Part shown: in pieces, positions 1 through 64,000 of the stretch
How positions within the stretch are numbered: the stretch's first letter is position 1
Layout: each line of letters begins with the position of its first letter
Source: Squalus acanthias
Taxonomy: Eukaryota
DNA length: 64,000 nucleotides
Direction of reading: 5' to 3'
Assembly: GCA_030390025.1 (NCBI GenBank)
Contig: JASTWF010000760.1
Coordinates: forward strand, 124,001-188,000
Notes under the pieces: model-generated
The model's input: only the letters and a program-made list of their open reading frames with translations
The model's database searches: none
What the model was told of the DNA's origin: nothing
Made by a program: the position numbers and the translations under genes

Positions 1-417
1 GTGTAGACACGAATATCACAGGAGAATGAGATTATTGCTCTCGGTGAGCCGTCACACACCGTCAGAAATTAAACCAACACTCAGAAAAGGGAAGGTTTAG
101 AACCCTTTGAATATAATCCCAAATCTAAGCAAAGCTGCACACTTCTGTGCTGGTGTAAGGGGTTGGAAATGAAATAAACACAGCGGCAGTGAGGAGGGAA
201 ACTTGAAATTGAACAGACATTACACGGTACATTGGCCGATTAAACCTGCGCGGGTTTACTCCTGTTCATCCCTCATTATAGAGTGAATGAAATCTAAAAC
301 CATACTCCTCTATTAAGTGCTGCTGGGAGCTGCCCTGTGGGAATATTCTGTCCTAATCAGACCATCACAGGCGGGTATTCCGGCCACACACTGTTCTATT
401 TACACACGGTGTGCTGC

Positions 418-456
418 AGTTTTTGTACAGGACGAGCACAGAGCTGTGCAGCTGTG
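418..456 (-). other. 23-RSS of V1
   Basis: Heptamer CACAGCT (456-450), 23-bp spacer, nonamer ACAAAAACT (426-418). Confidence 0.9.
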
Positions 457-900
457 GGTCTCAGAGCGCAGTAATACACGGCGCCGTCTGACAGCTCCGC
501 CCCAGAAATTGTCAGTCGAACCGCGCTCTCCTCTGCGCTCAGCTCTGCTGTGAAACGGTCCTTGGCGAAGTCAGCTGGGAAGGTGCCGTATTTGGTGATA
601 AACAACATGTTCACCGGAGGCCGAGCGGGAAGTTGCCGGTACCAGAAAAGCTCAGGGTTTGTATCTGTTGTTTTAAAACTACAATTCAGCGTCACCGCTT
701 CTCCTTCCCGCACCATCCTGGTCGAATAGTCTTGGTGCACGGAATCGCCGCCAACGCTATTGGCTGGAAGAGAAAATAATCATTTACAAATATCCGCACC
801 ACTAACCGGACCTATTGGTGTGTTTTCTACTCGGATTCCACATGTACTTACACAGCACAGAGAGCGCCAACACCACACTGAAATAAACAGGGAAATACAT
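457..900 (-). CDS. TRAV: TCR alpha/delta V segment V1 (leader exon 900-852, V exon 763-457)
   Basis: Leader MYFPVYFSVVLALSVL + T|GTAAGT; acceptor ttccag|CC restores phase 1; V domain DSVHQ...LNC...WYRQ...DGAVYYCALRP followed by a 23-RSS. Confidence 0.92.
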
Positions 901-2092
901 CGCTGTCCGCGGGTCACAATATGAGCATCGACCCCTTCTCTGCTGTCGCAAAAACTGCCACCAGTACAGGACCAGGCTGAACTATTGAACCCTGTGACAG
1001 GCATAGAAAGGGAAGTGACCCTGCAACAATGTCACATCCGTTTGGGATAATTTCACGCCATCAGGGAGCGGGGAGAATTGCTCTGGTCACTGTGTGTGCA
1101 GCAACATCCGAAATATTTCAATGGAGATTCCTCTGGTCGGTATTTCCAGGGAAATCATAAACTCTTCCTTTTTGAATAACTGAATTTCACAAAAAACGTA
1201 TTTAAGGTTCATTTAGAGGGAGAACAGAGGGAATCTTCGTGGAACAATGTACCATTCCCCGCACTCAGTGAGCAGAGAAACTATCCCCCTTACTTAGTCA
1301 TTTAGGTCATTGCATGTAGCAGTGGCATTTTACATAGACAGTGTTGAGCTGCCCTTAGCGTTACCCGGGGACAATAAATGAAGTTTGATGCAGCAAATAA
1401 CGACCGAGAGACTAAGGAAATTCGCTCCACGGCGCCACCACTTGGACGGAGCCGGAAACTACATGCTGACTGCTCTCCTTGATCACTGTTACCGCCTCGT
1501 GTCTCTTTAACTCTCCTTCTGAGCTCATGTCATAGAAACATAGAGTCTTACAGCACGGAAGGTGACCTTTGCCCCATCGTGCCTGTGCTGTTAGTGCCAC
1601 TGCCCTGCTCTTTCCCCATAGCCCTGAAAATGTTTCCTTTTCAAGTATATATCAAATTCCATTTTCAAATTCCTTTTTATAGGGAAGGCAGCATCCTACA
1701 CAAGAGTTGCACCAATATATAGAGAGATAATGTGGACCTTTGGTCCGCGGAAATTGCTCGGTCCGCCTCTGTGTGTGTGTGTCTCCCTCAATCTCGATGT
1801 AAAGATGAGAGATAATTATATAGAAAACTGAATAAAAGGAAGACAGAAGGAGGATGTAAAGTTTGGTTTGTAATATTGGAAAATAATGACCGGTTGAAGC
1901 TGGTCCCGGTAACCTCGCCACAAGCAGGCTGTTTAACATCGATTCAATATACCCATTTGAGTTTGTTGTAAAGTGTTTGTGCAACAGAGCAGCAGCAGGT
2001 TATTGGTAAAGAGACGGACACAAGTTCCTCGCAGGTCTCTGTCTCTCTCTCACTGTGGAGGCTGAATTGTCGCTTCTGGTTATCGGTGTGAG

Positions 2093-2106
2093 AGCGCCCT
2101 CTGGTG
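2093..2106 (-). promoter_or_regulatory. CTCF-like motif just downstream of the V2 RSS
   Basis: CACCAGAGGGCGCT matches the CTCF core consensus. Confidence 0.55.
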
Positions 2107-2132
2107 AGCACTAACTGGAACTCTCAGTGCGG

Positions 2133-2171
2133 GGTTTTTGTACGGATCCGCTATATCTCTGCAGCAGTGTG
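2133..2171 (-). other. 23-RSS of V2
   Basis: CACACTG, 23-bp spacer, ACAAAAACC (consensus nonamer). Confidence 0.92.
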
Positions 2172-2670
2172 GGGCTCATGGCACAGAAATACACGGCGGT
2201 GTCGGAGATCAGGGCGTTGCTGATCGTTAGCTCGGTAATCGTGGTAGTTTTATTAAATGTAGAAGAGAATCGGTCTATGTCAGTGAAGTCACGGTTCCTG
2301 TTTACTATCCCTGCAATAATATAAACCACGTACTGTGGAGGCTGCCCGGGGTGCTGACTGTACCAGAACACTGCAGGGCGAAGATCGCTTGTTTTCACGG
2401 TGCAGGTTAAAGTGACATTACTTTCCTCTTCAACTGTCATTTCAGGAACCGGCTGTTCCACTGTGTCTTGGCGGCTCCATTCTAAAATGACATAATAGTA
2501 ATATTCACCATCATCATCACCTCAATTAACATAATCATCATCATCACCATCATTTCACCAATAATAACACCTGGGTTACAGCAGTCGGGGAAGAATGCAT
2601 TTTTCCTGGGAAGGAAATACTTACTGAGAAGTGATATAATGATGAGGAGCGGTGCGAGGCGGTTCCGCAT
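2172..2670 (-). CDS. TRAV: TCR alpha/delta V segment V2 (leader 2670-2625, V exon 2481-2172)
   Basis: Leader MRNRLAPLLIIISLL + A|GTAAGT; acceptor ttttag|AA; QDTVEQ...LTC...WYSQ...DTAVYFCAMSP. Confidence 0.92.
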
Positions 2671-2934
2671 GATGCTCCCTGAGTCTGTAACACTGCAGTC
2701 CGGGAAATCCTCTGTCGGAGCAGAAATACAGATCCCCGCCCCACTACACTGCTAATCCAACCAATGCTAAACAAGGAACAGAGGCAGCAATCCCTCCAAT
2801 AACACAGGGCAGGCAAGGCGGGTCAGAGCGAGAGCAGCAAACGGAAGCTGTGGGCGGGACTGCCGCGGGCAGTGAAACCGCAAGATTTGTCTCTATAATT
2901 TCCAGTTGATAACGGCAAGAAACATGTGACCACG

Positions 2935-2948
2935 GCGCCCTCTGGCGG
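2935..2948 (-). promoter_or_regulatory. CTCF-like motif upstream of the V2 promoter
   Basis: CCGCCAGAGGGCGC. Confidence 0.55.
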
Positions 2949-3458
2949 TGACCCGGGACTGTACACTGTCAGCATCATGGGCAGAGTAAAGTTTGAGTTT
3001 ATCTGCGGGGCAGTTTCCAGCGGCTTGATATTGGGAGTCGCATTTCAGACAATTCAACTGTGTAAATAGGGCGAAGGGAAATGTGAGTGAATTTAAAGGA
3101 TTTTACATTATTTCTGAACCATTTTCTTTATGGCTTTCTCTTACCTTTTAGCTTTGTGTTTCTCACTCGTTATTTCTCACTTTCTTTCATTTCTCTTTCC
3201 CTCCTTTCCAAATTTGCTGTCCTCTACACTCTCGTTATTTCACCGCTTTTTCTCTTTCTCTCTCTCGTTCTCTGCTTTCTCTTTCTTTTCCTCTGTCTCT
3301 GTTTCCAACTCTCTTCATTTCTCACTTTCTTTAAATCATTCTCTTCAATATATCATCATTGTTCTGTGCTCAGTCCCTCTGCCCTCCGATTATTATAACC
3401 GGGCCCCTCCCAATCCCGTTACTCCAAACACAGCAGAGCGGCGCTCCCCCTCGGTGCA

Positions 3459-3497
3459 GGTTTCTGTGCGGACTCTCCGCCTGTTTGTTACACTGTG
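3459..3497 (-). other. 23-RSS of V3
   Basis: CACAGTG, 23-bp spacer, ACAGAAACC. Confidence 0.92.
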
Positions 3498-3831
3498 GGC
3501 TCACGGCGCAGAGATAGGTGGCGCTGTCTGTCACTCGCGCGTCTCTCACAGTCAGGGCACTGAGTTTATTGCCTCCCCCGATTGAAGCACTGATCCTCCC
3601 GCGTTGATCGGTCCCGCTTGTGGCCATCACCAGATGCTGTAGGGTCTGACCCGGGTGCTGTCTGTACCAGTGCAGGACGGTAAACCCAGCGGTAGCGGAG
3701 CAGTTGATGGACACGATTCCCTCTTCAGGAACAACCACCCGCCGAGGGAGCTGCTCCACCTCATCTTCACCGCTCACATCCCTGCAGTTCAGAGTGTAAA
3801 TCAGCAGGGAAACTCTGTAAATCAGGAGCAT
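3498..3831 (-). CDS. TRAV: TCR alpha/delta V segment V3, possibly with an intronless leader
   Basis: EDEVEQ...INC...WYRQ...DSATYLCAVSP; in-frame ATG at 3831 gives MLLIYRVSLLIYTLNCRDVSG; no canonical phase-1 leader exon found. Confidence 0.85.
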
Positions 3832-4003
3832 TATCCGATCAGATGAAAAGGAGGCTGAAAGAGCTGAACGCAGAGGTCGGGTTAGAACCAGGACTCTAAT
3901 GTTATATTCAGGAGAATTAGCGAGCAGACAAACTCCCATTCATGTCCAACTCAGATGCTTCTTCCTGTCGAACTGACGAAACCTGCTGCGTCTCGGGCTT
4001 TAC

Positions 4004-5048
4004 TCACACCGGGCCGCCCACACTCAGTGTTTCACTGACACCAGCTCACACAGTCTCTGAACTCACACCGGGCCGCTCACACTCAGTGTTTCTCACTGAC
4101 CGCCAGCTCACACTGTCTCTGAGCCCACACCGGGCCGCCCACTCTCAGTGTCTCACTGACACCAGCTCACACTGTCTCTGAGCTCACACCGGGCCGCCCA
4201 CAGTCAGTGTTTCTCACTGACACCCAGCTCACACTGTCTCTGAGCTCACACCGGGCCGCCCACAGTCAGTGTTTCTCACTGACACCAGCTCACAGCTGTC
4301 TCTGAGCTCACACCGGGCCGCCCACACTCAGTGTCTCACTGACACCAGTTCACACTGTCTCTGAGCTCACACCGGGCCGCCCACACTCAGTGTTTCACGT
4401 GACACCAGCTCACACTGTCTCTGAGCTCACACCGGGCCGCTCACACACAGTGTTTCTCACTGACACCAGCTCACACTGTCTCTGAGCTCACACCGGCCGC
4501 TCACACTCAGTGTTTCTCACTGACACCAGCTCACACTGTCTCTGAGCTCACACCGGGCCGCTCACACTCAGTGTTTCTCACTGACACCAGCTCACACTGT
4601 CTCTGAGCTCACACCGGGCCGCTCACTCTCAGTGTTTCTCACTGACACCAGCTCACACTGTCTCTGAGCTCACATCGGGCCGCTCACACTCAGTGTTTCT
4701 CACTGACACCAGCTCACACTGTCTCTGAGCTCACACCGGGCCGCTCACTCTCAGTGTGTCTCACTGACACTAGCTCACACTGTCTCTGAGCTCACTCCGG
4801 GCCGCTCACTCTCAGTGTGTCTCACTGACACTAGCTCACACTGTCTCTGAGCTCACACCGGGCCGCTCACACTCAGTGTGTCTCACTGACACTAGCTCAC
4901 ACTGTCTCTGAGCTCACACCGGGCCGCTCACACTCAGTGTGTCTCACTGACACTAGCTCACCCTGTCTCTGAGCTCACACCGGGCCGCTCACACTCAGTG
5001 TGTCTCACTGACACTAGCTCACACTGTCTCTGAGCTCACACCGGGCCG
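4004..5048. repeat. ~61-bp minisatellite, ~17 copies
   Basis: Unit ctcacaccgggccgctcacactcagtgtttctcactgacaccagctcacactgtctctgag repeated in tandem. Confidence 0.95.
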
Positions 5049-5873
5049 CAGTACAAAGGTCCCTCCTCACGTTAACGATGAGCCTTATTTTAGACACAAT
5101 CTGACAAACTATTAAGCAGCAGTGTTGGTTCACACTGCCCTCATGTGACTGTTTTCTGATGCACATTTCAACTTTCGATGCAATGAATGTAACGTGGATT
5201 GGTCTGTCAGGACACCGCGAGGCTTATTTTGGGCCGTTTCTACGTGTCCAGTAAAATACAGAATGGAGACACTCTTCAGGAATTCATTCTCAATGAATCT
5301 TCATATATTAAAACACAAAAAGGTGATTAAGCCCATCAAGTCTTCACTTCCGTTCTCGCTCCCTGTGCTCTTTAATAATTCTCTCAGTACCCAACAGGCT
5401 TCTTTCTAAAAGAATAATTGATGGAGTCTGCGTCACTAACAGTGTCTGGCAGAGAATTCCAGCTTCTCATCTCCCTTAAATAGGAATCTTTTTGAAGAAT
5501 GAACTTCAGTCCGAAGGTTTTTCCCTCTTTCCGAGTAGTTCCGGGATGTGTCCAGGACATTGTGGGTGAGGCCGGTAACGGTCAGACAGAATCCTCACCC
5601 ATTCCCGGGGTCGGATGATCAGATGTCCGGGACAAAGCAGAACAGCTCACGGAGCCTGTGTGCCGGGGCCGCGGGCAGTGATGATGAACACAGACAGCGA
5701 CAATGATCACCGGCAGCTCATTGAAACCAGGCTCTTGGTTTGATTCAGGAAATGACGGGGACTCTGTGTGCTGACAGAAACACTTCAAATTCTCCGCTTC
5801 AGTCCGAGAGCTGCAACTGAGAGGAGGCACCGGGTGATGTGCGTGCTACCGGTGTGGGGAGACTGCGGCCATT

Positions 5874-6651
5874 ATGAAGTTCGGGCTTTTCGTTGTTTGG
5901 GGCCTAACAACGTTGTTATTTGGTTGGTTTATTTATTTATACATCTGTCTGTCTGTCCATTCCACTATTGACACAACTGTCCTGTGTTCATCGATCTCCA
6001 GGTCTGCCCACCTATCTGTCTAATTGTCTATCCACCTGTCTCTCTACTTGTCTGTCTGTTTATGTGTGTTTCTCTCACTCTCTCTCTCTCTCGCTCTCTG
6101 TCCTTTGTCTGTCTGTCGGCCTGCTTTTCTCTTTGTCCCCCTGCTGTCTGTCTGTCTCTCTGCCTCTCTGTCTGTCTTACCCTCTGTCCACCTGCCTGTC
6201 TATCTATATCCAGCCATTTATCTGATGCTTTCTCTTTCTTTCTCTTTGTCACCCTGTGTACACACAGAGAGCTAGTCAGATGTATTGCTAAAGAAAGAGA
6301 AACGGGTGACCTGTTTTCTCATTGCATCTATGGGTAACCAGGAATGTTTTCTGCAGGACTGAGTTCTGGAGACTCCGTCGATCAATCGCCAACAGAAGCA
6401 CAATATCCGGAAGGAACCTCGATGAGTATTAATTGCAATTATTCAACCTCCGAACCCAACTACTACCTGGAGCTTTATCGTCAGAACCAGAACAAGGTTC
6501 CCACTGTCATAATTCGAGTACACTCCTTTGGAAAGGATGAAGTTAATGGCCGTTTCTCTGTCATTCTGGAAAAGTCGAAAACTGTCGCTGTTTTCACAGT
6601 GACTTCGCTGCAGCTCGCTGACCGCGCCGTGTACTACTGTGCACTGAGGCC
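5874..6651 (+). CDS. TRAV: TCR alpha/delta V segment V4 (leader 5874-5922, V exon 6357-6651); conserved Trp replaced by Leu
   Basis: Leader MKFGLFVVWGLTTLLF + G|GTTGGT; acceptor ctgcag|GA; GDSVDQ...INC...ELYRQ...DRAVYYCALRP. Confidence 0.88.
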
Positions 6652-6690
6652 CACAGTGAGAAGGGCATCGGGACACTTCTTGCAGTAACC
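6652..6690 (+). other. 23-RSS of V4
   Basis: CACAGTG, 23-bp spacer, GCAGTAACC (degenerate nonamer). Confidence 0.85.
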
Positions 6691-6732
6691 GGGTTCTGTG
6701 AGATCAGCTCAAAAGAGATACTTTAAACCAGG

Positions 6733-6746
6733 CCACCAGGTGGCGG
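6733..6746 (+). promoter_or_regulatory. CTCF-like motif downstream of the V4 RSS
   Basis: CCACCAGGTGGCGG. Confidence 0.6.
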
Positions 6747-7124
6747 TGACAGAGCGCGGATTCACACCGCCGGTCACTTTACGTCAACCAATGCTGACCG
6801 ACAATTCCTCAAAATAAATTAACGTGAACATTCTTTTTATTTCATATTTCTGCTCATTAGTGTTATCCAATCCCCTACCGTTGAATAATTTCACAAGTTA
6901 GTTAATTGTAAATGAGATGTGCACCTGGTTTTAACCCACTTCACTGATGAAGATTTCAATGATTATTGAATAACATAAATTCTGCAATTCCTTTCGCGAG
7001 CCTGCTTGTCCCGAATTTTTAATAAATGTGAAAGTAACGCAGCCCTTACAGAGAGGCAGAGTTATATAATTTGCGAAGGGGACATTGTTATTGAATTCAG
7101 TTGCTCACAGGTGGATACTACGTG

Positions 7125-7373
7125 TGACAACACCGCCCGCGGCAGCCCCGCCCACAGCTTCCGTTTGCTGCTCTCCCTCTGACACGCCTTGCCTACCCTG
7201 TGTTATTGGAGAGATTGCTGCCGCTGTTCCCTGTTTGGCATTGGTTGGATCAGCAGTGCAGTGGGGCGGGAATCTGTATTTCTGCTCCGACAGAGGATTT
7301 CCCAGATTGCAGAGTTACAAACTCAGGGAGCGTCATGTGGAAACCTCTCGCAACGCTCCTCGTCATTATATCA
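7125..7373 (+). pseudogene. Orphan V promoter plus truncated leader exon (paralog of the V2 5' region)
   Basis: High similarity to 2875-2632 (minus strand); ATG at 7335 gives MWKPLATLLVIIS, then the sequence switches into a LINE. Confidence 0.8.
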
Positions 7374-7848
7374 ACAACACTCAAGAAGCTCGACACCATA
7401 CAGGACAAAGCAGCCCGCTTGATTGGCACCCAATCCACCACCTTAAACATTCACTCCCTCCACCACCGGCGTACCGTGGCTGCAGTGTGTACCATCTACA
7501 AGATGCACTGCACCAACTCGCCAAGACTTCTTCGACAGCACTTCTCAAATCCGCGACCTCTACCACATAGAAGGACAAGGGCAGCAGGCTTATGGGAATA
7601 CAATCACCTGCAAGTTCCCCTGCAAGTTAGACACCATCCTGACTTGGAAGTATATTGCCGTTCCTTCATCGTCGCTGGGTCAAAATCCTGGAACTCCCTC
7701 CCTAACAGCACTGTGGGAGTACCTTCACCACACGGACTTCAGCGGTTCAAGAAGGTGGCTCACCACCCCCTTCTCAAGGGCAATGAGGGATGTGCAATCA
7801 ATGCTGGCCTTGTCAGCAATATTCCCATCCCGGAACGAATAATAAAAA
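7374..7848 (+). mobile_element. 3' fragment of a CR1/L2-group LINE
   Basis: TLKKLDTIQDKAARLIG...IHSLHHRRTVAAVC; same family as 37885-38870. Confidence 0.8.
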
Positions 7849-8006
7849 AGATTCAATTCAGGAGTTGTATTAATTTGTGCTTTCAAATCGCATTTAAAAC
7901 AAAACTTAACACCCCTTTTGTCTTTCGACGCCTTTTCGGTGCCTGCCTGCAATATTGTGCAGCCCTTTGCGCATCTCCCCTGTCAGTTTCCCGGACCCTT
8001 TGATTT

Positions 8007-11000
8007 AAGAACATAAGAACATAAGAAATAGGTGCAGGAGTAGGCCAATTGGCCCCTCGAGCCTGCTCCGCCATTCAATAAGATCATGGCTGATCTGATC
8101 CTAACCGCCAATCTACTATCACAGAACCATCTCCTGAACCCAACAGAATTGGACACACGAAATAGGAGCAGGATCAGGCTACACGGCCCCTGGGCCCGCT
8201 ACGTTACCCACAGGGCCATGACCGATCCGAACCTAGACTCATGTCCAAATTCCTGCCCGCTCCCCGTAACCTTTAATTCCCTTTACTTCTAGGAAACTGT
8301 CTATTTCTGTTTTAAATTTATGTAATGATGTAGCTTCTACAGCTTTTTGGGGCAGCATATTCCATGGACCTACCACCCTCTGAGTGAAGTAGTTCCTTCT
8401 CATCTCAGTTTTGAAAGAGCAGCCCCTTATTCTAAGACTATGCCCCCTAGTTCTAGTTTCACCCATCATCGAGAACATACTCCCCATATCCACCCGATCC
8501 AACCCCTTCACAATCTTATATGTTTCAATAAGATCGCCTCTCATTCTTCTGAACTCCAATGAGTAGAGTCCCAATCTACCCAACCTCTCCTCATATGTCC
8601 ATCCCCTCATCCCCGGGATTAACCGAGTGAACCTTCTTTGTACTGACTCGAGAGCAAGTATGTCTTTTCTTAAATATGGACACCAAAACTGTATGCAGTA
8701 TTCCAGGTGCGGTCTCACCAATACCTTGTACAACTGAAGCAATACCTCCCTATTTTTATATTCTATCCCCCTAGCAATGAAAGCCAACATTCCATTGGCC
8801 TTCTTAATCACTTGCTGCACCTGCATACTAACCTTTTGAGTTTCGTGCACCAGGACCCCCAGATCCCTTTGTACTTCAGTACTTTCCAGTTTCTTGCCAT
8901 TAAGATAATAACTTGCTCTACTATTTTTCCTGCCAAAGTGCATAACCTCACACTTTCCTGTATTGTATTCCATCTGCCAAATCTCTGCCCACTTACTTAG
9001 CCTGTCTATGTCCCCTTGCAGATTTTGTATGTCCTCCTCACTCACTACTTTCCCTCCCATCTTAGTATCATCTGCAAACTTTGATATGATACACTCAGTC
9101 CCCTCCTCCAAATCGTTAATATAGATTGTAAAGAGTTGGGATCCCAGCACTGACCCCTGCGGAACACCACTAGTTACTTATTGCCAGTCTGAGAATGAAC
9201 CATTTATCCCAACTCTCTGCCTTCTGTTAGATAGCCAATCCTCTATCCATGCCAGAATATTACCCCCAATCCCGTGATTTTTTATCTTAAGCAATAATCT
9301 TTTGTGTGGCACCTTGTCAAATGCCTTTTGGAAGTCTAAATACACCACATCCACTGGTTCCCCTTTATCCACCCTGTATGTTACTTCCTCAAAGAACTCC
9401 AGCAAATTTGTCAAACATGACTTCCCCTTCATAAAACCATGCTGACTTTGTCCTATTAAATTATGATTATCCAAATGTCCCGTTACTGTCTCTTTAATAA
9501 TGGACTCCAAAATGTTACCTACCACAGATGTTAGGCTAACCGGTCTATAGTTTCCAGCCTTCTGTCTACTGCCCTTTTTAAATAAGGGTGTTACATTAGC
9601 AGTTTTCCAGTCTGCCGGGATCTTTGCTGAGTCCAGGGAGTTTTGGAAAATTATTACCAATGCATCCACAATCCCTACCGCCACCTCCCTCAAGACCCAT
9701 AGGATGTAAGCCATCAGGTCCAGGTGATTTATCCGCCTTGAGTCCCATTATTTTACCGAGTACCACTTCCTTAGTGATTTTGATCGTGTTTAGCTCCTCC
9801 CCCCCTATAGCCCCCTGTTTGTCCACTGTTGGGATATTCTTAGTGTCCTCTACTGTAAAGACTGATACAAAATATTCATTCAGTGCATCTGCCATCTCCA
9901 TATTTCCCACCATTAATTTCCCGGTCCCATCCTCCAAGGGACCAACGTTTACTTTAGCCACCCTTTTTCTTTTTATATAATTATAAAAACTCTTACTATC
10001 TGTTTTTATATTTTTTGCGAATTTACTTTCATAATCTATCTTACATTTCTTAATCAATCTTTTAGTTATTCTTTGCTGTCTTTTAAAGTTTTCCAAATCC
10101 TCTATCCTCCCACTAGATTTGGCTACCTTATATGCCCTTGTTTTCATTCGAATACTATCCTTAATTTCTTTACCTAGCCACGGATGACTGTCTTTTCTTT
10201 TACACCCTTTTCTTCTCAGTGGAATATATTTTTTTTGGAAGTTGTAAAATGACTCCTTAAATGTACACCACTGATCATGTATCGTCTTACCCTTTAATCT
10301 ATTTTCCCAATCCACTCTACGTAATTCTGCTCGCATACCTTCATAGTCTCCTTTATTCAAGCTTAGCACGCTTGTTTGAGATCCAACCTTCTCACCCTCT
10401 AATTGAATATGGAATTCAACCATGTTATCGTCACTCATTCCAAGGGGATCCTTTACTAGGACATTTTTAATTAATCCTGTCTCGTTACACAGGACCAGAT
10501 CTAATGTTGCTTGCCCCCTGGTCGGCTCAGTTGCATACTGCTCAAGAAACCCATCCCTAATACACTCAATGAACTCATCCTCAAGGCAGCCCTGCCCAAT
10601 TTGATTTGTCCAATTAATATCATAGTTAAAATCCCCCATAATTATAGATGTTCCCTTACTACAAGCCTCAACTATTTCCTGATTGATACTCCGTCCAACA
10701 GATTTGCAACTGTTCGGAGGCCTATAGACTACGCCCACTAGTGTTTTTTCCCCTTATTATTCCTTATCTCCACCCAAACTGTTTCATTATCCTGATCTTT
10801 TGACCTAATATCATTTCTCTGTATTACAGTGATTCCTTCCTTTATTAACATAGCCACCCCACCTCCCCTTCCTTCCTGCCTGTCCCTCCTGATCGTTAAA
10901 TAACCTGGTATGTTTAATTCCCAGGCATTGTCACCCTGCAGCCATGTTTCTGTAATGGCCACAAGATCATACCCATATGTAGTTATTTGTGCCATTAACT

Positions 11001-12966
11001 CATCTATTTTGTTACGAATGCTACGTGCATTCAGATAGAGAACTTTCAAATATGTTTTGTGACACTTAGTTCCTGCTTTTGTCCTTTTTATTACTTTACC
11101 TTTTACTCCATACCTTCTGCCCCTTCCTGACACACACTCTGGTTTTTAATTTCTCCACTGCTACCTAAGTCTATGACCTTCTCTGTTGTCATTTTTATTA
11201 TTTGCTCTCTAGGAACCTCCCCCCCCCTAGTTAGTTTAAAGCCCTCTCTACAGCCCTAGTTATATGATCCGCCAGGACTCTAGTCCCAGCACTGGCCAAG
11301 TGAAGCCCCTCCCAACGGAACAGCTCCCTCCTGCCCCAGTACTGGTGCCAGTGTCCCAGGAAACAAAACCCATTTCTCCCACACCAGTCTTTGAGCCACT
11401 CATTTAACTCTCTAATTTTATTTGTCCTAGTCAAATTCGCTCGTGGCTCAGGTAATAATCCAGAGATTATTACCCTTGAGGTTCTGTTTTTTAATTTGAC
11501 CCCTAGCTGCTCATACTCCTTTAACAGAACCGGCTTCCTTGTCCTATCTACGTCGTTTGTACCAACATGGACCACGACAACTGGATCCACCCCCTCCCAC
11601 TGCAAGTTTCTTTCCAGCCCAGAGGAGATGTCCTTAACCCTGGCACCGGGCAGGCAACACAGCCTACAGGAATCTCGCTCTCGGCTGCAGAGAACTCTAT
11701 CTATCCCCCTAATAATACTATCCCCTACCACTACAACATTTCTATTTACTCCCCCCTCTTGAATGGCCCCCCGTTCCACGGTGCTGTGGCCAGGTTGCTC
11801 ATCCTCCCTGCAGTCCCTGCTCCCGTCCCCACAGGGAGTAAGAACCTCGAACCTGTTGGACAAGAGCAAGGGCTGCGGCTCCTCCAACACTACCTCCTGG
11901 AACCCCGTACCTGCCTCACTCGTAGTCACACCGTCCTGTCCCTGACCATGGGCTACATCTGAATTAATTAACTTCATAGGTGAGACCACCTCCTGAAACA
12001 CAGAGTCCAGGTACTTCTCCCCCTCCCTGATGTGTCGCAGTGTCTGAAGCTCAGACTCCAGCTCATCAACACGGAGCTGGAGTTCCTGTAGCAGCATACA
12101 CTTGTCACAGATGTAATCACCGTGGGCCTCAATGGGGTCCACTGGCTCCCACATCTTGCAACAGTAACACATCACCTGCTCCATTCTTTGTAATTAATTA
12201 AATTTTTTACTGTTAGTTATGGACACTCTCTGCCCGATTATAGATGCTAGTATCCTCTCTAATCAATTGGATTTAAATTAAATCAATCCCTCTAAATTAC
12301 ACCAGTTAAATGGTTTACCAACAGTCACTCTGCACCAGAAAGGCCATATTAACTACAACCCACAGAGTTTAAGTTTAAAAGAGAGAAATACTCACCAACC
12401 AATTACTTACCTGCTTTCTGGTGACGTCACACCTCGATTATTTTTACCTCTCTCCCTCCTTCCGAGTTCGGAGACTGGTCCCGCCTTACCAGGTCTCTGG
12501 AGCCTTTTAAACCCTCTGCCGCCGCCTCGCCTCACGCAGGTCCGCCGCCGCACCAGGAAGCTGACAAAGATGGAAAAAGGAAGGCACACCTCCCTCCCCG
12601 AACTCCCTCACTCACCAAACTCACAGCTTAGCACTCTGATTCAATCTGCACTCCGTGGCAAACTGCACTCTAGTCTCCCTTATTTATACTGCTGAGATTT
12701 AAATAAGTGAGCTCTCTGGCAGTTACAGAACCAGATTACACCAGTTAATTAATTAATTACTATCACCTGCTCTCCAGCACAGAGCTTGCTTAGCCCTGCC
12801 CAAGCCTGGAAGAAACTTAAAACTTGAAACAGTAAATTTAAATGCTAATTGCAAGCACACAAGACTAGAATTTATAAAAAAATTAAAAGTAAGAGATTGA
12901 CCTTTAAGATTTTCTCCCTCACTCACCAAACTCACAGCTTAGCACTCTGATTCAATCTGCACTCCG
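8007..12966 (-). mobile_element. Near full-length CR1 LINE (ORF1 intact, ORF2 broken)
   Basis: ORF1 11231-12184; APE/RT ORF2 split into 11133-10738, 10738-9596, 9714-9178 and 9150-8239 (FADD motif); (ATGTTCTT)n tail at 8007-8030; 45-bp duplication in the 5' UTR. Confidence 0.92.
11231..12184 (-). CDS. CR1 ORF1p: Cys-rich finger, coiled coil, SGNH-type esterase
   Basis: CYCC...CDKC, LQELQLRVDELESEL, VVGDSI, HVGTND, GLHL motifs. Confidence 0.85.
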   Translation of the reverse strand: MEQVMCYCCKMWEPVDPIEAHGDYICDKCMLLQELQLRVDELESELQTLRHIREGEKYLDSVFQEVVSPMKLINSDVAHGQGQDGVTTSEAGTGFQEVVLEEPQPLLLSNRFEVLTPCGDGSRDCREDEQPGHSTVERGAIQEGGVNRNVVVVGDSIIRGIDRVLCSRERDSCRLCCLPGARVKDISSGLERNLQWEGVDPVVVVHVGTNDVDRTRKPVLLKEYEQLGVKLKNRTSRVIISGLLPEPRANLTRTNKIRELNEWLKDWCGRNGFCFLGHWHQYWGRRELFRWEGLHLASAGTRVLADHITRAVERALN

Positions 12967-13427
12967 ATGTATTTGTGTTTATTTGATCAGAGTATGTTCC
13001 TGGGTCACAGACAGTTTCTGCACAATGAACATATTTCACAAGGTAGTGATTTTACTCTTTAAAACAAGCCCCAAGCACAGAGTTCTCCCAATGTCCATTG
13101 CCCTTCAGAATGACTCTTTACTGCTGGAATGTTTTCCGTCACCATTAACAATCCCTCAGCTTCCGGGTTCCAATAATCAGACAAGAGTTTAATTCCCACC
13201 CACGGATACTAAAAGTGGAACCATTCCCCTATAAGGACACTGACTCAGCTCGGGGTGTTTCTATTCACTGGCAGCCAGCTCACCACCTACCGGTCTCACA
13301 GCACCACTGGGAACACAAGGAAGTGAGGTCAGAGCATCCTGATACACGACAGCAGATTATTGAGGGCGGGGATTAGGACGGGCGTCTTCAAATATCCAAC
13401 CCACCTTTTACAGAACGGACAGCGACA

Positions 13428-13474
13428 ATGCGGCTACTGAGCATCTGGATTGTTCTGGGGGGCATTTCTGACAG
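13428..13474 (+). pseudogene. Orphan TCR V leader exon with a 1-bp frameshift
   Basis: Removing one G from a G6 run gives MRLLSIWIVLGAFLT + G|GTAATT, a phase-1 leader. Confidence 0.6.
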
Positions 13475-13524
13475 GTAATTGTGGAGCAAACACATTACTT
13501 CATTTCTTTAATCTCCAAAAACTG

Positions 13525-13868
13525 AATTGGAGGCGCACAGAGATCTCGGAGGGTTGTGGGGCTGGAGGCAGTTACAGAAATAGAGAGGGGCGAGGCCTTG
13601 GAGTGGGATTTGTATACACGGATGAGAAAATTGAAATCGATGCGTTGCCTTACCGGGAGCCAAAGAAGGTCAGCGAGCACAGGCGTGATGGGCGAACGGG
13701 ACTCGGAGCGAGTTACGATACGGGCACTGGAGTTTTGAATGAGCTCATGTTTACGGGTGGTGTAAGGTGGGAGGCCGGCCAGTCGAGCATTGGAATAGTC
13801 GAGTCCAGAGTTAACAAAGGCAGAGATGAGGGTTTCAGCGGAAGGTGAGCTGCGGTAGAGGCGGAGTT
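13525..13868 (-). mobile_element. L2-like LINE 3' fragment
   Basis: LADLLWLPVRQRIDF..L...YKS resembles the L2 C-terminal LHWLPV motif. Confidence 0.65.
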
Positions 13869-14053
13869 AAAATGCTGTTACCCAATTAATGCATTCGGTC
13901 CATTTAACCAGGAATAGAATTGCACGAGATAGTCCCTCACCTTCTGTTATACCTTCCAGTCGAACAGTTATTCACTTTATTCAGTATAACAGATTGCTAC
14001 AGGAAATAGAACTGCTGTTACAAGGGGTTGTTTGTGAAGATATAATAGAGCCC

Positions 14054-14494
14054 ATGACGTACCGCAACCTCGTTATATTGTGCCTGATGTTCGGTAAGTA
14101 TGACCATGCGTTGTGTCTGTGCACCAATGTGAGGTTAATAGATTTTCTATCTCAGTATTGTATTCAACCCTCAGTTAACTTTTATTTCAGGGGAGATTCG
14201 GGCAGATTCGGTGTCACAACCTCAGACCGCGCTCTATGTCACTGAAGGAGATGTTGTGAAAATAAACTGTAGCTACACAGCAAGCCACGGTAACCCCGAT
14301 CTGTACTGGTACCAGCAGTACACGAACCAGGCTCCGCGATTTATTTTGTACCGGGATAAAAACAGCAAAGACGAGGCGGATTTTGCCAAGGGAAGATTCA
14401 AGGCCGGCCAGACCAACGCAGAAAAGAAGTTTCCTTTAACGATCACGCGAGCGGAAATCCAGGACACCGCCGTATATTTCTGCGGGCTGAGAAT
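14054..14494 (+). CDS. TRAV: TCR alpha/delta V segment V5 (leader 14054-14093, V exon 14191-14494)
   Basis: Leader MTYRNLVILCLMF + G|GTAAGT; acceptor tttcag|GG; ADSVSQ...INC...WYQQ...DTAVYFCGLR. Confidence 0.93.
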
Positions 14495-14533
14495 CACATT
14501 GTTTTAAAACTCATCTGTCGCTGTACAAAAACC
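14495..14533 (+). other. 23-RSS of V5
   Basis: CACATTG, 23-bp spacer, ACAAAAACC. Confidence 0.9.
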
Positions 14534-14591
14534 TCAGTGAAATAAAACTGCCGCAGACAGTGCCTCCAGTTCAAGGGAACATATCAGCAAG

Positions 14592-14705
14592 TGTCAGCCG
14601 TGGCTGAGTGAGTAAGGTTTTTGCCTCTGAGTCACAAGGTTGTTGGGTTTAATTCCAACTCCAGACAATTGAGCCCATAATCCAGGCTAACAATCTCGGT
14701 ACCAG
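14592..14705 (+). mobile_element. SacSINE1-like SINE head fragment
   Basis: tgtcagccgtggctgag...gcctctgagtcacaaggttg matches the tRNA-like head of the copy at 58578. Confidence 0.6.
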
Positions 14706-14929
14706 TACCGATCCTACTTCACTATTTTGCTGGTACCAATTTATCTTGAGTGATTAGCCGATACAAACATTTTTCTCGGGTGGTGTAGGACCCCCTTAAG
14801 AGACCTTGGCTGACACCCCGGAGTCACAGCCCTGAGTCAGAGGTCACAGGCTGCACCAACTGGGGCTCTTTCGCGCTGAGCGGAGGCTGGAAGAGGCGCG
14901 TGAAGCCCTGACCCTGAATCAATGGGAGA

Positions 14930-15215
14930 AACAGCCAATCACGGTGCTGTGACGTGCGGAAAAGGTTGTGGCGTCATCCACTGCAGGGCAAACCGGCGGC
15001 CACCTCTGTGTGACGTACAGTTGGCCATGTTTGTGTGACGGAATACGTTGCTCAAGTCTGCCGTTTATTTACAAAAAAAACCTCGATTAAAAGGATAAGT
15101 GACTTCAGTTTGCACCAAATAATCGCCCCATCTTAATCCATAAAAGTGAGAGTTTGGCGCGCGAGAGACTTATAAAGTTGTCGTTAAAACGGTTGGTGAC
15201 GTGCGCATGTGCGAA
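14930..15215. promoter_or_regulatory. CRE/CCAAT motif cluster (promoter- or enhancer-like)
   Basis: agccaatcac, several TGACG half-sites and a gcgcatgtgc motif. Confidence 0.4.
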
Positions 15216-15911
15216 AAGTTCTCTCAGTGTGACAGATGGGGGCTTCTCTCTGCCTTTGTGAATTGTGGGACCCGCAGCCCTCCATGGCCCAGTCATTAAC
15301 CGAGTGAATTCGGCAAAAGATACATTTCTATGGTGAGAAAAACAATTCTTTACACAGAAGGCGGTGAAAATGTGGAATGAATACATGAATTATTTTAATA
15401 GAGAAATTGGATAGGAGTCTCAAAAGACGAACATTAAATGGTGTGAGGAGCGAGAGGAAAGTGCAGACATGATGGGCTTAATCACTTCCAGAAACTCACC
15501 GAGCCCGGAGTCAGCGGGAGACAGGGAACAGGACAGAGAGACGGGTATGTGATTAGAGCAGATCGCGGCCCCCGGTTAGAGTGGTGAGGTGGTGAGGGTG
15601 TTGGGGGAGACGGATTGAGGCAGACACAGAGTTTAAACACCAGCTCCACCCATTCCCAAACTTCCTCCCACACCCTTCAGAAGGGTCGTTATTACTTCCC
15701 CCGTTTAACCAGATGTGCTATTCCACCACATGCCTGAACTCCAGAAGTTTAGATGAAAAGCAGCGCAGCACCTGAAGGAAAATGCCGGAAGAAACTCGGG
15801 GCTGATCAGAAACATCTGGATATGTTCCCATGGCCGGGAGGCTCCGAAATAATCCGATGCGACGGCGGATAACTTCTGAGAGTCAGGGAGGTTAAGTGAG
15901 TTATGGCCTGG

Positions 15912-16849
15912 CGTAATATAAATAGAGACATTATCCAGTGCAGTAATAACTGAGACAGTGTCTAGTGTAATATAAACAGAGACAGGGCTTAGTGTAATAT
16001 AAGCAGAGACAGGGTCTAGTGTAATATAAACAGAGACAGGGTCTAGTGTAATATAAACAGAGACAGGGTCTAGTGTAATATAAACAGAGACATGGTCGAG
16101 TGCAGTAATTACAGAGATAGGGTCTATATTAATATAAACAGAGAAAGTGTCTAGTGTAATATAAACAGAGATAGGGTCTAGTGTAATCTAAACAGAGACA
16201 GGGTCTAAAGTAATATAACCAGAGACAGGGTCTAGTGTAATATAAACAGAGACAGGGCCTAGTGTAATATAAACAGAGACAGGAGCAAGTGTAATATAAC
16301 CAGAGACAGGTTCTAGTGTAATATAAACAGAGACAGGGTCTAGTCTAATATAAACAGAGACAGGGCCTAGTGTGATATAAACAGAGATAGGGCCTAGTGT
16401 AATATAAATAGAGACAGGGTCTAGTGTAGTAATAACTGATACAGGGTTTAGTGTAATATAAACAGAGACAGGATCTAGTGTAATATAAACAGAGACAGGG
16501 TCCAGTGTAATATAAACAGAGACAGGGTGCAGTGCAGCAATAAGTGAAACACGGTCTGGATAATATAAACAGAGACACGGTCTAGTGCAGTAATAACTGA
16601 GACAGGGTCTAGTGTAATATAAACAGAGCCGCGGCCTAGTGCAGTAATAAATGAGACAACGCCCAGTGTTATATACACGGACACAGTATCCAGTGCACTT
16701 ATAACTGAGACAGGGCCTAGTTTAATATAAAGAGACATGCGTTGGTGCATTAATAATTGAGACAGGGCCTAGTGTAACACAAACGGAGACCGCGTCTAGT
16801 GCAATAATAACTGAGACCGGGGCCGAGTGTAATATAAACAGAGACAGGA
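15912..16849. repeat. 27-bp minisatellite, ~35 copies
   Basis: Unit gtgtaatataaacagagacagggtcta. Confidence 0.93.
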
Positions 16850-19800
16850 CCAGGAGTAGGCCATTCGGCCCTTCGAGCCTGCTCCGTCATTCAATGAGAT
16901 TATTGCTGATCTTCTGCCTCAACTCCATTCACCGGCCCTATCGCCATATCCCTTGATGCCCTTACTCGTCAGAAATCCATCGACTTCCGTTTTGAATATA
17001 CCCAATGACTGAACTTCCACAGCCCTCTGGGGTAGAGAAATCCAAAGATTTACCACCCTCTTTTTGAAGAAATTTCTTCTCATCTCAGTCCTGAATGGCC
17101 TACCTTTTGTTTTGAGGCTGTGGCCCCTGGTTCTAGACTCCCTAGCCAAGGGAAACATTCTCCCAGCATCCATCCTATCAAGCCCTGTAATAATTTTGTA
17201 TGCTTCAATGAGATCCCCTCTCATTCTTCTGAATTCAAGAGAATACAGGCCGAGTTTACTCAATCTCTTCTCATACGACAGTCCCGCCATCCCAGGAATC
17301 AATCTCGTGAATCTTCATTGCACTCCCTCTATGGCAAGTATATCCTTCCTTTGGTAAGGAGACCAAAATTGTACACAGTACTCCAAGTGTGGTCTCACCA
17401 AGGCCCTATATAATTGGAGTAAGACTTCTTTACTCCTATACTCAAATCCTCTTGTAATGAAGGCCAGCATACCATTTGCCTTCCTAATGGCTTGATGCAC
17501 CTGCACATTCACTTTCAGTGACTCATATACAAGGACACCCAGGTCCCTTTGAGCATCTGCATTCCCCAATCTTTCACCATTTAGGAAATACCCTGCCTTT
17601 CTGTTTTTTCTACCGAAGTGGATAACATCACATTTATCCACATTACATTCCAGCTGCAATGTTCTCGCCCACTCACTTAGCCTGTCGAGATCCTCTTGAA
17701 GCCTCTTCACATCGTCTTCGCAACTGACACTGCCACATAGCTTTGTATCATCAGCAAATTTGGAAATGTTACATTTAGTCCCCTCATCCAAATCATTGAG
17801 TTAGATTGTGAATAGCTGGGGCCCAAGCACCGATCCTTGCGGTACCCCATTAGTCACAGCCTGCCATCCTGTAAAAGACCCGTTTATCCCAACTCTTTGT
17901 TTTCTGTCTGTTAACCAATTCTCAATCCATGCTTGTATATTACCCCCAATTACATTTGCCCTAATTTTGTTCACCAACCTCTTGTGTGGGACCTTATTGA
18001 AGTCCTTCTGAAAATCCAGATACACCACATCTACTGGTTCCCCTTTGTCTACTCCACTAGTTACATCCTCAAAGAACTCCAATAGGTTTGTCAAACAGGA
18101 TTTCCCTTTCATAAATCCATGTTGACTCTGCCCAATCTTACTATTAGTTTCTAAGTACCCAGTTATTGCAGCCTTTATAATAGATCTCAGCATTTTCCCA
18201 ACTACTGATGTGAGGCTAACAGGTCTGTAGTTCCCCGTTTTCTCTCTCCCTCCTTTCTTAAATAGCGGGTTTACATTTGCTATCCTCCAATCTGCAGGAC
18301 CCGTTCCAGAATCTACAGAATGTTGGAAGATGACAACCAATGCGTCCACTATTCCAATGGCCACCTCTTTCAAAACCCTAGGATGTAGGTCATCCGGTCG
18401 TTGTGATTTATCGACTTTTAGTCCAATTAATTTTACTAGTACTGTTTTCTTACTAATAATAATTTCTTTAAGTTCCTCTTTCTCGTTACACCCTTGGCTT
18501 TCTCGTATTTCTGGGAAGTTTTTTGTGTCTTCCTCCGTGAAGAGAGAAACAAAGTATTTATTTAATTTCTAACCCATTTCCTCATTCCCCATTATAAATT
18601 CTCCCGTCTCTGACTGCAAAGGACCTACACTTTTCTTCGCCAGTCTTTTCCTTTTCACATACCAATAGAAACTTTTACAATCCGCTTTTAAATTTTTTGC
18701 TAATTTGTGCTCAGATTCCATTTCCCCTTTCTTTATCAATTTCTTGGTCCCCCTTTGCTGATTTCTAAAAAGATCACAATCCTCAGGCTGACCGCTTTTT
18801 CTGGCAACTTTATAAGCTTCCTCCTTTGACATAATACTAGCTTTAATTTCTTTTGTTAGCTGTGGTTGGATCACTTTTCCTTTTGGTTTTTTATGCCCTA
18901 GAGGAATATATCTTTGTTGCAAATTATGCATTATTTCCTTGAATGTTAGCCATTGTATGTCCACCTTCATACCTTTTAGTGTAATCTCCCAATCTACCAT
19001 GGCCAACTTGTCCCTCATGCCCTTGTAGTTTCCTCTGTTTAGATAGAAGATCTTAGTTTTAGATTGAACTACATCACTCTCAAGCTTCATGCAAAATTCA
19101 ATCATATTATGGCCACTTGTCCCTAAAGGCCCCTTTACAACAAGATTATTGATTAGCCGTTTCTCCTTACACAGTACCAGAAACAGAATAACCTGTTCGC
19201 TGGTTGGTTCCTCCACATACTGATCCAGGAAACCATCTCGCATGCATTCCAAGAATTTGTCCTCCACACCATTAGTGGTAATTTGATTTGCCCAGTCAAT
19301 ATGTTGATTAAAGTCCCCCATGATTACCGTATTGCCCTTGTTACATGCACTTCTAATTTCTTGATTGATACTGTGCCCTACATTACCACTACTGTTTGGT
19401 GGCCTATACACAACTCCCATCAATGTTTTCTGCCCTTTGCTGTTTCTTAGCTCCACCCAAACTGATTCCAGTTCTACATCACGATCTGCCAAGCCAAGAT
19501 CTTTTATCTCTACCGTACCGATCTCATCCCTTATTAACAGCGCTACGCCACCTCCTTTTCCTTTCTGTCTGTCCTTCCAAAATGTTGAGTACCCTGGAAC
19601 ATTCAGTTCCCAGCTTTGGTTACCCTGCAACCATGTCTCTGTAATGGCAATTACATCATACCCATTTACTACTATTAGTGCCATTAATTCATCCAACTTG
19701 TTGCGAATGCTACGTGCATTTAGATAAAGTGCCTTCGACTTTGCCTGTTTAATATTTTTCTGCACTTTGACCCTCTTTACTGTTGGCCTTTGTTTCTGCT

Positions 19801-19935
19801 CCCTACTAGTTTTGCTGACTACTTTTCTAACTTGCACTTCCAGCTTTGTTTCTCTCTGTTCTGGGCCCACACTTAGGTTCCCAGCCCCCTGACAAACTAG
19901 TTTAAATCCTTCCCAACAGCACTAGCAAACCCCAC
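16850..19935 (-). mobile_element. 5'-truncated CR1 LINE (end of ORF1 plus broken ORF2)
   Basis: APE ORF 18569-19870; RT pieces 17801-18373, 17315-17791 and 16919-17302. Confidence 0.9.
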
Positions 19936-19954
19936 TTTGTGGTTTCTTAATCGG

Positions 19955-20400
19955 CCCCACCCCTCCTCTTACTACCTGTTTATTATTTATATGTCTATAG
20001 AAGACTTTTGAATTCCCTTTTATGTTAGCTGCCAATCTATTCTCATACTCTCTCTTTGCCCCTCTTATTTTCTTTTTCACTTCCTCTCTGAACTTTCTGT
20101 ATTCAGCCAGATTCTCACTTATATTCTCAACCTGACATCTGTCATAGACGCTCTTTTTCTGCTCCCATCTTACTCTCTATCTCTTTTGTCATCCAGGGAG
20201 CTCTGGCTTCAGTTGCCCTACCTTTCCCCCGCGTGGGAATGTACCTCAACTGTGCCTGAACCATCTCCTCTTTAAAGGCAGCCCATTGTTCGATTACAGT
20301 TTTGCCTGCCAATCTTTGATTCCAATTTACCCGGGCCAGATCCATTCTCAACCCACTGAAATTTGCCTTCCTCCAAGTAAGTATTTTTACTGTAGATTGC
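19955..20400 (-). mobile_element. CR1 ORF2 internal fragment
   Basis: WRKANFSGLRMDLARVNW...PWMTKEI. Confidence 0.7.
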
Positions 20401-20545
20401 TCCAGAATTGCGAGAATTTTAAACTCCAGCCCAGATATACCGGTTATTAACACCAGCAGAAACAAACCCCAACTGTCAGAATGAACATGGTTCAGTCCTG
20501 GATATGATTAACAGCAGCAACAACTGCAGAATCCAACCCCTGCAG

Positions 20546-21331
20546 TTATATGTGAACTCGCTGGTGTGTCAGCAGGTGGGATGACCGAGTGAATCCCTTC
20601 CCACACACGGAGCAGGTGAACGGTCTCTCCCCAGTGTGAACTCCCTGGTGTCTCAGCAGGTTGGATGACTGAGTGAATCCCTTCCCACACACGGAGCAGG
20701 TGAACGGGCTCTCCCCAGTGTGAACTCGCTGGTGTCTCAGCAGGTGGGATGACCGAGTGAGTCCTTTCCCACACACGGAGCAGGTGAACAGCCTCTCCCC
20801 AGTGTGAACTCGCTGGTGTGTCAGCAGGTTGGATGAACAAGTGAATCCCTTCCCACACACGGAGCAGGTGAATGGCCTCTCCCCAGTGTGAACTCGCTGG
20901 TGTTCCATGAGGTTGGATGAATTAGCGAATCCCTTCCCACACACGGAGCAGGTGAACGGCCTCTCCCCAGTGTGAACTCGCTGGTGTTCCATGAGGTGGG
21001 ATGACTGCGTGAACCTCTTCCCGCAATGAGAGCAACTGAACGGTCTCTCGTCAGTGTGAACTTGCTGATGTTTCAGGAGGATGGAGGAGAGAGTGAATCC
21101 CTTCCCACATAGGGAGCAAATAAATGGCCTCTCCCCAGTGTGAGCGCGCCGATGAGTTTCCAGCTCGGACGGGTAACTGAATCCCTTCCCACAGTCCCCA
21201 CATTTCCAGGGTTGCTCCCCGGTGTGACTGTACTTGTGTCTCGACAGGCTAGATGATCGGCTGAAGCCTCGTCCACACACCGAACAGGTGGACGGTTTCT
21301 CCACACTGTGAACTGCACTTTTTGCTTCCAT
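20546..21331 (-). CDS. C2H2 zinc-finger gene ZNF-A, 9 fingers
   Basis: MEAKS start; tandem C-x2-C...H-x3-H fingers with TGE[KR]P linkers; splice acceptor at ~21441; no KRAB seen. Confidence 0.88.
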
Positions 21332-22751
21332 GTTCAAAGGCCGGTGATATTCAGGTCCTGATGATTCGAGTGACTCTGTCAGATCTTGATGTGATGTTTG
21401 GTTTGATCTTCCTGTCTACAAATCCTCCCCTTCTCATACTCTGTAAAATGAATTTAAACAGGAAAAAGGGAGCGTGAGAGAGAACCCACAAAAACACAAA
21501 GGCAGGTTGTGAAATCTAGCTCAATAAATTTGGTCACTTGTTGGACCGGCAGCAGAAAAAAGTGACCATGAAAGCGGCCGGATTGTCATAAAAACCCAAC
21601 TGGTTCACGAATGTCCCTCAGGGAAGGAAACGCACCACCCAGTCTGGGCCTTCGCAAGACTCTGGCCTCAATGGGAGGAGAGAGAGGTGGGAGGGGGCAT
21701 GGTGAAGGAGAGGGACTTTATTCATCTGCAACTCAACCAGAACTTTGACAGAACCTCACAAACCCAGAACCTCCACCACCTTGAAGGACAAGGTGCAGGG
21801 GAACACCATCACCTCCAAGTTCCCCAAGTCACACACCATCCTGACTTGGACATATATCACCGTTCCTTCATCGTCGCTGGGTGAAAATCCTGGAACTCCT
21901 TACCTAACAGCGCTGTGGGAGTACCTTCACCACACGGACTGCAGCGGTTCAAGAAGAAGGCCCACCATCACCTTCTCAACAGGAAACTGGAGATTGGCAA
22001 CATATGCTGGCCTTGCTAGCGACTCCCACACCCCACGAATGAATTCAAAAAAATCTGTATATGTAAAATAAATTAAAAGCCTTTACAGAAATACTTGTTC
22101 CTAAAACAATACTCTTTTACATTGTAGGGACAGTGTCTGTTTAACAACCTAATCTCCCCCAGAATCCACCTCCCTTGACAGTCTCACATTGGAAATTGTT
22201 GGGTCCTCCTGGGCTCAGAAGTACTGGGGGTTAAACCCAGCAGTTTCTCCTCCATCTCCACTCCAGCTCAAACTGAAGCAACAAAAAGACCTACACAGGC
22301 GGCCAGGGACCGACTTCCACATCCAGCGCCCGCCCTGATACAAGCCGGCTCTGGATTGGCGGGTCTGTGTTTCCAGACTCGGTTCTGTGAGCAACGCGCG
22401 CAATAAAACAAAAACAAAATACTGCGGATGCTGGAAATCTGAAATAAAGAGAATATGCTGAAATTCCTCAGCAGGTCAGGCGGCATCTGTGGAGAGAGAA
22501 ACAGAGTTAACGGTTCAGGGCGCTGACCTTCCGTCAGCCTGCAATAAAACTCTTCCCCACAGCCGCTGACTAATGGCGTCCGCAGGACCCACAATTCCCC
22601 GCGCCCCAGAAACCGCTCTATCCAACGGGCTGATTTCCCCGCTGAGAGTGCGCATGCTCCCCGGGGCCGCGGGGTATGCTGGGAGCCTGGCTCCTGTCCT
22701 TTTTCCGGAGTCGGACTCGGTGGAAACGGTTAAAGATGCTACTCCCTCTGC

Positions 22752-25700
22752 CCCCCTGAAGGTGCTGACTCTGGCTGGGATCAGTTCTACACTCACTGGT
22801 TCTCCTCCCTCTCCTCCCCTGAAGGTGCTGACTTTGGCTGGGTTCAGTTCTACACTCACTGGTTCCCCTCCCGCTCCTCCCCTGAAGGTGCTGACTTTGG
22901 CTGGGTTCAGTTCTACACTCACTGGTTCTCCTCCCTCTCCTCCCCTGAAGGTGCTGACTTTGGCTGGGTTCAGTTCTACACTCACTGGTTCCCCTCCCGC
23001 TCCTCCCCTGAAGGTGCTGACTCTGGCTGGGTTCAGTTCTACACTCACTGGTTCCCCTCCCTCTCCCCCCTGAAGGTGCTGACTCTGGCTGGGTTCAGTT
23101 CCACACTCACTGATTCCCCTCTCTCTCCCCCCCTGAAGGTACTGACTCTGGCTGGGTTCAGTTCTACACTCACTGGTTCCCCTCCCTCTCCTCCCCTGAA
23201 GGTGCTGACTCTGGCTGGGTTCAGTTCTACACTCACTGGTTCCCCTCTCTCTCCTCCCCTGAAGGTGCTGACTCTGGCTGGGTTCAGTTCTACACTCACT
23301 GGTTCCCCTCCCTCTCCCCGCCTGAAGGTGCTGACTCTGGCTGGGTTCAGTTCTACACTCACTGGTTCCTCTACTCCCCTGAAGGTGCTGACTCTGGCTG
23401 GGTTCAGTTCTACACTCACTGTTTCCCCTCCCTCTCCCCCCTGAAGGTGCTGACTCTGGCTGCGTTCAGTTCTACACTCACTTGTTCCTCTACTCCCCTA
23501 AAGGTGCTGACTCTGGCTGGGTTCAGTTCCACACTCACTGGTTCCCCTCCCTCTCCCCCCCTGAAGGTGCTGACTCTGGCTGGGTTCAGTTCTACACTCA
23601 CTGGTTCCCCTCCCTCTCCTCCCCTGAAGGTGCTGACTCTAGCTGGGTTCAGTTCTACACTCACTGGTTCCCCTCCCTCTCCTCCCCTGAAGGTGCTGAC
23701 TCTAGCTGGGTTCAGTTCCACACTCACTGGCTCTCCTCCCTCTCCTCTCCTGAAGGTGCTGACTCTGGCTGGGTTCAGTTCCACACTCACTGGCTCTCCT
23801 CCCTCTCCTCTCCTGAAGGTGCTGACTCTGGCTGGGTTCAGTTCCACACTCACTGGCTCTCCTTACTCTCCTCCCCTGAAGGTGCTGACTCTGGCTGGGT
23901 TCAGTTCTACTCTCACTGGTTCCTCTCCCTCTCCTCCCCTGAAGGTGCTGACTCTGGCTGGGTTCAGTTCTACACTCACTGGTTCCTCTCCTCCCCTGAA
24001 GGTGCTGACTCTGGCTGGGTTCAGTTCCACACTCACTGGTTCCCCTCTCTCTCCTCCCCTGAAGGTGCTGACTCTGGCTGGGTTCAGTTCTACACTCACT
24101 GGTTCCTCTCCCTCTCCTCCCCTGAAGGTGCTGACTCTGGCTGGGTTCAGTTCTACACTCACTGGTTCCCCTCTCTCTCCTCCCCTGAAGGTGCTGACTC
24201 TGGCTGGGTTCAGTTCTACACTCACTGGTTCCTCTCCCTCTCCTCCCCTGAAGGTGCTGACTCTGGCTGGGTTCAGTTCCACACTCACTGGCTCTCCTCC
24301 CTCTCCTCTCCTGAAGGTGCTGACTCTGGCTGGGTTCAGTTCCACACTCACTGGCTCTCCTTACTCTCCTCCCCTGAAGGGGCTAACTCTGGCTGGGTTC
24401 AGTTCTACTCTCACTGGTTCCTCTCCCTCTCCTCCCCTGAAGGTGCTGACTCTGGCTGGGTTCAGTTCTACACTCACTGGTTCCCCTCCCTCTCCCCCCC
24501 TGAAGGTGCTGACTCTGGCTGCGTTCAGTTCTACACTCACTTGTTCCTCTACTCCCCTAAAGGTGCTGACTCTGGCTGGGTTCAGTTCTACACTCACTGG
24601 TTCTCTCTCTCTCCTCCCCTGAAGGTGCTGATTCTGGCTGGGTTCAGTTCTACATTCACTGGTTCCCCTCCCTCTCCTCCCCTGAAGATGCTGACTCTGG
24701 CTGGGTTCAGTTCTACACTCACTGGTTCCTCTCTCTCCTCCCCTGAAGGTGCTGACTCTGGCTGGGTTCAGTTCTACACTCACTGGTTCCCCTCTCTCTC
24801 CTCCCCTGAAGGTGCTGACTCTGGCTGGGTTCAGTTCTGCACTCACTGGTTCCCCTCCCTCTCCTCCCCTGAAGGTGCTGACTCTGGCTGGGTTCAGTTC
24901 TACACTCACTGGTTCCCCTCACTCTCCTCCCCTGAAGGTGCTGACTCTGGCTGGGTTCAGTTCTACACTCACTGGTTCCCCTCCCTCTCTCTCCTCCCCT
25001 GAAGGTGCTGACTCTGGCTGGGTTCAGTTCTACACTCACTGGTTCCCCTCCCTCTCCTCCCCTGAAGGTGCTGACTCTGGCTGGGTTCAGTTCTACACTC
25101 ACTGGTTCCTCTCTCTCCTCCCCTGAAGGTGCTGACTCTGGCTGGGTTCAGTTCTACACTCACTGGTTCCCCTCTCTCTCCTCCCCTGAAGGTGCTGACT
25201 CTGGCTGGGTTCAGTTCTGCACTCACTGGTTCCCCTCCCTCTCCTCCCCTGAAGGTGCTGACTCTGGCTGGGTTCAGTTCTACACTCACTGGTTCCCCTC
25301 ACTCTCCTCCCCTGAAGGTGCTGACTCTGGCTGGGTTCAGTTCTACACTCACTGGTTCCCCTCCCTCTCTCCTCCCCTGAAGGTGCTGACTCTGGCTGGG
25401 TTCAGTTCTACACTCACTGGTTCCCCTCCCTCTCCTCCCCTGAAGGTGCTGACTCTGGCTGGGTTCAGTTCTACACTCACTGGTTCCCCTCACTCTCCTC
25501 CCCTGAAGGTGCTGACTCTGGCTGGGTTCAGTTCTACACTCACTGGTTCCCCTCCCTCTCTCCTCCCCTGAAGGTGCTGACTCTGGCTGGGTTCAGTTCT
25601 ACACTCACTGGTTCCTCTCCTCCCCTGAAGGTGCTGACTCTGGCTGGGTTCAGTTCTACACTCACTGGTTCCCCTCCCTCTCCTCCCCTGAAGGTGCTGA

Positions 25701-26611
25701 CTCTGGCTGGGTTCAGTTCTACACTCACTGGTTCCCCTCCCTCTCTCTCCCCTGAAGGTGCTGACTCTGGCTGGGTTCAGTTCTACACTCACTGGTTCCC
25801 CTCCCTCTCTCCTCCCCTGAAGGTGCTGACTCTGGCTGGGTTCAGTTCTACACTCACTGGTTCCCCTCCCTCTCCTCCCCTGAAGGTGCTGACTCTGGCT
25901 GGGTTCAGTTCTACACTCACTGGTTCCCCTCCCTCTCCTCCCCTGAAGGTGCTGACTCTGGCTGGGTTCAGTTCTACACTCACTGGTTCCCCTCCCTCTC
26001 CTCCCCTGAAGGTGCTGACTCTGGCTGGGTTCAGTTCTACACTCACTGGTTCCTCTCCCTCTCCTCCCTGAAGGTGCTGACTCTGGCTGGGTTCAGTTCT
26101 ACACTCACTGGTTCCCCTCCCTCCCTCTCCTCCCCTGAAGGTGCTGACTCTGGCTGGGTTCAGTTCTACACTCACTGGTTCCCTCACTCTCCTCCCCTGA
26201 AGGTGCTGACTCTGGCTGGGTTCAGTTCTACACTCACTGGTTCCCCTCCCTCTCCTCCCCTGAAGGTGCTGACTCTGGCTGGGTTCAGTTCTACACTCAC
26301 TGGTTCCTCTCCCTCTCCTCCCCTGAAGGTGCTGACTCTGGCTGGGTTCAGTTCTACACTCACTGGTTCCCCTCCCTCTCCTCCCCTGAAGGTGCTGACT
26401 CTGGCTGGGTTCAGTTCTGCACTCACTGGCTCTCCTCACTCTCCTCCCCTGAAGGTGCTGACTCTGGCTGGGTTCAGTTCTACACTCACTGGTTCCCCTC
26501 TCTCTCCTCCCCTGAAGGTGCTGACTCTGGCTGGGTTCAGTTCTACACTCACTGGTTCCCCTCCCTCTCTCCTCCCCTGAAGGTGCTGACTCTGGCTGGG
26601 TTCAGTTCTAC
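22752..26611. repeat. ~63-bp minisatellite, ~60 copies
   Basis: Constant core cctgaaggtgctgactctggctgggttcagttctacactcactgg plus a length-variable pyrimidine tract. Confidence 0.97.
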
Positions 26612-26617
26612 AATTGT

Positions 26618-27705
26618 ACAAAAGTAAAATACTGCAGCTACTGGAAACCTGAAATAAAACAGAAAATTCTGGAAATACTCAGGCAGCATCTGCGGAGACA
26701 GAAAGAGTTAACATTTCAGGTGAATGACCTTTCAGCAGAACTGGAAAAATTTAGAGATGTAACAGGTTTTAAGCAAGTGCAGAGGCAGGGAAAGGGGGTG
26801 AGGAGGAAAGAACAAAGGGAAAGTCTGTGATAGGGTGGAAGGCAGGAGAGATTAAATGGCTAAAGGGATGATTGTACAAAGCAAAAAGAGATGGTAATGG
26901 GAGAAGGAAAGAAACAAAAGATGGGTTTAGTGGAGGTGTAAATGGGAATAGCAGAATCATCAACAGCTCACAGAATCACAGAATCCCCACAGTGCAGATA
27001 GAGGCCATTTCGGCCCATCGAGCCTGCACCGACACATATCCCACCCTATCCCCGTAACCCCACGTATTTAATCCCCCCTAACACTAAGGGTCAATTTATC
27101 ATAGCCAAATCAACCTAACCCGCACATCTTTGGACTGTGGGAGGAAACCGGAGCACCCGGAGGAAACCCACGCAGACACGGGGAGAATGTGCAAACTCCA
27201 CACAGACAGTCACCCGAGGCCGGATTCGGACCCGGGTCCCTGGCGCTGTGAGGCAACAGTGCTAACCACTATGCCACCGTGTTGCCCCACGTGCTGCTGT
27301 ACTAAACAATGGGAGCGGTGGTTATGATCTGAAATTGTTGAACTCAAGGTTGAGTCCGGAAGGTTGTAAAGTGCCTAATTGAAAGGTGAAATGCTGTTCC
27401 TTGAGCTTACATTGAGCTTCATTAGAACAGTGGAGGAGGCTGAGGACAGAGAGGTCAGAGTGGGAGTGGTACGGAGAATTAAACTGACAGGCGACTGGAA
27501 ACTCAGAGTCACGCTTGCGACTGAACGGAGGTGTTCCCCAAAGCGATCACCCAATCTGCGTTTGGTCTCTCCAATGTAGAGGAGCAGTGAATACAGGATA
27601 CTGAATTGAAAGGAGTACAAGTAAATCGCTGTTTCACCTGGAAGGAGTGTTTGGGGCCCTGGACGGTGGGAAGGGAGGAGGTGAAAGGGCAGGTGTTGCA
27701 TCTCC
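26618..27705 (-). mobile_element. Penelope-like element remnant (GIY-YIG), interrupted by an HE1 SINE
   Basis: LYIGETKRRLGDRF; terminal region matches 63291-63390. Confidence 0.75.
26969..27288 (-). mobile_element. HE1-type V-SINE
   Basis: tRNA-like head plus V-domain GGAGTTTGCACATTCTCCCCGTGTCTGCGTGGGTTTCC and a CR1-like tail. Confidence 0.85.
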
Positions 27706-27706
27706 C

Positions 27707-28020
27707 ATTGTAATGTAGGAAATGCGGCAGCCAACTTACGCACAGCAAGCTCCCACAACCAGCAATGTGATAATGAGCAGATAATCTATTTTAGTGATGT
27801 TGATTGGGGGATATATATTGGCCAGGACACCGAGGTAACGTCCCTGCTCTTCTTCGAAATAGTGCCATGGGATCTTTTACATCCACCTGAGAGCAGACGG
27901 GGCCTCGGTTTAACGTCTCATCTGAAAGACGGCACCTCCGACAGTGCAGCTCTCCCTCAGCACTGCACTGGAGTGTCAGCCTGGATTTTTGTGCTCAAGT
28001 CTCTGGAGTGGAACTTGAAC
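27707..28020 (-). mobile_element. SacSINE1-like (Deu-domain) SINE, truncated
   Basis: Matches the copies at 47738 and 58578. Confidence 0.8.
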
Positions 28021-28199
28021 AGTTCTGAGCACATGGGGACTAAATCTGGGGCCCTTCTGTTACAATCCTGTGGGATGTAAATCGTAACCCCGGCACTTCC
28101 CAGCGCCTTCAGGAGAGACAGTGAGAAACCCGCTGTGTGCAGAGTGAGAATAAAATCAATGAGTCAATGATTGTCTCTCCTGGTCACTGGGACCCTGAA

Positions 28200-28600
28200 G
28201 CCCCGCCCACTCTTTGTTCCTTTGCTAAGATGGCCGCGCATGCGCAGTGCTACTTGCTGAATCATGATGGCGGTGCACAAACCCTCCCGCATTCCCTTAC
28301 AAAGATGGCGGCCGTTAACCTGGGCCTGTTTTCAGGAAAAAGCCCGATAGCTCCAAACGCAGGAGCTGTAGGTTATTATTCGGGGCTTGCGACCTACGCC
28401 AGCTGTTGATGAAGCCTTTCCCCTCCACCCGCCTGCTCTATTACTGCCCCGCGCCTCGCCGCTTCGTACCCACTGCGGAATCGCGCTCCCGACATCTGTC
28501 AGCCTGCAGCCTCGGCCTGTCTCCGGTACACCGCACTGCGCATGCTCCAAACACAGCCCGGTCCTGCGCCTGCGCGCTGGGCTCCTGTAGTCTGGGTGCG
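28200..28600. promoter_or_regulatory. CpG-rich promoter-like module with YY1 and NRF1 motifs
   Basis: AAGATGGCCGC, GATGGCGG, AAGATGGCGGCC and GCGCATGCGC; partly repeated at 63060-63190. Confidence 0.55.
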
Positions 28601-29315
28601 GCACATTCCCCACCGCCCGGAATGCTGGGTAAAAGCCCCATTGAAAGACCATATTAGTGAATAGAACATGATTCACTATGATTATATTGAGGACTGAACC
28701 ATGTTATGGTTCGTTTCTGAAAATCTTAATAACCCCTATAATTGGCTGGAGATTAATATTCTTTATAAATATTTAAAATAAATATTTGTTTTAAACGCAG
28801 TGTGTCGAATATTTGATTTCTCCATGATAAGAGACTAATTTAATGTTCTGTTACCGACTGTAACATTTTTCAGCCTTTTCTTACTCGATATTATTTCAGT
28901 TCTCATCTCGTTTGCCTTCGACCACATCAAACTCCAAGCTTGTTCCGTTTGAGTACATGGCTTGTGGGTGTCACAGACTGAACTGTAGTGTCTCACTTAC
29001 ACTCATCTGAAATTCCTTTGAACCACCCCTTTACAGAACTATCTTGCATAAGATTTGAAATCAGTTATTTTCTGTATCATTTATCACTTTTTTGGATCCG
29101 ATTTCGTAAAACTCCTCCACACATACTGCATATGACAATCTTTGAAATGTTCTGATCTTTGTAACTGTCATTGCTGATTTTGATGGTCTCGTTGATTTAA
29201 TCTCTTGTTACTAACATACCTTGCACTATTTCTTTAATTGAGATAATTGTTTCAAATACTTCCTTTATCAGGTCTTTAGTTCCTCCATTGATCTCTGTCA
29301 ATAGTCCTTGGTCAG

Positions 29316-30120
29316 GGGCTGGGGTTAGGGTGTAGGTTTAGGGGTTAGTGGCTGTGGCTAGTGGTTATTGGTTAGGATTGGGGTTCGTGGTTGGGGCTAG
29401 TGGCTATTGGTTACGATTGGAGTTAGTGGTTGGGCTAGTCGTTCTTGGTTAGGATTGGGGTTATTGGTTAGGATTGGGGTTAGTGATGGGGTTACTGGTT
29501 ATTGGATAGGATTGGGGTTAGTGGTTGGGGCTAGTGGTTATTGGTTAGGATTGGGGTTAGTGGTTGGGGCTCATGGTCCTTGCTTAGGATTGGGGTTAGT
29601 GGTTATTGGTTAGGATTGGGGTTAGTGGTTGGGGCTCATGGTCCTTGCTTAGGATTGGGGTTAGTGGTTATTGGTTATAATTGGGGTTAGTGGTTGGGGT
29701 TAGTGGTTATTGGTTAGGATTGGGGTTAGTGGTTGGGGCTAGTGGTTCTTGTTTAGGATTGGGTTAGTGGTTGGGGCTAGTGGTCTTGGTTAGGATTGGG
29801 TTAGTGGCTGGGGCTAGTGGTTATTGGTTAGAATTGGGGTTAGTGGTTGGGGCTAGTGGTTATTGGTTAGATTGGGGTTAGTGGTTGGGCTAGTGGTTCT
29901 TGGTTAGGATTGGGGCTAGTGATGGGGCTCATGGTCCTTGCTTAGGATTGGGGTTAGTGGTTGGGGCTAGTGGTTATTGGTTAGGATTGGGATTAGTGGT
30001 TGGGGCTAGTGGTCTTGGTTAGGATTGGGGTTAATGCTGGGCTAGGTCTTGCTTAGGACTGGGGTTAGTGGTTGGGGGTAGTCAATAGGATGTTGGCCTT
30101 AGGAGTTAGGGATTAGGGAT
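29316..30120. repeat. G-rich ~39-bp satellite with telomere-like GGTTAG subunits
   Basis: Unit ttggttaggattggggttagtggttggggctagtggtta. Confidence 0.9.
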
Positions 30121-30499
30121 AGAAACCACTATTGACAACGCCAGTGTCACTGGATGCGTCCTTTTTCATTTAATGTTTTTTAACTTTACGCAGTCATGAA
30201 ACAGCCTCATGAATTGTTCATTCAAGGAATCTTCTTTCTGGCCCGAGTCCAATTTTACCCCTTCTTTCACATCTTTACATTTCGCACAGAACAATATTTT
30301 CGCGACAAGAACAGGCGGATCCAGGTGTTGCGCAGATTACATCCACTCATTGGCCTGCCTGAAAAGGGTTTCTGACAACAACTTGTCACCAGGCCCCACC
30401 AGTTGCCATCTGATTCCACCGTCAAATCTTCATCCATTACCCACCATTTACCATCATGACCATTCCACATACTGAGGCTCTCTGATTCCCATTTTATAG

Positions 30500-30862
30500 T
30501 CTCAGTGTAAGTGGTCCCTGGATTTGGTGTCACACTGTAAGTGGTCCCTGTATTTAGTGTCTGAGTGTAAGTGGTCCCTGGATTTGGTGTCACAATGTAA
30601 GTGGTCCCTGTATTTAGTGTCTGAATGTAAGTGGTCCCTGGATTTGGTGTCACAATATAAGTGGTCCCTGTATTTAGTGTCTGAGTGTAAGTGGTCCCTG
30701 GATTTGGTGTCACAATATAAGTGGTCCCTGTATTTAGTGTCTGAGTGTAAGTGGTCCCTGGATTTGGTCTCACAATATAAGTGGTCCCTGTATTTAATGT
30801 CTGAGTGTAAGTGGTCCCTCGATTTGGTGTCACAATGTAAGTGGTCCCTGGATTTGGTCTCA
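30500..30862. repeat. 30-bp minisatellite arranged as 60-bp dimers (~12 monomers)
   Basis: Alternating ...gtggtccctggatttggtgtc / ...gtggtccctgtatttagtgtc. Confidence 0.92.
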
Positions 30863-32106
30863 GGGAGGAAACTCGCTGTCTCCACCTCCTCATCCCAGTT
30901 CTTCACTCAGCAGCTTTTGATCTTTTTCTGGGCTCTCTTTTCCCAGACATGGGCAAGGACGTGAGGCTCATTAAAAGACACACTCATTTCATAACAGCAA
31001 AGGTTACACTGGGACAAATCTTCAGTTATTTTCCATTACAGGCAAAATGCAGAGCGGTCCAGCAGCACATGGCACCTGAACAGAGTCTCATCGGCCTACA
31101 ATATAGAGCTGGAGGATTGGGCCGTGATCTGTTTACTTGTTCATCACTTGTTCAATACATTTGCTGGGTGCAATTAAATTGAAAACCAGGCTTGCAGTAA
31201 TAGTCATGATCGCACCCCTGTGGATGTTCCAGGTCGTCTATTTATAGTTATCCTGGTGTCTAACACACACACATCAATAAAACAGGGAGTTCCTGGAAAC
31301 ACGCTGCAGGTCCTTCTTTATCTGGAGATCAAATGTCTGTTGAAAAATTGTACCAGCAGTTAACAGGCTCCTGTGAACTCCCCCCTCTGCTATTTTAATG
31401 CAGACTTTAACCAATTTATTTTAAATGGGTTTATTTTAAATGAGTTAATGCCTGCCTTAAAATGGTAGACTCAGGACTGTCACACAAACACGTTAAATCT
31501 ACATAGAATAATTATCAGAGTCATTTTTAAACTGGAAACTTAAACCTGTTTCACTTTCAGTCAGGAACAGATCGCAGTTTGACACCAATCTCTGATTTGA
31601 CAGCACGTTTCCAGCATTCACCGTTGTTCTTCCTGACTCTAAACACAGTTGTAAAGGAGCCTTCTGTTCTGTGCCTAGGAGCTCTGAACCATGGAAGAGA
31701 GCGGCTGGGACACATTTCTCACATGCCTCGAGATTAACCCACACGGCGACTTTGCTGTCAGTGAAGAGAGACGAGAAAGACCAAAGTGCCGTTTGCCCCT
31801 CTCAGTGTGGCCCTGAAGGACTGTGTCCAGGCTGTAGTTCTGTTCCCGCCGTACGATCCTCCCCCAGATTGTCCTTTCTGAGCTCCAGCCAGGTGATGCT
31901 AAACACTCAGGTGGGAAAGACAAAAATCTACAACAATGTGTTTAAAACAAAACTGATTTATTTGACATATATCCAGAATATTAAACTCCAGCCCAGTTAC
32001 AGGAGTTATTAACATCAGCAGAAACAAACCCCAACTTTCAGAATGACATGGTTCAGTCCTGGATGTGATTAACAGCAGCAATAACAGCAGAATCCAACCC
32101 CTGCAA

Positions 32107-35100
32107 TCATTTGTGAACTCGCTGGTGTCTCAGCATGCTGGATAAATGAGTGAATCCCTTCCCACATACGGAGCAGGTGAATGCCCTCTCCCCAGAGTGA
32201 ATTCGCTGGTGTATCAGCAGGCTAGATGACTGAGTGAATCCTTTCCCACACACGGAGCAGGAGAACGGTCTCTCCCCAGTGTGAACTCGATGGTGTATCA
32301 CCAAATCCTTTTTGTTTTTAAAGCTCTTCTCACAATCAGAGCATTGAAAAGCTCGATCACCAGTGTGAACAAGTTGGTGTTCAGTGAGGTGGGATGACCG
32401 AGCGAATCCCTTCCCACACACGGAGCAGGTGAATGGTCTCTCTCCAGTGTGAACTCGCTGGTGTGCTAGCAAATCCCTTTTGCTTTTAAAGCTCTTCTCA
32501 CAGTCAGAGCATTGAAAAGGTCTGTCATCAGAGTGAACAAGTAGGTGTTCAGTGAGGTGCGATGACCGAGTGAATCCCCTCCCACACTCAGAGCATTTGA
32601 ACGGCCTCTCTCCAGTGTGAGTGCTTTGATGTGCCAGCAGATCCTTTTTGCTTTTAAATCTCTTATCACAGTAAGAACATTTACAAGGTCTCTTATTGGT
32701 GTGAACAAGTTGGTGTTTAGTGAGGTTGGATGACTGAGAGAATCCCTTCCCACACTCAGGGCAGGTGAATGGCCTCTCCCCAGTGTGAACTCGCTTGTGT
32801 GTCAGCAGGTGGAATGAAGAAGTGAATCCCTTCCCACACACGGAGCAGGTGAACGGCCTCTCCCCGGTGTGAGTGCGCTGGTGTACAGTGAGTTCAGATG
32901 ACTGCCTGAACCCAGTCCCGCAGTCCGAGCATTTAAAAGATCCATCATCAGTGTGAACACACTGATGACACACCAGGTCCTCGTTACTTTTATAACACTT
33001 CCCACAGTCCGAGCATTTAAAAGATCTCTCGTCAGTGTGAACACACTGATGACACACCAGGTCCTCGGAACTTTTATAACACTTCCCGCAGTCCGAGCAT
33101 TTAAAAGATCTCTCGTCAGTGTGAACACATTGATGACAAGTCAGGTCCTCGTTACTTTTATAGCACTTCCCACAGTCCGAGCATTTAAAAGATCTCTCGT
33201 CAGTGTGAACACACTGATGACACATCAAGTCCTCGGAACTTTTATAACACTTCCCGCAGTCCGAGCATTTAAAAGATCTCTCGTCACTGTGAACACACTG
33301 ATGACAAGTCAGGTCCTCGTTACTTTTATAACACTTCCCACAGTCCGAGCATTTAAAAGATCTCTCGTCAGTGTGAACACACTGATGACAAGTCAGGTCC
33401 TCGGAACTTTTATAACACTTCCCACAGTCCGAGCATTTAAAAGATCTCTCGTCAGTGTGAACACACTGATGACAAGTCAGGTCCTCGGAACTTTTATAAC
33501 ACTTCCCACAGTCCGAGCATTTAAAAGATCTCTCGTCAGTGTGAACACACTGATGACAAGTCAGGTCCTCGGAACTTTTATAACACTTCCCACAGTCCGA
33601 GCATTTAAAAGATCTCTCGTCAGTGTGAACACATTGATGACACACCAGGTCCTCGTTACTTTTATAACACTTCCCACAGTCCGAGCATTTAAAAGATCTC
33701 TCGTCAGTGTGAACACACTGATGACACACCAGGTCCTCGGAACTTTTATAACACTTCCCACAGTCCGAGCATTTAAAAGATCTCTCGTCAGTGTGAACAC
33801 ACTGATGACAAGTCAGGTCCTCGGAACTTTTATAACACTTCCCACAGTCCGAGCATTTAAAAGATCTCTCGTCAGTGTGAACACATTGATGACAAGTCAG
33901 GTCCTCGGAACTTTTATAACACTTCCCACAGTCCGAGCATTTAAAAGATCTCTCGTCAGTGTGAACACATTGATGACACACCAGGTCCTCGTTACTTTTA
34001 TAACACTTCCCACAGTCCGAGCATTTAAAAGATCTCTCGTCAGTGTGAACACACTGATGACACACCAGGTCCTCGGAACTTTTATAACACTTCCCACAGT
34101 CCGAGCATTTAAAAGATCTCTCGTCAGTGTGAACACATTGATGACACACCAGGTCCTCGTTACTTTTATAACACTTCCCACAGTCCGAGCATTTAAAAGA
34201 TCTCTCGTCAGTGTGAACACACTGATGACACACCAGGTCCTCGGAACTTTTATAACACTTCCCACAGTCCGAGCATTTAAAAGATCTCTCGTCAGTGTGA
34301 ACACATTGATGACAAGTCAGGTCCTCGGAACTTTTATAACACTTCCCACAGTCCGAGCATTTAAAAGATCTCTCGTCAGTGTGAACACATTGATGACACG
34401 TCAGATCCCCGGAACTTTTATAACACTTCCCACAGTCCGAGCATTTAAAAGATCTCTCGTCAGTGTGAACACATTGATGACACACCAGGTCCTCGTTACT
34501 TTTATAACACTTCCCACAGTCCGAGCATTTAAAAGATCTCTCGTCAGTGTGAACACACTGATGACACACCAGGTCCTCGGAACTTTTATAACACTTCCCA
34601 CAGTCCGAGCATTTAAAAGATCTCTCGTCAGTGTGAACACATTGATGACACGTCAAGTCCTCGGAACTTTTATAACACTTCCCACAGTCCGAGCATTTAA
34701 AAGATCTCTCGTCAGTATGAACACACTGATGACAAGTCAGGTCCTCGGAACTTTTATAACACTTCCCACAGTCCGAGCATTTAAAAGATCTCTCGTCAGT
34801 GTGAACACACTGATGACAAGTCAGGTCCTCGTTACTTTTATAACACTTCCCACAGTCCGAGCATTTAAAAGATCTCTCGTCAGTGTGAACACACTGATGA
34901 CAAGTCAGGTCCTCGGAACTTTTATAACACTTCCCACAGTCCGAGCATTTAAAAGATCTCTCGTCAGTGTGAACACACTGATGACAAGTCAGGTCCTCGG
35001 AACTTTTATAACACTTCCCACAGTCCGAGCATTTAAAAGATCTCTCGTCAGTGTGAACACACTGATGACAAGTCAGGTCCTCGGAACTTTTATAACACTT

Positions 35101-36588
35101 CCCACAGTCCGAGCATTTAAAAGATCTCTCGTCAGTGTGAACACATTGATGACACGTCAGGTCCTCGGAACTTTTATAACACTTCCCACAGTCCGAGCAT
35201 TTAAAAGATCTCTCGTCAGTGTGAACACACTGATGACAAGTCAGGTCCTCGGAACTTTTATAACACTTCCCACAGTCCGAGCATTTAAAAGATCTCTCGT
35301 CAGTGTGAACACATTGATGACACACCAGGTCCTCGTTACTTTTATAACACTTCCCACAGTCCGGGCATTTAAAAGATCTCTCGTCAGTGTGAACACACTG
35401 ATGACACACCAGGTCCTCGGAACTTTTATAACACTTCCCACAGTCCGAGCATTTAAAAGATCTCTCGTCAGTGTGAACACACTGATGACAAGTCAGGTCC
35501 TCGGAACTTTTATAACACTTCCCACAGTCCGAGCATTTAAAAGATCTCTCGTCAGTGTGAACACACTGATGACAAGTCAGGTCCTCGGAACTTTTATAAC
35601 ACTTCCCACAGTCCGAGCATTTAAAAGATCTCTCGTCAGTGTGAACACATTGATGACACACCAGGTCCTCGTTACTTTTATAACACTTCCCACAGTCCGA
35701 GCATTTAAAAGATCTCTCGTCAGTGTGAACACACTGATGACACACCAGGTCCTCGGAACTTTTATAACACTTCCCACAGTCCGAGCATTTAAAAGATCTC
35801 TCGTCAGTGTGAACACACTGATGACACACCAGGTCCTCGGAACTTTTATAACACTTCCCACAGTCCGAGCATTTAAAAGATCTCTCGTCAGTGTGAACAC
35901 ATTGATGACAAGTCAGGTCCTCGGAACTTTTATAACACTTCCCACAGTCCGAGCATTTAAAAGATCTCTCGTCAGTGTGAACACATTGATGACACGTCAG
36001 GTCCTCGGAACTTTTATAACACTTCCCACAGTCCGAGCATTTAAAAGATCTCTCGTCAGTGTGAACACATTGATGACACGTCAGAAAACCGGAACTTTTA
36101 TAACACTTCCCGCAGTCCGAGCATTTAAAAGGTCTCTTGTCAGTATGAAGTCGCTGGTGTCTCAACAGGTGGGATGATGTCCTGAACCTCTTCCTGCAGT
36201 GAGAGCAGCTGAACGGTGTGTAACCAGTGTGAATGTACTGGTGCTCTGTCAGTGCCTCAGGGCGTTTAAAGCTTTTCTTGCAGTCGGAGCATTTAAACTT
36301 TCTCTTTTCAGTGTGAACTCGCTGGTGTCTCAGCAGGGCAGATGACTGAGTGAATCCCTTCCCACACACGGAGCAGGTGAATGGCCTCTCCCCGGTGTGA
36401 CTGCGCCGATGAATTTCCAGCTCAAACGAGTAATTGAATCTCTTCCCACAGTCCCCACATTTCCACGGTTTCTCCCCGGTGTGACTGCGCTTGTGTCTCG
36501 ACAGGTCAGATTCTTGGCTGAAGCCTCGTCCACACACAGAACACGTGTACGTTTTCTCCCCACCGTGAACGGTGCTTTTTGCTTCCAT
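32107..36588 (-). CDS. C2H2 zinc-finger gene ZNF-B, 53 fingers including a 38-copy homogenised array
   Basis: Uninterrupted ORF from MEAKS: 5 unique fingers, 38 [10 protein letters not shown][SN]EDL[TV]CHQCVH-type fingers, 10 unique fingers. Confidence 0.9.
32945..36140 (-). repeat. Coding 84-bp tandem array within ZNF-B
   Basis: Near-identical 84-bp units differing at a few recurring positions. Confidence 0.97.
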
Positions 36589-37414
36589 GTTCAAAGGCCG
36601 ATGATATTCAGGTGCCAATGAAAGAGTGACTCTGTCAGATCTTGATGTGATGTTTGGTTTGAGTTTCCCGTCTACAAATCCTCCCCTTCTTAATACCCTG
36701 TAAAATACAGCAAAAAGGGAGTGAGAGAGAGACTCCACAAAAAAAGCAGGTTGTGAAATTGAGCTCAATGAATCTGGTCATTTGTGGTGCCGGTACTAGA
36801 AAAAAGTGACCATGAAAGCTGCTGGATTGTCGTAAAAACACAACTGGTTCACTAATGTCCTTCAAGCAAGGGAACCTGTCCTATGACTGCCTAGAAGGAA
36901 AAAGGCAGATGGCGCATGGGAACACCATCACCTGCACATTCCCCTCCAAGTCACACACCATCCTGACTTGGACATATATCACCGTTCCTTCATCGTCGCT
37001 GGGTCAGAATCCTGGAACTCCCTCCCTAACAGCACTGTGGGAAAACCTTCATCACACGGACTGCAGCGGTTCAAGTAGGCGACTCACCACCACCTTCTCA
37101 AGGGTAATTAGCGATGGGCAATAAAGGCTGGCCTTGCCAGTGGGGCCCACATCGCAAAAATTAATTTAAAAAACTTGTATAGGTAAAATGGATTAAAAGC
37201 CTCTACACAAATACTTGTTCCGAAAACAATACTCTTTTACATTGTGCGGACAGTGTCTGCTTATCAATTTAATCTCCCCAAGGATCCACCTTCCTTGACA
37301 GTCTCACATCGGAAATTGTTGGGCCCTACTGGAAGTACTCGGGGTTAAACCCAAGCTTCTCCTCCATCTCAAACTGATGCACCAGGAAACACCGACACAG
37401 GCGGCCAGGGACCT

Positions 37415-37880
37415 ACCTTCCGTCAGCCAGCAATAAAACTCTTCCCGGCCGCAGCACCCACAATTCCCCGCGCCCCAGAAACCGCTCTATCCAAGGCGCT
37501 GATTTCCCCGCTGAGAGTGCGCATGCTCCCCGGGGCCGCGGGCCATTCTGGGAGCCTGGCTCCTGTCCTTTGTCCCGAGTCGGACTCGGTGGAACCGGCT
37601 GAAGAAACCGGGAAGCGGCGGCTCGGATGGGGGAGGCGCTGCACCCTGGGTTTCCTGGTGCCGGGGCCCTGGCCGCACGTCCGCCGGGCCCGGCCGCTCT
37701 GATTCGGGGCCTGAGACGCGCACTCGGTGTTGCTGAGGCCGCGCTCGCCCCCGCTCAGTTTCCTGGAGCCGCACCGCGCATGCTCCGCGCAGGAAGGCGG
37801 TCTCCGGGGACCAGCCCTTCCCGCGCCTGCGCGCTGCGCCCCTGCTGATGGAGATAGGCCGTATTCACCCGCGCGGGGCA
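37415..37880 (-). promoter_or_regulatory. CpG-island promoter / non-coding first exon of ZNF-B
   Basis: GC/CpG-rich, GCGCATGC motifs, candidate donor AAG|GTAGGT at ~37417; homologous to 22530-22730 and 44430-44504. Confidence 0.55.
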
Positions 37881-37884
37881 CTCT

Positions 37885-38870
37885 GGTTCTTTATCCCTTC
37901 ATGGGATGTGGGCGTCGCTGGCAAGGCCAGCATTTATTCCCCATCCTAAGTGCCCTTGAGAAGGTGGTGATGAGCCGCCTTCTTGAACCGCTGCAGTCCG
38001 TGTGGTGAAGGTGCTCCCACAATGCTGTTAGGGAGGGAGTTCCAGGATTTTGACCCAGCGACGATGAAGGAATGGCGATATATGTCTAAGTCAGGATGGT
38101 GTGTGACTTGGAGGGGAACTTGGAGTTGATGGTGTTCCCACGCAACTGCTGCCCTTGTCTTTCTAGGAGGAAGAGGTCGCGGGTTTGGGAGGTGCTGCCG
38201 AAGAAGCCCTGGCAAGTTGCTGCAGTGCATCTTGTAGATGGTACACACTGCAGCCACGGTACGCCAGTGGTGGAGGGAGTGAATGTTTAAGGTGGTGGAT
38301 GAGGGTGCCAATCAAGCGGGCTGCTTTGTCCTGGATGGTGTCGAGCTTCTTGAGTGTTGTTGGAGCTGCACTCATCCAGGCAAGTGGAGAGTATTCCATC
38401 ACACTCCTTACTTGTGACTTGTAAATGGTAGAAAGGCTTTGGGGAGTCAGGAGGTGAGACACTCGCCACAGAATACCTAGCCTCTGACCTGCTCTTGTTG
38501 CGACAGTATTTATGTGGCTGGTCCAGTTAAGTTTCTGGTCAATGGTGACCCCCAGGATATTGATGGTGGGGGATTCGGCGATGGTAATGCCGTTGAATGT
38601 CAAGGGGCGGTGGTTAGAATCTCACTTGTTGGAAACAGTCATTGCCTGGTACTTGTGTGGTACAAATGTTACCTGCCACTTATCAGCCCAAGCCTGTGTG
38701 TCATCCAGGTCTTGCTGAATGCGGGCATGGACTGCTTCATTATCTGAGGAGTCGTGAATGGAACTGAACACTGTGTAATCATCAGTGAACATCCCCACTT
38801 CTGTCCTTATGATGGAGGGAAGATCATTGATGAAGTAGCTGAAGATGGTTGGGCCGTGAGCACTGCCCTG
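37885..38870 (-). mobile_element. CR1/L2-group LINE 3' portion
   Basis: RT remnant (INDLP...FTDD) and C-terminal IHSLHHWRTVAAVC. Confidence 0.82.
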
Positions 38871-39406
38871 CAATATTGGGCATTAAACAAAATTAATAAA
38901 TAAATTATACAGAAACCTTAGTGCCCGGGTCCTCAGCCCTGGTGCAAAGGACGTTGGCCTCCACTTTTCCATTACTAACTCGCACCTCAGGCCCCGCCCA
39001 GTCTGGTTTAATTGCTGAATGTTTTCTAACTATGATTTCTAACTCGAGTTCAGGCCTGTCATTCTGACGGAAACATACAAGGCCTCATTTTTTTGTGTGA
39101 CTTATCTGGGAGGTTTTTAATGGCTTTAATAAACTGGCAAAAAGATTTTTTTTAAAGGTGGAAAGAGGTGAAAAACGCAACTAGCGATGCCTCAAAACAC
39201 ACGGGACGGAGAAATCAACTTCATCAGAGCCCCTGCCACAGGACTCGATATCCACCCCCTCTGCCACTGGTGCACTGTGTCTGCAGTATGTACGGTCTAC
39301 AAGATGACCACAGTCAGGCCGGGTGGAGTCAAAGGGCCAGGCAGCAGAATGGATGGAAAGATGGCAACAAACTTCCCTTAACTCCAACCCTCTGATTTCT
39401 ATTTTA

Positions 39407-41315
39407 CATAAGAACATAAGAATCAGCAGCAGGAGTGGGCCATTCGGCCCCTCGAGCCTGCTCCACCATTCAATAGGATCATGGCTGATCTACTACCTCA
39501 TCTCCACTTTCCTGCCCTATCCCCATATCCCTTGATTCCTCTGGAGTCCAAATATCTAACTATCTCAGCCTTGAATATACTCAACCACTGAGCATCCACA
39601 ACATTTTGGGACAGTGAATTCCAAAGATTTACAACCCTCTGAGTGAAGACATTTCTCCTGATCTCTGTCTTAAAAGGCCGACCCTCTTATCCTGAGACTA
39701 TGGCCCCTAGTTCTAGACTCTGCAGCCAGGAGAAACAGTCTCTCAGCATCTACCCTGTCAATCCCCCTCAGAATCTTATATGTTTCAATGAGATCACCTC
39801 TCATTCTTCTAAACTCCAGAGAGTATAGGCCCAATCTACTCAACCTCTCCTCATAGGACAACCTTCTCATCCCAGGGATCAATCTAGTGAACCTTTGTTG
39901 CACCGCCTCTAAGGCAGCTATATCCTTCCTTAAATAAGGAGACCAAAACTGTGCACAGTACTCCAGGTGTGGTCTCACCAAAGCCCTGTACAATTGTAGC
40001 AAGACTTCCTTACTCTTATACTCCAACCCCCTTGCAATAAAGGCCAACATGCCATTTGCCTTCCTAATTGCTGCTGTACCTGCTTGCTAACTCTCTGTGT
40101 TTCTTGTACGAAGACACCTAAATCTCTCTGAACACCAACATTTAATAGTTTACCACCATTTAGAAAATATTCTATTTTTCTGTTCGTCCTACCAAAGTGA
40201 ATAACCTCACATTTCCCCACATTATATTCCATCTGCCATCTTTTTGCCCACTCACTTAACCTGTCCATATCCCTTTGCAGGCTCTTTGCATCCTCCTCAC
40301 AGCTTACTGTCCCACCTAGCTTTGTATCATCAGCAAACTTGGACACATTGCACTCAGTCCCTTCATCTAAGTCATTAATATGGATTGTAAATAGCTGAGG
40401 CATTGATCCTTGCGGCACCCCACTAGTTACAGCCTGCCAATCTGAAAATGACCCATTTATCCCTACTCTTTTTTCTGTCTGTTAACCAATCCTCTATCCA
40501 TGCCAACACATTACCTCCAACCCCGTGTGCCCTTATCTTGCTTAACAACCTCTTATGTAGCACCTTATCGAATGCCTTGCAGAAATCCAAATATACCACA
40601 TCCACTGGTTCCCCTTTATCTACCCTGCTAGTTTTCTCCTCAAAAAACTCTAATAAATTTGTCAAACACAATTTACCTTCCATAAAACCATGTTGACTCT
40701 GTCTAATCATATTATGATTTTCTAAGTGTCCTGATACCACTTGCTTAATAATAGATTCCAGCATTTTCCCGACAACTGATGTCAGGCTAACTGGCCTGTA
40801 GTTCCCTGTTGTCTCTCTCCCTCCTTTCTTGAATAGCGGGGTTACATTTACTACCTTCCAATCCGCTGGGACCATTCCAGAATCTAGGGAATTTTAGAAG
40901 ATCACAACCAATGAATCCACTATCTCCACAGCCTCCTCTTTTAGAACCCTAGGATGTCGGCCGTCAGGTCCAGGGGATTTGTCGGCTTTTAGTCCCATTA
41001 GTTTCTCAAGTACTTTTTCTCTACTGATATTAATGACTTTAAGTTTCTCGCTCTCAGTAGCCCCTTGGTTCCCCACTATTTTTGGTTTACTTTTTGTGTC
41101 TTCTACTGTGAAGACAGATAAAAAATATTTATTTAAAGTCTCTGCCATTTCCTTGTTCCCCAATTTAATTTCTCCTGTCTCAGCCTCTAATGGACCAACA
41201 CTTGCTTTTGCTACTCTCGTCCTTTTCACATACTTGTAGAAGCTCTTACAGTCTGTTTTTATATTTCTTGCTAATTTAAACTCATTCTATTTTCTCCCTT
41301 TTTGTCAATTGTTTG
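39407..41315 (-). mobile_element. 5'-truncated CR1 LINE
   Basis: RT pieces 40894-41229, 40423-40875, 39975-40418 and 39670-40050; tail aagaacataag at ~39410. Confidence 0.88.
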
Positions 41316-41404
41316 GTTTTGTTGCCATCTTTCTATCCATTCTGCTGCCTGGCCCTTCACTCCACTCGGCCTGACCTTGGTCATCTTGTCGATCTTACAA
41401 ACTG

Positions 41405-41885
41405 TTATGGATAGCAAGCTGGTCACAAAACAGAAAACAGAGAGTAGGGGTTAGGAGTAGCTACTCAGACTGACAAAAGGTGGGAAGTGGTGTTCCACGG
41501 GGATCGGTGCTGGGATCACTGTTGTTCATCATTTATTAAACGGTTTGGACTCGGGAATCAGAAGTACAATTTCAAAATTTGTCGATGACACCAAATTGGG
41601 AGGAAAAGTTAATACTGAGGAAAACTGGGACTAAATGCAAGAAGACATTAATAAATTTGCAGAATGGGCCTGTAATTTGGATATATTTCAGTATAGATCA
41701 GTGTGAGGTGGTGTGTTTTGGTAGGAAGAATAAGGAGGCCACTCACTACTTGGAAAATAAGAATCTAAATGGGGGAGAGGAACAAAGTGATCTCGGGATC
41801 CAGATACACAAATCACTAAAAGTAGCGACGCAGGTTAATCAGGCCATAAAAGAAGCAAACAATGGACTGGGGCTCATTTCTAGAG
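41405..41885 (+). mobile_element. Old CR1 RT fragment
   Basis: Degenerate SGVP.GSVLG and ISKFVDDTKLG sequence. Confidence 0.7.
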
Positions 41886-42293
41886 GAGCCGTCTGCTCCG
41901 TGCCCGGGAGCTCAGAACCATGGCAGAGAGCGGCTGGGACACATTTCATACACACCTCAAGAAAGGCCAAAGTGCCGTTTGCCCCTCTCAGTGTGGCCCT
42001 GAAGGACTGTGTCCAGGCTGAAGTTCTGTTCCCGCCGTACGATCCTCCCCCAGATTGTCCTTTCTGAGCTCCAGCCAGGTGATGCTAAACACTCAGGTGG
42101 GAAAGACAAAAATCTACAACAATGTGTTTAACACAAAGCTGATTTATTTGACATATATCCAGAATATTAAACTCCAGCCCAGTTATAGGTGTTATTGACA
42201 TCAGCAGAAACAAACCCCAACTGTCAGAATGAACATGGTTCAGTCCTGGATGTGATTAACAGCAACAATAACAGCAGAATCCAACCCCTGCAG

Positions 42294-43433
42294 TCAATTG
42301 TGAACTCGCTGGTGTGTCAGCAGGGTGGATGACCGAGTGAATCCCTTCCCACACTCAGAGCAGGTGAACGGCCTCTCCCCAGTGTGAACTCTCTCGTTAG
42401 TGTGAACACGTTGATGGCATGTCAGTTCCCCGGAACTTTTATAACACTTCCCACAGTCCAGGCATTTAAATGGTCTCTTATCAGAGTGAACTCGCTGGTG
42501 ATTCAGCAGGGTAGATGACTGAGTGAATCCCTTCCCACACACAGGGCAGGTGAATGGCCTCTCCCCAGTGTGAACTCGCTGGTGTGTCATCAGGTGGGAT
42601 GAACGAGTGAAACCCTTCCCACACTCAGAGCAGGTGAACGGCCTCTCCCCGGTGTGAACTCGCTGGTGTGTTCGAAGGTCGGATGAATTAGTGAATCTTG
42701 TCCCACACTCAGAGCAGGTGAATGGCCTCTCCCCAGTGTGAACTCGCTGGTGTTTCAGCAGGGTGGATGACTGAGTGAATCCCTTCCCACACATGGAGCA
42801 GGTGAATGGCCTCTCCCCAGTGTGAGTGCGCTGGTGTACAGTGAGTTCAGATGATCGCCTGAACCCAGACCCGCAGTGAGAGCAGCTGAACGGTCTCTCC
42901 CCAGTGTGAACACGTTGATGGCATGTCAGTTCCCCGGAACTTTTATAGCACTTCCCACAGTCCGAGCAGTTAAAAGGTCTCTCGTCAGTGTGAACTCGCT
43001 GGTGACTCAGCAGGTTGGATGACTGACTGAATCCCTTCCCACACACAGAGCAGGTGAAGGGCCTCTCCTCAGTGTGAACTCGCTGGTGTCTCAGCAGGTT
43101 GGATGACTGAGTGAATCCCTTCCCACACATGGAGCAAGTGAATGATCTCTCCCCGGTGTGAACTCGCTGGTGTCTCAGTAGGTGGGATGAATTAGTGAAT
43201 CCCTTCCCACACTCAGAGCAGGTGAACGGCCTCTCCCCAGTGTGACTGCGCTTGTGTATTGACAGGCCAGAGGATCGGCTGAAGCCTCGTCCACACACAG
43301 AACACGTGTACGGTTTCTCCCCATTGTGAACGGTGCTTTTTGCTTCCATATTCAAAGGCTGATGATATTCAAGTTCCGATGAATCGAGTGACTCTGTGAG
43401 ATCTTGATTTGATGTGTAGTTTGAGTTTCCCAT
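42294..43433 (-). CDS. C2H2 zinc-finger gene ZNF-C, 12 fingers
   Basis: Open from the acceptor at ~43459; ATGs at 43433 and 43349 (MEAKS); one linker carries a TNERVH duplication. Confidence 0.88.
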
Positions 43434-44504
43434 CTGCAAATCCTCCCCTTCTAATACACTGTAAAATGAATTTAAAACAGGGAGCGTGAGAGAGAACCCA
43501 CTAAAGAAGCAGGTAGTGAAATTGAGTTTAATGAAGCTGGTAATTTGTGGGGCTGGCACCAGAAAAAAGTGACCATGAAAACTGCCGGATTGTCGTAAAA
43601 TCCCACTGGTTCACTAATGTCCCTCAGGAAGGGAATCCACCACCTGGTCTGGGCCTACACACGACTCTGGCCTCTATGGGAGGAGAGAGAGAGAGGTGGG
43701 AGTGGGAGGGGGGCAAAGGAGATGGACTTTATACATCTGCAACTCGACCAGAACTTTGACAGAACCTCCAAAACCCGAGAACTCCACCACCTAGAAGGAC
43801 AAAGGTAGAAGGTGCAGGGGAGCACCGTCACCTCCAAGTTCCCCTCCAAGTAACACACCATCCTGACTTAGACATATATCGTCGTTGCTACATCATCGCT
43901 GGGTGAAAATCCTGGAACTCCTTGCACAACTGCATTGTGAGAATACCTTCACCACACGGACTGCAGCAGTTCAAGAAGGCGGCCCACCATCACCTTCTCA
44001 ACGGGAAACTGGGGATTGACAACATATGCTGGCCTTGCTAGCGACGCCCACATCCCAAGAATGAATTAAAACACATCTGTAGATGTAAACTGGACTAAAA
44101 GCCTCTACAGAAATACAATACTTGTTTCTGAAACAATGCTCTTTTACATTGTAGGGACAGTGTCTGTTTAACAACCTAATCTCCCCCAGAATCCACCTCC
44201 CCTGACAGTCTCACATTGGAAATTGTTGGGTCCTCCTGGGCTCAGAAGTACTGGGGGTTAAACCCAGCAGCTTCTCCTCCATCTCCACTCCAGCTCAAAC
44301 TGAAGCAACAAAAAGACCTACACAGGCGGCCAGGGACCGACTTCCGCATCCAGCGCCCGCCCTGATACAAGCCGGCTCTGGATTGGCGGGTCTGCTGTGT
44401 CGATGCCAGTTGTGGTTTCTCCTGTCTGGGGGAGGCGCTGCACCCTGGGTTTCCTGGTGCCGGGGCCCTGGCCGCACGTCCGCTGGGCCCGGCCGCTCTG
44501 ATTC

Positions 44505-46981
44505 TGATTGAGTTTTTTGATGAGGTAACAGAGAGGGTTGATGAGGGCAATGTGGTTAACGTGGTGTACATGGATTTCCAAAAGGCGTTCGACAAGTGCC
44601 ATATAAGAGGCTTGCCAGCAAAATTGAAGCCCATGGAATAAAAGGGACAATGGCAGCATGGATACGAAATTGGCTAAGTGACAGAAAACAGAGAGTAGTG
44701 GTGAACGGTTGTTTTTCGGACTGGAGGAAGGTACACAGTGGTGTTCCCCAGGTGTCGGTACTCGGACCACTGCTTTACTTGATATATATTAATGACTTGG
44801 GTGTACAGGACACAATTTCAAAATTTGCAGATGACACAAAACTTGGAAGTACAGTGAACAGTGAGGAGGATAGTGATAGACTTCAAGAAGACATAGACAG
44901 GCTGGTGGAATGGGTGGACACGTGGCAGATGAAATTTAATGCAGAAAAGTTCAAAGTAACACATTTTGGTAGGAAGAACGAGGAGAGGCAATATAAACTA
45001 AAGGGTACAATTCTAAAGTGGGTGCATGAACAGAGAGACCTGGGGGTATGTGTGCACAAATCGTTGAAGGTGGCAGGGCAGGTTGAGAAAGGGGTTAAAA
45101 TAGCTTCCAGGATCCTGGGCTTTATAAATAGAGGCATAGAGTCCAAAAGCAAGGAAGTTATGATGAACCTTTATAACATAAGAACATAAGAACATAAGAA
45201 ATAGGAGCAGGAGTAGGCCAATCGGCCCCTCGAGCCTGCTCCGCCATTCAATAAGATCATGGCTGATCTGATCCTAACCGCCAATCTACTATCTATCACA
45301 GAACCATCTCCTGCATCTAACAGAATTGCACACACGAAATAGGAGCAGAATCAGGCTACACGGTCCCTGGGCCCGCTCCACTACCCACAGGGCCATGACC
45401 GATCCGAACCTAGACTCATGTCCAAATTCCTGCCCGCTCCCCGTAACCCTTAATGCCCTTTACTTCTAGGAAACTGTCAATTTCTGTTTTAAATTTATTT
45501 AATGATGTAGCTTCTACAGCTTTTTGTGGCAGCATATTCCATGGACCTACCACCCTCTGAGTGAAGTAGTTCCTCCTCATCTCAGTTTTGAAAGAGCAGC
45601 CCCTTATTCTAAGACTATGTCCCCTAGTTCTAGTCTCACCTGTCATCGGGAACATCCTCCCCGCATCCACCCGGTCCAACCCCTTCACAATCTTATATGT
45701 TTCAATAAGATCGCCTCTCATTCTTCTGAACTCCAATGAGTAGAGTCCCAATCTACCCAACCTCTCCTCATATGACCACCCCCTCATCCCCGGGATTAAC
45801 CGAGTGAACCTTTTTTGCACTGCCTTGAGAGCAAGGATGTCTTTCCTTAAGTAAGGACACCAAAACTGTATGCAGTATTCCAGGTGCGGTCTCACCAATA
45901 CCTTGTACAACTGAAGCAATACCTCCCTATTTTTATATTCTATCCCCCTAGCAATGAAAGCCAACATTCCATTTGCCTTCTTAATCACTTGCTGCACCTG
46001 CATACTAACCTTTTGAGTTTCGTGCACCAGGACCCCCAGATCCCTTTGCACTTCAGTACTCTCCAGTTTCTTGCCATTAAGATAATAAATTGCTCTAGGA
46101 TTTTTCCTGCCAAAGTGCATCACCTCACACTTTCCAGTGTTGTATTCCATCTGCCAAATCTCTGCCCACTTACTTAGCCTGTCTATGTCCCCTTGCAGGT
46201 TTTTTATGTCCTCCTCACTCACCACTTTCCCTCCCATCTTTGTATCATCTGCAAATTTTGATATGTTACACTTGGTCCCTTCCTCCAAATCGTTAATATA
46301 GATTGTAAAGAGTTGGGGACCCAGCACTGACCCCTGTGGAACACCACTAGTTACTGATTGCCAGTCTGAGAATGAACCATTTATCCCAACTCTTTGCTTT
46401 CTGTTAGATAGCCAATCCTCTGGTTCGGCCTCAACTGGAGTATTGTGTCCAATTCTGGGCACCGCACTTTATGAAGGATGTGAAGGGCTTAGAGAGGGTG
46501 CAGAAAAGATTTACAAGAATGGTTCCAGGGATGAGGGACTTCAGTTACGTGGATAGACTGGAGAAGCTGGGGTTGTTCTCCATAGAGCAGAGAGGTTGAG
46601 AGGAGATTTGACAGAGGTGTTCAAAATCACGAGGGGTCGGGACAGAGTAGATTGAGAGAAACTGTTCCCATTGGCGGAAGGGTTGAGAACCAGAGGACAC
46701 AGATTTAAGGTGATTGGCAGAAGAACCAAAGGCGACATGAGGAAAAACTTTTTTACGCAGCGAGTGGTTAGGATCTGGAATGCACTGCCTGAAAGGGTGG
46801 TGGAGGCAGATTCAATCACGGCTTTCAAAAGGGAATTGGATAAGTACCTGAAAGAAAAAATTTGCAGGGCTACGGGGAAAGGGCGGGGAGTGGGACTAGC
46901 TGAAGTGATCTTGCAGAGAGCCGGCACGGGCTCGACGGGCTAAATGGCCTCCTTCTGTGCTGTAACCATTCTATGATTCTA
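44505..46981 (+). mobile_element. CR1 LINE (44505-45175 and 46421-46981) interrupted by a nested CR1
   Basis: Outer RT reads ...VMMNLY and resumes LVRPQLEYCVQFW after the insert; tail ttctatgattctat. Confidence 0.85.
45176..46420 (-). mobile_element. Nested 5'-truncated CR1, same subfamily as the copy at 8007
   Basis: RT ORF 45416-46420 and 3' UTR nearly identical to 8007-9240. Confidence 0.9.
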
Positions 46982-47164
46982 TAAAATATTAGAAAGTTTG
47001 TGCCACAGAAGCACGGGGTTTATCTGCTTTTATTGATGAATTTAAAAAGTCTGTATTAAAACCTGAGCCAGTGTGTTGTGAGACAAAGAGCCTTGTGTCC
47101 AATAAGGGGAATAAAGGCCCACAGCCTCCCCTGGCCCCGGGCCCTGAACAAGGGACTGGAGAAA

Positions 47165-47735
47165 CTCGCTGCCCCGCGGATCAGACAATCAGCCGGCGCT
47201 AGTCCCGCCCCTCGGGCTCCCCGATTGGTTGGAGGACCCGCCGCCGGCTCGCTCCTCCAGTCCCGCCCCGCTCGCTCCCTATTGGTCGGAAGCTCCCGTC
47301 AATCAGGCCGTGGGCCCGGGTCACGTGTCCCCGCGGAAATCACGTGCTCCGTCCAACTGCCGGCGCTCGGTCCGGGGCCTCGCGGACTCTCAGGTTTTTC
47401 TGTTTCTCTTTATTCTCTCCCGATCCACCCCTCCCCCCCACCCCGCGCGATTCACCACCCAATCGGAGCGGAGAAAACTCACTTTGCGTCACCGATCGCG
47501 ACTCTGTAACCGACACCTTTCCCCGGAATGCCCCGCGCCGACTCCGTCCGACGTGATCCGACCGCGCAGGCGCAGCTCCGAGTGGGGGAGGCGTGTTGGT
47601 GTCCTCTGGGCATGCGCGGTTATTACCCTTGGCGACCGGGAGGTGTCGCTGTGCCGGACTCGGCCCAAACCGCCGTTCCGCGTGCGCATGCGCGGACTCT
47701 GAACCAACAGCCAGAAGAGGTCGCTGGTGAGACCA
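47165..47735. promoter_or_regulatory. CpG-island promoter upstream of ZNF-D
   Basis: Several CCAAT/ATTGG boxes, GC boxes, two TCACGTG E-boxes, GCGCATGCGC. Confidence 0.6.
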
Positions 47736-47737
47736 GT

Positions 47738-48211
47738 GAAGAAAGAAAGACTTGCATTTCTATAGCGCCTTTCACCACCACCGGACGTCCCAAAGCGCTT
47801 TACAGCCAATGAAGTACTTTTGAAGTGTAGTCACTGTTGTAATGTAGGAAACGCAGCAGCCAATTAGTGCACAGCAAGCTCCCACAAACAGCAATCTGAT
47901 AATGACCAGATAATCTATCTTTTTTGTTATTGTGATTGAGGGATAAACATTGGCTAGGGCACCAGGGATAACTCCCCTGCTCTTATTCAAAATAGTACCA
48001 TAGGATCGTTGACGTCCTCCTGAGAGAGCAGACGGGGCCTCGGTTTAACGTCTCCTCCAAAAGACGGCACCTCCGACAGTGCCGCACTCCCTCAGCACTG
48101 CACTGGAGCGTCAGCCTGGATTCCTGTGCTCAAGTCTCTGGAGTGGGACTTGAACCCACAACTTTCTGACTCAGAGGCGAGAGTGCGACCCACTGAGCCA
48201 CTGGCTGACAC
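47738..48211 (-). mobile_element. SacSINE1-like SINE, full length
   Basis: tRNA-like head TGTCAGCCAGTGGCTCAGTGGG...GGTTCAAGTCC, Deu-type body, (CTTT)n tail. Confidence 0.85.
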
Positions 48212-48222
48212 TAAAGGACAAG

Positions 48223-48261
48223 CAGTTCTGACGAAAGGTCATCGACCTGAAACGTTAACTC
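48223..48261 (+). ncRNA. Minimal type-I hammerhead ribozyme motif (Penelope-derived)
   Basis: agtt-CTGACGA-a-aggtc(atc)gacct-GAAA-cgtt-aact. Confidence 0.6.
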
Positions 48262-48771
48262 TGTTTCTCTCTCCACAGATGCTGCCTGACCTGCTGAGTG
48301 TTTCCAGCATTTTCTGTTTTTATTAAAGAAACGAGGGAGTGATTGCTGACGGGAAGAATGTTGGGTCGTCCTGCGCATGCGCACCTCCCTGGCAGCTGAG
48401 GCGAAACACCGACTCGCCCCCACCTGAGCCGCGCACACGTACCAGATGTTGCGGCTCCACATGCGCGCCCGATGTTCCAACCGCGGGGTTTTGTGCGCTG
48501 AGCATGCGCGTTGTGGACCGATCAGGACAGGCGATTGTGGAGCAGGAGGGAGCGCGCGGGGGCCATGAGCACATGGGCGGGACTCAGAGTCAACAGAGCG
48601 CTTTCTGGAGCGCCGGGGCTTGTGGGTATTACAGCCGCCATTACTGCTGATCCTTTCAACCAACCTGTGCAGCAGCTGGAGCCTGAAAATCAGCTTCACT
48701 GCCCCTAGGTTCGGAAAGGGGAAAATTAAACAACATTTTGCCTCTGATCCTTCTCTGAACTCATTTTACAG

Positions 48772-49768
48772 GATTATAGAAGTGGAGCAGTTACAGGCGG
48801 GAAGCTCAGACCAAACATCACGTCAAGATCTGACAGAGTCGCTCGATTCATCAGGACCTGAATATCATCGGCCTTTGCACATGGAAGGAGAAAGCAGCGA
48901 TCGCAGCGATGACAAACCGCACACGTGTTCGGTGTGTGGACGCGGATTCAGCCGATCGCCTGACCTGGTGAGACACGTGCACCGTCACACCGGGGAGAAA
49001 CCGGGTAAAGGTGGGGACGGTGGGAAGGGATTCAGTTCCCCGTCTGCAATAGAAGTTCAACGGCACAGTCACACCAGGGACAGTCCGTTCACCTGCTCCG
49101 TGTGTGGAAAGGGATTTGTTTGTTCATCCCACCTGGAAACACACCAGCGAGTTCACACTGACGAGAGACCATTTCAGTGTTCTGACTGTGGGAAGAGCTT
49201 TAAAAGCCCCGGGGAGCTGAAGCGACACCAGCGAGTTCACACCGATGAGCGACCGTTTAAATGTTCTGACTGTGGGAAGACCTTTAAAAGCTCCGGGGAT
49301 CTGAAGCAACACCAGCTTGTTCACACTGCGGAGAGGCCGTTTACATGTTCTGACTGTGGGAAGAGCTTTAAAAGTTCCGGGGATCTGAAGGGACACCAAC
49401 ACCTACACACTGCGGAGAGGCCGTTCACCTGCTCCGAGTGTGGGAAGGGATTCACTCAGTCATCCAACCTGCAGAGACACCAGCGCCTCCACACTGGGGA
49501 GAGGATATTCATCTGCTCCGAATGTGGGAAGGCATTCACTCAGTATTCCACCCTGCAGACACATCAGCGAGTTCACACTGACGAGAGACCCTTTAAATGT
49601 TCTGATTGTGGGAAGAGATTTAAAAGCTCCGGGGAGCTCAAGAGACACCAACACCTACACACTGGCGAGAGGCCGTTCACCTGCTCCGAGTGTGGGAAGG
49701 GATTCGCTCGGTCCTCCAACCTGCTGGCACATCAGCGAGTTCACACTGGGGAGAACCCCTTTAAATGA
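48772..49768 (+). CDS. C2H2 zinc-finger gene ZNF-D (9 intact and 1 degenerate finger; final finger lost to a TGT>TGA stop)
   Basis: Acceptor ttttacag at 48764-48771; ATG (MEG) at 48881; tandem fingers. Confidence 0.82.
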
Positions 49769-49824
49769 TCTGACTGTGCGAAGAGCTTTAAAAGTTTATG
49801 GGACACCAGCGTCTTCACACTGAT

Positions 49825-50682
49825 CATCGAATCTAACAGCACAGAAGGAGGTGATTCGGCCAATCGTGTCTGTGCTGGCTCTTTGAAAGAACTGTCCAAT
49901 TTAGTCCCAAACCCCAGCTTTATCCCCAGAACTCTGCAAACTAGTCCTCTTCAAGTACACGTCCAATCACCGTTTGAAAGTTCCTGTGGAACCTGATTCC
50001 AGCATCCTTTCAGATGGTGTGTTCCAGATCTTAACAACCCTCTGTGTGAAAACAATTCTCCTCAGTTCACCTCTAGTTCTTTTAGCAACTATTTTAAATC
50101 TGTGACCTTTGGTTACCGACCCACTTGCCAGAGTGAACAGTTTCTCCCTACTTGCTCGATCAAAACCCCTCATCATTTTGAACACCTCTATTAGGTCTCC
50201 TCTTAACCTTCTCTGCTCTAAGGGGAACAATCCCAGCTTCTCCAATCTCTCCACATAACTGAAGTCCCTCATCCCTGGTACCATCCTGGTCAACCTCCTC
50301 TGCACCCTCTCCAAGGCCTTGACATCCTTCCTAAAGTGTGGTGCCCGGAACTGTACACAAGACTCCAGCTGAGGCCAAAACCCTGCAGCTGTACAAAACC
50401 CTGGTTAGACCACACCTGGAGTACTGTGAGCAGTTCTGGGCACCACACCTTAGGAAGGATATATTGGCCTTGGAGGGAGTGCAGCGCAGGTTTACCAGAA
50501 TGATACCCGGACTTCAAGGGTTAAGTTACGGGGAGAGATTACACAAATTAGGGTTGTGTTCCCTGGAATTTAGAAGGTTAAGGGTTGATCTGATCGAAGT
50601 TTTCAGGATATTAAGGGGAACAGATAGGGTAGATAGAGAGAAACTATTTCCGCTGGTTGGGGATTCTAGGACTCGGGGCATA
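49825..50682. mobile_element. Two older CR1 3' fragments in opposite orientations (minus, then plus), duplicated at 55715-56850
   Basis: RT C-terminal ORFs 49967-50314 (-) and ~50375-50682 (+). Confidence 0.8.
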
Positions 50683-53600
50683 TTGGAGGGGGAGGGCGAA
50701 CAGCCAGCTGTCGTGGTGCACATAGGCACCAACGATATAGGTAAAAAAGGGGATGAGGTCCTAAAAGCAGAATACAGGGAGTTAGGAGTTAAATTAAAAA
50801 AGAGGACCTCAAAGGTAGTAATCTCAGGATTGCTACCAGTGCCACGTGCTAGTCAGAGTAGAAATAGGAGGATACTTCAAATGAATACGTGGCTAGAGGA
50901 ATGGTGCAAGGGGGAGGGATTCAAATTCCTGGGACATTGGAACCGGTTCTGGGGGAGGTGGGACCAGTACAAACCGGACGGTCTGCACCTGGGCAGGGCC
51001 GGGACCGCTGTCCTAGGGAGAGTGTTTGCTAGTGCTGTTGGGGAGGATTTAAACTAATGTGGCAGGGGGTTGGGAACCTGAGCAGGGAGACAGAGGAAAG
51101 CATGTCAGGAAAGGACAGAAGGTATGGAGTAAAAGGTAAAGTCTTAAATAAGGAAAAAGCAGGAAGTAAGTGTCGCAAAACACATTTGAAAGTTCTTTAT
51201 CTGAACGCACGTAGCATTCGTAACAAAATTGAAGAGTTAACGGCACAAATAACTATGTATGGGTATGATCTTGTGGCCATTACAGAAACATGGCTTCAGG
51301 GTGAAAACGTCTGGGAATTAAATATGCCAGGGTATTTAACAATCAGGAAGGACAGGCAGGAAGGAAGGGGAGGAGGGGTGGCTATGTTAATAAAGGAAGG
51401 AATCACTGTAATACAGAGAAATGATATTGGGTCAAAAGATCAGGATAATGAAACAGTTTGGGTAGAGATTAGGAATAATAAGGGGAAAAAAACACTGGTG
51501 GGCGTAGTATATAGGCCTCCTAATAGTTGCAACTCTGTTGGAAGAAGTATTAATCAGGAAATAGTTGGGGCATGTAATAAGGGAACAGCTATAATTATGG
51601 GGGATTTTAACTATAATATTAACTGGACAAATCAAATTGGGCAGGGCAGCCTTGAGGAAGAGTTTATTGAGTGCCTTAGGGATGGATTTCTTGAGCAGTA
51701 TGTAACTGATCCTACAAGGGGGCAAGCAACCTTGGACCTGGTACTGTGTAATGAGTCTGGATTAATTAATAATGTCCTAGTTAAGGATCCCCTTGGAATG
51801 AGTGACCATAACATGGTTGAATTCCATATCCAATTAGAGGGTGAGAAGGTTGGTTCTCAAACAAGCATACTGAGCTTGAATAAAGGAGACTATGATGGCA
51901 TGAGAGCAGAATTGATTAAAGTGGACTGGGAAAATAGATTAAAGTGTAAGACGGTACATGAGCAGTGGTGTTCATTCAAGGAGTTATTTTACAACTTTCA
52001 AAATAAATATATTCCACTGAGGAAAAAAGGGTGTAAAAGAAATGACAGCCATCCATGGCTAAGTAAAGAAATTAAAGAAAGTATCCAACTAAAAACAAGG
52101 ACATATAAGGTAGCCAAAGTTAGTGGGAGGATAGAAGATTGGGAAGTCTTCAAAAGACAACAAAAAGTAACTAAAGGATTGATTAAGAAAGGGAAAATAG
52201 ACTATGAAAATAAATTAGCAAAAAATATAAAAACAGATAGCAAGAGTTTCTATAGTTATATAAAAAGAAAAAGGGTGGTTAAGGCAAACGTAGGTCCCTT
52301 AGAGGATGAGACCGGGAAATTAATGGTGGGAAACATGGAGATGGCAAAAATGCTGAACAAATATTTTGTTTCAGTCTTTACGGTAGAGGACACTAAGAAT
52401 ATCCCAACACTGGACAAACAGGGGGCTCTAGTGGGGGAGGAGCTAAATACGATTAAAATTACTAAGGAATTGGTACTCAGTAAAATAATGGGACTCAAGG
52501 CGGATAAATCCCCTGGACCTGATGGCTTACATCCTAGGGTCTTGAGGGAAGTGGCAGTAGGAATTGTGGATGCTTTGGTAATAATTTTCCAAAACTCCCT
52601 GAACTCAGCAAAGGTCCTGGCAGATTGGAAAACTGCTAATGTAACACCCTTATTTAAAAAGGGTTGTAGGCAGAAGGCTGGGAATTATAGACCAGTTAGC
52701 CTAACATCTGTGGTGGGTAAAATTTTGGAGTCTATTATTAAGGAGACAGTAACGGAACATTTAGATAAACATAATTTAATAGGACAAAGTCAGCATGGCT
52801 TTATGAAGGGGAAGTCATGTCTGACAAATTTGCTCGAGTTCTTTGAGGACATAACGTACAGGGTGGATAAAGGGGAACCAGTGGATGTAGTGTATTTAGA
52901 CTTCCAGAAGGCATTCGACAAGGTGCCACATAAAAGATTATTACTTAAGATAAAAAATCACTGGATTGGGGGTAATATTCTGGCATGGGTGGAGGATTGG
53001 TTATCTAACAGGAAGCAGAGAGTTGGGATAAATGGTTCATTCTCGGACTGGCAACCAGTAGCCAGTGGTGTTCCGCAGGGGTCGGTGCTGGGTCCCCAAC
53101 TCTTTACAATCTATATTAATGATTTGGAGGAGGGGACCGAGTGTAACATATCAAAGTTTGCAGATGATACAAAGATGGGAGGGAAAGTAGAGAGTGAGGA
53201 GGACATAAAAAACCTACAAGGGGATATAGACAGGCTGGGTGAGTGGGCAGAGATTTGGCAGATGCAATACAATATTGGAAAATGTGAGGTTATACACTTT
53301 GGCAGGAAAAATCAGAGAGCAAGTTATTATCTTAATGGCGAGAAACTGGAAAGTACTGCAGTACAAAGGGATCTGGGGGTCTTGGTGCAAGAAAATCAAA
53401 AAGTTAGTATGCAGGTGCAGCAGGTGATCAAGAAAGCCAATGGAATGTTGGCTTTTATTGCTAGGGGGATAGAATATCAAAACAGGGAGGTATTGCTGCA
53501 GTTGTATAGGGTATTGGTGAGACCGCACCTGGAGTACTGCATACAGTTTTGGTGTCCATACTTAAGAAAAGACATACTTGCTCTCGAGGCAGTACAAAGA

Positions 53601-54192
53601 AGGTCCACTCGGTTAATTCCGGGGATGAGGGAGTGGACATACGAGGAGAGGTTGAGTAGATTGGGACTCTACTCATTGGAGTTCAGAAGAATGAGAGGCG
53701 ATCTTATTGAAACATCTCAGATTGTGAAGGGGCTTGATCGGGTGGACGCGGTGAGGATGTTCCCAATGATGGGTGAAACTAGAACTAGGGGACATAATCT
53801 TAGAATAAGGGGCTCCTCTTTCAAAACTGAGATGAGGAGAAACTTTTTCACTCAGAGGGTAGTGGGTCTGTGGAATTTGCTACCCCAGGAAGCTGTGGAA
53901 GCTACTTCATTAAATAAATTTAAAACAGAAATAGACCGTTTCCTAGAAGTAAAGGGAATTAGGGGTTACGGGGAGCGGGCTGGAAATTGGACATGAGGCT
54001 GAGTTCGGATCGGTCGAGGCCCTGGGGGTGGCGGAGCGGGCCCAGGGGCTGAGTGGCCTGGTCCTGCTCCTACTTCTTGTGTTCTTTAGATTTGAGGTTG
54101 GATCAGATCAGCCATGATATTATTGAATGGCGGAGCAGGCTCGAGGGGCCGATTGGTCTACTCCTGCTCCTATTTCTTATGTTCTTATGTTC
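50683..54192 (+). mobile_element. Young CR1 LINE, 5'-truncated in ORF1, with intact ORF2
   Basis: ORF1 esterase tail (HIGTND, DGLHL), 979-aa ORF2, 3' stem-loop and (ATGTTCTT)n tail. Confidence 0.95.
51057..53996 (+). CDS. CR1 ORF2p: APE endonuclease plus reverse transcriptase
   Basis: YLNARS, ITETW, GDFN, SDH endonuclease motifs; QGSVLGP and FADD RT motifs; no stops. Confidence 0.95.
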   Translation: MWQGVGNLSRETEESMSGKDRRYGVKGKVLNKEKAGSKCRKTHLKVLYLNARSIRNKIEELTAQITMYGYDLVAITETWLQGENVWELNMPGYLTIRKDRQEGRGGGVAMLIKEGITVIQRNDIGSKDQDNETVWVEIRNNKGKKTLVGVVYRPPNSCNSVGRSINQEIVGACNKGTAIIMGDFNYNINWTNQIGQGSLEEEFIECLRDGFLEQYVTDPTRGQATLDLVLCNESGLINNVLVKDPLGMSDHNMVEFHIQLEGEKVGSQTSILSLNKGDYDGMRAELIKVDWENRLKCKTVHEQWCSFKELFYNFQNKYIPLRKKGCKRNDSHPWLSKEIKESIQLKTRTYKVAKVSGRIEDWEVFKRQQKVTKGLIKKGKIDYENKLAKNIKTDSKSFYSYIKRKRVVKANVGPLEDETGKLMVGNMEMAKMLNKYFVSVFTVEDTKNIPTLDKQGALVGEELNTIKITKELVLSKIMGLKADKSPGPDGLHPRVLREVAVGIVDALVIIFQNSLNSAKVLADWKTANVTPLFKKGCRQKAGNYRPVSLTSVVGKILESIIKETVTEHLDKHNLIGQSQHGFMKGKSCLTNLLEFFEDITYRVDKGEPVDVVYLDFQKAFDKVPHKRLLLKIKNHWIGGNILAWVEDWLSNRKQRVGINGSFSDWQPVASGVPQGSVLGPQLFTIYINDLEEGTECNISKFADDTKMGGKVESEEDIKNLQGDIDRLGEWAEIWQMQYNIGKCEVIHFGRKNQRASYYLNGEKLESTAVQRDLGVLVQENQKVSMQVQQVIKKANGMLAFIARGIEYQNREVLLQLYRVLVRPHLEYCIQFWCPYLRKDILALEAVQRRSTRLIPGMREWTYEERLSRLGLYSLEFRRMRGDLIETSQIVKGLDRVDAVRMFPMMGETRTRGHNLRIRGSSFKTEMRRNFFTQRVVGLWNLLPQEAVEATSLNKFKTEIDRFLEVKGIRGYGERAGNWT

Positions 54193-54595
54193 CAACCGCG
54201 GGGTTTTGTGCGCTGAGCCTGCGCGTTGCGGACCGATCGGGACGGGCGATTGTGGAGCAGGAGGGAGAGCGTGGGGGCCATGAGCACATGGGCGGGACTC
54301 AGAGTCAACAGAGCACTTTCTGGAGCGCTGGGGCTTGTGGGTATTGCAGCTGCCATTACTGCTGATCCCTTCAACCAACCTGTGCAGCAGCTGGAGCCTG
54401 AAAATCAGCTTCACTGCCCCTAGGTTCGGAAAGGGGAAAATTAAACAACAGTTTGCCTCTGACCCTTTTCTGAATTTGATTTACATGGTTATAGAAGTGG
54501 AGCAGTTACAGGCGGGAAGCTCAGACCAAACATCACGTCAAGATCTGACAGAGTCGCTCGATTCATCCGGACCTGAATATCATCGGCCTTTGCAC

Positions 54596-55728
54596 ATGGA
54601 AGGAGAAAGCAGCGATCGCAGCGATGACAAACCGCACACGTGTTCGGTGTGTGGACGCGGATTCAGCCGATCGCCTGACCTGGCGAGACACGTGCACCGT
54701 CACACCGGGGAGAAACCGGCTAAAGGTGGGGACGGTGGTAGGGATTCAGTTCCCCGTCTGCAATAGAAGTTCAACGGCGCAGTCACACCAGGGACAGTCC
54801 GTTCACCTGCTCCGTGTGTGGAAAGGGATTTGTTTGTTCATCCCACCTGCAAACACACCAGCGAGTTCACACTGATGAGAGACCATTTCAACGTTCTGAC
54901 TGTGGGAAGCGTTTTAAAAGCTCCGGGGATCTGAAGGGACACCAGCGAGTTCACACTGTGGAGAGGCCATTCACCTGCTGTGTGTGTGGGAAGGGATTCT
55001 TGCAGTCCTCCATCCTGCTGACACACCAGCTTGTTCACACTGACGAGAGACCCTTTAAATCTTCTGAGTGTGGGAAGAGCTTTAAAATCCCCCGGGAGCT
55101 CAAGCGACACCAGCGAGTTCACACTGGAGAGAGGCCGTTCACCTGCTTTGTGTGTGGGAAGGGATTCACTCAGTCATCCAACCTGCAGAGACACCAGCGC
55201 CTCCACACTGGGGAGACGATATTCATCTGCTCCGAATGTGGGAAGGGATTCACTGAGTCATCCACCTTGCAGACACACCAGCTTGTTCACACTGACGAGA
55301 GACCCTTTAAATGTTCTGACTGTGGGAAGAGCTTTAAAAGCTCCGGGGAGCTGAAGAGACACCAACACCTACACACTGGGGAGAGGCCGTTCACCTGCTC
55401 TGTGTGTGGGAAGGGATTCGCTCGGTCCTCCAACCTGCTGGTACATCAGCGAGTTCACACTGGAGAGAACCCCTTTAAATGTTCTGACTGTGGGAGAAGC
55501 TTTAAAAGCTCTGGGGAGCTGAAGAGACACCTGCTCCTCCACACTGGCGAGAGGCCGTTCACCTGCTCCATGTGTGGGAAAGGATTCACTGAGTCATCCA
55601 CCCTCCTGTCACACCAGCTTGTTCACACTGACGAGAGACCCTTTAAATGTTCTGACTGTGGGAAGAGCTTTAAAAGCTCTAAGAGCCTTAAGAGACACCA
55701 GCGTCTTCACACTGATCATAGAATCTAA
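54596..55728 (+). pseudogene. ZNF-E, frameshifted duplicate of ZNF-D (13 finger units)
   Basis: 1-bp deletion at ~54739 relative to ZNF-D; acceptor AG>AT at ~54486; two fingers have lost a Cys. Confidence 0.82.
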
Positions 55729-56854
55729 CAGCACAGAAGGAGGTGATTCGGTCCATCGTGTCCGTGCCGGCTCTTTGAAAGAGCTGTCCAATTTAGTCCC
55801 AAACCCCAGCTTTATCCCCAGATCTCTGCAAACTAGTCCTCTTCAAGTACACGTCCAATCACCGTTTGAAAGTTCCTGTGGAACCTGATTCCAGCATCCT
55901 TTCAGATGGTGCGTTCCAGATCTTAACAACCCTCTGTGTGAAAACAATTCTCCTCATTCACCTCTAGTTCTTTTAGCAACTATTTTAAATCTGTGACCTT
56001 TGGTTACCGACCCACTTGCCAGAGTGAACAGTTTCTCCCTACTTGCTCGATCAAAACCCCTCATCATTTTGAACCCCTCTATTAGGTCTCCTCTTAACCT
56101 TCTCTGCTCTAAGGGGAACAATCCCAGCTTCTCCAATCTCTCCACATAACTGAAGTCCCTCATCCCTGGTACCATCCTGGTCAACCTCCTCTGTACCCTC
56201 TCCAAGGCCTTGACATCCTTCCTAAAGTGTGGTGCCCAGAACTGTACACAAGACTCCAGCTGAGGCCAAAACCCTGCAGCTGTACAAAACCCTGGTTAGA
56301 CCACACCTGGAGTACTGTGAGCAGTTCTGGGCACCACACCTTAGGAAGGATATATTGGCCTTGGAGGGAGTGCAGCGCAGGTTTACCAGAATGATACCCG
56401 GACTTCAAGGGTTAAGTTACGGGGAGAGATTACACAAATTAGGGTTGTATTCCCTAGAATTTAGAAGGTTAAGGGGTGATCTGATCGAAGTTTTCAGGAT
56501 ATTAAGGGGAACAGATAGGGTAGATAGAGAGAAACTATTTCCGCTGGTTGGGGATTCTAGGACTCGGGGCATAGTCTAAAAATTAGAGCCAGACCTTTCA
56601 GGAGTGAAATTAGGAAACACTTCTACACACAAAGGGTGGTAGAAGTTTGGAACTCTCTTCCGCAAACGGCAATTGATGCGAGATCAATTGTTAATTTTAA
56701 ATCTGAGATTGATAGGTTTTTGTTACCCAAAGGTATTAAGGGATATGGGCCAAAGGCGGGTATATGGAGTTAGGTCACAGATCAGCCATGATCTCATTGA
56801 ATGGCGGAACAGGCTCGAGGGGCTGAATGGCCTCCTCCTGTCCTATGTTCCTAA

Positions 56855-58255
56855 CTAGTGATTTGTAAAGGTTTAGTGTAACTTCCTTGTTTTTGTATTC
56901 AATGGCCCTATTTACAAAGCCAAGTATCCCATACGCTTTCTGAACCGCCTCACCAACTTGCCGTGGCACTTTCAAAGATTTGTGAATATGGACCCCCAGG
57001 TCCCTCTGCTCTTGCACCCCCTCAAAATAGTCCCATTTAGATTATACGGCCTCTCCCTGTTGTTTCTCCCAAAGTGCATCACTTCACACTTATCCTCATT
57101 TAATTTCATCTGCCTTGTGTCTGCTCATTTCACAGTCTGTCTCTGTCCTCCTGAAGTCTGCTACTACTATGCTCACTATTTACTACGTTGCCAAGTTTTG
57201 TATCATCTGTAAACTTCAAACTTGTCCACCTATACCCAAGTCCAGGTCAGTTATATATAACAAGAAAAGCAATGGTCCTAATCCCGACCCCTGGGGGAAC
57301 CCACTGCATACTTCCCTCCAGTCAGAAAAACATCCCTCAGCACTGCTCACTGTCTCCTCTCCCTTAGCCAATTATATACCCAAATTACCATCAGCCCTTT
57401 CATTCCCTGTGCTTCTATTTTCCAAGTAAGTCTCTTATGTGGTACTTTATCAAATGCCTTTTGAAAGTCCATATAAACAACATCTGCTGCACTACCTTCA
57501 TCAACCCTCTGTTACTTCATCAAAGAACTCAATCAGGTTAGTCAGACACGATTTACCTTTAACAAATCCATACTGGCTGCCCCTTATTAACCCATGCTTC
57601 TCCAAGTGAGAATTAATTTTGTCCTTGACAATGGTCTCTAGTCGTTCACCCATCACTGACATTAGACTGATTGGCCTGTAGTTACCAGGTTTATCCCTCT
57701 CCCCTTTTTTAAACAGGGTGTAACATTTGCAATCCTCCAGTCCTCTGGCACCACTCCCATATATCTGAGGGAGATTGAAAGATTGTGGTCAGAGCTTCTG
57801 CTATCTCCACCCTAGCTTCCCTCAGCAATCTAGGATGCATCCCATCTGGACCGGGTGACTTGTTAACTTTGAGTGATGACAACCTATTTAGCACCTCCTT
57901 TCTATCCATTTTTATCCTATCCAATTTCTCTACTCCCCCCTCCTCTACTGCGACATTAACTTCATCCTCTTCTTTTGTGAAGACAGATGCTAAGTACTCA
58001 TTCAGTACCTCAGCCACGCCCTCTGCCTCCGTATGATGAGCTCCTATTTGGTCCCTAATCGGCCCCACCATTCCTTTAACTATCCTTTTACTTTTGATAC
58101 GTTTATAACAGATTTTTGGGTTCCATAGAAACATAAACATAGAAACATAGAATCTAGGAGCAGGAGTAGGCCATTCGGCCCGTCGAGCCTGCTCCGCCAT
58201 TCAATACGATCATGGCTGATCATCCAAATCCAGTACCCTGTCCCTGCTTTAATCC
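56855..58255 (-). mobile_element. Old CR1 RT fragment plus a separate CR1 3' tail
   Basis: KSPGPDGMHPRLL and other RT remnants; atagaaac tail at ~58126. Confidence 0.75.
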
Positions 58256-58261
58256 CCACAG

Positions 58262-58530
58262 TACACATATCCCACCCTACCGCCGTAACCCCACGTATTT
58301 AATTCCCCCGAACATATCCCATCCTATCCCCGGAACCCCACATATTTAATCCCCCCTAACACTAAGGGTCAATTTATCATAGCCAAATCAACCTAACCCA
58401 CACATTTTTTGGACTGTGGGAGGAAACCGGAGCACCCGGAGGAAACCCACGCAGACACGGGGAGAATGTGCAAACTCCACACAGACAGTCACCCGAGGTC
58501 AGATTCGAACCCGGGTCTCTGGCGCTGTGA
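58262..58530 (-). mobile_element. HE1-type V-SINE, 5'-truncated
   Basis: Nearly the same as 27030-27250. Confidence 0.82.
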
Positions 58531-58577
58531 GTTCCCTTTTACATGACCCAGTAATCTTTTCTTGTATCCTCTCCCTT

Positions 58578-59045
58578 GTGTCAGCTGTGGCTCAGTGGGT
58601 AGCACACTCGCCTCTGAGTCAGAAGGTTGTGGGTTCTAATCCCACTCCAGGGACTTGAACACATAAAGCTAGGCTGACACTCCAGTGCAGTGCTGAGGGA
58701 GTGCTGCACTGTTGGAGGTGCTGTCTTTCTGATGAGACTTTAAACTGAGGCCACGTCTGCTCTCTCAGGTGGATATAAAAGATCCCATGGCACTATTTCG
58801 AAGAAGAGCAGGGGAGTTATCCCCGGTGTACTGGCCAATATTTATCCATCAATCAACATAACAAAAACAGATTATCTGGTTATTATCACATTGCTGTTTG
58901 TGGGAGCTTGCTGAGCACAAATTGGCTGCCGTGTTTCCCACATTACAACAGTGACTCCACTCCAAAGGTACTTCATTGGCTGTAAAGAGCTTTGTGATGT
59001 CTGGTGGTTGTGAAAGGCGCTATATAAATGCAAGTCTTTCTTTCA
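58578..59045 (+). mobile_element. SacSINE1-like SINE, full length
   Basis: tRNA A/B-box-like head, Deu-type body, tctttctttc tail. Confidence 0.85.
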
Positions 59046-60298
59046 TATATCCTTTTTCAATTTCCCCCACTCTCTGTATTCTCCTGGTTTTTGACTGTAT
59101 TCTGTACCTGACATTTGTCGTAAACCTCCTTTTTCTGTTTTATTCTAACCTCTATATCCTTTGTCATCCAGGGAGCTCGAGCTTTGGACGCCCCATCTTT
59201 CCTCCTTATGGGAATATGCTTGGTTTGTACCCGGTGTCAAATTTTGTTTTATAACGCTCCCGTGAAGCGCGTTGGGACTTTTTACTACATTAAAGACGTT
59301 ATATAAATACAAGTTGTTGTTATTGTCTGAAACTAACAAATTCCACAGAGGAAAAATAACAGTATTTTTACTCCCAAATATTAAATATTTTGTTCCACGA
59401 GGTTTAACTGCTTTTATTCATGAATTTAAAAAGTCTGTATTAAAATCTGAGCCAGTGTGTTGTGAGACAAAGAGCCTTGTGTCCAATAAGGGGAATAAAG
59501 GCCCACAGCCTCCCCTGGCCCCTGGCCCCTGAACAAGGGACTGGAGAAATCTTTTTATTCAAATACAATAATACTTATACAACTCATCAATTACATATTA
59601 AATCCATTACATTCATCCATCACAGTAAAAAATAAAGCCTTAAAAACAGCCTAATAGTTAATATAAATGCAATGATTAATTTTACAAATAATCAATAATG
59701 TTTACAGTACAAATACCCTTAAACAATACCACACAACTTTTTAGATTTAAAATAATAAATCTCAGTTAACTCCACATAAAACAAAAACCATTTCAACACC
59801 ACAGTGTACAAACACACAGCACCATCATAATCCAATTAAATGCTACAGATAACACTTATTCCAATAAACCAAGAAAAAACCCGTTTTACGCCAGTCCTAC
59901 TGGCATTGTTCGTTCGATCATTCGATCAATCATTCAATTGTTCGTTCGATCGAGCGTAAGTTCCAATATGTATGTATGAGTGCGTGCGTGCGTATCATTT
60001 GTCTAAGTGCGCGCCTGCGTGCGTTCGCTCGAATCGTTCGTTCTATCACTGCACAAGTTCGTTCGTTCGATCGAGTGTAAGTTCCAATATGCATGAAAGC
60101 GTTCGTTCAAATCGTTCGTCCGTTCGTTCACTCGAGCGTCCATTCGTTCAATAAATTACCAATATTAATTTACTTTATCTTTTCAAACACACCAACACTA
60201 GACAATAACCTCAAAGTAAATTCCTACATAACCACCAATACATCATCATGTGCAAATTCCCACAGTCCTTATCAGAAAATCAATTAAGCTTCAAGTAA

Positions 60299-60963
60299 GT
60301 GTGATCTCCTCTACATTGGGGAGACCAAACGCAGATTGGGTGACCGCTTTGCGGAACACCTCCGTTCAGTCCGTAAGGGTGACCTCGAGCTTCCGGTCGC
60401 TTGTCATTTTAATTCACCTCTCCACGCCCACTCAGACCTCACTGTCCTCGGCCTCGTGCATTGTTCCACGGAAGCTCAGCGTAAGCTTGAGGAACAGCAC
60501 CTCATCTTTCGTTTAGGCACTTTACAGCCTTCAATTTCAGATCATAACCTCGGCCCCCACCACATACATACATACATACATACATATACACACACATACA
60601 TTTTATCCACCCTTTTGGTCCGTGCCTTTTTCCTTTTTTTTCTCCCTCTCCCCCTACGGCAGCTGTCTCTCATTCTGCCAGCATTTCACACTTCACCTTT
60701 TGTTTCTTAAACCTGACCCATTACCATCTCGTCTTGCCTTGAGCATCTCTTAATGTCTCTACTTACCAGAGTTATCCCCGAGCCTCCCCCTTGCATTTTT
60801 ATCTGTTTCATTTCCTGCTCTTTTCTCAGTTCTGACGAAGGGTCTTCGACCTGAAACGTTAACTCTGTGTTTCTCTCTCCACGGATGTTGCCTGGCCTGC
60901 TGAGTTTTTCCATCGTTTTCTGTTGTTGTTTCAATTTCCAGCATCCGAAGTATTTTGCTAACG
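60299..60963 (+). mobile_element. Penelope-like insertion with a 14-bp TSD
   Basis: GIY-YIG remnant (LYIGETKRRLGDRFAEH); TAAGCTTCAAGTAA at 60285-60298 and 60964-60977; hammerhead motif at 60827-60865. Confidence 0.85.
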
Positions 60964-61674
60964 TAAGCTTCAAGTAAACTGCTTTCAAACAGAAAACCTG
61001 AAACCTTCCCAACAAAACAATTAAATACCAGTTCTACACCAGTCCTATTGGCAATCCATTAACTCATATCATTTGATGTTGTCGAACCATGTAAAGTCAT
61101 AGTCCTTGTCCACAGTCTTCAGCCCTTCCACGGAAAAAGAAGCCATCCACTTCCTGAAATCCCGTAAAAAGACCGAACCCTCAAATCTTCTTCTGCTTGC
61201 TGTTATCGCTCACAGGACCCAACCATCAAAGAATACTCATCATTCCTCACCGATATTACTTTGCTTGGTTTTTACTTTCCTTTTATTTTCCGTCTTTTAA
61301 CCATTCACATTTTCCATCTTGTAACCGCTCACGCGCCACATTACAGATGGAAACAGTTTGTCTTTCCTCCACCAATATGGCGTCGCATAAACCGGTCCCA
61401 TGACCAAGAAAAAGCCTCACAGCTGCCGCCGGACAGAGCACATGCTGGGCCGCTGGAACTCATTCAGGCCCGAGACCATTCTGCAACTTTTAGAACCAGT
61501 GCAGCAATGCTCACCAACCGCATCTCCCGACTCCACCTCTGCCGACCAGCCACTCCACCCTGAGTCCACCGCCTGGGGCTCTCCGTGCTGGGTCTCCCGC
61601 TCAGGCCACTCTCCTCTGGATCTTCCACACTGGGCCCTACGCCCCGGCCCCTCTGTGCTGGAGTTCCCCACGAG

Positions 61675-63043
61675 CAGCTGGGCCTCTCGCTATCGCCCCG
61701 GCCTCTCTGCACTGGCAGCTGGGCCTCTCGCTATCGCCCTGGCCCCTCCACACTGGCAGCTGGGCCTCTCGCTATCGCCCCGGCCCCTCTGCACTGGCAG
61801 CTGGGCCGCTCGCTATCGCCCCGGCCCCTCTGCACTGGCAGCTGGGCCTCTCGCTATTACCCCGGCCCCTCTGCACTGGCAGCTGGGCCTCTCGCTATGG
61901 CCCCGGCCCCTCCGCACTGGCAGCTGGGCCTCTCGCTATCGCCTCGGCCCCTCCGCACTGGCAGCTGGGCCTCTCGCTATGGCCCCGGCCCCTCCGCACT
62001 GGCAGCTGGGCCTCTTGCTATTACCCCGGCCCCTCTGCACTGGCAGCTGGGCCTCTCGCTATCGCCCCGGCCCCTCTGCACGGGCAGCTGGGCCTCTCGC
62101 TATCGCCCCGGCCCCTCCGCACTGGCAGCTGGGCCTCTTGCTATCGCCCCGGCCCCTCCGCACTGGCAGCTGGGCCTCTCGCTATCGCCCTGGCCCCTCT
62201 GCACGGGCAGCTGGGCCTCTCGCTATGGCCCCGGCCCCTCCGCACTGGCAGCTGGGCCTCTCGCTATCGCCCCGGCCCCTCTGCACGGGCAGCTGGACCT
62301 CTCGCTATCGCCCCGGCCCCTCCGCACTGGCAGCTGGGCCTCTCGCTATCGCCCCGGCCCCTCCGCACTGGCCGCTGGGCCTCTCGCTATCGCCCCGGCC
62401 CCTCCGCACTGGCAGCTGGGCCTCTCGCTATCGCCCCGGCCCCTCCGCACTGGCAGCTGGGCCTCTCGCTTTCGCCCCGGCCCCTCCGCACTGGCAGCTG
62501 GGCTTCTCGCTTTCGCCCCGGCCCCTCCGCACCGGCAGCTGGGCCTCTCGCTGTCGCCCCGGCCCCTCCGCACCGGCAGCTGGGCCTCTCGCTGTCGCCC
62601 CGGCCCCTCCGCACTGACAGCTGGGCCTCTCGCTGTCGCCCCGGCCCCTCCGCACTGACAGCTGGGCCTCTCGCTGTCGCCCCGGCCCCTCCGCACTGGC
62701 AGCTGGGCCTCTCGCTATCGCCCCGGCCCCTCCGCACTGGCAGCTGGGCCTCTCGCTGTCGCCCCGGCCCCTCCGCACTGGCAGCTGGGCCTCTCGCTGT
62801 CGCCCCGGCCCCTCCGCACTGGCAGCTGGGCCTCTCGCTGTCGCCCCGGCCCCTCCGCACTGGCAGCTGGGCCTCTCGCTGTCGCCCCGGCCCCTCCGCA
62901 CTGGCAGCTGGGCCTCTCGCTGTCGCCCCGGCCCCTCCGCACTGGCAGCTGGGCCTCTCGCTATCGCCCCGGCCCCTCCGCACTGGCAGCTGGGCCTCTC
63001 GCTATCGCCCCGGCCCCTCCGCACTGGCAGCTGGGCCTCTCGC
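61675..63043. repeat. 41-bp GC-rich minisatellite, ~33 copies
   Basis: Unit ggcagctgggcctctcgctatcgccccggcccctccgcact. Confidence 0.96.
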
Positions 63044-63290
63044 CTACACCGGGAGTTGAATCAAGATGACGGCCGTTAGTCTGGGCTGTGACCGGGAGAA
63101 GCCCCGAAGCTGCAAACGCGGGACCTTCAGGGTAATATTCGGGGCGTCCGGCCTACACCAGTTGTTTATGAAGCCTATCCGCTCACCCTCGGACTATTAC
63201 TCCACTCCGTCCGGCCGCTTCTCACCGATTTATCAGGTGAAGGCCCACAGCCTCCCCTGGCCCCGTGCCCTGAACAAGGGACTGGAGAAA

Positions 63291-64000
63291 TAACAACAGA
63301 AAACGCTGGAAAAACTCAGCAGGCCAGGCAGCATCCGTGGAGAGAGAAAGAGAGTTAACGTTTCAGGTCGATGACCTTTCATCAGAACTGTGAAGAGCCG
63401 GAAATCAAATAGATTTAAGGCCAGAGTAAAGCTGGGAAAAGGGGGAGGGGATAAAGGAACAAAGGGGGAGATGAAGAGACATTAAGAGACATTAAGAGAT
63501 ATGCAAGGCTAGAGGTGGTGTTAATGTAACAGATTAAGGCTGAATGAAGTGTGAAATCCACTGGCAGAATGAAGGACAGCTGCCAGCTTCTAGGAGGAAA
63601 AAAAAAAGGTGGGGGGGGGCAAATAAAAGGGTGGAAAAAATAAAATATAAATGTGATTGGAGCTGAGGTTATGATCTGAAATTGTTGAACTCGATATTGA
63701 GTCCAGAGGGCTGTAGCGTGCCTAAACGAAAGATGAGGTGCTGTTCCTCGAGCTTACGCTGCGCTTCCGTGGAACAGTGTAATAGGCCGAGGACGGTGAG
63801 GTCAGAGTGGGAGTGAAGCGGTGAATTAAAGTGACAGGCCACCGGGAGCTCGGGGTCCCCCTTACGGACTGAACGGAGGTGTTCCGCAAAGCGGTCACCC
63901 AATCTGCGTTTGGTCTCCCCAATGTAGAGGAGACCACATCGTGAGCAGCGAATACAGTATACTAAATTGCAGGAAGTACAAGTAAATCGCTGTTTCACCT
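63291..64000 (-). mobile_element. Penelope-like element 3' part (GIY-YIG endonuclease), running off the window
   Basis: NLVYCIRCSRCGLLYIGETKRRLGDRFAEH...GLN; hammerhead motif at 63390-63352. Confidence 0.88.

What the first reader, a model, noticed from the sequence alone, without database searches (positions are those of the whole stretch)
48472..56573. CR1 insertion flanked by a ~2.2-kb direct repeat that duplicated a zinc-finger gene (giant TSD?)
Seen: 48472-50682 and 54187-56573 are direct copies that abut the CR1 (50683-54192) exactly. At the 3' junction the CR1 tail (ATGTTCTT)n overlaps the first bases of the duplicate (ATGTTC microhomology). At the 5' junction an older CR1 fragment is cut at ACTCGGGGCATA in the left copy but continues intact to its own tail in the right copy. 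Known: target-primed reverse transcription makes TSDs from staggered nicks, usually only a few to tens of bp. Inference: a distant second-strand nick produced a kb-scale TSD and so created ZNF-E. This would be a direct route by which LINEs expand tandem ZNF clusters.
Basis: partly seen in the sequence, partly recalled or inferred. Interest (0 to 1): 0.85.

Follow-up and report, generated by a model that had tools for sequence, protein, structure and literature searches.

The report
Young CR1 between two zinc-finger copies
A very young CR1 jumping gene sits exactly between two copies of a zinc-finger gene, which looks like a giant insertion footprint, but the two copies seem older than the insertion, so the jumping gene probably did not make the duplicate.

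Summary
48472-50682 and 54187-56573 are direct copies lying flush against a 5'-truncated CR1-like LINE (50683-54192). Its tail shares ATGTTC with the start of the repeat. An older CR1 fragment is cut at 50682 in the left copy and runs on past 56573 in the right one.

The interpretation as a 2.2-kb target-site duplication is not established. A CR1 insertion that removed the spacer between two ZNF units already lying head to tail gives the same flush topology.

The CR1 differs from its family's commonest letters at only 7-16 of 3510 positions, has lost 0-1 of 52 CpGs and keeps a 979-aa ORF2. The repeats differ at 34 of 1295 non-array positions, including 11 CpG transitions. Only the 751 bases beside the CR1 (7 differences) fit equal ages.

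My odds: later arrival about 0.45, giant TSD about 0.30.

Kilobase-scale LINE duplications are already known for L1 and Dualen. No read evidence for the junctions was obtained. The scan holds one more note on this stretch (s1-888540); two look-ups by words (the second showed 8 of 113 notes) showed no similar case elsewhere.

The parts
48472..50682 (+). Left repeat (unit A): 5' CpG-rich region, ZNF-D exon, 3' region with two older CR1 fragments
48620..49768 (+). ZNF-D open frame (382 aa, 10 fingers, then TGA at 49766-49768 where E has TGT). A lacks 178 bases present in E at 49794/49795.
49967..50314 (-). Older CR1 3' fragment, inverted, present in both repeats (right copy about 55858-56205)
   Evidence: minus-strand ORF with a CR1 C-terminal-like translation; I3, I6
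50402..50682 (+). Older CR1 3' fragment, cut at ..ACTCGGGGCATA by the young CR1
50683..54192 (+). Young 5'-truncated CR1-like LINE (c1)
50683..51057 (+). Remnant of CR1 ORF1 (GDSL esterase, profile positions 63-177 of 178)
   Evidence: longer ORF1 in copy c2
51057..53996 (+). Open CR1 ORF2, 979 aa, endonuclease plus reverse transcriptase
54132..54192 (+). CR1 3' hairpin (GGAGCAGG..CCTGCTCC) and 8-base microsatellite tail (TTCTTATG)n
54187..54192 (+). ATGTTC shared by the CR1 tail and the start of the repeat (same letters at 48472-48477)
54187..56573 (+). Right repeat (unit A'): same layout as A, with two more fingers
54335..55728 (+). ZNF-E, split into two open frames (54335-54766 and 54814-55728) by a 1-base loss near 54737-54739
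56293..56851 (+). Older CR1 3' fragment, uninterrupted across 56573/56574, to its own hairpin and tail

Best explanation
Two units of one ZNF gene family (D and E) already lay head to tail and had already diverged. A member of a very young, very abundant CR1 subfamily then integrated by target-primed reverse transcription. Its microsatellite tail was primed at an ATGTTC just upstream of unit E. Its cDNA stopped inside ORF1, and that 5' end was joined inside an old CR1 fragment downstream of unit D. The spacer between the two points (the rest of D's old CR1 fragment plus E's upstream region) was lost. What remains on the two sides of the CR1 is the part that both units share, so it looks like a 2.2-kb target-site duplication.

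Shown: the anatomy, the CR1 identity, the youth of the CR1 and the greater divergence of the repeats. Inferred: the former spacer and its loss.
For: 1. Geometry (my reasoning). Replacing the DNA between point p of one unit and point q of the next, with q before p, leaves flush repeats q..p. The topology is therefore not diagnostic.

2. The CR1 is very young. One search lists 28 of its 3510 positions with another letter in >=10% of the laid depth. At 7 of the 28 the other letter holds >=90% in both runs of organism A. At 10 it holds >50% in both, and at 16 it holds >50% in at least one. None of the 7 is a CpG loss and one of the 10 is (51867), out of 52 CpGs. No indel reaches more than about a sixth of the depth. 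ORF2 is open over 979 aa.

3. The repeats are older. They differ at 21/444 (5' part), 13/851 (3' part) and 95/914 plus 179 gap columns (array). There are 11 CpG transitions in about 86 CpG-lineages, 6 in D and 5 in E. Equal-age tests give: non-array P <= 2e-4; 3' part P = 0.003-0.12; CpG Fisher P = 0.004-0.02.

4. D and E are not simple sisters in the 5' part. At 54219 and 54229 95-100% of the depth in organism A carries D's letters, yet D's letters at 54239 and 54244 are not listed. A third sequence type therefore exists. D's CpG letters at 54272, 54315 and 54329 are not listed either.

5. Differences in the matching fingers carry the mark of constraint: pS 0.095, pN 0.031, P = 0.008 against neutrality. 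They are therefore not fresh decay of a dead copy.

6. For L1, 1-10 kb deletions at the insertion site are reported as the commonest structural outcome and 1-10 kb duplications as rarer (passages of 10.1101/2024.12.14.628481).

7. Another CR1 copy here (45182-46420) has no TSD.
Against: - It needs a coincidence: the insertion's deletion must span the junction of a two-copy tandem pair. By my rough count this is rarer genome-wide than a LINE-made duplication, unless kb-scale TSDs are very rare for CR1.
- D/E is the only young ZNF pair in the window (the other ZNF arrays are 70-76% alike), and it is exactly the pair with the CR1 between.
- The 751 bases next to the CR1 5' end differ at only 7 positions, which fits the CR1's age (P = 0.09-0.56).
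- The lost spacer was never seen.
- The CR1 count measures distance from commonest letters in short contigs, not from a curated subfamily tree. The tool warns that contig depth is not copy number.
- Gene conversion from other family members could have added differences to D or E after a CR1-made duplication.
Confidence: 0.45

Rival explanations
1. Giant target-site duplication. The first nick was made at CCCG|ATGTTC upstream of a single ZNF unit. The second-strand break or priming end lay 2.2 kb downstream in the old CR1 fragment. [quoted passage not shown]
For: - The repeats are flush at both junctions to the base, with a tail/target microhomology of 6 bases.
- Both outer junctions are native. 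The old CR1 runs on across 56573. A contig of organism B reads an X-like 30-mer (27 of 30 letters) in front of ATGTTCC (loose ends).
- This needs one event instead of two.
- Precedents exist. TSDs over 100 bp occur in up to 10% of L1 inserts in HeLa, and extremely large ones occur in repair-deficient cells (PMC5223499 passages). 1-10 kb tandem duplications are 'regarded as large TSDs'. Dualen LINE duplications have a median length of 900 bp (PMC9977147 passages).
- The 751 bases beside the CR1 fit equal ages.
Against: - Equal age fails for the non-array repeat as a whole (P <= 2e-4) and for CpG losses (11 in about 86 CpG-lineages against 0-1 of 53; P = 0.004-0.02).
- Within 26 bases (54219-54244) D and E each carry two letters that the dominant third sequence type lacks. 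This is hard to reach in the CR1's short lifetime without several conversions.
- Finger blocks D4-D6 are rearranged, 178 bases are missing in D, and both genes carry a disabling change.
- No empty site was seen.
Confidence: 0.3
2. Composite retro-insertion. A read-through RNA from another locus (CR1, then a downstream ZNF unit, ending at the old CR1 fragment's own hairpin and tail at about 56851) was reverse transcribed into the D locus, primed at D's matching old CR1 tail. The whole of 50683-56851 would then be one insert.
For: - The right unit ends in a complete CR1-type hairpin and tail that could serve as the recognition site.
- It would explain why E is not D's sister and why the CR1 is younger than the D/E split.
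- An unchecked note of this scan reports an apparent CR1 3' transduction elsewhere in this genome.
Against: - There is no direct evidence.
- It needs an insert longer than 6 kb plus loss of about 280 bases of target.
- The old tail's stem is imperfect.
- Nothing marks A' as RNA-derived: it is colinear with A throughout.
Confidence: 0.08
3. Assembly artefact: a false join or a falsely duplicated haplotype.
For: No contig bridging 50682/50683 or 54192/54193 was among the 32 pieces listed of about 196,700 laid.
Against: - The two joints are not at homologous CR1 positions. The old fragment's position at the break corresponds to about 53795 of c1, whereas c1 starts in ORF1. An overlap-based misjoin is therefore unlikely.
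- The copies differ by 2.6% outside the arrays, by two fingers and by a rearranged block. That is more than alleles usually differ.
Confidence: 0.05

Closest known systems
L1 'large TSDs' / small (1-10 kb) L1-mediated tandem duplications in cultured cells and tumours (PMC5223499; 10.1101/2024.12.14.628481; 10.1101/179705, which reports a 22.6-Mb case). I read passages only.
   Same: A single LINE insert with its tail at one breakpoint and the same target DNA on both sides, with a duplicated length in the kb range.
   Different: Those are somatic or experimental L1 events with poly(A) tails, proved by comparison with the parental genome. Here the element is a CR1 with a microsatellite tail in a germline assembly, no parental state is known, and the repeats look older than the insert.
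L1 insertion-associated target-site deletions (1-10 kb), reported as the commonest structural outcome (10.1101/2024.12.14.628481 passages; 10.1101/179705 passages)
   Same: The best explanation uses exactly this: tail junction by TPRT, no TSD, and loss of DNA between the two joints.
   Different: The lost DNA is inferred, not seen. The look-alike repeat arises only because the deletion would lie between two paralogous units.
Dualen-4b LINE of Chlamydomonas: duplications with a median length of 900 bp flanking new insertions in mutation-accumulation lines (PMC9977147 passages)
   Same: A germline-heritable LINE insertion flanked by a long duplicated target.
   Different: Dualen carries two endonucleases, and long duplications accompany more than half of its insertions. 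Here 1 of 9 CR1 3' ends has one.
LINE 3' transduction
   Same: Flanking host DNA carried along with a LINE, as in the minor rival.
   Different: CR1 reverse transcriptase is thought to need its own 3' hairpin and microsatellite (PMC8665684 passages). A second CR1 3' end downstream would therefore be required. This was not shown here.

Membership tests
CR1-type LINE (the insert 50683-54192) | Apurinic-type endonuclease and reverse transcriptase in one ORF | tested here: met
   Exo_endo_phos 9.4e-12 (residues 49-251) and RVT_1 7.6e-30 (536-752) in the 979-aa ORF.
CR1-type LINE (the insert 50683-54192) | 3' hairpin followed by an 8-base microsatellite (criterion as given in PMC8665684 passages) | tested here: met
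   An 8-bp stem GGAGCAGG/CCTGCTCC is followed by (TTCTTATG)n. The same layout is seen in the other copies of the window. Fold energy alone is not significant (z -1.2).
CR1-type LINE (the insert 50683-54192) | ORF1 with an esterase domain (a feature of CR1-like elements; recalled, not from a call) | tested here: met
   Lipase_GDSL_2 4.2e-11, profile positions 63-177 of 178, cut at the 5' end. Copy c2 has a 317-aa ORF1.
CR1-type LINE (the insert 50683-54192) | Placement of the reverse transcriptase inside the CR1 clade in a tree | not tested
   No tree was built. The best database relative is 78% identical and unnamed.
LINE-made large TSD / tandem duplication | One LINE insert with the same target DNA flush on both sides and the tail at the downstream copy | tested here: met
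LINE-made large TSD / tandem duplication | Pre-insertion state with a single copy and no LINE | not testable with these tools
   No orthologue or second haplotype could be reached.
LINE-made large TSD / tandem duplication | Repeat divergence about twice the insert's own divergence since insertion | tested here: inconclusive
   Not met for the non-array repeat (P <= 2e-4) or for CpG (P = 0.004-0.02). Met for 49932-50682 (P = 0.09-0.56)..
LINE-made large TSD / tandem duplication | The two copies are each other's closest relatives | tested here: inconclusive
   One search shows a dominant third type (A,T,G,G at 54219-54244) that is neither D nor E. No family tree was possible.
LINE insertion with target-site deletion | Tail junction by TPRT, no TSD, host DNA missing between the joints | tested here: inconclusive
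   The tail junction is met. The missing DNA cannot be shown without the pre-insertion state.
C2H2 zinc-finger gene (D and E) | Tandem C2H2 fingers with H/C links | tested here: met
   zf-C2H2 1.4e-60 (D) and 7.1e-64 (E). Finger tables.

The most novel reading that the evidence does not exclude
A germline CR1 integration in a shark-like genome used a second-strand end 2.2 kb downstream of its first nick. In a single step it duplicated a complete zinc-finger gene unit. The later differences between the copies would come from gene conversion within a large, fast-evolving ZNF family. If this recurs, CR1 activity would itself seed tandem ZNF expansion.
Probability: 0.3. Interest if true: 0.55.

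Novelty: new member of a known kind. Interest (0 to 1): 0.3.

Why it matters
If the CR1 made the duplicate, this would be a natural, germline, vertebrate example of a whole gene copied by a LINE's oversized target-site duplication. So far that process is documented in the papers I found mainly in L1 cell-culture and tumour work and in a green alga. It would link LINE activity directly to the growth of ZNF clusters.

If the CR1 merely landed between two older copies, the locus is an ordinary LINE insertion with target loss. Its value is then a caution: flush repeats around a LINE inside a tandem gene family mimic a TSD and must be dated before they are read as one.

Tried and rejected
1. Unequal crossing-over in register between the old CR1 fragment and the young CR1: rejected. 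The break in the old fragment corresponds to about position 53795 of c1, whereas c1 begins in ORF1 at 50683, about 3.1 kb out of register.

2. The left copy pasted into a longer CR1: rejected. Nothing in 47000-48471 matches the ORF1 5' part of copy c2.

3. A periodic array with a 2.2-kb period: rejected. The end of X is unlike the end of A, and no third copy lies in the window.

4. Showing that X|A is native by colinearity with other ZNF genes of the window: failed. Only a 49-base and a 102-base match were found, and they are not colinear. A loose end of organism B served instead.

5. Strand-coordinated C>T / G>A changes, as expected if the repeat had been long single-stranded DNA: no such pattern in the differences listed (my reading).

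6. Close CR1 copies or ZNF orthologues from protein databases: the best ORF2 relative is 78% identical, among 765 proteins with E <= 1e-50 out of 8000 candidates scored. There was one ZNF hit at 55% identity, from Pristiophorus japonicus. Neither helps with dating or with an empty site.

7. Metagenome scan for a family-specific 31-mer: 0 matches.

8. Junction check with reads: one search lists 32 of about 196,700 pieces and none bridges a junction, so the assembly was not checked.

9. Findings look-ups showed no other CR1 with kb-scale flush repeats. One search found no note; two searches showed 8 notes each, of 113 and 88 that fitted.

10. Supplements of the papers were not opened. The TSD size tables of PMC5223499 and the duplication lists of the L1 papers may hold sizes that I could not see.
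Full report
WHAT IS THERE. The window holds a head-to-tail pair of 2.2-2.4-kb units, A (48472-50682) and A' (54187-56573), with a 3510-base insert exactly between them. The repeat finder pairs 48472-48771 with 54187-54486 (94%), 49796-50064 with 55688-55956 (96%) and 50066-50365 with 55957-56256 (99%). A self-BLAST and a global alignment with 200-base flanks end the homology at 48472/54187 and 50682/56573.

Each unit holds four parts: a CpG-rich 5' region, one large C2H2 zinc-finger exon (Pfam zf-C2H2 1.4e-60 and 7.1e-64), a short 3' region, and two older CR1 3' fragments lying head to head.

THE INSERT. 50683-54192 matches a longer, decayed copy in the window (c2, 11605-8009, minus strand) at 85.7% over 3607 columns. 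It matches a third copy (c3, 46420-45182) at 87.7%. It begins inside ORF1, where the GDSL esterase profile is matched at positions 63-177 of 178. It then carries an open ORF2 of 979 aa with endonuclease and reverse transcriptase domains. Copy c2 continues upstream into a 317-aa ORF1, so c1 is 5'-truncated.

The 3' end has an 8-bp stem followed by (TTCTTATG)n, as in the other copies of the window. That is the hairpin-plus-octamer layout used to define CR1 3' ends in birds (PMC8665684, passages). I did not build an RT tree, so 'CR1-type' rests on the domains and the 3' end.

THE JUNCTIONS. The tail reads ..TTCTTATGTTCTTATGTTC|CAACC, and the left unit starts CCCG|ATGTTCCAACC. Six bases can therefore belong either to the tail or to the target.

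At the 5' side, the old CR1 fragment of A stops at ..ACTCGGGGCATA (50682). In A' it runs on. 56293-56640 aligns colinearly with c1 53515-53863 across 56573. The frame after 56573 reads ..FRSEIRKHFYTQRVVEVWNSLP.., parallel to c1's C-terminus. The fragment ends in its own hairpin and tail at about 56851. So A'|Y is a native junction.

X|A is probably native too. Two contigs of organism B match A' from 54187 onwards and carry in front of it a 30-mer that agrees with the end of X at 27 of 30 letters (loose ends).

WHY THE TOPOLOGY DOES NOT DECIDE. X-A-insert-A'-Y is what a target-site duplication looks like. It is also what remains when an insert replaces the DNA between a point p in one unit and a point q in the next unit of a head-to-tail pair, whenever q lies before p in unit coordinates. 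The shared part q..p is then flush on both sides by construction. A LINE insertion with target-site loss between two paralogues therefore gives the same picture. So does a composite insert that carries a paralogue. Only dating, relationships or the pre-insertion state can tell these apart.

AGE OF THE CR1. I laid the short contigs of four public runs on 49795-54800 at 95% likeness or more. The runs were two samples of organism A, one of organism B and one of organism H. The CR1 is covered very densely in all four. In X1, 10,329 of 37,543 laid contigs are 99% alike or more.

Only 28 of the 3510 CR1 positions show another letter in 10% or more of the depth.
- At 7 of these 28 the other letter holds >=90% in both runs of organism A: 50875, 51143, 51233, 51374, 51615, 53294, 53478.
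- At 10 it holds >50% in both runs, adding 51058, 51867 and 52119.
- At 16 it holds >50% in at least one run.

No insertion or deletion reaches more than about a sixth of the depth. None of the 7 is a CpG loss, and one of the 10 is (51867). c1 has 52 CpGs.

Letters that c1 shares with a good part of the family cannot be changes made after insertion. The private load is therefore about 0.2%, and 0.46% is a generous ceiling. Among the 13 sites listed where at least one run of organism A shows mostly another letter, 4 changes are transitions and 9 are transversions, whereas the 3' part of the repeat shows 9 and 4. The difference is not significant (P = 0.12).

Caveats: these are contigs, weighted by word depth. 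The tool warns that this depth is not a copy number, and that contigs show presence, not absence.

AGE OF THE REPEAT. Outside the finger array the units differ at 21 of 444 positions in the 5' part and at 13 of 851 in the 3' part, with one 1-base gap. Eleven of these 34 differences are CpG transitions, 6 of them losses in D and 5 in E. That is about 11 losses in 86 CpG-lineages (the denominator is my count from its figures).

The CpG density of the 3' part (1.5 per 100 bases) equals that of c1 (1.5), so the two are comparable.

Under equal ages, with the repeat exposed on two lineages and the CR1 on one, the results are as follows.
- Non-array repeat: P <= 2e-4 for any of the three CR1 counts.
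- 3' part alone: P = 0.003, 0.016 and 0.12 for counts of 7, 10 and 16.
- CpG (Fisher): P = 0.004 (0 of 53) or 0.02 (1 of 53).
- My baseline of 13 non-CpG, non-clustered differences in 1410 bases: P = 0.05 (count 7) to 0.36 (count 13).
- The 751 bases nearest the CR1 (49932-50682, 7 differences): compatible with equal ages, P = 0.09, 0.22 and 0.56.

Divergence is thus uneven along the unit. It is 5.8% in the first 189 bases, falls in clusters at 48748-48773 and 49860-49876, and is 0.93% at the 3' end (my count from the differences listed).

RELATIONSHIP OF D AND E. At 54219 and 54229, 95-100% of the depth in both samples of organism A carries D's letters. D's letters at 54239 and 54244, only 10-25 bases away, are not listed. 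The dominant contig type is therefore neither D nor E, and further near-identical copies of this 5' region exist.

D's letters at 54268, 54272, 54315 and 54329 are not listed either, although a D-type contig over that span would pass the 95% filter. At three of these sites D has CpG where E has TpG or CpA. This suggests that E shares those states with other family members and that D belongs to another line. Because contigs drop rare variants, this is a hint and not proof.

In the arrays, fingers D1, D3 and D7-D10 match E1, E3 and E7-E10 at 90-99%. D4-D6 do not match their partners (86, 63 and 79%). D6 is closest to E9 (93%). D lacks 178 bases that hold two fingers of E.

In the six matching fingers pS is 0.095 (11 of 116.3 sites) and pN is 0.031 (12 of 387.7). 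That is an excess of silent change over the neutral expectation (P = 0.008). These differences therefore arose under constraint or were imported from constrained fingers. They are not the fresh decay of a copy born without a promoter.

Both genes are now damaged. D has TGA at 49766-49768 where E has TGT. E has lost one base near 54737-54739, and a contig of organism B has the undamaged, D-like form there.

WEIGHING. The later-arrival reading accounts for the young CR1, the older and unequal repeats and the third sequence type without special pleading. It does need the deletion to span the junction of a two-copy pair, which is a rare coincidence, and D/E is the only young ZNF pair in the window.

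The giant-TSD reading needs one event and has precedents (next section). It must explain the excess divergence by several gene conversions within the CR1's short lifetime, and it sits uneasily with 0-1 CpG losses in the CR1.

My rough prior favours the single event. My rough likelihood from the dating favours the later arrival by more than that. I put:
- later arrival: 0.45
- giant TSD: 0.30
- composite retro-insertion (CR1 plus a downstream unit ending at the old CR1 tail): 0.08
- assembly artefact: 0.05
- the rest is unassigned.

WHAT IS KNOWN. Of all these papers I read passages only.
- In HeLa cells, TSDs over 100 bp were reported never to exceed 10% of recovered L1 inserts. 'Extremely large' TSDs dominate in excision-repair-deficient cells, and the authors note that such TSDs could duplicate exons (PMC5223499).
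- Whole-genome work on L1 expression and tumours reports 1-10 kb deletions as the most frequent structural outcome. [quoted passage not shown]
- A 22.6-Mb L1-bridged tandem duplication is described in a tumour (10.1101/179705).
- In Chlamydomonas mutation-accumulation lines, more than half of Dualen LINE insertions carry flanking duplications of over 50 bp, with a median length of 900 bp (PMC9977147).

A kb-scale LINE-made duplication is thus a known kind. A CR1 case that copied a whole gene in a vertebrate germline would be a new member of it. My four literature searches showed no such CR1 case. They cover open-access texts only.

LIMITS. No read or contig evidence for the two CR1 junctions was obtained: 32 of about 196,700 pieces were listed and none bridges a junction. 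Run and organism names were coded, so how closely organisms A, B and H are related is unknown.

Noticed in passing
window 51055-51059: In c1 the ORF1 stop and the ORF2 start overlap as TAATG. At 51058, 67-91% of the laid depth in the four runs reads A, giving TAAAG, so most family copies lack this ATG. ORF2 of this family is probably not started at that codon. Other notes of the scan propose a frameshift site at the ORF1/ORF2 border.
   Followed up: no
window 8009-12184 (minus strand): A longer copy of a related CR1 subfamily (c2) has a 317-aa ORF1 and an ORF2 broken into at least four open pieces. It is 94.9% alike to c3 (45179-46421) but only 85.7% alike to c1.
   Followed up: partly
window 45182-46420 (minus strand): CR1 copy c3 sits inside an older CR1 ORF2 3' region. 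The flanks read ..EVMMNLY and VRPQLEY.., so about three codons of the host element are missing and there is no target-site duplication (my reading).
   Followed up: partly
window 54219-54244 and 54268-54329: Contigs of organism A show a dominant sequence type (A,T,G,G at 54219, 54229, 54239, 54244) that is neither ZNF-D nor ZNF-E. The 5' region of this ZNF unit therefore has further near-identical copies elsewhere in the genome.
   Followed up: partly
window 50683-54192: Most of the commonest letters of this CR1 subfamily recur in runs labelled as three different organisms (A, B, H). Of the 7 positions where c1 departs from them, 5 show the same other letter in the run of organism H; the other 2 have next to no depth there. 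The subfamily is therefore shared or very slowly evolving.
   Followed up: no
window 61640-63043: A tandem repeat with an 82-base period, with copies 92-95% alike.
   Followed up: no
window 48366-48510: Several GCGCATGCGC-like motifs lie on both sides of the repeat boundary at 48472. They resemble NRF1-type promoter sites (recalled, not tested). The right copy would then keep only part of a promoter.
   Followed up: no
window 48764-48773 versus 54479-54488: A possible splice acceptor in front of the ZNF exon (TTTTACAG|GA in D) reads TTTACATGGT in E, within a cluster of 8 differences in 26 bases. The exon structure was not tested.
   Followed up: no
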